Part shown: positions 1 through 64,000 of the stretch, piece after piece | Position numbering within the stretch: position 1 is the stretch's first letter | Layout: the number at the start of each line of letters is the position of its first letter | Source of the DNA: Eledone cirrhosa | Lineage: Eukaryota | NCBI GenBank assembly: GCA_964016885.1 | Contig: OZ024745.1 | Location: forward strand, 81,964,001 to 82,028,000 | Direction: 5' to 3' | Length of the DNA stretch: 64,000 nt | Program-made: the position numbers and the translations under genes | Notes under the pieces: generated by a model | What the model saw: only the letters and a program-made list of their open reading frames with translations | What the model was told of the DNA's origin: nothing | Database searches by the model: none

Positions 1-3
1 TCC

Positions 4-41
<38 letters not shown>

Positions 42-45
<4 letters not shown>

Positions 46-1402
46 GACAGGGGGGAAGAAAAAATGGTTTCACTTGTGCTTTCAACAAATTTATTTTCTT
101 CACAAAATCCAAAAAGAATTTTTCTTAAAAATAATTATTTTATAAATTAAGTTGTTGGTTAGGTCTTAGGAGTTGTTGGTTAACATAGGAGGTATTGTTT
201 CGTTTTTAGAAAGACCTTTCACGCTGAGGTGCGCTTGTCAAACTGATGTGTATGTGGTGTGTTGTTCTATATATAGGGATTTAACATGTCTGTGGTGTGG
301 TGGGGGTTTCTTTTCTCCCCCTTTTAATAAGTGCATGGGTGTAGGTGTGTTGAAAAAGTGTTCATAGCAGTAATGAGTTGAGACGGTGAGTAGGGTTGGG
401 TGGGGAGAAATGTAGCAAGTGCCCCGGTCATTCTCGAAAAATTCCTTTATTCAGGGGAAAAAGCTTTTCGCATGGCTTTTGTGTTGAGAATGGTCACAGG
501 CAAATCGCACCTGTCAAGTTTGTGAATAATTATTTTTTTCTTCTTTTTTTCCTGAAGAATTTTTCGACGTCCATCCCAAAGTTAGTCCTTTGTTCAACAC
601 ACACATATGTGGGCATATACGTACATACATGTGTATGTGTATGTGTATGTATATATATATATATATACCCATGTGGAGGTATGAGTACATATTCGTGTGT
701 GTTTTTATATGTGTCTCTATATGTTTTTGTGTATGTATGTGGATGTATTTGTGCATGGGTGTGTGATTGATGGTGTGTGCCTATATATTCCTACATATGC
801 CCGTGTGTGTATGTACGTATATGCCCACATATGTGTGTGTTGAACAAAGGACTAACTTTGGGATGGACGTCGAAAAATTCTTCAGGAAAAAAAGAAGAAA
901 AAAATTATTATTCACAAACTTGACAGGTGCGATTTGCCTGTGACCATTCTCAACACAAAAGCAATGCTAAAAGCTTTTTCCCCTGAATAAAGGAATTTTT
1001 CGAGAATGACCGGGGCAGGCCGCACTTGCTACATTTCTCCCCACCCAACCCTACTCACCGTCTCAACTCATTACTGCTATGAACACTTTTTCAACACACC
1101 TACACCCATGCACTTATTAAAAGGGGGAGAAAAGAAACCCCCACCACACCACAGACATGTTAAATCCCTATATATAGACCAACACACCACATACACATCA
1201 GTTTGACAAGCGCACCTCAGCGTGAAAGGTCTTTCTAAAAACGAAACAATACCTCCTACGTTAACCAAGAACTCCTAAGACCTAACCAACAACTTAATTT
1301 ATAAAATAATTTTTTTTAAGAAAAATTCTTTTTGGATTTTGTGAAGAAAATAAATTTGTTGAAAGCACAAGTGAAGCCATTTTTTCTTCGCCCCTGTCTT
1401 AA
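42..1402. repeat. Long inverted repeat (arms ~42-629 and ~808-1402, ~180-bp spacer)
   Basis: TTAAGACAGGGG...GTACATACA is the near-exact reverse complement of TGTATGTAC...CCCCTGTCTTAA; ORFs 173..367(+) and 1077..1268(-) mirror each other. Confidence 0.95.
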
Positions 1403-1438
1403 CATACCTAACTGTACCAAGGATTACACACATTTTCC
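830..1438 (+). mobile_element. Decayed Penelope-like retroelement ORF N-terminal region (source of the palindrome arm)
   Basis: Frame-broken translation VLNKGLT...DVEKFFRKKRRK...LTYLTVPRITHIF resembles the LxKGLxF...DxxxFxRxLR...PRxPxFY segment upstream of PLE reverse transcriptases. Confidence 0.5.
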
Positions 1439-1555
1439 AATATATATATAACTATGTATGTAGTCTTTGAGATACAAGATGATGATCAAGACTGGACTAT
1501 AATAGTGATCAGTCAGAGTTGACTTAAAACTAAACAATATCAAAAATCTTACTTT

Positions 1556-1689
1556 CTACTTCTTACGATTTTTCTTTACCAGTTCACAGTCTGGATAGTT
1601 CAAGGCATGTTCATGCATAGGTTTATCATGTACATTCCAGTTATTCAATGCTCCATCACAATAGTAACAAATAGTACGGTCATCAGGAC
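1556..1689 (-). CDS. IAP/BIR-domain gene, last coding exon (C-terminal half of the BIR zinc finger plus stop)
   Basis: Acceptor cttctttccag|; translation (G)PDDRTICYYCDGALNNWNVHDKPMHEHALNYPDCELVKKNRKK* has the exact C-x2-C-x16-H-x6-C BIR motif; phase 1 matches the upstream exon. Not in the supplied ORF track. Confidence 0.92.
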
Positions 1690-1839
1690 CTGGAAAGAAG
1701 TTCATTGAAAATATGAAACCAATACATTTCTATAATGATATCTTCTAAATTACTACCCATGAACATACTCATGTGGTTTCAGGTTTGATCTCACAGTATA
1801 ATTTCTGAAGCAAGTCAGATTAAACTATGATAGATTCAA

Positions 1840-1935
1840 CTTAAGTGACAATATCATAGTTAAGTAGCCCAACAAAAGTCTTAAATAACAATATCGTAGT
1901 TAGGCAGCTCAACAAAAGTCTTAAGTCACAACATC
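1840..1935. repeat. Degenerate ~40-bp tandem repeat (~2.5 copies) in the BIR intron
   Basis: CTTAAGTGACAATATCATAGTTAAGTAGCCCAACAAAAGT repeated with substitutions. Confidence 0.7.
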
Positions 1936-2085
1936 TATTTGTATATGCACAACAATTTATGTACATATTTTGTTTATCCCATATCGAACTTTAAAAAAAA
2001 TATTTTGGTTGATATTTGATGACAGCTAAACTATAATCACTCACCCCCCTCCTCCCCTAATTCAGAAATGCTTCCACCACCCCTG

Positions 2086-2627
2086 TTATATACAACATAT
2101 AAAAAGTGTTTATTTACCGACCGGTGTATGTGCGTACCATCTCGGTTAAAGCGACAAGTTTTTTCTACGGTTATGGAAGGTTGGAATTGCTAGAATTATT
2201 TAATGGTACTGTTCTTAATAGTTATTCTGTCACGTATTTCCAGCACTCGTATTGTGATATTAATATACTTTATGACTGTATTTAGTGCAAATACAATATT
2301 ATTTATTCACTGAAGTTATGAATCCAATTTAACCCCAGTAAACAGTATAATACGTGTAATGTTATAAAAGTCAATGGAAGCAAGTAATGGCTAAAATTAA
2401 CTAGGGGTTATGGGCATTTATTTCGATTACTTAAATGTACCGGTTTGTTTTACTAGGTACATGTTGCCACAAACTACCTCTATCTGTACATGTAGCACCA
2501 TTATACACTTATACAGATCCTGATTCTGGCAATTCCAACCGTCCATAACCTTAGAAAAAACTCTGTTTACATTTTGTCGCTTCAACGAAGATGGTACTCA
2601 CATACACTTTTTATGTTGTATATATAA
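2086..2627. mobile_element. MITE-like element with imperfect ~100-bp terminal inverted repeats
   Basis: GTGTATGTGCGTACCATCTCGGTTAAAGCGACAA / TTGTCGCTTCAACGAAGATGGTACTCACATACAC and GGTTATGGAAGGTTGGAATTGC / GCAATTCCAACCGTCCATAACC are inverted. Confidence 0.75.
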
Positions 2628-2719
2628 TTGATCCTGAGGATTTCACTACAAAGTATTGTAAAGAATATTTTAAGAGAACAAAACATATGTAGAGCAAATA
2701 AATAATGTGTTACTTAATT

Positions 2720-3372
2720 AGCCGCTCTCCAGCCATCTATTAAAAACTGTATACAGCTATGGTACGACCACACTTGGAATTCGCATCATCAGTCTGGAAC
2801 CCCTATCTTGCTCAGAACATTGACCTCCTGGAAACTGTTCAGAGACGTGCAACCAAGCGCATACCCTCCATCAGACACCTACCATACTCTGAACGCCTTG
2901 CTTCCCTGAGCATGGATTCATTGAAGCTCCAACGTCTGGCAATGGACTTGGTGAATACCCACAAAGTTATTAACCATCTCGCCAATTGCAACCCTGAGCA
3001 CTTTTTGATCTCCATGTGTCTCATACACGTGGACATGCCTACAAAATCAGAAAACAGCACAGCTCCCATGACTTTCGTAGACATTTTTTCACGCTCAGAG
3101 TTGCTGAAGCATGGAACAAACTGCCTGCGTCAGTTGTTAGCTGCCGAGACACTGCATCCTTTCAGACACTCATGCTTCCCGAAATACGCAAAACTACACC
3201 TGATGTACCCTTTCCATACACATGCACACTTGTGTGTATCATGACTCGTGCACTGTTCATTTTACTGATGTTTGTGCATTGCCCTATGTACTGTACATGC
3301 ACTTTTTGATGAGTTGTGGTGCACCTGGGCACTGTACACAATATTTCATTATTATTATTATTATTATTATTA
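2720..3372 (+). mobile_element. CR1-type LINE 3' fragment (RT C-terminus, 3' UTR, (ATT)n tail)
   Basis: VRPHLEFASSVWNPY...LETVQRRATK...YSERL...TRGHAYKI...FFTLRVAEAWNKLP with a frameshift; ends in (ATT)n. Confidence 0.9.
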
Positions 3373-3500
3373 TATCATGACTCATACACTGTTCATTTTC
3401 CTGACATTTGTACATTATTCTATGTACTATACATGCACCTTTGATGAGTTGTAGTGCACCTGAGCACTGTACACAATAATTTCATTATATTATTATTATT
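3373..3500 (+). mobile_element. Second, diverged CR1 3'-UTR copy directly behind the first
   Basis: ~130-bp diverged copy of ~3238-3372, also ending in an ATT-rich tail. Confidence 0.8.
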
Positions 3501-3529
3501 AATGATATATATATATATATATATATATC

Positions 3530-3916
3530 ACTTACATCTCTCTAAGACAATGTCAGAGGATCGAGATCGTTGGCGCCATGCAGTTGTACAGAAGACCCGA
3601 CTGTCCTTGCATACAAACCTAGTCAGTAGGCACTTCTTAACCCACTGTACATCCCCACCCTCCCTTTTCCGTTCCGTCCACTGTGTCGATGACAACAGTC
3701 CACACTGTAAGGTGGTCGTGTAGGAGACACGGTAAAAAGACTCCCAGTTCACACTGTAAATGTGGTCAGTGTTAGGAAGGGCTGAAAAAAAAAACCTGCT
3801 AGAGACACTTCCGTACGAACGAGACACGGTCTCCCGACCATTCCCGCAACAAATAGAACAAAACCGTCTAACTCAGGCAAACTTAGAAGTTGGACGTTAA
3901 ACGATGATGATGATGA
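3530..3916 (+). mobile_element. RTE-type LINE 3' end
   Basis: MSEDRDRWRHAV C-terminal motif; ends GGACGTTAAAC(GAT)n. Confidence 0.6.
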
Positions 3917-3944
3917 TATATACACACACACACATATATATATA

Positions 3945-4104
3945 CAGTAAAATTCCGTAATAACGAAAAAAAAAAATTGGTTGTAACGAAAAATTCATAA
4001 CGAGATTGACCTAACACATTGAGCGTATGGCTGGGGATTGAAATAAAATTCTTTATACTGAAAAATTTGTTATAATGGTATTCGTTATAACGGAATTTTA
4101 CCTG
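3945..4104. mobile_element. Tc1/mariner-pogo-type MITE
   Basis: TIRs CAGTAAAATTCCGTAATAACGAA / TTCGTTATAACGGAATTTTACCTG, flanked by TA. Confidence 0.8.
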
Positions 4105-4927
4105 TATATATATATATATAGATGGTTTGATCCTATTATACTGTAGGATGAAACGATGAACCAGATGATCGCGAAATGAACTTAACCACACAATCACATC
4201 TAAATACAAATTCAACCTGCATCATATTGTATTTTCTCCCTTATTAGTTGGCTTCATAACATAATTCATCAATTTAATGCTGTCGTGCTCCTATCGCTTT
4301 TGCCCTTGCCATAGTTGACGAAGTTGTTGCTACACTAATTATACGGAATTACGGAATTTTACGGAATTGTGCCTCTTTTGCAGGAGTTTTAATTAAAAAC
4401 CTTATTTTACACAAAGGTATGAGGTCAATAATATATACCACAAAAAGTACCGGGGTGATATAATCAACTAAAACCCCACTTCAATGGCCAAACACCTGTC
4501 TGTCTCATCCCATCCTCATTGCTAAGTGCCAGGGATTATGGCAATTGCACTAATTCTCATCTATTAGATGCTGTATGGTCATCATTCTCATCAGGAAAAA
4601 AAGTTATATTGGTTTGGCCCAAATCCCTATCTGACAATTACTTGGAAGCTGGTAACCAAGCTGCAGCTCATCCACCTTCATTACAAAGATGACACCATTG
4701 GCCACTTGAAAAGTTGTTTCTAAGATGATTAAAGAGTGCAATCTACCCCAGTTTTGAAATCAGAGCGACTCTTCTCTGAAAGTAAGGGAGAAAATACCTT
4801 ATGATGCAGTTTTGGTTTGTGTTTAGATGTGATTGTGTGGTTAAGTTCATTCATGACCATCTAGCTCCTGGACAAATTGGCAACCAAAGTTAAGGAGCTC
4901 TGTCCCAATATAATAAAAGAATACTAC

Positions 4928-5178
4928 CATAGAAGAAGAAACCTGCTTCAGCCATCACTTTTTTATCAGGTTTACCAGATGTTGGCCACTCTTTAAATGA
5001 TTTTAGGCGAGCTTCATATTTTTTAAATTTTATGTGTAGAGGAGGTGGTTTTGAAATACAAGAGATATTGATTCCATCAGGTTGATCAGTAGCTTCGATG
5101 TTAGGTTGATCAGTAGCTTCTGTGTTAGGTTGATCAGTACCGTCCATGTCTATCAATACGTTTCGGACTAATATGTGT
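4928..5178 (-). CDS. IAP/BIR-domain gene, internal exon (linker plus N-terminal half of BIR)
   Basis: Acceptor cttttgttctttttag|, donor G|gtagta; translation HILVRNV...KFKKYEARLKSFKEWPTSGKPDKKVMAEAGFFFY(G) with RLxSFxxWP and AxAGF BIR signatures; 251 bp, splices in frame to 1556-1689. Confidence 0.9.
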
Positions 5179-5361
5179 CTAAAAAGAACAAAAGAAAAGA
5201 GTTAAATGGGGTTAATTTAGAAATTTAATATAAAATATAGTATTTAAAATAATCTTGAAGAATCATTTAAACTTTTATTTGATACTAAAAATAAAGATAT
5301 GAACAATATACTTGGGTTTTACTGAATGTTAATCATATAATAGAATAAAATAACCATTTAC

Positions 5362-5428
5362 CCATGATGTGGAAATTTATTTGACCCTTGAATGTCTATC
5401 ATGAAATGAAAGTTCATCACAGTGGTTA
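5362..5428 (-). CDS. Putative upstream exon of the BIR gene (possible start MNFHFMIDIQGSNKFPHHG)
   Basis: ttttacacag| acceptor, GG|gtaaat donor, open frame, phase 2 matches the 5178 acceptor; no homology support. Confidence 0.4.
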
Positions 5429-5459
5429 CTGTGTAAAATTCTTTTAGCAAGCTAAGTAT

Positions 5460-5880
5460 AATGATGAATTTCAAGTGCAGATGGGGATCCATCAAGGCTC
5501 AGTCCTTAGTCCACTTCTCTTCTCCAGGCTATAACAGAGGAGTTGTAGATTGGCTAAGGGGACTCCTGTTTGTTGGTGACCTAGCACTTATAGCTAAATG
5601 TGGAAGAGTTAGTGGTGAAATTCCAGACAAGCAAAACCAAGAAACAAAACACCTAAAAGTTAACCTAGCAAAATAAGAAATAAGCCAAGATTCTGATACT
5701 GCAAGGGAAATGGTCTCATTTGATGTTTCAAAAAGGAGTGGGCAGAAATTCCATATGGTGCACATGTGAGATTACAGACAGGTTAACAGAGAAGACAGAC
5801 TTTGTAGCAGATGCGCACAAAAAATAAGTGCTAAGAACACACATGAAATAGACTTTCTTTATTGCAGTTATCCACGTACA
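5460..5880 (+). mobile_element. Decayed RTE-like RT fragment
   Basis: GIHQGSVLSPLL...LLFVGDLALIA...LKVNLAK across frameshifts. Confidence 0.6.
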
Positions 5881-6134
5881 TCCTCTACAAACAAAGTCTT
5901 CCCTTCCTGTTAGCTTACTCATTATCTCATTACATCTCACCACCCCCTCTATATATATATGTACATTCTGTGCTTTGCTTCTTCCCTTACACTGTCATCC
6001 TTTCCCAATAGTACTTTTATTGAAGTGTAAAAATGTTCAATGAGTGAGAGGGTTTTATTTACTTAATCCAATGCTAATATATTTATTTGTGACTAGGCAA
6101 AGTATCTAAAGCTAGTCATATAGCTCTCTAAGAT

Positions 6135-6340
6135 TGTGTCCATATCAAAACAATAGAGTTAACCCAGTGGCCAGTTACAAGCAAGGACAAAACAATGGTG
6201 TCATAGTCACCCTAGTGGTCAGTACAAATAAGGACATAAAATGTAATCATAACTCAGTGGTCAGTTACAAACAAGGACAAAAAAAAAAAAAGGGAATCAT
6301 ATTTAACTTAGTGGTTAGTTACAAACAAGGGCATAAAATC
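6135..6340. repeat. Degenerate ~45-bp minisatellite (4-5 copies)
   Basis: Recurring core AGTGGTCAGTTACAAACAAGGACA. Confidence 0.75.
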
Positions 6341-6949
6341 CTGGAAATACCTCGTTTAGAAGATACCCTAATAGCACACCCTCATTCATAAGGGGTCAAG
6401 GTACTCGCATGAGAGCCACATTTCCATGCAGTAGAAACCAAACTTGAGCTTCTAAAAGCTTTTCAGCCTGCAGTAGAAAGACATCCACAGAACAGATATG
6501 TCAGAGAAGGTAGCTACTACTTACTTGTCGACAGAGAAACCCAACCAAACTATGTACTAGTCATGATCTTCAGCAAATACCGATAGATAAACAATATTTT
6601 AAAGTAGAAATATTTTATGTATATCTTTGTTTGAGCACGCTTTTGATTAATGTTAAACGTTTGTCTCACTATCACTGATTAAATAATTGTTTCTACTTTA
6701 GGCACAATGCCAGCAATTAACCAGTGCATTACTGGTATTTTATTTTATCGACCCCGTAAGGATGAAAGGCAACCGGAAACATTTTCTATACTGCTTGAAA
6801 TTTCATCAAATACATATACCCTAACTCTAATCCTAACTCAACCCAACCAAACCAAACCAAACAAACCTTAACCCTAACATTCGAGAACACACCCAAAGAG
6901 AGTATACATATATATATATGTAGCGAAATCTGTCCACACCTTGACACTT

Positions 6950-7330
6950 GGCTGACATATGACAGTCAATCTGTCGGCCAGCTACATTTTTCAGCCTGTG
7001 GCTTTCGAGACATTTGGGGGAGTCGGGCCGCTGACTGCGAGGTTCCTCTCTTCACTGGCGGCTCGCCTAATAGAGATAACTGGCGAATCTCACAAGGGCG
7101 CTTGGTTGTTACTGCGCATTAGCCTCGCCAGCACCCGAGGCAACGCTGTGAGTGTGCTGGCTTGCCTCAAAAACCATTAGAGAGGTTGCCCGGTACTCCT
7201 CGCAACGTTGCTGTCTTTTGCTCTGGTGTTGGCTCGGTTGTTCACTCCTTCCTTTACATTTTCTTTAATATTGTAACATTAAAAGAATATATCCTTCTGA
7301 AAGAATCGCGAGCAATTTATAATGTTATCT
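6950..7330 (+). mobile_element. CRE-clade (RLE-type) non-LTR retrotransposon 3' fragment
   Basis: FQPVAFETFGGVGP...LRISLASTRGNAVSVL resembles the CRE C-terminal PxAxETxG...QRxSxAxQRGNA motif. Confidence 0.7.
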
Positions 7331-8049
7331 AAGCATTTGGAATGTTATTTATATATATATAGTTAAAACATATTTGTTATGTTATTCTACTGTAAATTTA
7401 TTTATATGCTCTGTATAATTCTGGGTTACCTCTTTTTTGGCGTAAATAAGTGGGCAGTCTCTCGAGGTCACCCCTGTGGTTCTCAAGGCAAGGGACAGAG
7501 GAAGAGACAGATATAAATAGCCTGTCTCAGACCAAGCGAAAAAGGCAGTTCGGAGCATTTCCTGATAACGATGTAAAACATTTGCTTTCTGCAGACCCTT
7601 TGGGGTTTACAGACTCTTATTCTCTCTCTTTCTTTCTCCTGGTCTTACAGACACTTACTTTCTCTTTTTCACTCAATCTCTATCTCTTGGTCTCTCTCTT
7701 AACCAAGCCAGTGAAGTTCAAGAAGTTTTCTTGATAAATACAATTTAATTCTACTTTTACAAACAAACAAATAACGTACATAATTCTTGTCTAGGCGATA
7801 TCCAATTTTAGCTGCCTAAATGCCGCTTACTTTCTGCAGTTGCTGCTTACTTCAATGTATGAGGCTATTCCAACAAATTTACATTCCCCCTTTTTTTAGC
7901 CGTTAAAAGATTTTTTTTTTTTTTTTTTTTTTTTTTGCGATTTATTTGCCACTGGGGCATAGATTTCTTTATTTGCCCCCCCCCCTTTTTCTTCTTTTTT
8001 TTTTCGATTTATTAGCCTTTTGGGGTCACACACACCCCCGTAGAAAGTG

Positions 8050-8176
8050 TGCGTTACTGTGGAGAAGGAATTAGAAACAATTTTATCAAAATTCACTGCT
8101 ATTCGGGAACATACAAAGCGAACTTTGGGTGACATAGCAACTTCTGTTGATAATATAAGGAAAGAAATCAGTGAAG
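8050..8176 (+). pseudogene. RMND5: Captured first-coding-exon fragment of RMND5 (CTLH/GID E3 ligase subunit), ATG lost, splice donor retained
   Basis: CVTVEKELETILSKFTAIREHTKRTLGDIATSVDNIRKEISE(G)|gtattt resembles the RMND5A N-terminus (MDQCVTVERELEKVLHKF...) as recalled; lies inside the TIR element. Confidence 0.75.
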
Positions 8177-8229
8177 GTATTTATTACATTTTGATTGCAT
8201 TTTTATTACAACCACTAATACTTACTATT

Positions 8230-8480
8230 ATACCGAGGGGCCCTGCCCGTTCGGGAAAGGCTCTACAGACACGGATTCCGGGATGGAAACCCCTTGGAAA
8301 AGAAATGTCCCAGATGCGTTTGCAACGAGGAAACTGTGGGGATATGTCGCCGGCCAACAAATGGTCCTCTTCTTCCGATACCACTTCGAAAGAAGGATCA
8401 AGGTGGAGAAAAAGGCACTCAGTCCTAGCCAATTCCATGAAAGATGGGTGAAAGTAGCAATAATTGTTTCTACTTTTGAA
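8230..8480 (+). mobile_element. Tx1/L1-clade ORF2 C-terminal fragment inside the Merlin-like element
   Basis: GQQMVLFFRYHFERRIKVEKKALSPSQFHERWVKVA is homologous to 61333-61518 (GQSLINFFKFHFERKVKVEREVLPPSTFAERWVNVA). Confidence 0.8.
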
Positions 8481-9162
8481 AGTAGCAATAATGGCCCGTG
8501 TAAGTGGGCCATCTCTCTATATCGGCTTGTACAGGTAAGAGAAGAAGGGAGCACCCCCTCTCTCTGTGCTCCCTGGCAGAAAGGTCGCACACTTTCTACG
8601 GGGGTGTGTGTGACCCCAAAAGGCTAATAAATCGCAAAATAACAAACAAACAAACAAAAAAGGGGCAAATAAAGAAATCTATGCCCCATAAATAAATCTA
8701 TATTTCTTTTAACGACTAAAGAAAAGGGGAATGTAAATTTGTTGGAATAGCCTCATACATTGAAGTAAGCGGCATTTAGGCAGCTAAAATTGGATATCGC
8801 CCTTGTCTATTTTTCGTATAGTTCCGGCGTGAGCTATTTTCAATAAATAAATAATATAGCGGTTTGGTGTCATCGTGGTTCAGTCAGATATATTCATTTT
8901 CTGCGTAATCAAGGAACGGCACTGTCATGGTATTAGCTGTCAGAAAGAAGGTCACGTCATTCGTCAACCTTCTCAATCATTTATTTCCGTATCACCACGC
9001 GTTTATTTACGTTTATGATTTTAAAAAAAATATGGGTACCAAATAACCACGTAATTTTCGAGAGAAACGATAATATACAATCTTATTTAACATGTGCATT
9101 AAAAACTACACTAGCTGTTACAATTGTAATTAACTTGTAAGAACTTAAATGAAAATATAGGT

Positions 9163-9177
9163 GGCCCTTAAAGGGCC
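9163..9177 (-). terminator. Mirror histone-type stem-loop (one T short)
   Basis: Minus strand caacacc-GGCCCTTTAAGGGCC-acct. Confidence 0.5.
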
Positions 9178-9218
9178 GGTGTTGAACTTAAATTTGTTTT
9201 CTAACTTGTTTCAACATC

Positions 9219-9234
9219 GGCCCTTTTAAGGGCC
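9219..9234 (+). terminator. Histone-mRNA-type 3' stem-loop
   Basis: caacatc-GGCCCT-TTTA-AGGGCC-acta matches the 6-bp stem / 4-nt loop SLBP consensus; no histone CDS nearby. Confidence 0.65.
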
Positions 9235-9616
9235 ACTATATTTTCATTTAAGTTCTTACACGTTAATTACAATTGTAACAGCTAGTGTAGTTTTTAATGC
9301 ACATGTTAAATAAGATTGTATATTATCGTTTCTCTCGAAAATTACGTGGTTATTTGGTACCCATATTTTTTTTTTTAATAAGTGTATCTCATTGTAAACG
9401 TATCTTCTACTTTCACTTTTGACAGCTAATACCATGACAGTGTCCAAGGAATTATCATATCATCATCACACCATCTTATTGAACACTTACTCACTTACTT
9501 AAACATATGCTACCTATGGTCACACTGTATCACACAACAAGCTACAAGTGAGCACGCACACAAACGAATCAACACCACAACGCAATCCACTACCAACATC
9601 GACCAACAAATAATCG

Positions 9617-9651
<35 letters not shown>

Positions 9652-9653
<2 letters not shown>

Positions 9654-10124
9654 CATACGTTAAGACGGGCGTTCGGGAAAGTGAAAGTAAATTTTTTGAC
9701 AACAGTGAATTCTTTTTTTTTTTTTTGAAAGTAAAAGTTACGATACACACGCAATTGTATGGATTTCTTAATATATATATATGTGTGGGTGTGTATATAT
9801 GTGTGTACACTGTGAATTTGTTTGTTTATTTACAACAGGTCTCTATAGTGATATGGTGTTAATTAGTATTGCGTGTGTGATTATTTTTTCTTTAGATAGA
9901 CGTTAAACGATGATGATGACACAAACACATATATATATACAAACACACATATATATATACATACAGACACACATATATATACACACCCACACATATATAT
10001 ATATTAAGAAATCAATACAATTGCGTGTGTATCGTAATTTTCATTGTAAAAAAAAAAAAAAAAAAAAAAAATTCACTGTTGTCGAAAAATTTACTTTCAC
10101 TTTCCCGAATGCCCGTCTTAACGT

Positions 10125-10129
<5 letters not shown>
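9652..10129. mobile_element. Long-TIR MITE (Mutator- or Merlin-like) inserted in (TA)n
   Basis: GGCATACGTTAAGACGGGC...GCCCGTCTTAACGTATGCC, ~155-bp TIRs; flank phase is compatible with an odd-length (e.g. 9-bp) TSD. Confidence 0.8.
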
Positions 10130-10180
<51 letters not shown>

Positions 10181-10200
10181 TTGGAGCTCTGAAATAGCAA

Positions 10201-10516
10201 TATATATATGGATGTATATATAATGTATTTTGCAATACACTTTATGCTTAATTAAAAGCATTTTGAAGACCGTATGCTATTGTTTTAGAGTAGTGACAAA
10301 TTCACTTACTTTAATCTCGCTCTGTATAATCAGCTCCTGATTATTTACTAGAATAAAGCGAAACAAGGCCCTTGTCGGCTTATCTCCCCTGTTTGCTGAG
10401 ATTAAAGTTAGTGAATTTGTCACTACTCTAAAACAATAGCATACGGTCTTCAAAATGCTTTTAATTAAGCATAAAGTGTATTGCAAAATACATTATATAT
10501 ACATCCATATATATAT
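10201..10516. repeat. Fold-back (arms ~10201-10318 / ~10398-10516) with ~80-bp loop
   Basis: Near-perfect reverse-complement arms. Confidence 0.92.
10331..10380 (+). ncRNA. Degenerate type-I minimal hammerhead-ribozyme-like motif (Penelope pLTR-like)
   Basis: cagctc-CTGATTA-tttactagaataaagc-GAAAC-aaggccctt-GTC-ggct: core with one substitution (CTGATGA expected), stem II, near-palindromic stem III, GTC triplet. Confidence 0.5.
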
Positions 10517-10570
10517 ATATAAACATATTCTACGCCTAATCCTTGATTAGTTTTTATAATATATATTATA

Positions 10571-10836
10571 CTAGCAGAATGGCCTGGCGTTGCTCGGGAT
10601 TTGCTCTAGGGTTCTTATATATTTATCCTTATCGAGCCTCGTGAAATAAATACGTTTGTTTATATTTTGTTATTATGTATGCAAAAATATCTGTACACGA
10701 ATATATAATTATATATATATTAAAATAACAGATTAAAGTTTTAACAAAGAATCGCTGCTTTAACTCTTAACGGGATCTTCTGAAACAAAAAAAAATCAAT
10801 TTGTGAACGCAGAAGTAAATATTTCGAAAAAGGTTA

Positions 10837-10886
<50 letters not shown>

Positions 10887-11197
10887 TCTATATATACATA
10901 TAGATATACACAGCGTCATAATGTCGTAATGCAGACAGCCAGACATACAGACAGATATTATAAGGGCGCAACGTTATATCTATGTATCTATCTAAAAAGA
11001 AAGACTAAGAATTAGAGAGAGAGATCGCTAAATCGCTTAATGCGGTCCCTAGGGCATTGAAAATTTGAAAATCTTTTGGCTCAAAACACTCACAGGACCA
11101 TAAGTATTACATGTGTAAAGTTTGAAAACAATCGGTTGGGTGGTTCTCGAGTTTTAGGGAGCTGACAGACAGACATTCTCTGTTTTAGATATATAGA
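10571..11197 (-). mobile_element. Non-autonomous Helitron
   Basis: Minus strand: A|TCTATATATC... start with (TGTC)n; end CCCGAGCAACGCCAGG hairpin...CTAG|T. Confidence 0.75.
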
Positions 11198-11199
11198 TA

Positions 11200-11345
11200 A
11201 GGTGGCGAATGGCAGAGTCGTTAAGACGTTGGATAGAATGTTTTACGGTATTCGTCCCTCCTCATTGCCCGCTCTGAGTTCAAATCCCGGCGTGGTCAAC
11301 TTTGCCTTTCATCCTTTCAAGGTCGATAAAAAAGTACCAATCCAG
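11200..11345 (+). mobile_element. tRNA-derived SINE (main family in the window)
   Basis: A-box TGGCAGAGTCG, B-box GTTCAAATCC, body GTCAACTTTGCCTTTCATCC; relatives near 6686, 13590, 16385, 18810, 21550, 25000, 28985, 33285, 36740, 43105, 54630, 54865, 56010. Confidence 0.8.
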
Positions 11346-11816
11346 TTGTGGCACCGATTCTTCCTCTATAGAAAATATAGGCTGTGTTCAGGTTTAAAAG
11401 TGCCCTACACTCGCTGGGGTTATGGGATCTTTATCCTCCTTTTTATATATACAGTTGTCCCTCGGTATTCGCATGGGTTACATTCCTAGAGCACCCGTAA
11501 AGAGTGAAAAACCGCGAATACTAGACGGGGTCCATAAAAATGCCTATAAACGTTAAAATATAACGTAAAATATAATAAAAAAAAGAGGGAACGTCTTATG
11601 CCAAGGGGCGTCCAATAGGCCGGCAAACACGGTATATGTTTATTAATAAATTAGCGTTAATATATATATATATTACCACGAAAAAAGTCATTAAAAAAAT
11701 TACGGAAATGTTTACGATTCCACGAATATGAAGTGGTTGCCACGAAAAATTAGTTGTGAGGTGCGGCCGATTGACATACTTGGTGAATTGCACCCACCTC
11801 TTTTTTCTTATTATAA

Positions 11817-12714
11817 TCTATATATATAAAACTGTGGTTGTCTGTCTGTCTATCGATTTTTGGCACACGTCTCCTCTTAGAATCTCTCACGGAATTGCAC
11901 CGAAATTCCTATACTTGTACATTGAGCCCTAGCGAAGACATCGGGAAAAAAAAATTTCAAATTGACCCACCCTATGTGACGAAATCGAATATAATGTAGC
12001 GATTTTTGAGCGTAAGTTATCAGTTATTTCCCTTTGTTCTGTTTACATTGAGCGTCTAACGTAAAAAATTACGCTGGCTTTAACAGTTGTCGAGCCAGCA
12101 AAATATTGACCTGCAAAATTCATCAGTTCGAACACTAGGCTTCCGTTTTGCTTCATTTCCATTTAAAAGCATTTTAAAACAATATTTTTATTTGAAAACA
12201 AGTCTATTTAAAGACTACGTAAAACAAGCAAATATTTCGTCGTTAGGCGTGCAGACAGACAGTCGTGCAGAGAGGTGATATACGCGTGCAGACAGATAGT
12301 CGTGCAGAGAGGTGATATAGGCGTGCAGACAGACAGTCGTGCAGAGAGGTGATATAGGCGTGCAGACAGATAGTCGTGCAGAGAGGTGATATAGGCGTTC
12401 AGACAGACATAACTGATAATTTGGTTACGCTAATGTTTTTCTCTGCGTTGCAGTGTTTACATTTTCGATCTTTGTTAATAAATAACCAGTGCAGTTTCTA
12501 TCCCCAGCATCCTCTTTTGTTATAACATTCGGGTTATCGTTATGTTTTCTTAACTTCATAAGGCATATTGTTGGTTGAGGGAATATTAATCAAAAACACC
12601 ACATGCAAGTCTGCACAGTAGACACTACAGTTTTTAAGCCAAGAAAGAAACTTAACATTGTAACTTTAACACAGCTACTGAGCGACCCCGAGCAACGCCG
12701 GGCTTTACTGCTAG
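11817..12714 (+). mobile_element. Non-autonomous Helitron with internal 37-bp minisatellite (~12245-12410)
   Basis: A|TCTATATATAT 5' end; CCCGAGCAACGCCGGG hairpin then CTAG|T 3' end; no TSD. Confidence 0.85.
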
Positions 12715-14069
12715 TTAATAATAAAGATAAAATGAAAATCCTATAATACGTGTTTTTTTTGTTTTTTTTGGTTATACTGACGCCATAACCAACCCCAAAT
12801 ATAACAATCTATATCTATATATAATCAGAGATGTTTGTTTGTTGGTTGGTTCCTTCACACTTCACATACAAACGAAAAGTAAGCATAGAAATGGTATAAG
12901 GGTATACCTAGGAAAGTTAATTGATATTCATTTTATAAAATCAAAGAAGAAAATGATCCCGGGTATGCTAACCAACCCAACTGCTATTTCTAGCAGGTTG
13001 GGAGACAACCATAAGGGATTCTCTCCGCGCGTCCGTTGTCAACGATGCTCGTGTTTCGCAGCCAGCATCTCCATGGATTCGAATTCTGGTTTACATACAC
13101 ACACGTGTATGTAATTATCTATATCTATATTTATATAATAATATAAAAGATTGACATTCCCGGTAAAACAAAGAATCTGGTGTTTCTGGAATATTTTTGA
13201 CTTTTTTTTTTGTCACACACATAACTGTCTCGCTTCATGCCGTAAAACCAAACAATGCATCAAATAGTCGTTTTCTCTTATGTTTATTCGGGCGTTGGCT
13301 TCAAATTATATCAAGACACACACACACACACACATATATCCGTGTGATTGTGAATATGTTGAACTGAAACTTCGATCTCTCATTCTTAATAAAAACATTG
13401 CAGCTTAAGTAAACAAAATTAACAGACAACGATTTAAATCACCTCTGTTAATACCGAATATCCAACTCAGGCAAGCAGATTGAGTGCTGAACGTATTTCA
13501 ACTGTCTCTCTGTATAATGTATGTACGCATCTATTGATGTATGTATGTATATATATATATATAAATATATATAATAATAATAGTAATAATTATTTCTACT
13601 TTTGGCACAAGGCCAGCAATATTACTGGTTCTTTATTTTATCGACCCCGTAAGGATGACAGGCAAAGTTAACCTCGAAATAAAGTACCAGTAATACACTG
13701 AGTTTTGCTGGCCTTGTGCCAAAAGTAGAAACAATTATTATATATATTTCTCTATATATATACATACATGAGTAATAATGCTTTCTTTAATGAATAATAA
13801 TAGTAATAATAATAATATATATATATATAAAATGGTCTATTTTTAGTTAGCTAGCAGAAATGAATAGAAAGTTACTATTTACCTACTTTTATAGCTTCGA
13901 ATAAGTTTAGAAAAGTAATGCACTGCAGCTCTACACGTCCAGCGTACTATATATACATTTATCTAAATAAATAGGATATGAATTGAATATTGAATAGATA
14001 TGAATTAAATACTATGGATGATCATTCGTGATAAAACTGTTTTATCAACATACAGGAATGATTTACCAG

Positions 14070-14256
<187 letters not shown>

Positions 14257-14779
14257 GAAAAGTATAGAAATTATTGTAGCAAGAAGCCAACAGTATTCCA
14301 TAATATATAAGTGACTATAGCGTCAAAATGGGAAAATAGTTAATGTAAGATGTGGGAAAAATAATTCAAACTCAATTCAAAAAGAATCAGGATATAGATT
14401 CATCCAACAGAATTTAGTGAAATCCAGGAAAAAATCAATAGAGCCTTAACTCATGATAAAATAAAGTTTAAAATACTCATCCTTCAATTTGGAAAAACTA
14501 CAAATGCTCTGTATAGTCTTGAAAAGACTATTTCACGAAAACTTTCAGTGGGGATGGTCACGGTTGGAATTCGATCCTCAGCCGAGCTCAACACGATAGC
14601 CAAAATCTCACTGATTATAATATGCCAAAAAGGGAATTTAAAATCAACATCATGCGTGATTATGAAAATAAAACGCACATGCGGAAACAGGGCTGGTGAC
14701 ATCAGAATGAAACGAATGTTTGTTTACATGAAATAACAGTCAAAAACATTCCGAAAAAAACTCTACAATAAGGAGTTCA

Positions 14780-14887
<108 letters not shown>

Positions 14888-15361
14888 AAGAGAGAGAATG
14901 TAGAGAGGTGACACACGAGTTGATATATATATATATACATATATACATATATATATAAAAACAGTAAAAAAGAAAAAGACAGTAGAAAATGCTAAAGATA
15001 TTTTCTCTCAGAATAACATCAAAACATTTATTTACCAAATAGGAATTTCCGCATTATTTGTACCGGTTTCAGCTTGTACGCTTTTTCACACGATGGAAGT
15101 GTATAATGCAATTAAATTGCATATTAATAAGAACAATAAGAATATGGGGTAAGAAATTGTTTTTACATACATATTTATGGAGAAAAGTTCACATTTTTGT
15201 CTGTAGCTTTCTTTCTTTCTCTTTTAGTGCTGACCTTAGCCGTGTCACCACCAAAAGTGGTAGAACTGATCTACATCATTGGATGCAAACGAAGTCGCAG
15301 GTTTTATATCAAAGTGACCTTCTCCTAGAGAGATGTCTTAAAGAAGACTAGGAGTCTCTCG

Positions 15362-15407
<46 letters not shown>

Positions 15408-15463
15408 ACACACACATACACACACACACACACACACATCCACACACACACACACACACACAT

Positions 15464-15510
<47 letters not shown>

Positions 15511-15668
15511 ATTTTATTGGATGGGCGTTGAATCTCCTGAGTTCCTCCGCTCTTTGACGGGTTTTGAATTTTCATCCTGCAATGTGTCCAAAATTACCCC
15601 CAACCCCACCCACACACACACACCTAAAGAGTGACCTGTCATAATATATATATGGTATATATATATAC

Positions 15669-15809
15669 TAGAAATTGAACAACACAAAATATAATTACAG
15701 AGATGTTAACATCTCTGTCTGACGACCGATTCAGACGTATATTATTATCGTCCGTGATCCAGAAACCTTTGGTAATGGAGTAGTTATATTTTGTGTTGTT
15801 CAATATCTA
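15669..15809 (+). ncRNA. Short fold-back with hammerhead-like core (copy at ~20854-20994)
   Basis: 30-bp arms around ctctgt-CTGACGA-[gattcagacg...cgtccgtgatc]-GAAAC-ctttg-GTA-atggag; stem II closing pair is broken. Confidence 0.45.
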
Positions 15810-15861
15810 ATTAAATAGCTCTGTTCTATACATAGAGCACTATTTTTTCCTTCGGAATTAC

Positions 15862-15899
<38 letters not shown>

Positions 15900-16720
15900 T
15901 ATATATATACAATGATATTAAATAAATCGAAACATATTCATTTGCATACTCATCCTAACAATTTTGAAAAATCCGTTCTTTAAATTCACTATCCAAGTAA
16001 AATTCAACTGATAAGGTATGTTTCCTTGGCTATGTCAACATTTATAAAACACTCTTTGTATTTTATCTGATGAAAACGTACCAAAGTTTTTTGGTACCCT
16101 TGAAATATATATAACAGAATAAATATGGTTTTATAAATATAGTTTCCATTTATTTAATGTCATTGAATATTTACTCCAGAAAACTGTCGAGTGCTCTGAA
16201 TCAGTTATAAACATTTATATTTGTTGAATTTCCAACAAATTAAATATCTCTTCTACTTATATATATATATATATACATACATACATGCACATATATATAT
16301 ATATATATATATATATACAGGGTGGTCCGAAAGTCTTTTCACCCCTTGTCATATTGTTTTAACTTTCATTGTCCCTTTACAGTGTGAGTTCAAATCCCGT
16401 CGAGGTTAACTTTGCCTTTTATCCTTACGGGGTCGATAAAATAAAGTACCAGTAATGTACTGGGTATTTGCTGGCCTTGTGCCTAAAGTAGAAACAATTA
16501 TTTTTTGTTTTAATAATATAATATATAATATCATTAATTATAACTAGCAGAAAAACCACTCTTCTGGTGGTTTTCTGCTGGCATGTGTAGTATGTATATT
16601 GATATTATACGCAAGTATATATACATGTAGATATGATTCATCAATAAAATCGTAATTGACAATATACACAGAAATTGAACGAAGACTGCGTTACACTCTC
16701 TTATGTTATCAGTAACGTAA

Positions 16721-17935
16721 TCTTTATATATAAAACTGAGGTTGTCTGTCTGTCTACTAAAACCTTCGGCACACATCTCCTCTTAAACCGTACGTTCAAA
16801 TTTCGGTGAAATTGCTACACTTATAGATGAAGGTCCGGCGGAACCATCGGTCAAATAAATTTTCAAATAACTTCTTGTTTTTGATTATGTCATCTATATA
16901 TATAAAACTGAGGTTGTCTGTCTGTCTACTAAAACCTTCGGCACACATCTCCTTAAACCGCACGTTCAAATTTCGGTGAAATTGCTACACTTATAGATGA
17001 ATGTCCGGCGGAACCATCGGTCAAATAAATTTTCAAATAACTTCTTGTTTTTGATTATGTCATCTATATATATATAAAACTGTGGTTGTCTGTCTATCGA
17101 TTTTTGGCACACATCTCCTCTTAGAATCACTCACGGAATTGCACCGAAATTGCTAGACTTGTACATTGAGCCCTAGCGAAGACATCGGAAAAAAAAAATT
17201 TCAAATTGACCCACCCTATGTGACGAAATCGAATATAATGTATCGATTTTTGAGCGTAAGTTATCAGTTATTTCCCTTTGTTCTGTTTACATTGAGCGTC
17301 TTACGTAAAAAATTACGCTGGCTTTAACAGTTGTCGAGCCAGCAAAATATTGACCTGCAAAATTCATCAGTTCGAACACTAGGCTTCCGTTTTGCTTCAT
17401 TTCCATTTAAAAGCATTTTAAAACAATATTTTTACTTGAAAACAAGTCTATTTAAAGACTACGTAAAACAAGCAAATATTTCGTCGTTAGGCGTGCAGAC
17501 AGACAGTCGTGCAGACAGACAGTCGTGCAGAGAGGTGATATAGGCGTGCAGACACAGTCGTGCAGAGAGGTGATATAGGCGTGCAGACAGATAGTCGTGC
17601 AGAGAGGTGATATAGGCGTTCAGACAGACATAACTGATAATTTGGTTAAGCTAATGTTTTTCTCTGCGTTGCAGTGTTTACATTTTCGATCTTTGTTAAT
17701 AAATAACCAGTGCAGTTTCTATCCCCAGCATCCTCTTTTGTTATAACATTCGGGTTATCGTTATGTTTTCTTAACTTCATAAGGCATATTGTTGGTTGAG
17801 GGAATATTAATCAAAAACACCACATGCAAGTCTGCACAGTAGACACTACAGTTTTTAAGCCAAGAAAGAAACTTAACATTGTAACTTTAACACAGCTACT
17901 GAGCGACCTCGAGCAACGCCGGGCTTTACTGCTAG
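16721..17935 (+). mobile_element. Helitron with three stacked 5' ends (16721, 16893, 17063)
   Basis: Repeated TCT(A/T)TATATATAAAACTG(A/T)GGTTGTCTGTC heads; one hairpin+CTAG end. Confidence 0.8.
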
Positions 17936-19290
17936 TTAATAATAAAGATAAAATGAAAATCCTATAATACGTGTTTTTTTTGTTTTTTTTGGTTATACTG
18001 ACGCCATAACCAACCCCAAATATAACAATCTATATCTATATATAATCAGAGATGTTTGTTTGTTGGTTGGTTCCTTCACACTTCACATACAAACGAAAAG
18101 TAAGCATAGAAATGGTATAAGGGTATACCTAGGAAAGTTAATTGATATTCATTTTATAAAATCAAAGAAGAAAATGATCCCGGGTATGCTAACCAACCCA
18201 ACTGCTATTTCTAGCAGGTTGGGAGACAACCATAAGGGATTCTCTCCGCGCGTCCGTTGTCAACGATGCTCGTGTTTCGCAGCCAGCATCTCCATGGATT
18301 CGAATTCTGGTTTACATACACACACGTGTATGTAATTATCTATATCTATATTTATATAATAATATAAAAGATTGACATTCCCGGTAAAACAAAGAATCTG
18401 GTGTTTCTGGAATATTTTTGACTTTTTTTTTTGTCACACACATAACTGTCTCGCTTCATGCCGTAAAACCAAACAATGCATCAAATAGTCGTTTTCTCTT
18501 ATGTTTATTCGGGCGTTGGCTTCAAATTATATCAAGACACACACACACACACACATATATCCGTGTGATTGTGAATATGTTGAACTGAAACTTCGATCTC
18601 TCATTCTTAATAAAAACATTGCAGCTTAAGTAAACAAAATTAACAGACAACGATTTAAATCACCTCTGTTAATACCGAATATCCAACTCAGGCAAGCAGA
18701 TTGAGTGCTGAACGTATTTCAACTGTCTCTCTGTATAATGTATGTACGCATCTATTGATGTATGTATGTATATATATATATATAAATATATATAATAATA
18801 ATAGTAATAATTATTTCTACTTTTGGCACAAGGCCAGCAATATTACTGGTTCTTTATTTTATCGACCCCGTAAGGATGACAGGCAAAGTTAACCTCGAAA
18901 TAAAGTACCAGTAATACACTGAGTTTTGCTGGCCTTGTGCCAAAAGTAGAAACAATTATTATATATATTTCTCTATATATATACATACATGAGTAATAAT
19001 GCTTTCTTTAATGAATAATAATAGTAATAATAATAATATATATATATATAAAATGGTCTATTTTTAGTTAGCTAGCAGAAATGAATAGAAAGTTACTATT
19101 TACCTACTTTTATAGCTTCGAATAAGTTTAGAAAAGTAATGCACTGCAGCTCTACACGTCCAGCGTACTATATATACATTTATCTAAATAAATAGGATAT
19201 GAATTGAATATTGAATAGATATGAATTAAATACTATGGATGATCATTCGTGATAAAACTGTTTTATCAACATACAGGAATGATTTACCAG

Positions 19291-19449
<159 letters not shown>

Positions 19450-19972
19450 GAAAAGTATAGAAATTATTGTAGCAAGAAGCCAACAGTATTCCATAATATA
19501 TAAGTGACTATAGCGTCAAAATGGGAAAATAGTTAATGTAAGATGTGGGAAAAATAATTCAAACTCAATTCAAAAAGAATCAGGATATAGATTCATCCAA
19601 CAGAATTTAGTGAAATCCAGGAAAAAATCAATAGAGCCTTAACTCATGATAAAATAAAGTTTAAAATACTCATCCTTCAATTTGGAAAAACTACAAATGC
19701 TCTGTATAGTCTTGAAAAGACTATTTCACGAAAACTTTCAGTGGGGATGGTCACGGTTGGAATTCGATCCTCAGCCGAGCTCAACACGATAGCCAAAATC
19801 TCACTGATTATAATATGCCAAAAAGGGAATTTAAAATCAACATCATGCGTGATTATGAAAATAAAACGCACATGCGGAAACAGGGCTGGTGACATCAGAA
19901 TGAAACGAATGTTTGTTTACATGAAATAACAGTCAAAAACATTCCGAAAAAAACTCTACAATAAGGAGTTCA

Positions 19973-20088
<116 letters not shown>

Positions 20089-20552
20089 ATGTAGAGAGGT
20101 GACACACGAGTTGATATATATATATATACATATATACATATATATATAAAAACAGTAAAAAAGAAAAAGACAGTAGAAAATGCTAAAGATATTTTCTCTC
20201 AGAATAACATCAAAACATTTATTTACCAAATAGGAATTTCCGCATTATTTGTACCGGTTTCAGCTTGTACGCTTTTTCACACGATGGAAGTGTATAATGC
20301 AATTAAATTGCATATTAATAAGAACAATAAGAATATGGGGTAAGAAATTGTTTTTACATACATATTTATGGAGAAAAGTTCACATTTTTGTCTGTAGCTT
20401 TCTTTCTTTCTCTTTTAGTGCTGACCTTAGCCGTGTCACCACCAAAAGTGGTAGAACTGATCTACATCATTGGATGCAAACGAAGTCGCAGGTTTTATAT
20501 CAAAGTGACCTTCTCCTAGAGAGATGTCTTAAAGAAGACTAGGAGTCTCTCG

Positions 20553-20592
<40 letters not shown>

Positions 20593-20642
20593 AGACACAG
20601 ACACACACACACACACATACACACACACACACACACACACAT

Positions 20643-20695
<53 letters not shown>

Positions 20696-21484
20696 ATTTT
20701 ATTGGATGGGCGTTGAATCTCCTGAGTTCCTCCGCTCTTTGACGGGTTTTGAATTTTCATCCTGCAATGTGTCCAAAATTACCCCCAACCCCACCCACAC
20801 ACACACACCTAAAGAGTGACCTGTCATAATATATATATGGTATATATATATACTAGAAATTGAACAACACAAAATATAATTACAGAGATGTTAACATCTC
20901 TGTCTGACGACCGATTCAGACGTATATTATTATCGTCCGTGATCCAGAAACCTTTGGTAATGGAGTAGTTATATTTTGTGTTGTTCAATATCTAATTAAA
21001 TAGCTCTGTTCTATACATAGAGCACTATTTTTTCCTTCGGAATTACCTCTCTCACACACACACACACACATATATATATACAATGATATTAAATAAATCG
21101 AAACATATTCATTTGCATACTCATCCTAACAATTTTGAAAAATCCGTTCTTTAAATTCACTATCCAAGTAAAATTCAACTGATAAGGTATGTTTCCTTGG
21201 CTATGTCAACATTTATAAAACACTCTTTGTATTTTATCTGATGAAAACGTACCAAAGTTTTTTGGTACCCATGAAATATATATAACAGAATAAATATGGT
21301 TTTATAAATATAGTTTCCATTTATTTAATGTCATTGAATATTTACTCCAGAAAACTGTCGAGTGCTCTGAATCAGTTATAAACATTTATATTTGTTGAAT
21401 TTCCAACAAATTAAATATCTCTTCTACTTATATATATATATATATACATACATACATGCACATATATATATATATATATATATA

Positions 21485-23641
21485 CAGGGTGGTCCGAAAG
21501 TCTTTTCACCCCTTGTCATATTGTTTTAACTTTCATTGTCCCTTTACAGTGTGAGTTCAAATCCCGTCGAGGTTAACTTTGCCTTTTATCCTTACGGGGT
21601 CGATAAAATAAAGTACCAGTAATGTACTGGGTATTTGCTGGCCTTGTGCCTAAAGTAGAAACAATTATTTTTTGTTTTAATAATATAATATATAATATCA
21701 TTAATTATAACTAGCAGAAAAACCACTCTTCTGGTGGTTTTCTGCTGGCATGTGTAGTATGTATATTGATATTATACGCAAGTATATATACATGTAGATA
21801 TGATTCATCAATAAAATCGTAATTGACAATATACACAGAAATTGAACGAAGACTGCGTTACACTCTCTTATGTTATCAGTAACGTAATCTTTATATATAA
21901 AACTGAGGTTGTCTGTCTGTCTACTAAAACCTTCGGCACACATCTCCTCTTAAACCGTACGTTCAAATTTCGGTGAAATTGCTACACTTATAGATGAAGG
22001 TCCGGCGGAACCATCGGTCAAATAAATTTTCAAATAACTTCTTGTTTTTGATTATGTCATCTATATATATAAAACTGAGGTTGTCTGTCTGTCTACTAAA
22101 ACCTTCGGCACACATCTCCTCTTAAACCGCACGTTCGAATTTCGGTGAAATTGCTACACTTATAGTTGAAGGTCCGGCGGAACCATCGGTCAAATAAATT
22201 TTCAAATAACTTCTCGTTTTTGATTATGTCATCTATATATATAAAGCTGTGGTTGTCTGTCTGTCTATCGATTTTTGGCACACATCTCCTCTTAGAATCT
22301 CTGACGGAATTGCACCGAAATTGCTATACTTGTACATTGAGCCCTAGCGAAGACATCGGAAAAAAAATATTTCAAATTGACCCACCCTATGTGACGAAAT
22401 CGAATCTAATGTATCGATTTTTGAGCGTAAGTGACGAGTTATTTCCCTTTGTTCTATATATATAAAGCTGTGGTTGTCTGTCTGTCTATCGATTTTTGGC
22501 ACATATCCTCTTAGAATCTCTGACGGAATTGCACCGAAATTGCTATACTTGTACATTGAGCCCTAGCGAAGACATCGGAAAAAAAATATTTCAAATTGAC
22601 CAACCCTATGTGACGAAATCGAATCTAATGTATCGATTTTTGAGCGTAAGTGACGAGTTATTTCCCTTTGTTCTGTTTACATTGAGCGTCTTACTGCGTG
22701 CAAAAATTAAAAGAATTACGCTGGCTTTCTCAGCGTTTAAAATGACATTAACACAATACACGAACAGTTGTCGAGCCAGCACAATTTTGACCTGCAAAAT
22801 TCATCAGTTCGAACACTAAGCTTCCGTTTTGCTTCATTTCCATTTAAAAGCCTTTTAAAACAATATTTTTACTTGAAAACAAGTCTATTTAAAGACTACG
22901 TAAAACAAGCAAATATTTCGTAAAAAAAAGCAAAAATTATATAAGTTTATTTAAAATATATGTATCTGTAAATTTCGTTAGGCGTGCAGACAGACAGTCG
23001 TGCAGACAGACTTTAAGCCCAAAAAGAAACTTAACATTGTAACCTTAACACAGCTACTGAGCGACCCCGAGCAACGCCGGGCTTTACTGCTAGTCCATTA
23101 TATATTAAAAAAGACGATATTATATATAAACTGCATTAGGAGAAAATTAGTGACGGAAATATATGAATGTTTATTTAAGCGATCGCTAACCGGAAGTGTT
23201 GGCATTTGAAAATTTTAAAGAAGTGAATCTTTAAATAAGCAATAAAATATATTTAATCAACAGCTACGAAATTTAGTAGATAAATTATGTAATATTCATT
23301 CATTATTTATTCAAAGTAATCCAACTTATTTTACAAACGGGATAAAAAAATATATTCTGGACGCAGTCCCGCACTCCTTTTTTATTATAGTTAAGATATA
23401 TAATAATAATAATAATATAATTTTCTATTTCACAGCTCCTACAGTTTGTCCTACATGTGTCCATACACTTGCTTGCAAGTGTAGGGACACATGATCGTGT
23501 GCATTCTGGCAAGAACATGGAGGATGTGCGACATGACTTCACTGCAAGATTCGGCAAACCAGCTCCTCCGAAGAGGATACACCATAAACTGTTTCTCATT
23601 ACTTTTTGGTAGCGAGGTGACAATACTTTCGGACCACCCTG
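21485..23641. mobile_element. Tc1/mariner-type remnant interrupted by a SINE and a Helitron
   Basis: TA-CAGGGTGGTCCGAAAGT at 21485 and ACTTTCGGACCACCCTG ending 23641. Confidence 0.5.
21888..23093 (+). mobile_element. Helitron with four stacked 5' ends (21888, 22060, 22232, 22453)
   Basis: Repeated TC heads, one 3' hairpin+CTAG|T; inverted copy at 35313-36522. Confidence 0.8.
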
Positions 23642-24303
23642 CACAGTTTCCAGTCATTTTCCCTAGAGACTGACAACTTATCATTGGCAGTGTATTGGCG
23701 TCATGTATATGCTGTTTGTAGCAAATTATTGTAAATGAATTGTAAAATGAATCATGTATTTAGACGGATATTTCTACGAATTTGAAAAAAAGGTTTCTTC
23801 AGTGGGTATAGTTAGAATAATATCCAGTTATTCAAAACGACTGGTAGTTGTGGCATTACTGTCAGAGATAGTATTCATCTTAAATTTAATGAATAGTCTC
23901 CCATGCCAATATGTGCGACTGGTCGCGTTGACTGATGTATGTATGTACGTATGTCAGGTTGCTCTCGAGTGCTACTGGTAACATGTAACCCATTACAACC
24001 TGTCTCATGGTCGGGTCGTCGACAACTAAACCAACAACGCCACCAAGCTTGCTTTGTGAGGAGGGTGATATTCGGACACTGCGCGATGAAATACAAACCC
24101 GGCAAAGGGCGGGGGGGGGGAGAACTCAACAGAGTCAACGGCCATCCAAATAGTACTTTTTTTTTTTTCACGAAATTCAACAGTTAAACACATATAGGAA
24201 TAATAAGGTTGTTACCAAAGAGCCAGAAGATTGACAAGACGATCCTAAATATGACTAATAGCTCCAGGAAAGCCATGAACGGCACCACAACTTTTTAACT
24301 TTG

Positions 24304-24608
24304 ATTTTGAAAGTAGGTTTATAATAATTAATTTTCATTATACTTTTGTAACTGTCTCGGCGACCTAGTTGGAGGAATCATAGACGGTGGTGATCCTGGT
24401 CTGAAGTTCGATCCTGGTCGGGAGTAGGGTTCCCGGTAAACATTTTCAGTTTTTTTCCTATGGGATGTAAAATAAAAACTGAAAAAGTTTACATGCAACT
24501 CTCGGCCAGGATTGAACCCAAGACCCGGATCACCACCGTCTCTAGTACCTACTGAGACAGCTACGAAAGTTTTCTGAAAAATCATGCTTATAAACCTACT
24601 TTCAAAAT
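24304..24608. mobile_element. Palindromic MITE with B-box-like motifs in both arms (copy at 33795-34099)
   Basis: Termini ATTTTGAAAGTAGGTTTATAA / TTATAAACCTACTTTCAAAAT; inverted GACGGTGGTGATCC...GTTC(G/A)ATCCTGG. Confidence 0.7.
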
Positions 24609-24786
24609 AAAAAAATATATATATATATATATATATACACCACCTTCACCACTAATTGATTTGACAGACGTTAACCCATTGATACCAAACATTATTTGGT
24701 CAGTAGTTCGTGTGTGTGTGTGTGTAAGTATATATATATATGCCCCAGCATGGCCTCAGCCGCATGGCTGAAACAGGTAAAAGAGT

Positions 24787-24821
<35 letters not shown>

Positions 24822-24822
<1 letters not shown>

Positions 24823-24990
24823 CCAAGAGTGGGGAACAGAATCGAAAGCTTTCCTGTAGTCCAGCCAGACTGTAGCCATATTCCTCCTAAGTTGTCGCAC
24901 CTCCGACATCGCAGTTTTGTAGATTAGGAGTTGTTCAGCACATCCCCAAACCCCTTTCTTTCCAGCTGCTTGTTCATCTGTGATGATGTT
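24822..24990 (-). mobile_element. Small R4-like RT fragment (copy ~33410-33572 +)
   Basis: RRNMATVWLDYRKAFDSVPHSWI. Confidence 0.7.
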
Positions 24991-25875
24991 ATTATTTTCA
25001 CATCCCGCCGGGGTTGACTTTGCCTTTCATCCTTACGGAGTCGATAAAATAAAGTACCAGTAATGCACTGGATAATTGCTGGCCTTGTGCCAAAAGTAGA
25101 AACAATTATTTTCACAGTGATCTTGGAGAAATAGGTTCAGGCAGACTATATATATCTTATGCATCAAGTTCTGCCATGCAATGGGTCGGTAGTTTTTTGT
25201 CAAGTGGGTGTCTTTGTTCTTGGGGACCAGTAATGTATGTATGTATGTATGTATGTATGTATGTATGTATGTATGTATTCTGGCTGTCGGAAATATAATA
25301 TATTTTGATTTCTACTAATTCCTTAGGGAATTATTTGGCCAACTGCTTTGCTTAATTGTTTTATTTGTTTTTTTCTAAAAGATTTTTTAATTCTTTCTCT
25401 AGGGCTTTTTGCATTGACCTCTAAAATATTATCATATAAAACTGTTTATTTTAAAATGTTTTTATTTATCTAAAAATCTCCCATCATAATTTTATATAAG
25501 AACATTTGTTAAGTTATGATCCACTTACCAAATAAAGAAAGTTAGTTATATTACTGTTGCTGTTGGACGTTCGTCTACTCTGATGATGAGTGTTCCATTT
25601 ATTTGGAACAACCTGGTCGTGAAATTAATGTCTGGCTAAACATTCTAAAGACTGGTGTAATCCCTTAATATAATTCTCAAGGATATTCAGCATAACAGAG
25701 TGACAAACCTGACCCTTGGATTACCGCTGAGTGGACAAGAGCAACATAAAATAAAGTCTCTTGCTCAAGGTCAAACTCACAACCTGATGATAATGAATAT
25801 TGACGTTCACGGTTACCCTTCTTCTCCCAAGGGTTCTTGTCTATTATAAAGGGCTTGCTTGTCACCTATGAAATT

Positions 25876-26519
25876 TGTTGCAGCTGCCAGTTCAGTTTAC
25901 ATTTTCGTTCGTGAGGCGTCGCCGAAAGCTGTCCTCTGTATTCCAGAAAGATATTTTTCTATTTACGTCCGTCTGTCAGCGTGGTCTTGTTTTACGTGTT
26001 CTATTCGTTTTAACTGCCATTGGAGACGGAGCTAACCGCTTTTGCCAACCACTCATTTTCCTTAAAGATCGATCAACGCCGGACTTGTTCATTCGTCGAG
26101 TTGTTGGATGGGACGTCTGAGCAAGGCCCTTTTCCTGAAAGATGGCTCCCTGTGCAATCTCTCGTATCGTTGCTGCCCGCCGAGATTGCATCCAAACGGC
26201 TGTGTTTTTTGTAGTGTTCGTTTATCAGTCGCTGTACACGGGTTACCAGCGGCCTTGCTATTCATTCGCTGAGTTTTTTGTCGGACGTCCGAGTGAGCCT
26301 CCTTTTCTCGAAAGATGGGTTCCAATGCAATCTCTCGTATCGGTGCTGCTCGCCGAGATTGCGTGTAAAGGGCTGTGTCCGTTGTAATGTTCGATGATAA
26401 TAGAAGACAGGTAGAAGAGAAAATGACTGTATTGGGTGTTTGTTTGATTTGCAGTATGAGGCGAGACCGTGATGTGTGATGTGTGTGTGCGTGCGTAAAC
26501 CAGCGTTCGAATCCGAGAC
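25876..26519 (+). mobile_element. Truncated copy of the solo LTR at 31628-32521
   Basis: Starts TGTTGCAGCTG; breaks at the palindrome junction; has an internal ~173-bp degenerate direct repeat. Confidence 0.65.
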
Positions 26520-29500
26520 CTTTCGGAACCGTTCAACATCATGCGCTCGGTCCGCCAAGGATGTCCCCTCTCGTCCCTCTTGTACGCATCATCAGCCATG
26601 GCATGCCCAGCCCTCCACGTAGCGGGTGTTTAGTGTAGATGGACCGCCTGACCATCGGAGCGCGTCCCTTCAACAAAAAGCGAAAGAGCAAACGCTCCAG
26701 CGCAGTCAGGCGGGGCTTAGGATAAGGTACGACGGTCATGCGGTAGTGGCGGACCGAGCGCATGATGTTGAACGGTTCCGAAAGGTGACCGTTCACTCTC
26801 ACCACAGAGCAGATGTCGCTGTGCGTGGCAGCGATCCAGCTTCTGAAGACGGGCCCAAAGCCCGCCGCCCTCAGGACTGCCGCAACGATGGTCGACCCTA
26901 TCGAAAGCTCTCGACTGATCTAAATTGATCAAGGACCCACCCGTGCCAGGTTCCCTAGCTATCCACTCTACGATGTATCGCATGAGGTGGAGGTTGTCGT
27001 GGATGGATCTGTCGGGAATGGCGTACATCAGCGCCTCTTCCACCAGACCACCAACGACAAGCGCCAACCTCTTTGCTAACACCGTGTCCAAAATCTTGAA
27101 CTCTGTGTTTAGCAGAGTTATGGGCCTGAAATTATCTATGTTATCCTCCTTGTTCGGATCCTTTCTCAGCAGCGCCACAGCTCCTCGGCTCACAGAGCTG
27201 GGAATTCTGCCGTTCTGTTGCCAGTTGCAGTAGACGTCCGCCAAGAGGCCTCCGAACAAGTCTGGCATCTGTAAATAAAGTTCATAGGGCAGACCATCCA
27301 AACCAGAAGATTTACCCCTTGTGCAGCCAGTCATTGCCTCCCGTACTTCAGCGGCTGTTATCGGCTTTTCGCAACACTCCGCCTCAGTGGCCGAGAGCCG
27401 CGGCAGTCCGTCGAGGTAGACACTAAAGTCCATCCCTCGATCCGGCCCGCGACTGCCCCCGAACAGCTGTGCGAAGTGTCGCTGAAAAGCTTCACACATT
27501 TGCCCGGGATCGAGTAGCATGCTCCCGTCGTGGTCCACCAAAGACCGGATCGTGGCTTTGTTGCCACGACGCGCCTCCGCCACTCGGACCCATTGAACGG
27601 CTTTCGTCCCCTCGTGTCTGAGAGCACGCACCCTAGCTCTGACAACACAGCCTTCGTGCTTTGCATTGAAGAATAGGTCAAGGGCCAATTTCGCCGCAAG
27701 TACGTCGGTCGCGATGCCTTTGCTAAGCGCCTCGTCTAATTTTCTAACTAATTCTCCCTCTGCTCTATTTTTCTCTATTGCTAAAGCCTTACTAAACCTA
27801 ATGGACTCTATTCTAATCACTCTTTTCAGAGCAAACCACCACTTGTTGTTGACGATGGCTCCCGTCAACGCCCGCTTAACTAGTTCGCTAATCCGGTCTA
27901 TGTAGGCCTTGCTCGCTGGCAAGGACGCGTTTAGCTTCCAATAGCCGGGTCCTCGTCTATGAAGCCTATCTAATTCAAGCACACAGATCACAAATTTGTG
28001 GTCCGTGTAGGTGACTATCTTCAATTATGGACAGCCTCTGCTAGACCTATCTATTTCCCTACAAAATACTCTATTTAGATATGATCTGGATGACCTGATG
28101 CGGATTGTCCAAGTCCACATTGGCACATTCGGGAAATCCAATCGGTACCTGTCAGACAGTTCAAAACGCCTGCGCAGGTTGGTGAGGCTCTTGCACCCTC
28201 CTCCCTTATCCGCTAATCCCACACAGTCCCAGCGTGCATCTAAGATCCCATTCCAGTCGCCCACTAACACTAAAGAGCGGGACGTTCCTGATTTCTTCCG
28301 GCGTCTGGACACCGGAAGAAATCAGGCCGCCCTGCTCCTGTCGGGGCATAGACGGCCACTAGCCTGAAAGCTTGCCCGTCTCCGCTGGTCACGTCCAGCA
28401 CCACCAACTTACCTTCTGGGTCCAGGAAGATGTCCCGTATGGCGAGATCCAAACCTCTCCGAAAAAGCAGAGCAACTCCTCCCTCCGATCCCGGACGGCT
28501 GGGAGATGCGTACACATCGTAGCCGCCGAAGATCGGTGCAAAGGCCCGTGCTTCGGAGATTCTGGTCTCGCTGATGGCCACTACATCTATGTTTAGTGAC
28601 CTGAGGTCGTTGAGCAGGTGGCCCTGCTTCCATGACGACCCCAAGCCACGCGCATTTATGCTGCCTATTCTGAGTGAGGTCATGTTGAAATGGAGTGGAA
28701 AAGATGGGAAAGACCACTTACCTTACTGCTCGTAGAGGAAGGGTGGTTTCTCCATCCTTTTCACTGTTTGTGGCCTCCTCCGGAAGGATGTCCTTATAAA
28801 TCCTCCCGGAGAGTTCTTGTCTGAAGTCTCCGATGTCTTTGGGGAATTTTTGTTTTAGTGTCGTGTACGTTTTCTGTGTGATGCGAGTGATTTGTATGTG
28901 TGGAGCTGGGGTGTTGTGTAGTCTTTTTCTGTGATGCTGGTGTTGTGTTGAATGTAGTGTAATAATTGGTTGTTGTTCAAATTTAATTGTTTCTACTTTA
29001 GGCACAAGGCCAGCAATTATCCAGTGTATTACTGGTACTTTATTTTATCGACCCCGTAAGGATGAAAGGCAAAGTCAACCTCGGCGGGATTTGAACTCAG
29101 ATCGTAAAGAGACGTAACTATGCTGGAAAGCATGGCGTCCGACCCTCTAGTTCAAATTTAAGGCTGTGTAGTGTGTATCGTTTTTGTTGTTTTGTTTTGT
29201 TTGCGTTTGTTGTGGGTTTGTTTCTGTTGCGCTTTTTGGTGACTTTTGTGGTGTAGGTGATGGTGGTGTTGGGGTTAATGATGGTGATGGTGTTGGTGTT
29301 TGTGGTGATGGGGTTGGTGATGCTGGTGTGGATGGTGGCATAGCTGTCCTAACTTTTTTGTTTGATAGTTTATTTGTTTCCTTCTGTATTTTGTTTTTGG
29401 AGGGGGAAGGAAGAGGATTTTTTCTTTTTTGGCATCTTTTTCTTTTTTTCTTTTTTCCTGATACCGTTTCCCACTCTTCGTCGTCACAATCTGTCTCCAG

Positions 29501-29925
29501 TTGCGATAGGTCGGGGCGTGGAAAATCCTCCACATAGCGTTGGTTTTGGATGTGGCGTGGTGGATGGTGTAGGCGCTGGTGCATATCTCAATCCAAAGCA
29601 AATGAAACAGCATGCGAAGGGGTCGGTGATATTTACATTTACAACCTTCATCGCGATGATCATTATCATGATAATTGTTCAACCCCAGCTCACTCCTGGT
29701 CGAGTATTCCAGCGGTAATCAACCGGTTTTTTGCTATGCATACGAATAGAAATGTATTCTTTTCCAAGACTTGAGAAAGATTTGGTTGCTATTTCGAGTA
29801 GGTCAAACGACTGCATTGGTGGAGTGATGAGGTGATAATGGTAGGAAAGGAATTGAAATGGAATAACCAAAGAATAATTCATTTCATTCCTCATCGGATT
29901 TGAACTTTGTCTTTTACCTTTTATG
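26520..29925 (-). mobile_element. Tx1/L1-clade LINE: ORF1 remnants and frameshifted ORF2 (APE endonuclease + RT), 3' end rearranged
   Basis: ORF2 start MTSLRIGSINARGL (28683), SETR, VYAP, GDWN, TDH, GYWKLN, FRPITLLN, LDQSRAFDRVDH, SVRQGCPLS; SINE inserted at ~28985-29148. Confidence 0.92.
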
Positions 29926-30230
29926 CGAAGGCGCATGATTTAGTGGTTAGTATTTCCGGCTCGAGTTCGATTTTCCGGTGGCACGTTGTATCCTTGAGCA
30001 AGACACTTTATTTCACGTTGCTCCAGTCTACTAAGCTTACATAAAATGTGTTGTGTCTGCAATTCAAAGAGCCAGCCTTATCTGTGCCACGCTGAATCTC
30101 CCCGCTAACTGCGTTAAAGGTACGGGTGTCAGTGTTTAGGTTAGCCACATGTACGTTAATTTCACGAGCAGTCTGTTCAGGGTTCGAACAACTGATGCAG
30201 TTACCGACCTAGCCGACGGAAGTCCAACAT
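29926..30230 (+). mobile_element. tRNA-derived SINE (second family)
   Basis: TAGTGGTTAG A-box, GTTCGATT B-box, body CCTTGAGCAAGACACTTTATTTCACGTTGCTC; relatives at ~25560-25790(-), ~49995-50240(+), ~60410-60640(-). Confidence 0.75.
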
Positions 30231-30394
30231 ACACTTTCTTTTTCTATATTTTTGGAGTTGTTCAAAAATAAAAGTATCAGTCACAGACCTGTCAACTCTC
30301 CCCGTCGGACGGGGAGATCTCCCACTCACTTTGGGACGGGTGAGGAATGTCTTCTCTTGTGAAAATGGGTATAGTTTTCATTATGTAAAATCTC

Positions 30395-31420
30395 CTCCAG
30401 CTGCTCCTGCTTCAGTTGAACTCCATTCGCATGTAGAGTGCGCTGCGCAGGCTTCCATGAGAGAATGACTGTTTCAGTTTTCGCAGCATTGATTTTCATT
30501 CCAGCCATGCAGCACTTGGCATCAAATCTATCAAGTACAAGTCGGAGATCACTTTCTGTCGAGTTAAGTAATACCATGTCGTCTGCAAACACCAGCCGAC
30601 TAATTTTACACCCGCCAGTTATGATACCACTTCCAACCCGGTTGCGCATGTCAATCCTGTTCATGAAAATAATGAACAGATGTGACAATACGCACCTTTG
30701 ACGGAGTCCAACTCCCACATTGAATGGTTTCCATTTAGCACCATTTATCCGAACACAAATACTCGGGCATTCGTATAGAGATATCAGGGCAGCAAGAAGC
30801 TGACCATCGATCCCATACTCCAGCAGAACCTTCCACAGCAGGTCCCGAGGAACGCGGTCATATGCCTTTTCAGGGTCTATAAAACAAGAATAAACCTCTT
30901 GGCAATATTCCCACGATTTTTTGAAGACCTACAGCTTTGTCTCGAGCATCTCCCTTCATCTCTTTGCCAGACATTTAACAGAGACTTTTCCGGGGAGGCT
31001 TAACAAGGAGATCGTTCTTTAATTGGAACCAACTCTCTTATCTCCCTTTTTGAAAATTGAGATTATCACTCCCGATTGCCACTGATTAGGCGCCTTTCCA
31101 GAGATCCAAGCCACCTGGCACACACGAGCCAGCCAGAGATTACCTTCTCTATTTAAGGCTTTTAACATCTCGGGCTGGATTTCATCTTCCCCGATAGCCT
31201 TGATACCTTTGAGCTTTTTAATTTCTCTTGTAACTTCAGCCTCCGAGGGATTAGTCACTGCTCCCAGATGTATCTCATGTACATCAGAAGATGCTGTTGT
31301 GATCGGATTTAGGAGATCGGCAAAGTATTCTCTCCACCTCTGAAGAGAGAAGAACCCCAGACGCGTTCCTGATAACAGGTGTGGAGGAGGACTTCTTATT
31401 ACGAATGCTGGGTTTACGTT
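30395..31420 (-). mobile_element. RTE-clade LINE RT fragment
   Basis: RWREYFADLLN, KAIGEDEIQPEMLKAL, GLRQRCVLS, LVFADDMVLL. Confidence 0.88.
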
Positions 31421-31627
31421 CATTTAATCTACTCCCAATACTTAATTAATACACCAAACTGAGAATAAAATTGTGTGATGCCGATTCTGTATATGTCGCT
31501 CCCAATTTTGTTCGGAGCTAATTTACGTCTTCAAAAACGGGTAGTGTTTATTAATCCAAGGGAAGTAACTCTATTTTGCAATTACAGTCTTAAACTTGAA
31601 ATCTGTTCATAATATAAAAGATATTTT

Positions 31628-32521
31628 TGTTAGTTGGCTGTTTGGCTGGTTGGTTCCTTCGCGCATCACACAAAAACGAAAAATGACAATCGAAAAGTAA
31701 ATACAGCAATAGAATAAGGAAGGTTTATTGATACAAATTATATAACATCAAAGAAGAAAAAAAAACATCCCAAGGATGATAACCAACTTAACTGCTATTT
31801 CTAGCAGGTTGGAAATCAACCATAAGGGATTCTCTCTGCACGTTCGTTGTTAGTGATGATCTTGTTTCGCGGCCAGCGTCTCGGATTCGAACGCTGGTTT
31901 ACGCACGCACACACACATCACACATCACGGTCTCGCCTCATACTGCAAATCAAACAAACACCCAATACAGTCATTTTCTCTTCTACCTGTCTTCTATTAT
32001 CATCGAACATTACAACGGACACAGCCCTTTACACGCAATCTCGGCGAGCAGCACCGATACGAGAGATTGCATTGGAACCCATCTTTCGAGAAAAGGAGGC
32101 TCACTCGGACGTCCGACAAAAAACTCAGCGAATGAATAGCAAGGCCGCTGGTAACCCGTGTACAGCGACTGATAAACGAACACTACAAAAAACACAGCCG
32201 TTTGGATGCAATCTCGGCGGGCAGCAACGATACGAGAGATTGCACAGGGAGCCATCTTTCAGGAAAAGGGCCTTGCTCAGACGTCCCATCCAACAACTCG
32301 ACGAATGAACAAGTCCGGCGTTGATCGATCTTTAAGGAAAATGAGTGGTTGGCAAAAGCGGTTAGCTCCGTCTCCAATGGCAGTTAAAACGAATAGAACA
32401 CGTAAAACAAGACCACGCTGACAGACGGACGTAAATAGAAAAATATCTTTCTGGAATACAGAGGACAGCTTTCGGCGACGCCTCACGAACGAAAATGTAA
32501 ACTGAACTGGCAGCTGCAACA
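31628..32521 (-). mobile_element. Probable solo LTR
   Basis: TGTT...AACA termini, ~890 bp, AATAAA on the minus strand near 31725; TSD imperfect; related fragments at ~12834-13110 and ~18055-18330. Confidence 0.6.
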
Positions 32522-33570
32522 AATTTCATAGGTGACAAGCAAGCCCTTTATAATAGACAAGAACCCTTGGGAGAAGAAGGGTAACCGTGAACGTCAATAT
32601 TCATTATCATCAGGTTGTGAGTTTGACCTTGAGCAAGAGACTTTATTTTATGTTGCTCTTGTCCACTCAGCGGTAATCCAAGGGTCAGGTTTGTCACTCT
32701 GTTATGCTGAATATCCTTGAGAATTATATTAAGGGATTACACCAGTCTTTAGAATGTTTAGCCAGACATTAATTTCACGACCAGGTTGTTCCAAATAAAT
32801 GGAACACTCATCATCAGAGTAGACGAACGTCCAACAGCAACAGTAATATAACTAACTTTCTTTATTTGGTAAGTGGATCATAACTTAACAAATGTTCTTA
32901 TATAAAATTATGATGGGAGATTTTTAGATAAATAAAAACATTTTAAAATAAACAGTTTTATATGATAATATTTTAGAGGTCAATGCAAAAAGCCCTAGAG
33001 AAAGAATTAAAAAATCTTTTAGAAAAAAACAAATAAAACAATTAAGCAAAGCAGTTGGCCAAATAATTCCCTAAGGAATTAGTAGAAATCAAAATATATT
33101 ATATTTCCGACAGCCAGAATACATACATACATACATACATACATACATACATACATACATTACTGGTCCCCAAGAACAAAGACACCCACTTGACAAAAAA
33201 CTACCGACCCATTGCATGGCAGAACTTGATGCATAAGATATATATAGTCTGCCTGAACCTATTTCTCCAAGATCACTGTGAAAATAATTGTTTCTACTTT
33301 TGGCACAAGGCCAGCAATTATCCAGTGCATTACTGGTACTTTATTTTATCGACTCCGTAAGGATGAAAGGCAAAGTCAACCCCGGCGGGATGTGAAAATA
33401 ATAACATCATCACAGATGAACAAGCAGCTGGAAAGAAAGGGGTTTGGGGATGTGCTGAACAACTCCTAATCTACAAAACTGCGATGTCGGAGGTGCGACA
33501 ACTTAGGAGGAATATGGCTACAGTCTGGCTGGACTACAGGAAAGCTTTCGATTCTGTTCCCCACTCTTGG

Positions 33571-33616
<46 letters not shown>

Positions 33617-36600
33617 ACTCTTTTACCTGTTTCAGCCATGCGGCTGAGGCCATGCTGGGGCATATATATATATACTTACACACACACACACACGAACTAC
33701 TGACCAAATAATGTTTGGTATCAATGGGTTAACGTCTGTCAAATCAATTAGTGGTGAAGGTGGTGTATATATATATATATATATATTTTTTTTTATTTTG
33801 AAAGTAGGTTTATAAGCATGATTTTTCAGAAAACTTTCGTAGCTGTCTCAGTAGGTACTAGAGACGGTGGTGATCCGGGTCTTGGGTTCAATCCTGGCCG
33901 AGAGTTGCATGTAAACTTTTTCAGTTTTTATTTTACATCCCATAGGAAAAAAACTGAAAATGTTTACCGGGAACCCTACTCCCGACCAGGATCGAACTTC
34001 AGACCAGGATCACCACCGTCTATGATTCCTCCAACTAGGTCGCCGAGACAGTTACAAAAGTATAATGAAAATTAATTATTATAAACCTACTTTCAAAATC
34101 AAAGTTAAAAAGTTGTGGTGCCGTTCATGGCTTTCCTGGAGCTATTAGTCATATTTAGGATCGTCTTGTCAATCTTCTGGCTCTTTGGTAACAACCTTAT
34201 TATTCCTATATGTGTTTAACTGTTGAATTTCGTGAAAAAAAAAAAAGTACTATTTGGATGGCCGTTGACTCTGTTGAGTTCTCCCCCCCCCCGCCCTTTG
34301 CCGGGTTTGTATTTCATCGCGCAGTGTCCGAATATCACCCTCCTCACAAAGCAAGCTTGGTGGCGTTGTTGGTTTAGTTGTCGACGACCCGACCATGAGA
34401 CAGGTTGTAATGGGTTACATGTTACCAGTAGCACTCGAGAGCAACCTGACATACGTACATACATACATCAGTCAACGCGACCAGTCGCACATATTGGCAT
34501 GGGAGACTATTCATTAAATTTAAGATGAATACTATCTCTGACAGTAATGCCACAACTACCAGTCGTTTTGAATAACTGGATATTATTCTAACTATACCCA
34601 CTGAAGAAACCTTTTTTTCAAATTCGTAGAAATATCCGTCTAAATACATGATTCATTTTACAATTCATTTACAATAATTTGCTACAAACAGCATATACAT
34701 GACGCCAATACACTGCCAATGATAAGTTGTCAGTCTCTAGGGAAAATGACTGGAAACTGTGCAGGGTGGTCCGAAAGTATTGTCACCTCGCTACCAAAAA
34801 GTAATGAGAAACAGTTTATGGTGTATCCTCTTCGGAGGAGCTGGTTTGCCGAATCTTGCAGTGAAGTCATGTCGCACATCCTCCATGTTCTTGCCAGAAT
34901 GCACACGATCATGTGTCCCTACACTTGCAAGCAAGTGTATGGACACATGTAGGACAAACTGTAGGAGCTGTGAAATAGAAAATTATATTATTATTATTAT
35001 TATTATATATCTTAACTATAATAAAAAAGGAGTGCGGGACTGCGTCCAGAATATATTTTTTTATCCCGTTTGTAAAATAAGTTGGATTACTTTGAATAAA
35101 TAATGAATGAATATTACATAATTTATCTACTAAATTTCGTAGCTGTTGATTAAATATATTTTATTGCTTATTTAAAGATTCACTTCTTTAAAATTTTCAA
35201 ATGCCAACACTTCCGGTTAGCGATCGCTTAAATAAACATTCATATATTTCCGTCACTAATTTTCTCCTAATGCAGTTTATATATAATATCGTCTTTTTTA
35301 ATATATAATGGACTAGCAGTAAAGCCCGGCGTTGCTCGGGGTCGCTCAGTAGCTGTGTTAAGGTTACAATGTTAAGTTTCTTTTTGGGCTTAAAGTCTGT
35401 CTGCACGACTGTCTGTCTGCACGCCTAACGAAATTTACAGATACATATATTTTAAATAAACTTATATAATTTTTGCTTTTTTTTACGAAATATTTGCTTG
35501 TTTTACGTAGTCTTTAAATAGACTTGTTTTCAAGTAAAAATATTGTTTTAAAAGGCTTTTAAATGGAAATGAAGCAAAACGGAAGCTTAGTGTTCGAACT
35601 GATGAATTTTGCAGGTCAAAATTGTGCTGGCTCGACAACTGTTCGTGTATTGTGTTAATGTCATTTTAAACGCTGAGAAAGCCAGCGTAATTCTTTTAAT
35701 TTTTGCACGCAGTAAGACGCTCAATGTAAACAGAACAAAGGGAAATAACTCGTCACTTACGCTCAAAAATCGATACATTAGATTCGATTTCGTCACATAG
35801 GGTTGGTCAATTTGAAATATTTTTTTTCCGATGTCTTCGCTAGGGCTCAATGTACAAGTATAGCAATTTCGGTGCAATTCCGTCAGAGATTCTAAGAGGA
35901 TATGTGCCAAAAATCGATAGACAGACAGACAGACAACCACAGCTTTATATATATAGAACAAAGGGAAATAACTCGTCACTTACGCTCAAAAATCGATACA
36001 TTAGATTCGATTTCGTCACATAGGGTGGGTCAATTTGAAATATTTTTTTTCCGATGTCTTCGCTAGGGCTCAATGTACAAGTATAGCAATTTCGGTGCAA
36101 TTCCGTCAGAGATTCTAAGAGGAGATGTGTGCCAAAAATCGATAGACAGACAGACAACCACAGCTTTATATATATAGATGACATAATCAAAAACGAGAAG
36201 TTATTTGAAAATTTATTTGACCGATGGTTCCGCCGGACCTTCAACTATAAGTGTAGCAATTTCACCGAAATTCGAACGTGCGGTTTAAGAGGAGATGTGT
36301 GCCGAAGGTTTTAGTAGACAGACAGACAACCTCAGTTTTATATATATAGATGACATAATCAAAAACAAGAAGTTATTTGAAAATTTATTTGACCGATGGT
36401 TCCGCCGGACCTTCATCTATAAGTGTAGCAATTTCACCGAAATTTGAACGTACGGTTTAAGAGGAGATGTGTGCCGAAGGTTTTAGTAGACAGACAGACA
36501 ACCTCAGTTTTATATATAAAGATTACGTTACTGATAACATAAGAGAGTGTAACGCAGTCTTCGTTCAATTTCTGTGTATATTGTCAATTACGATTTTATT

Positions 36601-37269
36601 GATGAATCATATCTACATGTATATATACTTGCGTATAATATCAATATACATACTACACATGCCAGCAGAAAACCACCAGAAGAGTGGTTTTTCTGCTAGT
36701 TATAATTAATGATATTATATATTATATTATTAAAACAAAAAATAATTGTTTCTACTTTAGGCACAAGGCCAGCAAATACCCAGTACATTACTGGTACTTT
36801 ATTTTATCGACCCCGTAAGGATAAAAGGCAAAGTTAACCTCGACGGGATTTGAACTCACACTGTAAAGGGACAATGAAAGTTAAAACAATATGACAAGGG
36901 GTGACAAGACTTTCGGACCACCCTGTATATATATCTATATATATGTGCATGTATGTATGTATATATATATATATAAGTAGAAGAGATATTTAATTTGTTG
37001 GAAATTCAACAAATATAAATGTTTATAACTTATTCAGAGCACTCGACAGTTTTCTGGAGTAAATATTCAATGACATTAAATAAATGGAAACTATATTTAT
37101 AAAACCATATTTATTCTGTTATATATATTTCAAGGGTACCAAAAAACTTTGGTACGTTTTCATCAGATAAAATACAAAGAGTGTTTTATAAATGTTGACA
37201 TAGCCAAGGAGGAAACATACCTTATCAGTTGAATTTTACTTGGATAGTGAATTTAAAGAACGGATTTTT
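31878..37269. repeat. Right arm of the ~5.4-kb inverted duplication
   Basis: Reverse complement of 21138-26519. Confidence 0.95.
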
Positions 37270-37865
37270 GAATCTGACCCTGTACCCATCTTTCTTTACC
37301 ATTCTCTTGGCTTTATCTAATTACTTCCGAATTACCTGGATTGTTTCGCATTTGTTGGCTGCTTTGGCAAATGACACGATGTTATTCTCATTGTGGTTGT
37401 TGCTGTTGTGGTTATTGTTATTTTTAGTTTCAGTTGTGGTGGTAGTGGCGTCAGTGGTGTTCGGTGTGGAAGAGTCCATTCTGTGTGAATCCATTTCGAT
37501 GTCACGAGATAATTTATTTTTTTCTTTTGTTTCTGTTGTCGCTGTGGTGGTGGTGGGGTGGTGGCTTTAACACCTGCAGTTATTGGTAATGGCGGGAAAT
37601 GAATGTCTGCATGAGACAAATTTAAATTATTGCTACTGCTTATATTTTTAGTGTTGGCAACCGTAGTAATATTTACAATGGTGGTGTCGGTGTGAGGTGT
37701 TAGTTTGTGAGGAAGGTGTTAGACTGTGAGTCGTCCATGATTTTTTCAAATAAATTTTTTGTTTGATAATTATAAAAGTTTAAATTTTGGGGTCAAGGCC
37801 CCAATCTTTTCGAGTGTCCTTTTCCGAAAGCAATCTCAGCAAGCGACAATGCAACACATTACGGC
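37270..37865 (-). mobile_element. Possible 5' end / ORF1 start of a Tx1-like LINE
   Basis: T/N-rich low-complexity frame followed by IVSFAKAA (S[YF]AxA ORF1-like motif), cut at the palindrome arm. Confidence 0.4.
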
Positions 37866-38499
37866 ATAGGACCCCAATATTTAATATTTAATTTTGGATC
37901 AGAAATGTTATAGTCGAAAAACAGAAAAATGGCTAAGTGGACCACCAACACCACCACCGCGACCATCACCACCACCACGCCAAAAACTCTAGTCAAGTTA
38001 CCTCAACTTCTATTTCAACTTCAACACTATCACTACATTACTACGATCACATCACCACCACCACTGCCTCATTATCGCTACCGCCGCTACTCTCTCCCAC
38101 TACCTCCTGCTAAATACTACTAGCACATCACCACCACCACCACTGCCTCATTATCGCTATCGCCACTATTCTCTCCCACTACCTCCTGCTAAGGCAGGCA
38201 TCGTAGTATTCCCACTAAATGAGGAAGGCATCAAAAGATATAAATAGACGGATTTGATGAGCCGGTCAAAAAATCAAAAAATCAAAAATCAAAATCAAAA
38301 CAGCACAGCAGCAACGAAAAACGCAAAGAAAAGAAAAAAGAAAAGAAAAACAAACAGACAGACAGACAAGCAAAAAAACTAAGTCAGACATTCAAACATT
38401 ACATTACAATGAAACTTATGCTTATTTTGGTTTTTTTTTACCTATTTGTTTGTTTGTTTATTTATGTTCGTCTACAGCGTGATAGTGCCACGTTAAAAT

Positions 38500-41400
38500 C
38501 ACCGGTGGTTATGTAACCATACATTCACCAATCCTCGATAAGAGTGTTTAAATGTCGAACCTAAACAGTTCGAATAACGGTGAAGTGGAGACTGGAATGT
38601 CATGTGACAGACTCTCACCCAGCAAGTGCTCCCTGGCTCAGCATCAGGGACCTGGCTGTCAACCAAATACTGCTGGTGTCGGAGGAAGAAGAAGAAGGAA
38701 AGGGACCAGAACCAACTGGACGAAAGAATTGAATAGAACTGTTATGCAATGTTACCTGAAGAGTAACCCCAAGGAAAAAGGCTATAGGAAACGGATGCAT
38801 AACATCTGGAACGAGATTGGTCTATTTAAATTAGATGAACAAAAATTGGCGGGGCAGGCTCGGGTAATAAGAACTAATGGGTGGATAAGCGACCTGGAAC
38901 TGGAGGAACTGAGCAGAGAGATTAGGTTGGAAATGGAGAGTGGAGTATGCCAGGCAAACGAGCCAGTGGGAAATGAAGGGGAAGAGGTTGAGAGAACGGA
39001 GGAACCATCCGAAGCAGACAATGATCTGAATGCTGAAATAAATAATACCCGGAACAAAGATACGGCCATTGAGGAGATGAATGCTGACGAGCTAGGACAA
39101 GATTTGGTTGATATCCTAAACTTAGTGGTAGATGAATTGAACAATGATAGTGGGAAACCTATGAACCTAAGACAGGAAAAAGTTAAAAGAAACAACAGCT
39201 AAGGTAAACAAAGTCACCCCATACCTTGAGGCGAGGAGTCTTTACCAGTGCAACAATATCCTCAATGCAACAGCAAATGCGGTGAGGAAATTACTTGGCA
39301 TAAAAGCGAGAGGAAACAACAAACAAGAAAGATCAGAACCTTGGCGGAAGAAACGACTGAATGGTCAAATCAGGGAAATGAGAAATGACATTGGAAAACT
39401 TGAGTCCCTACTGAAGGGGACACTAAAAAAACATAGACACTAAAGATAGACTGGAAATAAAGTACAAAACTAGGAGGAAAAAGCTAAATATTATCATAGA
39501 AGAACTGAAGCAACGCATTGTAGCAAAGAGTACAAAAATTAGGCGATACGAGAGCAGAGTCAGTCAGTATAGACAGAACCGCATGTTTGACAACAACCAG
39601 AAGATGTTGTTTGGACAGCTTGAAGGGAAAGAAAGAGGCAACGACTTGATCCCTGAGGCGGAACAGACTAAGACATTCTGGGGAGGAATATGGGAGCAGG
39701 ATGTTAAACATAATGACCAGGCAGTGGGGATTGAGACAGTACAAAAGGAGATTAGTGAACAGGCACACCAACAAACTGATTTGAGTATCACAGTTGAAAC
39801 TCTTAAGGGGCAGGCCAAAAAACTAACCAACTGGACATCACCAGGCCCAGATGGTGTGCAGGGTATTGGATTAAAAATATAACATCCCTCCACCCGAAAC
39901 TGACAACCATGTTCAATGACTGCTTGATGTCAGGTGAGGTACCAGAGTGGTTGACAAAAGGTACCACCATTCTGGTAATGAAAGACCGAATCAAGGGTAA
40001 TGATGTTACCAACTATAGACCTATCACATGTCTGTCCGTAATGTGGAAACTGTTGACAAGCATTGTGTCTGAGGAAATCTACCATCACCTCCACACAAAC
40101 AACTTGTTACCGGACGAACAGAAAGGATGCCGAAAGAAGTCTCGTGGTACAAAGGACCAGTTACTTATTGATAAGATGGTAATGAGGAATTGCAAGAGGA
40201 GACACACTGGTCTTCCCATGGGATGGATAGACTACAAAAAGGCATTTGACATGGTGCCTCATTCTTGGATCACCAAAAGCCTAGAGATCTTCAAGGTGGC
40301 AGATAACATCAGACAGTTGTTGAGCAAAAGTTTGAAGTCCTGGAAAACAGAGTTAACATCAGCTGGAGAATCCTTGGGAGGCGTGAAGATCAAGAGAGGT
40401 ATCTTCCAGGGAGATAGTCTGTCCCCTCTGTTATTTGTCCTTGCCCTGATGCCCCTGACCATTATACTGCGAAAAGTGAGAGCATGATACAAGTTGGGAA
40501 AGGGAGAGCTTACCATCAACCACCTTCTCTTCATGGACGATCTTAAGCTCTTCGGGAAGAGTGAGAAGGAGTTGGATGTACTTGTTGACACTGTCCGTAT
40601 TTTCAGCAATGATATATGTATGCAATTTGGTATTAGTAAGTGTGGAGTCCTTGTGATGAAGAGGGGGTAAATTGGGCAGAAGCAACGGAATCCAGGTACC
40701 AACAGGTGAGATGATAAAGGAAATTGACACTGAAGAAGGATACAAGTATTTGGGTGTTCTGGAGGCTGATGACATCAAGAACAAAAAAATGAAGGAATTG
40801 ATAAGATCTGAATACATTCGGAGAGTAAGGAGCGTATTAAAGTCACATCTGAACAGTAGGAATGCCATAAGTGCAGTAAATTTCAGAGCTGTGTCTATTA
40901 TTAGGTACAGTGCGGGAATTCTGAGATGGAATGTTGCTGAACAAAAAGAAATGGAAAGGAAGACTAGGAAGCTATTGACTATCTACAACATGTTCCACAA
41001 GAGGAGTGATGTCGATAGACTCTACTTAAGGAGATCTGAAGGTGGAAGAGGTCTTATCAGCATAGAGGACTGTGTCCAGATGGAGAAAAATAACCTACAC
41101 AAATACGTGACTGATAGTAAGGAGCCAATGTTCAGAATTGTACTGAAGGAGAGGACAATAGACCAGGGGATGTCCAAGGAGGAAATAACAACAAGGAGAA
41201 AGAGCAGCCTTCATGAAAAATCCCTTCATAGTACCTTCTTTGAGAAAACTGAATTCAGAGATCCACAGACATGGAACTGGTTGAAAAGAGGAGACCTTAA
41301 AAAGGCCACAGAAGGAATGCCAATGGCTGCGCAAGAGCAAGCCCTAAAAAAGAAGTGGCTGAAACACCATATTTACAAGGAGGAGGCTAGCCCACTGTGC

Positions 41401-42045
41401 AAGATCTGTGGAGGAGAGAGAGAGGCGACTGTGGCTCACATTGTATCCGAGTGTAAACACCTAGCCCAGACTCACTATAAGGGCTGGAGACATGATATGA
41501 TGGGCAGGGTGATCCACTGGCACCTATGCAGAGGATAAGCCAGAGTCGGTGATAGAAAACGATCAGGTGAAGGTGCTGTGGGATTTTAGGATACAGACGG
41601 ACAAGACACTAGAACACAATAGACCTGACCTGGTAGTTTTAGACAAGGAAAAAAGATCGTGCCTGATTGTGGATGTGGCCTGCCCATTCGACACGAGAGT
41701 GCAAGAGAAGGAGAAGGAGAAGGAGAAGGAGAAAATTAACCGATACCAGGACTTAAAGTGGGAGATAAAAAGGATTTGGAACTGACATGAAGTCAAAGTG
41801 GTCCCGATTGTCATAGGCGCACTAGGTACTATCTCAAAAAGTTTCCAGGGATGGTTAAAGAAAATTGGCCCCTTCACGCTTTTTGGAACACTTCAAAAGG
41901 CATGCTTGCTGGGAACAGCAAGAACCCTCCGATACGTCCTGAATATCTGAGGCTGCAGGTAGTGGCTTGATATTCATTTCAACAAACTTTCCAGTTAACT
42001 AACATCAATGACTGAGACTCAAAGAACAATAATAATAATAATAAT
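38500..42045 (+). mobile_element. Near-full-length decayed R4/Dong-clade (RLE) non-LTR retrotransposon
   Basis: Broken single ORF ~38552-41950: YRPITCL, EQKG, DYKKAFDMVPH, GIFQGDSLSP, FMDDLKL, YKYLG, CKIC...HIVSEC zinc knuckle, RPD...IVDV...KEKINRY nuclease; (AAT)n(GAT)n tail. Confidence 0.92.
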
Positions 42046-42079
42046 GATGATGATGATGATGATGATGATGAGGAGGATG

Positions 42080-42114
<35 letters not shown>

Positions 42115-42469
42115 ATAGTTAAAAGCAGATATATATACATGAGAACGATTTACAGAGGATAGGAGCTATAATCTACTTGCGAAAGCCGTTTAAGTGATTA
42201 AGGTGTGCAGTGATATCAAGTAATACATGATTCAATGGAGAAATAAGAATTGATAACTTCTGATTTGAAGTGAGATGCTATGTTTATTGTGTTACGTTAA
42301 TATATTTGTTATTATTTATATATATATATTTTTATTATTGAGAACTTTAAGGATGTTTTCTTACAGCAAGATTGATTGCAAATATGCACGAATCATGTGA
42401 TCTGTTTGCATTTCTCACATGCGTTGATATTTGACTCTATTACAACAAAAGTCTAGGCACGGTACTACC

Positions 42470-42720
42470 ACTATCAACGCTATAATCACTACTATCAACA
42501 TAACCACCACCACCACCATCAACATCTCCACCATCACCAACGATTAACATCATCGTACTCTTCCTAATCATCATTATCCTTCTCACCACCACTATCATCA
42601 TCACCATCATTATCCTTCTCACTACCACTATCATCATCACCATCATCCTTATCCTTCTCACTACCACTATCATCATCACCATCATCATCATGACCATCGT
42701 CTTTATCATTGGTATCATCA
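42470..42720. repeat. (CAT/CAC)n low-complexity tract
   Basis: Trinucleotide-periodic sequence. Confidence 0.85.
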
Positions 42721-43689
42721 TTTTTTTTATTAGTGGGTAGACTGGATATAGCAAAATGATAACTATAATCACTGATATAAAAAGGTGAAATTAGTCAGAG
42801 AAAAAGTCATAAATAAAAGGCATTGCTGTTTGCCGTATGCTTAGATTTCAGAATAACTGTATTTATACGTGACCAAATAAGGAATATCTAATAAGATTAT
42901 ACCATTGCCAAGAAAATGTCTTAAATTTATTAGCCCAGTAGCTTTATTTCTGCTTGAATTATGGCAAAAGCTCACCTTATAGAGATATATTTGAGAGATA
43001 GCAATTATACGAGATGACTTCAAGTTTTATCTTGCTTGCTGCTTCTACTATCGTTATCGATGATGATGATGGTGTTATTGTTGATATTGTTGTTATTATC
43101 ATTAGGGCGGTAAATTTGCGAAGTTCAAATCCCACTGACGTGAACTTTACCTTTCTTCATTACAGGGTCGTTAAAATAAGTATCAGTAATGCACTGGGGT
43201 CGGTGTATTCGACTTTCCCTTCCCTTAAAATTGCTCGCCTTCTGTCTAAATCAGAAACCATTATTATTGTTGTTATTGGTTTGTACAGACGTGTTATTGT
43301 AAGTTCCCGTAAGTTTTTTTTTCTCATATTTAAATCGTTCTTTGTTATAAATATTTTTCTACAAAGGTGACACAAGACATCAGAAGGGAGACCTTATAAT
43401 ATTTGGGCCTTTGGCTAAAATATTTGAACTTTATACCTTAGATTTATGCCCACTAATTTTTTTTAAAAATGGAGGTGACATCCCTCTCCACATCCAGCCA
43501 GAGTAGCAAGAAAATCATGTCACGTGACAGCGCGTCGGGCTGGTGTTTGAAGTTTGACACAGCAACAGCGGCGGCAACAATGACGACAATAACAACTAGT
43601 ATTTAGACAACAGCAGCAGCAACTACAAAAGCGCGTTCGCAGAAACTACTGCGAAAACTATGGACTATTTCCATATAAATTTGAGTAAG

Positions 43690-44160
43690 AGAGAAGAATA
43701 TATGGCTCTGGAAGCCAAACGTAACCTCATGCGATATGTTATAGAGAGCGTATGGAGTAAATCTGGCTTGGGGCAGGGATTTTGATAAATTTAGATCAAT
43801 CTAAAGCTTTCGATAGGGTCGACCATCGCTACCTCAATGAGCCGGTTTAAGTGCTGTCTTCAGGGACGTGGAAAGAGCTACGGTAGTATATGTAAACGGC
43901 GTCACCATCGAGCAGATCGGAAATTAAGGTGGTTGGCAACTTCTTAGAAGAATATGAAACGTTGAAGAGAGCAAAGATAAGCTCGGAAAAGTCGGTGGGC
44001 TTGTAACTCGGAAGAAAATGCATGCCATTCAACAGCGTCGTCGGATGCTGGACAGATGGACTGATGAAGCTGCACAGGGTGTGGTTTGGACCAGACCTCC
44101 AGGGGGCTAAGAACTGGGACAAGGTAATGTTAATCCAGAAATGGGCCAAGAGGAAATCTG
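43690..44160 (+). mobile_element. Decayed Tx1-like RT fragments
   Basis: LMRYVIE...INLDQSKAFDRVDHRYL...VVGCWTDG. Confidence 0.75.
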
Positions 44161-45089
44161 GAAAGTTGCCAGGGGCTTAAATCTTCTGCCAATGATAATA
44201 ATTATAATAATTATTATTATCAATAATAATAATATTATAATCTAATATATACAGTACTTTTCCCTAAGAAACCTAAACAAATAATTTCTCATTTGTGTAA
44301 CTGATAGAGGACTGAATCGATATTGTTTCACTGGTTGATTAATATCTCCTGTAACTTTAACAGATAAATAATCAGGTAATATAACAGAGAAGGAGAGTCG
44401 TCAAAAGTGACTGGCTTTGGCATATGCTTTGGAAAGAATTATTCTGTTATTTAATTTCTAACTTATTATTTCAAATACAATATCTGCAGATAGGTTATCT
44501 ACACATATTGGAAACAGAATTCCTATATTTTCAATAAAATTAATTAAAAATGCAGTCTATGAACCTATCTCCTAAACGTATTATGTATTTACGTTTTCTT
44601 AATAATTTTATGTTTGTATATGATCAAGGAAAGATGAAGTTGACGTTTTGGGGACTGATCATTCGCATGAGAGAGAAAAAGGGAGAGAGAGAGTGGATGA
44701 GTTTAGGTGGAGAGAGGCATCTTTTTTCAAATGTTTTTCAAATTTTTCAATGTTGCCTTCCAAATGTAGAGAAAAGAAGGGGTTTTGTCAAGATGACGTG
44801 ACATTAGGTATCATGTGCCAGGATAGCTACAAAAAGAGAAAACAAATAAATAAGGGATATGGGGATTCACAAATTAATATTGCAAGAAAAGATCTGGGCA
44901 AGTATTAACAAAAAACAACAACAAACAAAGAAAAATAACAACAGTTATATAAACATTGGATTATGCCAATATCTTAATGAAAAAGAAAAGATTTCAATAT
45001 TTCGGATGAATTGTCATTTGTCAAGATAGATTGGTAAATATAAAGGGAGATTAATATCTAGTTAGAGAAAAAGAAAGGGGAATATTATT

Positions 45090-46760
45090 CAGTTAGCGGC
45101 GGTGGGACTAGGTGGGTAATAAGCAGTCATGACTGCAAAGATCATAGGTATAGATCCTTTCTCCAGACACAGAAAATAGTGAACTTGGCTTGGAAATAAG
45201 AGCTTTTCTTGCACTTGCGAATCGCAGAAAAAAAAAGTAAAGGCTGCTAAAGTTAAGACATTGGAGGACTTTGGGGTTAAGCTGAAATCCGACTTCAGAT
45301 CAGCAAATAAAGTGTTCTGGCAGACCACCCACAGACTTTGTAATAAAAAGTCCACACCTGTTATCAGGAATGCGTCTGGGGTTTCTTTTCTCTTCAGAGA
45401 GGTGCATCCTCGCGAGGCGGAGAGAATACTTTGCTGATCTCCTAAACACGATCACAACAGCATTTTCTGATGTACACGAGGTGCATCTGGGAACGAAGAC
45501 TAATCTCTTAGATGTTGAGGTCGCAAGAACAGTTAAAGAGCTCAAATATGGCAAAGCCGCTGGGGAAGATGAAATCCGGCCCGAGATGTTAAAAGCCTTA
45601 AATAGAGAAGGTGTACTCTGGCTGACTCATGTGTTCCGAGTGGCCTGGATCTCTGGAAAAGCACACAAGTAATGGAAATTGGGAGTGATAATCCCAATTT
45701 TCAAAAAGGGGGACAAGAGAGTTTGCTCCAATTACACAGGGATCTCTTTGTTAATCATCCGCGGTAAAGTCTATGCTAAGTGTCTGGCAATAAGATGTAG
45801 GAAGATTGTCGAGTCCAAGCTAGCTGATGAACACTGCAATTTTTGCCACGGACGCAACTCAGCCGACCAAATATTCATACTGCAGCAGGGTCTTCAGGAA
45901 ATAGTGGGAGTATTGCCATGAGGTATATTCTTCTTTTATAGACCACGAAAAAAAAACATGACCGCCTTCCTCATAACTTGCTGTGGAAGGTTCTGCAGGC
46001 GTATGGGATCGATGGTCAGCTTCTTGTTGCCCTTATGATTCTATACGAATGTCCGAGTATTTCATTCAATGTGGAAATCGGACTCCACCAAGGATGCGTA
46101 CTGACACTTCTCCTGTTCAGGATTTTCATGAACAGGATTGACATGCGCAGCCGGGTTGGAAGTGGTGTCACAACTATCAGGTAGGCTGGAATTTGCTGAC
46201 GACATGGTATTACTTAACTCGACAGAAGGTGATCTACTTGCACTTGATAGGTTAGATGCCAAGTGATGCATGGCTGGAATGAAAACCAGTGGTGCGAAGA
46301 CTGGGACACTCATTTTTTCAAAGAAGCCAGTGCAGTGCACTCTACATGTGAATGGAGTTTCACTGAAGCAGGTGAAGAAGTTCAAGTACCTCGGGGCCGT
46401 AATCATGAGTGATGGAAGGCAGGAGGCTGGATTAAGTGCAAGAATTGCTGGAGCTGGTGCAACAATACGTCAGCTTCAGCATTTGGTAATCAGAAGAAAG
46501 TAAAAGTCAAATTCGTTATCTTCAATTCAATATTCGTGCCAACTATTGGGCATGTGGTTAGAATGTCTCATGAAAGAATCGCTGGACTGATTTTGCGGGC
46601 AAAACCAACTGGCGGGAGACACAGGTGTAGACTCTGAGCAAGATGATTGGGTAACATGCATAAGCTTTGCTGGTCTCGCTTGGGGATATAGCTTATTAGT
46701 TGGACACGGCTGCTTGTGACAGGACCTGCTGGAAGGTGTGTTTGAGGACTCTATATTGGA
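45090..46760 (+). mobile_element. RTE-clade LINE, decayed
   Basis: EYFADLLN, KAAGEDEIRPEMLKAL, PIFKKGDKRVCSNYTGISLL, FADD, FKYLG. Confidence 0.9.
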
Positions 46761-47437
46761 TAATATAGCCCCCTTGATATTATGTCTTGAAAAAGAAGAA
46801 AATGTGAGATGCTTATGGCTGAAATATATTCGTAGGTCAATTCGATGAGAGTTGATCTGGAGCTAAGGAATAACAGCGTGTCATTTCCTGTTAATTCCTC
46901 TCACTTACAGTTCATGCACCGAGGTCAACGTATCATTTATCAATAACAAAACTATTTCACCACCCTTTTAGAAGTTTTTGGCTTCTCTTGCACACATACT
47001 CTCCAACTCATTACAATTTTCAATTTGGACCCCATCTAGGACACGCCTAGGGTTTCTGTTGCACATCGTTCTTGGAAGCACAGGGCACTGCTCCATGTGC
47101 AGTTCTCACGGAATTCTACTGATTGGGTTGGTCTTATCCATTGACTTGCGTAGTTTCATCTGCAGAATATCTATATAGACCTTTGATACGCAAATATCTA
47201 AATCCATTATCCTGCTGTCAATGTCTTCACCGTAACCCTGGCGGAGTGGCTGCCGGGTACTATGCATTGTTAAAACAAATCCGTGTTTTGTCCATCACTG
47301 CTTATTTGAGTATTCACAGCTAAATTCCATAGTTAAAGGCAAACTGGTGACCCGATGGATAGGAGGCTTTCTTTTCTTTTGTGAAGAAGTTGAGTTGAAG
47401 TCATCGAGTCCAATTTCAGATTTGTAATGAATTAAAG

Positions 47438-47496
<59 letters not shown>

Positions 47497-48829
47497 TAGA
47501 AGCTTAGTAAAATCGAAGTTTTGGCTGTGGCCAAGCTAACGATATACAATTAGGAATGTGCAGCAAAGCACTCGATAAAGTTGTAGGCCTTAGAGTAATA
47601 ACATAAGTTTAGACAGCTTGACAAATTGAAAATTGCGGCAGGTAAACCTAGCCACATAATACCAAATCAACTATATATCTATAAATCAACTAAATTGTTC
47701 AGTCAATTTTAATCATTTGATTGTATTGATTACTAAACAATTGTAATATTGCAAAAATAAGTTAGTAATTCGTAAAACAATTCAATCCAAAAGATCTGTT
47801 TATTTTCTCTTTTTGTCATTAAGAAGGTGCATCTAATCTGACTAGGAAAGTAGGTAGCGAATATAGTATTTTACGTTTGCTTATTTCATCTTTAATCAAC
47901 TACATGAAAGCAACATCGAGGAAGACATTGTGATTGTCATGTAAAATTCCCCCTTCCACCAACTTAGCGTCTACTTTCTTCTCGTACGAACATATATGAA
48001 TAATCTAATAGAGAGATTAAAGACTAGATGACGGATGAGGTGCTAAAATTGATTGCAGAAAAAGATAAGAAACAGAGAAAAACAAATATATACTAAAAAT
48101 GCTGGTTGCTTCATCTATTAAGTGCTAACCAATTAAATAACGAAAATATTAACTCTGAAAGATGAGTTACAACAGAGAGAGAGTATAAAATATAATCTAA
48201 AATGAGTACTCAGATATACTTCGATTATTTAGCATTGCCCTTGAAAAGAAAACTTTCATTTGGTTTCATTATCTATTTTTAAAAATTTAATTTTGTCATT
48301 ACCTTGCTCGTATTTTTAACAGTGGTTTTGTCAACTACAACGGTGAAATGTAAGTTTTCGGTTACTATTTCAGCCTTTTCATTAACAAATACCTATTATT
48401 TTAATAATTTCAACAATTTTATGCCAGTTTCTACTTCACTACCATGTATGCCTTTGTAGTTGTTTAGCCCTAGGTCTGCCAATATCGTAATCGTCTTTGA
48501 TAAAAAAAAGACATTCCAACTGATCACAGCCTGTTATTCAGAGGCAGTATATCTACATCTTCATTATCCAATCTTTCCCATCTTGTTTAATATATCAATG
48601 AATGATTTAAGGGAGATCTTTGGTGTTATTTGTAGCAGATCAACCACCTGTGCAACTATCCTAATTGTTGGCTTGTGAGGCACCTCTTGAGAACTGTGTC
48701 TGTCGTTGTGAGGCACTCTCATGTTCTTAAGAAGTATGCAACATTGTGTTTTCATGTAGAATTGTGTTTGTATGTTAGATCTGTTTAATTTGAGGTTTGT
48801 TTTGTTGTTTCTGGAGGTAATTTAATGAA

Positions 48830-49110
48830 AATTATTTTTATGTAAAAGTTTTTATATTACATGCTTTCGCTGCTCTACCGAGTGCAGCTTTATGCATCTT
48901 GGGTATGTGCAGTGCTTTGTTTTAGTAAGTTTATTTTCTATTCTATTGAAAGTAATTGTATACAGTGCCTAAAAGCGTTATTTTCTGTATCTTGTACATA
49001 TTGTAAGCACTGAAGTTTTAGGTATTTGTCTGCATGTTTTCATAATCATTCCCAAAGTGCCTATAGTTATAGGGATGGTTTCTGTTCTCAGACCCTACAT
49101 TTTGATTATT
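48830..49110 (-). mobile_element. R4-like 3' remnant
   Basis: Minus strand resembles the IPITIGTLG...IQKIT...TAHI C-terminus. Confidence 0.45.
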
Positions 49111-49364
49111 TGTAATTCCATAGATATACAACAGTGTAGATAGATTCAATGTTGATATCCATATAAGTACTGGGTGAGAAAGATGTGCCAAAGCTTTACT
49201 ACACAGAGAAACATATAGTTACATGTAGACAATTAGTACGAAACATTCATACATGCCCTTAAGAAATGTAAGATCTATATCAACAGGTAAGAATCGAAAT
49301 CCCGACCTAGAAATTTGATTTTTGTTCTTCATAAAATTTATTATAAAAATAAAAAAAAAAAAAG

Positions 49365-49432
49365 AAATGACTATCTGCAAAATGCTGTATGAAGAATCCA
49401 CTCTTTATACAGCATTTTGCAGATAGTCATTT
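49365..49432. repeat. Isolated 31-bp hairpin with 6-nt loop
   Basis: AAATGACTATCTGCAAAATGCTGTATGAAGA-atccac-TCTTTATACAGCATTTTGCAGATAGTCATTT. Confidence 0.9.
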
Positions 49433-50639
49433 TTTTTTCTTGGTTGTTTTTACTTGTTCCCCTCTCTTCAGCTTGGGAGTGTCTTTTCTGTATAAGGATA
49501 TCATTTCATTTATTGGATTAATGAAACACTTAAACCACTTCAAATAAACCAGTCAATTACATAATTAATCGGGAAACTGCGAAAATTGTATCAGTTTATC
49601 TTGTGAAAGCAGCATTCCACAAATCTTTAGTGACACCTCTCTTTAGCTCATCAACAACCTAACAACAAAAAGATAAGCCTCAAAATTGTGTTTATAACAT
49701 TTCAATTCACGTAAAAATTGTCAAAGATTATTTCAAAATTAATTTTCGATTTCATTAAACCTTCTTTAAAATCCAAAGTTACAAAATTTTATATTTTCAA
49801 ATTTGTTATTGACAGAAACATATGTTGTCAAACACGAAGAGAAGCGTAAAAGTGTAACCAGGAATAAGGAACAGTGTTACAGAATTACAAAGAAATATAA
49901 AAACGAGTAGCTGGAAAGCTGGAAAGAAAACACTTTTTCATAGGGTTGTTTGTCAGCAAACAGAAGATATAACAGGGGTGGGGGTGGATGTGATTGTGGA
50001 GGCGTGTGGCCTAGTGATAAGTAGGTTCGATTCCTGGACTGGGTTGTCTGTTGTGCTCTTGAGCAAAACACTTTATTTCATGGTTCTCTAGTATACTCAA
50101 CTGAAAATAAGTACTAACAGTAGCTGGGGGATTAACTCTGCGATGGGCTGACGTCCTGTTCGGGGGGGGAAGTTGTTTAACGCCAAGGAAACCGGGATAA
50201 GCACTGGCCTAATGAGACTCCGAGCTGGAGACAGGCATTGGCTTTCTTTTTATGGATGTGATTGACTGAAAAATGCAGTGTTAGTGAGATAAAGAGAAAT
50301 CATGTTCGTAGCTAAACATGAATAGACAACTAAAAACACATTGTCAAAAGCAAACATAAAAGAAAGCGGTAGATAAATATTGGAGAAATCTGAAATTTGA
50401 GCTTTGGAACGCACACATTTCAAATTCAATAAATAAAACAACAGTACAAGCCAGCAAGATAATTGTACAGAATTCTCATGGTTGTGAGATGAACATCTTT
50501 GCCATTCAGCTATGACTGTATCCAATGTTTAAGAATGCAGAAAAATTGACACAAAAGTAATGTTTTCATCTTCATGAGTTTAAAATGGGCACCATTTATA
50601 GTTGAAATTCTGAAATACAAACGCAAACGCAAATTCTAT

Positions 50640-52700
50640 TCTGATAGTTTCGCACGTATCTTCTTCGATCATTAGCCCAAATTCATGATCATAAGTAAGG
50701 GTTGGCACAAATACCTAATTGAAGATAGCGTGTTTGGCTTTTACACATATATCCCTTCTGTTCTTCTGATAACCGAATAATGAAACTGGCACATTACTGC
50801 ACTAGCTCCTGAAATTATTGCACTAAATTCAGCCTCGTGCCTTCCATCACTCGTGGAAACAACCCTCCGAGATACTTGAACTTCTCCACCTCCTTCAGTG
50901 GAGCTCCACTCACATGTAGTGTGCACTTCACAGGCTTCCTTGAGAGGACGAGTGTTTCAGTTTTTGCAACACTGATTTTCCTTCCACACGTGCAGCACTA
51001 GGCAGCAAACTGTTCAACAGTTAGCTTGAACTCGATAATCTCCAAACATCTCTTTGCCAGAAACAGCCGGGAGGGTTACTGGAGAGGCTTAATAATGAGA
51101 TCACCCTCTAATATGAACTATATCTCTTGTCTCATTTAAAAAAAATGAGATTATGACTCCCGATTGTCATTGCTTGGGCGCCTTTCCAGAGATCTTGGCT
51201 ACTCGGCACATATGAGTCCGCCAGAGAATACCTTCTCTATTTAAGGCTTTTGTCTATGGACAACTTTAATTCTTCCCCGTGGCCTTGCCACATTTGAACT
51301 CTTTAATTGCATTTGAAACCTCAGAAGTTAGTCATTGTTCCCAGATGCCTCTCCTGTACATTAGCTTATGCGGTTCTGACCGAGTTTAAAAGATCTGAAA
51401 TATATTCTATCCACCTCATGAGGATGCCCCTCTCTTAAGAGAGAAGAACGCCAGACGCGTTCTTGATATCAGGTTTGGAGGAGGATTTCTTATTATGAAG
51501 TCGGTAGATGGTCCTCCAGAACACTTTATTTGCTGATCTGAAATCGGATTCCAGCTTAATCTCAAAATCCTCCCATGTCTTTACTTTGGACACCTTTACT
51601 GTCTCTACAATTTTTCGTGCCTGCTTGTACCGTAAGTGAAAAAAAAGAGTACTTATTTCAAACCAAGATTTGTAGTTCTTTACTAATATGACATCTTTGA
51701 CCAGTTAATTGAACCACGAGGTCCTTCTGCCACTTTGCTCCACACCAATCAGTTTTCGCCCACAGCATTTAACCGTTGTAGCAGAAACTGCCGAGCTGAA
51801 CAGTTTTCATTCCGTTTCAACGTCGTTAGTTTACTCAGGGAGTTTTCTGAATTTGGATGCAATAGTATGCACATACCTAGTCCCGACTTCCTTATCTACC
51901 AGTGCTTCATACTTTATCCTGTAGGTTCAGTTGGACTTGCAAGTTTTGTGATCTCTCTTGGCTTTAGTTAATCTCAGACTGCAGATAACCAGAAGGTTAT
52001 CAATTGACAGCTCAGCCCCTATCTTAACATGAACATCCTGTATCGAATCGAAGACAACAACAAAATCAATTATTGATCTCTGTCCTCGATTCCCATTATA
52101 TCATGTATATTTATGGATATCTTTGTGCTGGAAGATGGTGTTCATAATAGAAAGCCCATCGAGCAGAAGTATAATAAGATCTCTCTATTCGTCGGGAGTC
52201 AACGTTCCTTCCGATCACTCCTTTCCATGTCAGGTAATCAACGCCAACATGTGCATTGAATTCTCCCATTAGAATATATGACTCAATCATAACTACATCT
52301 AACGCTGCAGTGACTTCACCAAGAAAGGATCTGTATACGGGTTCTCTCTTTGGTGCATAAACTTGCACCGCTCACAGGGACCGTTTTTACAGACCTTCAA
52401 GGAGCAAATCCTGCCCCTCAATGGGATCCAGTTCATAACACATTCTGATAACTGGGTGCTTGTGAGTATCCCTACTCCCGTCTGTGCAGTCATTCCTGGC
52501 GCCACACCTGAACAGTGAAGTTTCCATCCTCTATCGATATCTATAGCACAAGAATTTGTTGAGGAAATCCCTTTGTAAGGTTTCATTTATTAATTGGCAA
52601 GGTTTTCTCCCTTTCAGACCCTCTCTCTTGTCTCGAATCATATCCATTTTGCTTCCATCCCACGACACCCAGGACAGGTCGCAGGCCAATCTCCAGCTTT
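50640..52700 (-). mobile_element. RTE-clade LINE (endonuclease plus partial RT), decayed
   Basis: GVGIL, QVYAP, MGEFNAHVG, KGVIGRN; nucleotide similarity to 45090-46760. Confidence 0.85.
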
Positions 52701-53368
52701 TGCAGCGCTGGTTGGAGACTGTAATATCATTTTCGAACATGCCCCTTTACTTAACCCATTCTCTAGCAGAACAGTTCTGTGGAATCCCCTTCTGGTTTCT
52801 TGTTTTTCTGACCACTACAATTTGTAAATATTCAAAAGCAGCATCAATCATCAGCTTCTTTCTCTTTGAATTATATTTTCTCTGTTTTGTCTTCCTTCTC
52901 AGTAACCTCTTTCATTTTGGTAGTTTTATTGCCTTGCTTTGGGGGAACAAAAAGAAAAAAACGAAAACAGAAAAAATGTGGTAGATATTACAGGTTAGGC
53001 GGAAAAAGACACATTGGGACTTTATATGGAAATTTGGATTGACTGTAGAAGAATGGCAAGAATGATATCCAAGAGGTGTTAGTGAAAAAAACCCACCTGG
53101 ACTTTCTCGGAATCATCTTGACTAAATATAATCATGTTAGAGATATAACAGAAGAGATAAGATAATTGATTTTTTTTATAGCAAAGTAGAAACAATGAAG
53201 AGACGAGAAGAGAGTGAAACGCATCCTGGCTGAGAGAGATAGAGATATAGGGGGTGATAGAGAGGAGGAGGAAGAGAGAGAAACAGGGTGAGATGGAACG
53301 AGAGGAGGGAGAAAGAGAGGGAAAGGGAGAAAGAGAAAGAGAGAGGGAAAGGGGAAGAAAGGGAGATT

Positions 53369-53400
<32 letters not shown>

Positions 53401-53579
53401 CTATGTGTGTAAAGTTTGTGATAGGTACACCGTGAGCAAAGCTCAAACTCAAGTAAAGCCACCGAGAGACAGGAATTGAGAAGTTACTGTTAACTGTCAC
53501 ACATTATTACACACTAATCCTTCACAATGTCTTGGAGAATTAAGAGACTTGTCATACATATGTATATGTGGAGTATGGT

Positions 53580-54540
53580 TGAACAACACTACAATTACCA
53601 CCACTAATATTATCACCACCATTACCACCACCACCATTACTACCATTACAATCATCATCACCACTACTATCATTATTAACATCAACACCATCATCACCAC
53701 CAACATCATCATCGCTACCACCATCACCACCATTATCATCACCACCACCACCAACATCATCGCTACCACCACCACCATCACCACCATCAACAACATCATC
53801 GCTACCACCACCACCATCATCACCACCAACATCATCATCGCTACCACCATCATCACCAGTACCACCACCAACATAATCACCACCAACATCATCATCGCTA
53901 CCACCGTCACCACCATTATCCTCACCACCACCACCACCATCATCGCTACCATCACCACCACCACCATCATCATCGCTACCACCTTCACCACTATTATCCT
54001 CACCACCACCACCATCAACGTTACCATCACCACCACCACCATCATCATCACCAACATTACCAGCACCACCACCATCAACACCATCATCATCATCATCATC
54101 ATCATCTCTACGACGACGACGACGACCACCATCATTATCACCACCATCATCATAACCATCATTACCACAACCATTACCATCGACATCACCACCACTATGA
54201 CTACAACAACTAACATTATTACCACCACCACCACTATCACCATGACAACCATCATCACCACCACCACCATTATTATCATCGCTACCATCACCATCCTTAC
54301 CACCATCACGACCATTATCATCACCACCATCAGCACCATCACAACAACCTTCATCATTGCCACCACCACGATCATCACTACCATTACCACTACTCATCAC
54401 CAGAACCATTATCATAACCGCCATCATTATCACATTACCACCACCATCACACAACCACCGCCTTCACCACTATCACCCTCATCATTACCACCACCATCAT
54501 CATCATCACGACAACAACATCATCACCACCCCTACCACCA
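53580..54540. repeat. ~1-kb cryptic (CAC/CAT)n trinucleotide expansion
   Basis: Phase-locked ACC/ATC units produce spurious T/I-, V/M- and G/D-rich ORFs. Confidence 0.9.
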
Positions 54541-54629
54541 AAAGAACACTGCACATAACCGAGGCACACAGAGCTGCGCTCAGTAATGCCGTAACAACAA
54601 GCAATAAAAATAAGGTTAATGTTTATAAT

Positions 54630-55050
54630 ACTGGTTTTTGATTTAGGCATAGGGCCAGCAATGTTTTGAAGAGGGGGAAGTCGATTAAATCGACCTCAGT
54701 GCATTACTGGTACTTTATTTTATCGATCCTGTAAGGATGAAAGGCAAATCTCACCTCTGTGGGATTTGAACTCTGAACATAAAAGGCTGTAACTATATGT
54801 TGCAAAGCATGTTGTCCGGTGCTCTACCGACTTTATCAATCCATCACCATATTAATGTTTATAATAATTGTTTCTACTTTTGGCACAAGGCCAGCAATTA
54901 CCCAGTGCATTACTGGTGCTTTATTTTATCGACCCCGTAAGGATGAAAGGCAAAGTTAAGCTCGGCGGGATATGAACTCAGAATGGCAAGGGCCGTAACT
55001 CTATACGTCAAAGCATGGCGTCCGGCCATCTACCGATACTGCCAATCCAC
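54630..55050 (-). mobile_element. Two tandem SINE copies
   Basis: Both contain TTTATTTTATCGA...GTAAGGATGAAAGGCAAA...TGAACTC. Confidence 0.8.
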
Positions 55051-55906
55051 CAATAATAAATATAAATTTCTAAATTTAGCACGATATTCGATCATCCTGT
55101 TAGTGTGTATGTGTGAAAATTCGAACAACAACAATTTTATTTTCGACTGCAACCAGTCTTTTTCAGTCAAAATATTGATTTCTGGGCGTATTTTGAAATG
55201 AAAGTTATATCTACAGCTGCTTTCACATAAGGTCATACAGCATAGATGTGATTTATGGTTTCCTGCAGCTAGAAACAGATGGCATTCAAATTGAATGTTT
55301 CTACTGGTGTGTATATATATCTTTGATAATGGATATTCAGTTTGAGTTATACGTTATGATTCTTCTTACGAATGGTTCTTTCAAACAAAATATGATTACC
55401 GATTGTTACAAGGTCAATCGTTGCTTTAAGCCATTGCAATTAAATTGAGATTTAATTTTTCAGTTCTACAGGACAAATTTATGAAAACGTTCTCGAAATA
55501 TTTTCTTAGAAAAAATATTCAATAATTCGGTTTCTGTATTTCATTATGTTTCTTTTTGGTTTTAAACTGAAACTTTATTTACAGAAATATTTACACAAAG
55601 TAATAAGGAAATGAAGAATAGAAGAACAAGATTTGATGTCCGGCCAGTTACCTTTAGCCGATATACTATAAAGACTCATAATAAATACATATTTTCATTA
55701 TAATTGGAGCAGGTGTTTAATGTGAGCTATAAATATATATGTCAGAACCCATAACTTCTGGCGGAGTCGTAATGGCGCCGTAGTGTCATACAGCGTTTCT
55801 TAGGCATTATTTTAACTTGGCGGAGCTCATCCCATCTCCAGGTATGGATACAGCTTATTTCTTCCAGAGAAGAAGAAGAAGAAGAAGAAGAAGAAGAAGA
55901 AAAACG

Positions 55907-55959
<53 letters not shown>

Positions 55960-58613
55960 GGGTGGGAGAGAATGAGGAAGAGATGTAGAGGAAGGAACGA
56001 CCAAGTATTGGACTGGTACAATTTATCGACCTCGAATGGCTGAAAGGCAAAGTTGACTTCGGCGATATTTGAACTCAGAGCGTAAAAAGCTGGAACGAAT
56101 ACTGCCAAGCATTCTATCTAGATTTAAATATAAGATATTTATATTAAATTTATGCTAGTATAAAATATTTGTAGTTAGTCTAAAATATATATTAGTTAAC
56201 ACGATTTAAATTTTGTGTAGTACCGTCATTTAGATTGTAACACATCGTTAGGAATTATACCGAAGCAAACTTCATAAGCATTCAGCTTATATTCTAGATA
56301 ATTAGTGGTAATAGTAGATTATGAGTGAAAGTCATAATACTTTCACGTCAAAACTTTATTATTATTTAAAGCTTATTTTTCATGGCCAACTATTACCTGT
56401 CATTCAGTGTAATTTTGTATTGAATTGCTTTAACAGAACGGCCCTTTAACCCAAACATCCGAAGCTCCAAAATTGAGCCGATTGAGGCCGTTAACATTCT
56501 GCTTGAACGGCTACAAATCGGCTACTGTAGGTCAAATGTACAAAGAAGGAATTTCAGAGAGTTGACCGCATGGGGAAGAATGACTGGGCCCAGTGATTAG
56601 AATGGTGTTGGAGAGAAGAATTGATACATAATAGGTGGCGAGACGGTGAGAGAATGTTTAATTCTTTAAAATGTATACTATCCTCACAGTGATTATCATT
56701 CAAGCATCCGACTAATTTATTTACTGATACAAACAAATAAAATTGCTTTATCTTCAGGGAAGTTTTCCCCAGTTTTATTTGGAAGTGGTGTGTTCAATTT
56801 AATGAAACTGAAATTATCTGAAGCCATTAAACATATCCTACTTAAACGATCTAATTTAATGTTAAAAAATTTAATGCTGGGAGCATCGAAAATCTAACAT
56901 GTGACGAGGAAACTGAAGACAATTTTTGTGATTAACTAGTAATGTTTCAATTCTTTTTTTTGAGTACTAGAGAGAACTCCAGGCATGATTCGGTTTTGTA
57001 AGAGCTGCTCAGCTAAGCATAGAATTCATTGGACTTGCTAAAATAGTGATGAGTGATTTATTATGTAAACATATAACATGTGCACTTGTAGGAGCAAAAA
57101 AATCTAAAGACAATAAATAACCCTTAATCATTCTTCTACTGAAACAACAACTTTACAATAATTAATTAGGTATAGCAATTAGCTCCAAGTCACTAATTTC
57201 AAGTAGTATATTTAAAATCTTTTCAAAAACTATTTATCTTTCAGAATTCTGGATCCCACTTGGAAATATAAATAGCCCTGTCCATTTGAATAGATGTACT
57301 ATGTGATAGAAGTCCATGAGTTGTAGTAGAGCTATTAAATTTACAGGACAAATGTCCTTTGTGAAACAGTTGTTCAGAAACGAGAAAGTATGGTTGACCA
57401 TCTTAATTATATTCAAAAATCAATTTTGTAAAATTGGGACTCCCTTGTGACTTAGGTGACAACCTTTCAAGTGACCAACGGCTTCATCCTTGTGATGAAT
57501 GAGGTAGCCAGTTTTCAAGTAAGGGTTGGACGAGGTTTCGGGTCCCACCGACGTCACTTTCTTCCCGACGAGAATCATGGACATACAGACGTCCATGGTA
57601 ATGAAGATGGGAAGAGACCAGACCATTCTAAAAGACATTCATTCTTTTATTTTTTTCCTGGTTTCCGTTATTGAACTTTGGTCATGCTGGAGCACCGCTC
57701 TTAAAGGTTTTAGACGATCATATCGGTCCCCCGTACCTATGTCAGTTTGGTACTTATTCTGTTTTTCTATTTATCGAATAGCTAAGTTGCATTTTGACGT
57801 AAAAGGACACAAACCAACCTACCATTTTACCCATGAATACAGAGGCGCACGCACACACACAAACATGTACACGCTCACACACACACATGTAACCATGCAG
57901 AGGTTCATCGTATGTATTTTTTTTACTTTACATCTTTCATCTTCTCTCCCTCACATATTTCATCCCCTCTTATACTTCATATATTTCACCCTCTCCTCTC
58001 CCTCACATCTCTCACCGTCTCTCCTCTTCTTCACACCATTCACCCTTTCTTCTATCCCTAAATTACATTTTGTTTACTCCTCTGAAATATAGTGTTGATA
58101 GTAACAACAGTCACTGAATACAAATAGATTACTGAAATCTGTAATAATTTGTTTTCATTTAAATTCACAGTTGTTTTTGTTGCAATTGTTTGGTAAAACA
58201 ATCAAGTAGTATTAGCATAATATTTGAAATTAAATGAAAATTGAAAGACAAACATGTGATATGTTCTTCCGTTTTGCATATTTTTCGAGAAGCTTGTAAT
58301 GATATCGCTTGTATCTCACTACTTTTCCTTGTTCTTGATTTTGAATTTTATAGACGTTTTCAATAAATTTAAAATCTGTTTCATCACTGATAACTTTTCA
58401 CATAGAAGGTGGGCTATTTGACACTTTTGTAGAAACGAAATATGAAGCTCCGATGAACACATCGTTCACAATTACATTAAACGTTTTCAGAGGAGATTAA
58501 TCAAAATAATCAAAAGCAAACCACGGACTTGATGTACCGAGAACTTTCCTTTGACATTCAAAATCGTGTTAGCGATGTTGAGTCGTGCTTTTGTTGAAAA
58601 AATGACACTGACT

Positions 58614-58806
58614 CAAACCTGTCAATAGTCCCCGCCTGACGGGGAGATCTCCCACTCAATTTGGGGTGAGTGAGAGATGTCTTCTCTTGTAAAAATGTGT
58701 ATAACTTTCATTATGTAAAATCTCTCCATTTTGCTTCATTTCTCTCCTTTTCGGGGCACTTTTTTCATGGTACTCACGTTTAGGTTTTTAGGGGTTGGCA
58801 GGCCTG
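58614..58806. mobile_element. hAT-like MITE with 6-bp TSD (partial relative at ~30283-30398)
   Basis: Termini CAAACCTGTCAA / TTGGCAGGCCTG; CTGACT on both flanks. Confidence 0.65.
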
Positions 58807-58811
58807 CTGAC

Positions 58812-60130
58812 TTCCAGATCTATTTAAATTTCTACTAAATATGTGGCACCCACATATCTATATGTCTCCAATTTGGTTTTGACCACACATTGATAAACTA
58901 TGTTTTATACATGCATTTTCCATTTAGAGGACAATTGTTAGGTAGCCTGCCATTGCAGTGTGTCCGTGCAAAATGTATAGGGCCATCATTTGTTCTTGAA
59001 TTTGAGGTGGTATTCGAGATATGGGGATCCTGTGTTAGATTCCCACGTATGTTGTTTGATCCATCAATATGGTTGGGCGTATCTCTGCCTAATGTGGAGG
59101 GTTGAGAAAATGGTCGGTTAGTTGTTCTGATAGTGAAGTTAGATACTTGGTTAAGCTGGTTGTTGCTGTCAAAATTCCGGAGGCGCTTATTGTTTAATCC
59201 TATTATGAAATTGCTAAGGTTTGCCGTGGTAAAGTAGGACAACCAGGCTGTTCTTTTATTCAAGAGATCCTATGAAACCTGTGTGCGGGAGGAAAGCTTC
59301 ATTTAATAGTAGGGAGACTAATTTAGTAGTGACTAATTCAAGATGAAAGACTCTACTGTAATCTTTGTGTGATGGAAGTGTTAGAAATTATGACTAGATC
59401 AGATCTGTTGAACTCTCAACACGATAGAATGGGATTGGATCCTGTGTCTCTGTATCCACTCTACTAGAAATACTCCACCCTCCTTCTCACCGCTTTTATT
59501 CGTCTCGACGCCCGCTTATCCTTTCTGTTGTTGGTTTCTGTTGAGATAAAATCTAATACTTTGCCCCCAAGTTAATGTATCGCATTTCAACGATATCTTA
59601 TCATTTCTGGTCACTTTGGTCTCATTTCTTTTCTATTTTCTCTGCTCTCTTTTCTCTTCTTTTTCCTTCCCCTTTTCCCCTATCTACAATACACGAATTA
59701 AGTAGGTTTCTTTACCAGCCTTAGTCTTTCCTCTTTCTAAACTCTCTCTACTTATAACTTTTCAATTGGTTTGTAATCTCTCCCACCAAGTATCTATACT
59801 CGGTATATTTATTGTAATTCATGTATTTATTCTTTTCTTTATTTATTATCTTTATTTATTATTTTATGCGTGCTATTTTTGTTTAATATTTCTGTTATTT
59901 GTTTATTATATTTTGACTGTAGCTTTGTCATGAGTAAGTATTGTTTATTGCAGAAATGCGATACCTACACTTCGGAGTTAATTTCTTTCTGATGAATTGC
60001 AATCATAGAAACGCAATGCATACGAATGAGCATTGTATAATGTAGTCAGCAGATGTAGACGGTTATGTAATTGTACAGAAACATATGTTAAAAATTGAAC
60101 ACTCAATAAATTTCTCCTTCTGACCATTTC
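58812..60130. mobile_element. Penelope-like element with internal inversion
   Basis: Minus part: LSYFTTANLSNFIIGLN...CNGRLPNNCPLNGKC (linker before GIY-YIG); plus part from ~59350: CNLCVMEVLEI...LLN (GIY-YIG C-terminus), then 3' UTR. Confidence 0.7.
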
Positions 60131-61092
60131 TTCCTGCAATTCCTGGTACCATATTTACACATATATGTATGTGTGCATGTGCGTGTGCGTTTAAGACAGG
60201 AATTTGCATTGGATCAAATACTTTGCAGGATTTATTCAGGATCCTGGCAACAAGTTAATCTTTGTTTTTCATTCTTTCGGAGTAGGGGTCTGACACAGAA
60301 ACTGGACTGACAGGAGTATAGTAATAAAAAAACATTTTAGTTAGTGGTGTAGCTTGCTTGTAATTTCGCCACATTTTTATCGTTAAATTATTATTAAATT
60401 ACTTATCTAAATCGGCCGACAAGATCCCAAACCTCATTTGCTTACTGAGTGGGATGGAGCTCGTTCAATCGGACCAAGGAAACAATGTTTCCATTGGACT
60501 TTCCATTTCTGATACTCTCTACCGATCGCAACTTTTGGCAGAAGGAGCAATGTGAAATAATACATCACCCGATCCGGAATCGAAGTCACAACCTCAAAAT
60601 TGCGAACCCAATTCTCTAACCACTAAGCCACGCGTCTTCATAAATTACTGATTTAGATTCCATTAATAATAAATATGTACAAAATCTTACAAAGTTTGTG
60701 TCACTCGAATATATTTGATAATTCAATGATTTTATATAATATCTACTATCAATAAATAATTCTTATAACTTAAGATTATTTCGATTCTATCACTAATGTG
60801 CTTGAAGAAATATAAATGAGACAGAGAAACTTGTCTCGAAACGTGTCAAAGTTTGAAATAAATTGAGAAATTAGATTTTAAAATTATTAATTTTATATCG
60901 TTCTTAATATCAATTAATTATCCAGTGTATTTGATAGTTTGACATAGTTGAACTTGAAATCTCATTTTCATATTTCGATAGAAAATAATATTTGTTTCTT
61001 TCCTGTGTCTCTTCTCCGACTATCCTGTTTATCAGAATTGTCAAAAGAGAAATTACAGAGCTAATAATAATAATTGTTTCTACTTTTGACAG

Positions 61093-64000
61093 ATAATAAT
61101 AATAATAATGATTTCATTTATTGGCCACAAGGGCCGACATATAGGGGACAATACAAAAGACTGGGACAGTGGGGGTTTACATATACAACGTGTAAACAAT
61201 AATAACAATAACAAAATAGCAATAAGGGGGATGACCACCCAGGGTTCACTCAGGTACCCCACCAATCCTGAACGACCCGACGCTTTGAGAGCACCCGGGA
61301 AGGTCACCCCTCTCCTCCTCAAATTCAGCCACCTACAGGTGCATGATCAGAGTAGGTCCACTCACACGGGCCATTCTCGCCACATTCACCCACCGTTCAG
61401 CAAATGTACTGGGGGGCAGCACTTCTCTCTCCACCTTCACCTTCCTTTCAAAGTGAAACTTGAAAAAGTTGATGAGGGATTGGCCGAAGAGAAAAGTGTC
61501 TGTCTTCAGTCCTTTCAACCTAGTCCACTATACAACCCCTTTCGCTACTGCCACCAGACAGAGGAAGATTGCCTGCCCTTCGTGGCCAGGTCGATTTTCA
61601 CTATGGACTCGGCCGATAGCCGGATCCGTTCTACACGCGACAACAGCTGTTCAACATAATTCCACAAGTCAATAATGCACAGGCACTGGACGAGTGCGTG
61701 CAGAACGGTTTCGTCGCTCTGTGCGCATCTCGGGCAGGTCCGTCTGACAGCACTTCCGTGTTTGTAGAGTTTATCTCGAAACGGCAGTGCCTCCCGATAG
61801 CACTGTAAAGCGAGGGATTTTTGGAAATTATACATCGTCACCGGCTCGAAAGTCCTCCGGAACAGACTGGTTAGTTCGACTCCGAGTGCATCGTCGCACT
61901 TGCCCACCACTAATCCTCTATAGAACTCGAGAGTGGATGTTCCACTGACCGCATTGGCCGCCTGGTAGAGGGCAGTGGGTGCTGGCAACATTCCAGATGC
62001 CAGTCACCCAGTCTCGGTCTCTTCTTGACCCAGGACATCAGCTCAGTCAAAGAGACGAGCTGTGGAAAAGCCCGTCTGACAAACGGCGACCACACCTGTT
62101 CACTATTAAGGAAGAATATCTGGAGATGCCGCAATCTCAGCCTGTCTGCGCATCATTAGCTACGGCATGCCTAGCCCTCCACGAAGAAGGTGCTGGCAGC
62201 AGATGGACCGCCTCACCAACGGAACCTGACCCCTCCACAAGAATTTGAAGAGGCGCCGCTCCAAGTTCGCGAGGCGCGAACGGGGGAAAGGGACGACGGT
62301 CAGGCGGTAGTAGATGACGGACGCGATGTACGCGTTCGCCACCTCCGCCCGACTTTCAGTAATAGCTTCCTCGCAGCCCATTTCTGGGTGAGACTGGCTA
62401 CGCTGCCCGTCACCTCGTTCCAATTCTTATCCACCTGGAGGTCTGACCCGAACCAAACCCCGAGCAACTTTACCGGTCCGTCCGTCCAGCACCCAACGAC
62501 GCTGTTGGACAGAATGGACTTGCCTCTCCAGGTGCCGAGTTGCAAGCCCACCGACTTTTCCGGGTTAAGGTTTGCTCCCGTCAACCTTTCATATTCCTCC
62601 AATAAGTTGCTGACCACCTCGATTTCTGAGGTGTCCGACACCATCACGGTGATGTCGTCCGCATAAGCCGACACAGCCTTTCCGCGTCCCGGTTCGAGCG
62701 GGATGCCCTGCAACAGCTCCAGCTTCCGCAGTAAAGGCTCGAGAGTCAATACGTACAGAAGGTAGGAGAGAGGGCACCCTTGACGGACCGATAGGGAGAT
62801 CTGAAACAGTTCCGAGAGGTGGCTATTAACTTTGACGACCGAGCAGATGCCACAGTGCACTCACAGCGATCCAGATTCTGAAGACGGGACCGAAGCCAGC
62901 CGCCTAGAGGGCAGCCTCCAGGTACCGATGGTCGACCCTATCGAATGCTTTCAATTGATCTAAATTGATCAGATCCCCACCGAAGCCAGGTTTACACTCA
63001 ACCCTCTCTATGATGTATCACATCAGGTGGAGGTTGTCGTGTATGGACCTGGTTGGGATTGCGCAAGTTTGCGCCTCCCCAACCAAATCCTCGACGACAA
63101 GCGCCAACCTCTTCGCTAAAAATCTTAAACTGTGCCAAACTTGGCCAAAATCTTAAACTGTGTAGAGCAGTTATGGGCCTGAAATTGTCTAATGTGTCCC
63201 TCTTGTTCTCGTCTTTCCTTAGCGTCACTACGCCCCGGCTCACAGAACTGGGAATACTCCCGTTCTGCTGCGAGTTACAGTAGAACGCTTCGAGGAGATC
63301 GGAGAACAAGTCTGGCATATTTAGGTAAAGCTCGTAGGGCAGATATCCCAAACCGAGTGACTTGCGCCTGTTGCAGCCAACAAGGGCATCCTGAATCTCC
63401 GCTGAAGTAATCGGCCTTTCGCAGCGCTCAGCGTCGAGAGTTGCGGCAAGCCATCGAGGTAGGGACTGAAGTCCACCACCGTCTCTGACCCGCCACTTCC
63501 CCCCGAACAACCGAACAAAATGTTGGCGAAAGGCCTCACACATCCGCTTGGAATCGCTCAGCTCGTGTCCATCTCGGTCCGTCAAAGACCGAATTGTGGT
63601 TTTATTACCACGCTGCGCATCTGCCACGCGGGCCCATCGAACAGCTTTGGTTCCCTCGTTTCTCAGAGCACGCGCCTTAGCTCTGACAATGCAACCTTCG
63701 TGTTTCACATTGAAGAAATGATCTAATGCCATTCTCGCCGCTAGCACGTCAGTTGCAATGCCACTACAAATAGCCTCGTCTAACTTATCTACCAACTCCC
63801 CTCCTTTCTATTTTTCTCTAACGCTACTTCTTTGATAAAGCATGTCGACATTACTCTAAGCTCTCTTTTGAGAGCCCCCCACCATCTATTGTTGACGACT
63901 TCCCCTGTCAACTTTTTCTTAACTAAATTGTTGACCTGGTCCCTGTAAGCTTTACGTGCCGGAAATGACATGTTCAGCTTCCAGTAACCAGGTCCTAACC
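61093..64000 (-). mobile_element. Tx1/L1-clade LINE ORF2 (RT, zf-RVT) and 3' end with (ATT)n tail; runs off the window
   Basis: GYWKLN, FRPIT, AFDRVDH, SVRQGCPLS, AYADD, GGLGMP, CPRC...ETVLHALVQC; several frameshifts. Confidence 0.92.

Follow-up and report, generated by a model that had tools for sequence, protein, structure and literature searches.

Merlin transposons have been described with GG termini, target-site duplications (TSDs) of 8 or 9 bp and terminal inverted repeats (TIRs) of 24-462 bp (Feschotte, 2004, as summarised in PMC8101967). The element considered here and its family share with them the GG termini, the 8-bp TSD, a DDE_Tnp_IS1595 transposase and internal tandem repeats, but differ in carrying host-gene cargo and in having arms of up to 1.9 kb (PMC8101967); the terms "captured" and "palindrom" are absent from the main text of that paper. 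The preliminary description of this locus took gene capture to be best described for plants, but it is also reported for animal TIR elements. In a survey of 100 animal genomes, 87% of the Pack-TIRs were hAT or Tc/mariner and only four were multicopy, and in the available part of that survey "Merlin" appears only as a column head in one supplement (PMC8277862). Animal Pack-TIRs, including Ssk-FB4 (FB4 has a TSD of 9-10 bp), are similar to the present case in having a host exon between TIRs, an intact parent, repeated transposition and chimeric leader transcripts, as for worm rpb-4 (PMC8277862). However, the cargo here occupies at least 72 loci, and it is also present in transposase-bearing copies and doubled into the TIR.

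Three further systems bear on the comparison. The capture of histone H3 by a fungal hAT element (PMC6710886) likewise places a housekeeping sequence in a complete DNA transposon with many copies and an intact parent, but it concerns another superfamily and kingdom, and its abstract contains neither palindromic cargo nor a hand-over between elements. In Galileo of Drosophila, the TIRs grow to ~1.25 kb by recruiting internal sequence, and inter-TIR repair has been proposed (PMC3573991). Galileo belongs to the P superfamily and recruits its own sequence, whereas the Merlin described here recruits a host exon; its longest TIRs are found in transposase-free copies (PMC3573991), whereas here a full palindrome holds two transposase genes. 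Fragments captured by plant Pack-MULE and Pack-CACTA elements are possible sources of small RNAs against the donor, as might apply here, although plant silencing pathways are involved there (PMC13317346). No Merlin with host cargo was found in the literature covered, which included the available parts of PMC5753468, PMC10294476 and PMC13317346, with subscription journals, bioRxiv supplements and Repbase/Dfam outside the scope of the search.

The present element lies in a 64,000-nucleotide stretch of the 3.0-Gb genome of Eledone cirrhosa (hereafter the window; C5:81,964,001-82,028,000), where it spans 1,008 bp at positions 7794-8801. We consider it probable that it is a non-autonomous Merlin carrying part of the first coding exon of RMND5 and the start of the following intron. 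It is likely an internal-deletion product within a family in which a transposase-bearing ancestor had likely acquired the RMND5 piece a single time, with template switching in DNA repair as the most likely route. Six-frame translation of the element revealed no transposase in its interior, as the preliminary description had stated. Genome-wide, the terminal 18-mer was matched exactly 204 times in forward and 215 times in reverse orientation (419 in total), against none for a reversed-pattern control, so the ends of the element are not a chance resemblance. An 8-bp duplication flanks the element exactly at 7786-7793 and 8802-8809. The element splits a dispersed host repeat (7488-8917), whose flanks 7488-7793 and 8802-8917 are contiguous in 4/4 paralogous loci checked, and empty sites with a single copy of the 8-mer were found genome-wide (6 exact and 54 with at most one mismatch; control, 0). 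Because the element interrupts a dispersed repeat whose empty paralogues carry one copy, the 8-mer is a true target duplication made at insertion, and the perfect TSD noted earlier is thereby confirmed. Empty-site joints in sequencing runs X2-X4 (a 1,016-base skip) were also considered as a sign of insertion polymorphism, and this was rejected since paralogous empty sites exist.

The inverted arms of the element, 7794-8053 (260 bp) and 8586-8801 (216 bp), are identical over their first 31 bp and contain indels further in. The TIRs of ~220-260 bp reported initially therefore stand in length, but they are composite. Merlin terminal and subterminal sequence makes up 7794-7910 (forward strand, inner limit approximate), with a GG start and short GCTGC-type repeats, and the same terminus encloses Merlin transposases elsewhere; its inverted match at the right end is 8702-8801 (reverse strand). 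In contrast, 7911-8053 (reverse strand) and 8586-8701 are LINE 3' end and not native Merlin ends. Alignment to LINE copies identified the former as inverted LINE 3' UTR and 3'-tip repeats copied from the right arm. The T-run at 7911-7937 was considered as a LINE poly(A) tail and rejected, since closer LINE copies end in short tandem repeats. Between the arms, the forward strand contains RMND5 exon (8054-8176), RMND5 intron (8177-8231) and an internally deleted LINE 3' end (8232-8701) comprising the ORF2 end, 3' UTR and 3'-tip repeats, of which 8586-8701 doubles as the inner right arm.

The left edge of the cargo is a deletion junction (8053/8054). By alignment, the window copy equals a 1.7-kb palindromic copy of the family minus 704 bp of internal sequence. 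The junction is exact at four loci, two with their own TSDs (the window and L002) and two resembling a segmental duplicate pair; a fifth match with one mismatch (C2:128.12 Mb) was dropped because the fetched locus lacked the element module. At this junction, where the RMND5 sequence begins (8054), no bases are shared with either donor, which does not bear out the TGCG said to be shared between TIR and exon. Nor is the inner TIR edge the site of capture, as had been thought from the cargo beginning there; the capture sits behind the transposase of the full-size element. Judged by these alignments, the window copy is a late deletion product, and the capture event took place elsewhere.

The parent gene was located by a CTLH-domain search (C5:79.54 Mb) followed by mapping of full-length RMND5A homologues. 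It has nine exons (C5:79,536,336-79,558,761); exon 1 is followed by GT and exon 2 is preceded by AG. Exons 2-7 were matched at this locus only, and the other 96 of the 103 scored matches cover residues 1-46 alone, which indicates that RMND5 is a single-copy gene in this genome. The nearest named RMND5 is from a gastropod (70%). The cargo at 8054-8224 differs from the parent at 7/171 bases (95.9% identity), in agreement with the host RMND5 exon recognised in the preliminary description; the stop-free, RMND5-like frame that it had seen ending at G|GT indeed ends at 8176/8177. The exon part runs from coding base 14 to the splice donor with 6 differences from the parent, each changing an amino acid. 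The parent exon reads C-L-T-V, and the "C-V" of the cargo was created by the deletion junction and only mimics the human protein. Beyond the GT donor, 48 bp match the present RMND5 intron, or ~55 bp by comparison with the fullest copy; the intron piece reaches ~85 bp in the fullest copies. The match of 8177-8585 to intron 1, proposed as a check, thus held for 48 bp only, and 8225-8585 has no match to the present RMND5 intron beyond one 15-mer. The earlier view that genomic, intron-bearing RMND5 was transduced is supported in so far as an exon with its intron start is present, and the template may have been genomic DNA or unspliced RNA. A word-indexed protein search with the 45-aa exon gave 9 candidates, none significant; another protein match was weak (E 0.18), and Pfam returned only sub-threshold coiled-coil matches for the exon.

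The cargo lies 3.8-4.1% from the parent. Over 64 arms, its fixed changes comprise 6 non-synonymous and 0 synonymous in the exon and 1 in the intron. In a related species, RMND5 is parent-like at five of the six changed residues, which places the substitutions in the transposon. We considered and rejected a protein-coding role for the cargo, as 6/6 fixed exon changes are non-synonymous, numbers that are small and not significant alone. The exon sequence thus appears free of protein constraint, again on small numbers, and the cargo is most likely a passenger without protein function. Separately, at position 8137, one of six diagnostic exon sites, the window copy has the parent base, as do 6/63 arms; this may be a reversion, a retained ancestral state or conversion by the parent. 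At the parent locus, the leader in run X1 reaches upstream past the captured edge by at least 255 nt (G000:C5:79,536,050-79,536,175). Because the transcribed leader starts well upstream of this edge, the RMND5 promoter was not captured. A motif ~110 bp upstream of the captured edge is presumably ETS-like.

A transposase with the DDE_Tnp_IS1595 domain (PF12762) was found between the same termini; the L098 frame scored 46.3 bits against a cut-off of 27. This frame contains the catalytic residues D172, D234 and E273, with the three blocks assigned by inspection and not from a curated Merlin alignment. It had 137 genome matches, and 30 loci were fetched. Among the distinct transposase elements above 80% identity, RMND5 sequence follows the transposase on its 3' side in 14/14 (the exon in 13, UTR alone in 1), whereas 0/12 transposase loci at 40-71% identity have RMND5 sequence within 1.5 kb. 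This contrast indicates that the RMND5 capture predates the spread of the family and is specific to it. Several of the 12 diverged loci start with a related GGCGAT terminus and have short TIRs. Thus, although the window element is non-autonomous, transposase-bearing copies of its family carry the same RMND5 cargo. None of the 14 family loci has a full-length transposase frame (the longest from a start codon is 283 aa, compared with 320-340 aa in sister families), and an enzyme encoded within the family is therefore only the presumed agent of mobilisation. No close public relative of this transposase was found, the best match being 60%.

The family is present in high copy number. A 23-mer across the exon-intron junction has 105 genome matches, one of them in the parent. 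The 100 matches listed correspond to 73 loci on 18 contigs, 25 of these loci being inverted pairs, and the junction is therefore carried by at least 72 transposon loci. Among 53 end pairs, the TSD is 8 bp and exact in 33 and has one mismatch in 10, and 9 bp fits 0/53. The remaining 10 end pairs have two or more mismatches, and several of them are wrong pairings of nested ends. Distinct 8-bp duplications on copies with the same cargo show that these copies transposed after the capture. The GG start of the TIRs is common to the window element and the family ends. Taken together, the termini, the enclosed transposase and the 8-bp TSDs corroborate the Merlin-like assignment made initially, and the proposed search for loci with this TIR, their TSDs and a DDE_Tnp_IS1595 partner led to many loci, distinct duplications and the 14 transposase elements. 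The findings named there as possible refutations, namely no RMND5 match, a sole exon 1 spliced to downstream exons or TIRs of a Mutator transposase, were not encountered. Many family copies are exon-free (e.g., L108-L113). Family members are also often nested in one another (L099, L114, L152, L153, L157), and 8-bp duplications flank some of these nested copies. The one-armed copies L179, L180 and L181 lie on different contigs but have the same flanking 8-mer, and so they probably spread passively inside another repeat.

The copies differ widely in arm length. In the least rearranged copy, L145, the matching ends are ~70 bp and the cargo is at the 3' end only, its RMND5 piece consisting of ~160 bp of leader, a 136-bp coding part and ~85 bp of intron. 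From there, arm lengths form a ladder of about 70, 260, 280, 521, 608, 796, 927, 1,130, 1,340 and 1,875 bp. In L150 the palindrome is complete, with two 1,875-bp arms (98.6% identical) and two transposase genes. A frequent non-autonomous form is also palindromic, measures 1.7 kb and has arms of ~790 bp that both contain the exon. The window copy (216/260 bp) and L145 lie inside the range of 24-462 bp described for Merlin, and derived palindromes, with arms of up to 1,875 bp, exceed it. The TIR has thus been extended by recruiting internal sequence of the 3' arm, which resembles the behaviour of Galileo in an element that is not a P element; the arm copying may have proceeded by repair between the inverted ends. 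Across 13 two-armed elements, arms diverge by 1.6% within and 1.9% between elements, and 10 minor alleles are on both arms vs 103 on one. These values suggest that the elements spread in a fairly recent burst and that arms were copied in episodes. They did not support continuous homogenisation, since arms within an element are barely closer than arms of different elements.

Similar structures occur in other Merlin-type families of this genome, which also appear as inverted transposase pairs (L105, L106; C28:102.76 Mb, C1:45.54 Mb, C4:282.85 Mb), and palindrome formation may be common among its Merlins. In the window, a second GG-ended element (8918-9444) lies 116 bp downstream of the first, with 26-bp inverted ends and a 7/8 flanking duplication. 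In its interior, two 164-nt arms (96%) form a palindrome around a 23-nt loop, and by eye the element has a motif in common with L105 and L106.

The captured exon is also present in a second type of element. A hAT family (L171-L177, e.g., G000:C2:364,154,434-364,158,873) is 4.4 kb long and has 7 loci, short TIRs, an 8-bp TSD and an 883-codon ORF that is uninterrupted in 2/7. The full ORF matched PF05699 (31.8 bits) and PF14291 (82 bits), and nothing was found by Pfam in its first 253 aa. In all 7 loci, one and the same 8-bp site, some 70-90 bp inside the left end, is occupied by the Merlin-RMND5 insert, which has a different terminal sequence beyond its first 12 bases. A forward RMND5 donor is kept upstream of the ORF in 6/7 loci, ~540 bp upstream in 5 of them, and the hAT-borne exon has an in-frame 45-bp deletion. 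Both ends were found for four hAT copies, and in 3/4 of these the duplications are exact and distinct; six copies have about 98.5-99% of their sequence in common, which indicates that the hAT moved with the Merlin insert. It is likely that a host exon was handed from one mobile element to another. Two further loci, L183 and L184, share with the hAT loci both the insert and the 8-mer beside it.

Run X1 has no recorded type, and we regard it as RNA-like because it contains spliced contigs. In this run, a 1,435-nt contig with parent alleles exits at the donor, and the mixed consensus past the donor is a merge of RMND5 exon 2 and a second sequence at 30/30 positions. A contig with transposon alleles (depth 31.5) also ends at the donor; one branch continues into the intron (21.4), and the other continues in the second sequence for at least 255 nt. 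The second sequence is present at 7 loci, always behind an AG acceptor, 11 nt before the hAT ORF start. In runs X2-X4 (one sample), a 198-bp contig crosses the donor unbroken, as expected of DNA. One contig from one run of one study thus shows the captured RMND5 donor spliced to the hAT transposase exon, and such contigs give neither strand nor level. The earlier suggestion that the capture could seed exon shuffling gains this single splice, and the RNA-like nature of X1 qualifies it. The 45-bp deletion of the hAT-borne copies is absent from the X1 exon contig, where assembly simplification could hide it. X1 contigs also cover parts of the Merlin transposase, with gaps that were given no weight, and no window-specific alleles were seen in X1. 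The spliced product would hold a 31-codon upstream ORF in frame with the hAT transposase start, with one stop between.

These observations can be arranged into a course of events. The order in full-size copies is terminus, transposase, RMND5 5' UTR with exon and intron start, LINE 3' end and terminus. The RMND5 piece would have been copied in at the DNA level, and the LINE end would have inserted beside it afterwards. The 3' arm would then have been copied repeatedly over the 5' end by inter-end repair, giving the cargo within the TIR and the palindromes that are seen. As their distinct duplications show, palindromes and deletion products, including the window type, moved by cut and paste, presumably with the family's own transposase. 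Finally, a palindromic derivative entered the 5' region of the hAT, with which it travelled, and the single contig suggests that its donor splices to the transposase exon; for the hAT, the spliced RMND5 exon would then be a leader that contains a short upstream ORF.

For the order of the RMND5 and LINE events, more than one account can be given. The fuller copy L145 establishes 8232-8701 as LINE sequence (zf-RVT at 31.9 bits, above the cut-off), so that the piece first described as Tx1 is retained as a LINE 3' end that includes the end of ORF2. Its alignment with LINE copies, both inside and outside the window, extends across the 3' UTR as far as the 3' tip, and its DNA is 63-70% identical to that of one LINE of the window. 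It follows next after the RMND5 piece in most of the 14 transposase-bearing elements. We lean slightly towards a DNA-level RMND5 capture first and a LINE insertion second. This order fits a LINE-less subfamily in which the RMND5 piece ends at the same base and is followed by an A-run. Alternatively, RMND5 might have entered together with the LINE, either because reverse transcriptase switched to unspliced RMND5 RNA or because the LINE 5' junction was patched, leaving the chimera behind the Merlin transposase. We hold this possibility only tentatively. The RMND5 piece and the LINE adjoin within 2 bases in the same orientation, with the LINE running to its natural 3' tip, and this abutment together with LINE tail-like motifs retained in the LINE-less form favours such a coupled entry. 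All captured RMND5 sequence also lies inside the primary transcript, as the parent leader in X1 extends at least 255 nt further, and LINE-mRNA chimeras have been reported in other work (10.1101/2025.02.02.635956 and PMC2104539, in the parts available). However, inspection revealed no clear duplication around the joint insert, and the LINE-less subfamily would require an exact deletion. It is distinctly unlikely that an ancestral RMND5 allele already had the LINE end within its intron and that both were copied in a single DNA-level step. A single event would account for the adjacency, and the intron piece differs from the present parent near the junction, pointing to a donor allele other than today's; but the present RMND5 intron has no such LINE, and the copy would need to stop exactly at the LINE tail. 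The window itself also contains broken LINE copies (26089-28722, 30326-31423, 38552-41538, 45286-46469 and 61349-63807), with RVT_1 at 26717-28024 and zf-RVT at 61545-62003, and the copy at 61349-63807 is a relative of the LINE piece of the element. Among its other repeats, identical 127-codon frames at 12731-13114 and 17952-18335, 5.2 kb apart, suggest a local duplication, and 53480-54641 is a long imperfect trinucleotide repeat with low-complexity open frames on both strands.

The long arms of the family raise the question of a Mutator-type (Pack-MULE or foldback) element with the Merlin transposase as a passenger. Arms of 0.5-1.9 kb exceed the range given for Merlin (PMC8101967) and recall MULE or foldback elements. 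However, the ladder of arm lengths indicates that the long arms are secondary, and sister Merlin families with 60-65% similar transposases have the same GGCGAT start and short TIRs. MULEs make TSDs of 9-11 bp, and the duplications here are 8 bp, with none of the 53 end pairs fitting 9 bp and with GG termini, so that a Mutator-type origin is highly improbable. A different matter is why the Merlin family kept its cargo. RMND5 sequence is present in all 14 transposase-bearing family elements fetched and in every hAT locus found, and palindromic copies form a long inverted repeat with donor mRNA sequence: 22/278 parent 21-mers are exact on both arms of the palindromic copy, and the exon is predicted to be fully paired in the 1.7-kb copy by folding without a shuffle control. 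The one-armed window copy has no such repeat, with 0 parent 21-mers on both arms and the exon on a single strand only. Retention might therefore be helpful to the element, if hairpin RNA matching the single RMND5 mRNA made silencing costly to the host, a conflict of the kind described for maize in the available part of PMC13317346, or if the leader and donor favoured expression. We regard this as unlikely, since the exon is lost from many copies (the terminal 18-mer has 419 matches vs 105 for the exon junction), descent from one master would suffice, and the parent RMND5 is intact and spliced in X1. A fuller relay is doubtful as well. In it, Merlin would have folded the exon into its terminal repeats and delivered it into the hAT, where it would be a working spliced leader of the intact transposase gene, in frame with the start codon and with one stop between, and dozens of palindromic copies would yield hairpin RNA that matches the single RMND5 mRNA of the host and makes silencing of the family costly.

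The window element is a real Pack-type Merlin derivative, and it ends a series that can be traced from capture behind the transposase, through copying of the cargo into the TIR and dispersal over at least 72 loci, to transfer into a hAT whose transposase exon receives the captured donor in one contig. Each of these steps has a precedent in other systems, while the superfamily, the copy number and the combination are without precedent as far as searched. Our results extend gene capture to the Merlin superfamily and add an unusually high-copy animal case, compared with the four multicopy Pack-TIRs in 100 genomes. Since one genome holds the intermediates from the short-TIR form to the full palindrome, TIR growth by arm copying is open to stepwise study. 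In addition, the palindromes allow a plant-derived idea to be tested in an animal, namely that captured fragments turn silencing against an essential single-copy gene. The captured donor is used, according to one contig, in a second mobile element, which can spread the exon further.

Follow-up and report, generated by a model that had tools for sequence, protein, structure and literature searches.

Within the 64,000-nucleotide stretch of DNA analysed here (the window), positions 8918–9444 hold a fold-back DNA transposon with GG-terminal inverted ends of 26–28 nt. The element is almost certainly a non-autonomous member of the Merlin superfamily, a fold-back MITE in which each arm joins a Merlin end to sequence captured from the 3′ region of a histone H4 gene of the host. 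We give an even chance to the full explanation, in which the captured H4 sequence also acts as an outward-facing, histone-type RNA 3′-end signal.

Structure of the element

The terminal inverted repeats of the element (8918–8945 and 9417–9444) begin GGCACTGTCATGGTATTAGCTGTCAGAA and agree at 96% over 26 nt. Inside them lie two inner arms (9023–9186 and 9210–9373) of 164 nt that are 96% complementary, and 41 nt separate the two outward-facing stem-loops (Table 1). We found no ORF and no histone CDS within the element. A first-pass annotation had described a DNA transposon with outward-pointing histone-type stem-loops in both arms, near-identical 8-bp flanks, a one-base-shorter minus-strand stem-loop at 9163–9177, a spacing of about 40 bp and no histone CDS, and each of these features is present where it was placed. 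The flanks, CAAGGAAC (8910–8917) and CAAGGAAT (9445–9452), agree at 7/8 bases. The same annotation had pointed to a TAA just before each stem; these triplets do lie 10–14 nt upstream of the stems, and they terminate no ORF and are incidental. The surroundings of this copy are repeat-rich, with no evident gene near.

Three lesions, namely a 3-nt loop in the left stem-loop, the loss of one C in the right downstream element and a 94-bp deletion, suggest that the window copy is an old, damaged derivative.

Table 1. Features of the fold-back element and its flanks, in window positions
Feature	Position	Strand	Basis or remark
Left target-site duplication, CAAGGAAC	8910..8917	.	7/8 match to 9445–9452; other copies 7/8 or 8/8
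Left terminal inverted repeat, GG start (GGCACTGTCATGGTATTAGCTGTCAGAA)	8918..8945	+	Exact 26-mer found 66 times in the genome
Left-arm Merlin subterminal region (GAAGGTCACGTCATTCGTCAAC...TTTATTTCCGTATCACCACGCG...)	8946..9031	+	Aligns to family; motifs common to the ends of L062, L058 and L066 (transposase-bearing)
Left-arm copy of H4 3′ flank	9032..9162	-	Inverted repeat of right arm; homologous to L050 H4 flank
Presumptive downstream element, ACCTATATTTTCATTTAAGTT	9162-9142	-	Inside left-arm H4 flank copy; AAGT core
Histone-type stem-loop, 6-bp stem, 3-nt loop	9163..9177	-	RF00032 29.9 bits; local fold -11.0 kcal/mol
CAACACC, H4 3′ UTR remnant 5′ of stem	9178..9184	-	Identical to the 7 nt preceding the stem in L050 H4
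Central loop, internal Merlin motif remnant (AACTTAAATTTGTTTTCTAA...)	9185..9211	.	14 nt shorter than in ~620-bp copies
CAACATC, H4 3′ UTR remnant (family form CAACACC)	9212..9218	+	Family alignment, H4 comparison
Histone-type stem-loop GGCCCT/TTTA/AGGGCC (GGCCCTTTTAAGGGCC)	9219..9234	+	RF00032 34.3 bits; local fold -11.5 kcal/mol
Presumptive histone downstream element, ACTATATTTTCATTTAAGTTCTTA	9235..9258	+	One C lost relative to family ACCTAT; AAGT at 9250–9253
Remaining captured H4 3′ flank, right arm	9259..9405	+	Aligns to L050 2600–2860, 3′ of the intact H4 ORF
Truncated Merlin end, right arm (terminal repeat 9417–9444)	9406..9444	-	~94 bp of subterminal sequence deleted relative to ~620-bp copies
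Right target-site duplication, CAAGGAAT	9445..9452	.	7/8 match to 8910–8917

Membership in the Merlin superfamily

Merlin transposons are related to the bacterial elements IS1016/IS1595 (Feschotte 2004, as summarised in the available text of PMC8101967), and the same text gives them TIRs of 24–462 bp with a conserved terminal 5′-GG-3′. We further applied as membership criteria an 8- or 9-bp target-site duplication and the presence of DDE_Tnp_IS1595 in autonomous members. The sequence GGCACTGTCATGG... stands at both ends of the window element, over 26–28 nt, and is found likewise in 29/30 family loci. Both ends were located in six further copies, five of which are flanked, at different sites, by 8-bp duplications matching at 8/8 (L122, L123) or 7/8 (L118, L119, L120) positions; AATAATTG forms a perfect 8/8 duplication in one family copy. 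With lengths of 527–720 bp, no ORF, TIRs, target duplications and multiple dispersed copies, the elements of this type have the attributes of MITEs.

The window-type end occurs in the genome as 66 exact 26-mers, which by our reading of the listed places represent roughly 15–20 independent insertion sites. Among the typed copies of the 30 best loci, 27/29 trace to two insertion sites via segmental or tandem duplication. Clustered copies on C18, C28 and C370 have their flanks in common and stem from segmental or tandem duplication. A histone array was considered for these clusters and rejected: a 50-kb stretch contains LINE/RT ORFs along with satellites, and histone genes are absent from it.

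A transposase-bearing family is a candidate for mobilising the window MITE, with which it has in common the end core TATTAGCTGTCAG, the subterminal motifs, the loop motif and the H4 module. In L058 and L062 the central-loop motif immediately precedes the sense stem-loop, and it is present in L066 too, which has no stem-loop. Positions 7–13 of the ends differ between the window MITE and the transposase family (GTCATGG versus ACAACGC), and none of the 30 loci holds a transposase copy with exactly the ends of the window element.

Origin of the arms in a histone H4 gene

Judged by sequence homology, the stem-loop is copied from a histone H4 gene and did not evolve independently. At L050, CAACACC and the stem-loop come after an intact H4 ORF (2172–2483), and the flank beyond them aligns to the entire inner arm of the MITE; the match between a MITE arm and the 3′ flank of one H4 gene extends over ~330 nt. 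One arm of L117, and of L117 only, retains 26 H4 coding bases, the TAA and a 34-nt 3′ UTR. Several H4 paralogues align through +26 to +52 past the stem, and this alignment across paralogues indicates that the module belongs to H4.

In the transposase-bearing element the sole similarity to histone loci is the module itself (64 nt at 95%), with no similarity found to H4 promoter or coding sequence. L066, which belongs to a sister lineage and is 86% identical to the query, has the same motifs and a clean gap exactly at the 72-nt module. At the gathering score, RF00032 gave no match in L083/L104 (78%) or in 19 loci of distant Merlin families; the scan of other Merlin lineages covered 20 loci.

Quality of the stem-loops and the downstream element

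The first-pass annotation had proposed a check against the Rfam Histone3 model (RF00032). The right copy (9214–9258, + strand) scores 34.3 bits (E = 1.4e-7), which reaches the gathering score of 34; the left copy (9139–9182, − strand) falls below it, at 29.9 bits (E = 6.4e-6). The loop at 9163–9177 has lost one U and is 3 nt long, whereas all nine of the remaining aligned copies keep a loop of 4 nt. Undamaged transposon stem-loops score 37.0 and 34.1 bits, and the range for transposon copies is 34–37 bits, compared with 36–42 for true histone genes. The only difference between the stem-loop at 9219–9234 and that of H4 is an A in place of C at the fourth loop position, and the UUUA loop is found in a genuine H3 gene too (L048). 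On the 5′ side of the stem, the transposase-bearing family has AATTT, where real histone genes have CACC or an A-rich flank.

The 16-mer, with up to two mismatches allowed, has an expectation of 0.01 in the shuffled window. A genome-wide count of the exact 18-mer gave 694, with none for its reversed control, compared with 67 histone-fold matches.

The first-pass annotation had seen no clear U7-type downstream element. In the family form, however, the 22 nt 3′ of the stem are the same as those of this genome's H4 genes, with an AAGT core at +17, and AAGT starts 13–20 nt past the stem in 17 of the 19 gene-adjacent histone stem-loops. A genome search for U7 snRNA with Rfam RF00066 gave no match, in a run that scored just 65 of 585,730 candidates and in which the control was unmatched too, which makes the result uninformative. 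A U7 pattern combining ACTT with an Sm-site motif had 71 matches, versus 128 in the control, and one candidate (C4:221706898) was rejected for having no U7 match and no 3′ hairpin. As these searches did not find a U7 snRNA, pairing with the downstream element is argued solely from its identity to H4.

Transposase-bearing relatives

Stem-loop pairs spaced 1.25–1.8 kb apart enclose an ORF with the Pfam domain DDE_Tnp_IS1595 (PF12762), detected in L036, L040, L056 and L058 with E values of 2e-19 to 4e-18. A zinc-ribbon match in the transposase (PF12760) is sub-threshold, at 13.7 bits versus 25.4. Intact transposase ORFs of 300–302 aa are present in L056, L058 and L064, in a single frame with no sign of an intron. 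The transposase-bearing copies, like the window element, contain no histone CDS. Homologues occur in Octopus bimaculoides and O. sinensis (P0001–P0006). A divergent histone pair was considered for the interval between stem-loops 1.25 kb apart and rejected, as the interval encodes the transposase. The stem-loop region of L058 has very high depth in four contig runs of undefined kind, an observation that is uninformative on expression.

The layout of the 29 transposase copies is regular. A sense module lies downstream of the gene in 27/29 and an antisense module upstream in 24/29; both are present in 23/29, and the wrong orientation was seen in none. The sense stem-loop stands about 138 nt past the transposase stop, with a distance of 116–139 nt in 21/29 copies. 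Longer members, which the first-pass annotation had proposed to look for, do exist, with an ORF that stops upstream of a stem-loop. Of the 27 copies whose stem-loop lies downstream, 24 have a poly(A)-signal hexamer between stop and stem-loop; in most it is AATAAA at +72, with T/GT-rich sequence after it. Given an AATAAA upstream of the stem-loop, the transposase mRNA could be polyadenylated before the stem-loop is reached.

The annotation had also suggested examining loop conservation across copies. When the 29 copies are anchored at the ORF end, mismatch in the stem-loop plus downstream element is 0.21–0.22, versus 0.16 upstream. These values show no extra conservation, the stem-loop being no better kept than its surroundings.

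Possible role and alternative explanations

A stem-loop plus downstream element is enough for histone-type processing of heterologous transcripts, and histone-type regulation works with the stem-loop at most a few hundred nt from the stop codon. In a Pol II transcript exiting through an arm, the stem-loop would be bound by SLBP and the downstream element by U7 snRNP. Cleavage would fall 3–5 nt past the stem (GGGCC, …GGGCCACC/A), and the transcript would have no poly(A) tail. In autonomous copies, transposase mRNA would join the histone-mRNA regime, with expression in S phase and storage as oocyte message; coupling to replication would be to the advantage of a cut-and-paste element, whose copy number rises through moves made while DNA is being replicated. 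We put the chances that the captured module has a histone-type RNA-processing role of this kind at slightly under even.

Nearly as plausible, though again short of an even chance, is that the module is a neutral passenger: an H4 3′ fragment was captured once by Merlin, by gap repair or template switch as in Pack-TIRs, was mirrored into both arms and has since merely been carried. The transposase mRNA would then be polyadenylated at its own upstream signal, and the stem-loops would be useless to the element. Several observations are in line with such a history. The H4 flank in the MITE arms (~330 nt) and the coding bases in one copy reach far beyond the signal module, and ~200 nt of the H4 flank in the MITE is without known signal, as expected of unselected cargo. 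The AATAAA at +72 in most copies and the lack of excess conservation of the stem-loop among copies point the same way. Other Merlin families of this genome, which have no stem-loop, are likewise rich in open frames. In animals, TIR transposons are documented to pick up pieces of host sequence (PMC8277862 and PMC2572040, in their available text).

Other observations speak against a passenger. Of the at least 390 nt captured, the stem-loop and another 56 nt are precisely what the transposase lineage has retained, and it has done so in both arms. The sense module lies at a narrow range of distances past the stop in most copies (21/29, as above). The kept piece has the very sequence of a functional H4 signal, and transcripts that do reach the stem-loop should therefore be substrates. 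The stem-loop-bearing lineage also makes up 28 of the 30 best transposase loci; as the capture is a single evolutionary event, this success carries no statistical weight.

It is improbable that the element serves instead as a source of hairpin RNA, with read-through giving a ~250-bp dsRNA as input to small-RNA or RNA-editing pathways and with no part played by the stem-loops. Fold-back MITEs are a known theme as sources of hairpin RNA. The entire 527-nt element is indeed predicted to fold into a single hairpin (−320.5 kcal/mol; z = −38 versus shuffles); the window copy, if transcribed, would fold mostly into this one long hairpin, and the fold-back would compete with the local stem-loop. However, a hairpin-RNA source leaves unexplained both the H4 3′ origin of the arms and the layout of the transposase copies, whose arms are 1.25 kb apart, and the repeat-rich setting of the window copy, away from any evident gene, also counts against it.

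The first-pass annotation had suggested that an autonomous parent may have two divergent genes, each with a histone-type 3′ end. Both stem-loops do point away from the centre, and a spacing of 1.25–1.8 kb is seen in many pairs. Yet 29/29 anchored copies have a single transposase gene, confined to one strand; upstream of this gene the second stem-loop stands in antisense, and no second ORF of at least 150 aa was found between the stem-loops. The proposal was partly right, as there is one gene, not two, a Merlin/IS1595 transposase with only its 3′ stem-loop in sense, and a two-gene parent is very improbable. A chance or DNA-level palindrome, such as a transposase-binding or cruciform site that resembles a histone stem-loop, would fit the near-perfect 16-mer palindrome at the inner end of each arm, but we give it next to no credence, as the H4 homology spans coding bases, 3′ UTR, stem-loop and 330 nt beyond, and the sister lineage L066 transposed without the 16-mer, with both ends intact.

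Significance

Replication-dependent histone mRNAs are treated as the sole cellular mRNA class in which a stem-loop takes the place of the poly(A) tail. With an intact signal, identical to that of the host, behind a transposase gene, the borrowing of the histone pathway by a selfish element becomes concretely testable. If it does so, transposase supply would be tied to DNA replication and maternal mRNA storage, the time when cut-and-paste elements gain most. Even with no benefit to the transposon, the ~700 copies amount to a natural experiment on stem-loop function outside histone loci, and they also probe the truncation of host transcripts and the titration of SLBP or U7.

A broader scenario can be imagined, which we regard as unlikely: a still-active Merlin of an octopus-type genome would have hijacked the H4 module, and its transposase mRNA would be non-polyadenylated, SLBP-bound and coupled to S phase and the oocyte. 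If true, use of the U7/SLBP pathway would be a first both for selfish elements and for gene families other than histones; the ~700 dispersed stem-loops would scatter histone-type cleavage sites across host transcription units, and the same copies would compete for SLBP and U7. In any event, this is an unusually clean, high-copy capture of a regulatory signal by an animal TIR transposon, with donor, intermediates and derivatives in one genome.

Comparison with known systems

The element resembles other Merlin transposons, as described in the available text of PMC8101967, in its GG ends, its 8-bp duplications, the single DDE_Tnp_IS1595 transposase of its full-length relatives and the internal tandem repeats of some copies. 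It differs in having a captured H4 3′-end module in its arms, and in the window the copy is a fold-back derivative with no coding capacity. The available text of that survey contains none of the words histone, stem-loop and polyadenylation. More widely, we found no report of a transposon with a histone stem-loop in literature outside subscription journals and Repbase reports, and word searches for one returned nothing in the available text of PMC8101967, PMC8277862 and bioRxiv 10.64898/2026.10.14.759114.

A second parallel is with Pack-TIR and Pack-MULE elements, TIR transposons that carry a host gene fragment and whose target duplications show that the chimera moved. The present element has a captured H4 segment inside its ends and 8-bp duplications, and the parental-type H4 ORF at L050 is intact. 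As given in the available text of PMC8277862 and PMC2572040, Turmoil-1 of C. elegans has gene fragments in both inverted repeats, and the Merlin element likewise carries its captured fragments within inverted repeats. Unlike the Pack-TIRs described there, the element captured an RNA 3′-processing signal and not coding sequence, and its module is also found, in sense, behind the transposase gene of transposase-bearing elements. It has hundreds of copies, whereas multicopy Pack-TIRs are described as rare, at 1.4% (PMC8277862); Merlin is unmentioned in the available text of that study.

Human HERV1/LTR12 elements have HDE-like motifs bound by U7 snRNA, according to the available text of bioRxiv 10.1101/2023.08.25.554787, and are thus also a repeat family that matches part of the histone 3′-processing signal. 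In that account they have the U7-complementary motif alone, with no stem-loop and with descent from a histone gene unshown, and the reported effect is transcriptional repression via NF-Y, not cleavage.

A further counterpart is the replication-dependent histone mRNA 3′ end itself (RF00032), with which the element has in common a 6-bp stem, a U-rich loop of 4 nt, ACC on the 3′ side, an H4-identical downstream element and descent from an H4 gene. The difference lies in the setting, which here is ~700 dispersed transposon copies with no preceding histone gene and with processing that is putative. The stem-loop in the window is a histone stem-loop by descent and not by its present context.

Structure of the window element

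The fold-back transposon described in the first-pass annotation is borne out, as are its outward-pointing stem-loops at the inner arm ends (41 nt apart, where ~40 bp had been noted), the one-base-shorter left copy, and the lack of any histone coding sequence within the element. Each arm ends internally in a GC-rich hairpin, and the chance expectation of the stem-loop motif, from the shuffled window, is 0.01 occurrences. Against the Rfam Histone3 model (RF00032, gathering score 34 bits), the right stem-loop passes and the left falls short. TAA triplets do lie 5′ of the stems, as had been noted, but they terminate no ORF.

Features of the fold-back element in the window
Feature	Position	Strand	Details
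Fold-back element	8918-9444		527 bp
Terminal inverted repeats	8918-8945 and 9417-9444		26 nt, 96%
Inner arms	9023-9186 and 9210-9373		164 nt, 96%
Flanks			CAAGGAAC and CAAGGAAT
Stem-loop, right arm	9219-9234	+	GGCCCTTTTAAGGGCC; RF00032 34.3 bits, E 1.4e-7
Stem-loop, left arm	9163-9177	-	3-nt loop; RF00032 29.9 bits, E 6.4e-6

Compared with the usual ~620-bp copies of the family, the window copy has lost ~94 bp from its right arm and 14 nt from the loop; a U has also gone from the loop of the left stem-loop, and a C from the sequence following the right stem. Folded as a whole, the element is predicted to form a single long hairpin (-320.5 kcal/mol, z = -38) that would be in competition with the local stem-loop (predicted -11.5 kcal/mol). 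Repeats abound in the surroundings, and no exon is evident within 10 kb. Elsewhere in the window are a reverse-transcriptase-like ORF fragment of a retroelement (2744-3244; KLYTAMVRPHLEFASSVWNP...) and a direct duplication of ~5.2 kb (12731-15351 and 17952-20542), three ORF translations of which are identical between copies. Sub-threshold matches to mir-297, mir-1277 and similar models at (TA)n/(TG)n tracts (9599-9668, 9932-10002, 10109-10187) were rejected as low-complexity artefacts.

A Merlin family with transposase-bearing relatives

A similarity search of the 3.0-Gb Eledone genome with the window element listed 125 matches, with 40 of 761 candidates scored. Both ends could be typed in 29 of 30 fetched loci, and 27 of these copies carry flanks of just two ancestral insertion sites: site A in 8 (some with a perfect AATAATTG duplication), site B in 14, and recombinant A/B flanks in 5. 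All 27 belong to large tandem or segmental repeats (C18, C28, C370, C1636); most close copies are not independent insertions. Independent transposition of the family is clear from further loci with their own 8-bp duplications, found in five of the six (among eight additional loci fetched) that had both ends, with matches of 8/8 in L122 and L123 and 7/8 in L118, L119 and L120. Exact matches to the end 26-mer number 66 in the genome. The C28 and C18 regions (L002-L035) are large tandem/segmental arrays with one MITE per repeat, in which copies combine the two ancestral flank types recombinantly. On C28 (124.69-126.45 Mb), the MITE-type stem-loop 25-mer is present ~47 times on the same strand at spacings of 32-48 kb; on C18 (4.9-12.6 Mb), a MITE copy turns up every 16-18 kb or more within LINE-rich units.

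The exact 18-mer GGCCCTTTTAAGGGCCAC occurs 694 times in the genome (361 forward, 333 reverse), compared to 0 for the reversed control, and many occurrences form minus/plus pairs separated by 1.25-1.8 kb. The interval between such pairs holds one ORF with the Pfam domain DDE_Tnp_IS1595 (PF12762; E 4e-18 to 2e-19). A genome search with the transposase protein listed 153 matches (149 of 714 candidates scored), including intact frames of 300-302 aa in L056, L058 and L064; among named proteins, uncharacterised ISXO2-like transposases of Octopus bimaculoides and O. sinensis come nearest (73-85% identity). The Merlin superfamily is defined by inverted repeats with terminal GG, by 8-bp duplications and by this domain (PMC8101967), and the element's family has all three. 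Given its GG ends and 8-bp duplications, and DDE_Tnp_IS1595 in its relatives, the window element is a non-autonomous Merlin derivative (MITE). At positions 7-13 its ends depart from those of the transposase-bearing family.

Some transposase-bearing copies are compact, with ordinary ends (e.g. L062). Others (L058 at 300-1060; also L057, L063, L065, L074, L078, L081, L084) carry an array of ~150-bp tandem repeats left of a head-to-head palindrome of two end-like sequences (ACAGTTCATGGTATTAGCTGTCAG). Each arm also has a truncated second stem-loop (GGCCCTTTTAAG) adjoining a (CT)n tract (L058 2480-2512; L062 1000-1012 and 2420-2440), suggesting that the palindrome was a seed for rearrangements.

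Origin of the module in histone H4

A Pfam histone search of the genome gave 67 matches. In the 12 loci fetched, a stem-loop (36-42 bits, RF00032) follows each H3 and H4 ORF. H4 genes read ...CACC GGCCCTTTTCAGGGCC ACCTATATTTTCATTTAAGT..., and the transposon GGCCCTTTTAAGGGCC ACCTATATTTTCATTTAAGT...; stem-loop and next 22 nt are identical except at loop position 4. Downstream of the H4 gene at L050 (ORF 2172-2483) come CAACACC, the stem-loop and then a flank; alignment with the window-type MITE takes in its complete inner arm, to about +330, and stops just before the Merlin terminal region. At L117, one arm even retains the last 26 H4 coding bases (one synonymous change), the TAA and the 34-nt 3′ UTR ahead of stem-loop and flank. 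In other H4 paralogues, the alignment to L050 extends through +26 to +52; the module is thus H4's own, and the transposon's version a copy of it. These alignments indicate that the transposon's stem-loop derives from a histone H4 gene. Merlin copies with stem-loops are also present no more than 1-2 kb from real H3/H4 genes (L051 100-300, L046 2130-2240), so that counting stem-loops around histone clusters picks up both genuine signals and those carried by transposons.

The transposase-bearing family has kept just the stem-loop plus 56 nt (72 nt total), with no histone-locus similarity elsewhere in the element. A sister copy, L066 (86% identity to the protein query, both ends present), has the surrounding motifs of L058/L062 directly joined where their module sits, and RF00032 has no match at gathering score in L083/L104 (78%) or in 19 loci of distant Merlin families. 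Capture thus took place once, fairly recently, in one lineage.

The first-pass annotation saw no purine-rich downstream element. In this genome, AAGT starts 13-20 nt after the stem in 17 of the 19 stem-loops directly following an H3 or H4 ORF (at 16-17 nt in 15 of them) and at 17 nt in the transposon. This is where a U7-binding element is expected, making AAGT a candidate downstream element; as the U7 gene was not located, the argument rests on H4 identity rather than computed pairing.

A histone-type 3′ end or a passenger?

We anchored 29 transposase copies on the ORF end. The module lies in sense 3′ of the stop in 27 (+98 to +661; 21 of these at +116 to +139) and in antisense 5′ of the gene in 24, with both present in 23; none has an opposite-orientation module downstream, and three (L071, L072, L075) carry a further, sense-oriented module 5′ of the gene. 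Hence each element has one gene, not the two divergent ones proposed earlier, although an ORF does precede the stem-loop; the second stem-loop is a mirror copy in the subterminal inverted repeat. The initial observation is thus confirmed and its interpretation partly supported.

On sequence evidence, the element's identity, origin and placement are established, and its signal is sequence-identical to the working H4 signal. SLBP and U7 snRNP would bind a transcript that leaves the element via an arm, and cleavage would follow immediately 3′ of the stem. In autonomous copies, a ~1.2-kb, single-frame, apparently intronless transposase mRNA would gain a histone-type end 138 nt after the stop, and with it replication-coupled, maternally stored expression. 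We put such a processing role at slightly under an even chance. The H4 fragment may instead be simply carried along, a reading that we rate about as likely. Of the 27 stem-loops found downstream of the gene, 24 are separated from the stop by an AATAAA or ATTAAA, usually at +72 and trailed by T/GT-rich sequence, making polyadenylation upstream of the stem-loop quite possible. Nor is the module better conserved among copies than its surroundings (mismatch 0.21-0.22 versus 0.16 upstream), as expected under neutral decay after insertion; the conservation check thus lends function no support. Moreover, the MITE includes much H4 flank with no known function, and many open frames also occur in Merlin families lacking the stem-loop. 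For the window copy itself, a histone-type function is less likely still, given its sub-threshold left stem-loop, the base missing from the right stem-loop's ACC flank, the competing hairpin, and its repeat-rich location with no evident exon nearby.

Relation to known systems

By descent and model score, but not by present context, the transposon stem-loop belongs to the histone 3′ class. We found no report of a transposon carrying one in the literature searched, which did not extend to Repbase. The family lends itself to a well-defined test of whether the histone mRNA pathway serves selfish DNA. In human LTR12 elements, U7-complementary motifs take part in transcriptional repression and come without a stem-loop (bioRxiv 10.1101/2023.08.25.554787). 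Pack-TIR or transduplicating elements (PMC8277862), Turmoil-1 among them (PMC2572040), resemble the Merlin family in holding a captured host fragment in a TIR transposon. Unlike in those, the captured piece here is an RNA-processing signal, is very numerous, and also occurs in transposase-bearing elements, in sense behind the gene.
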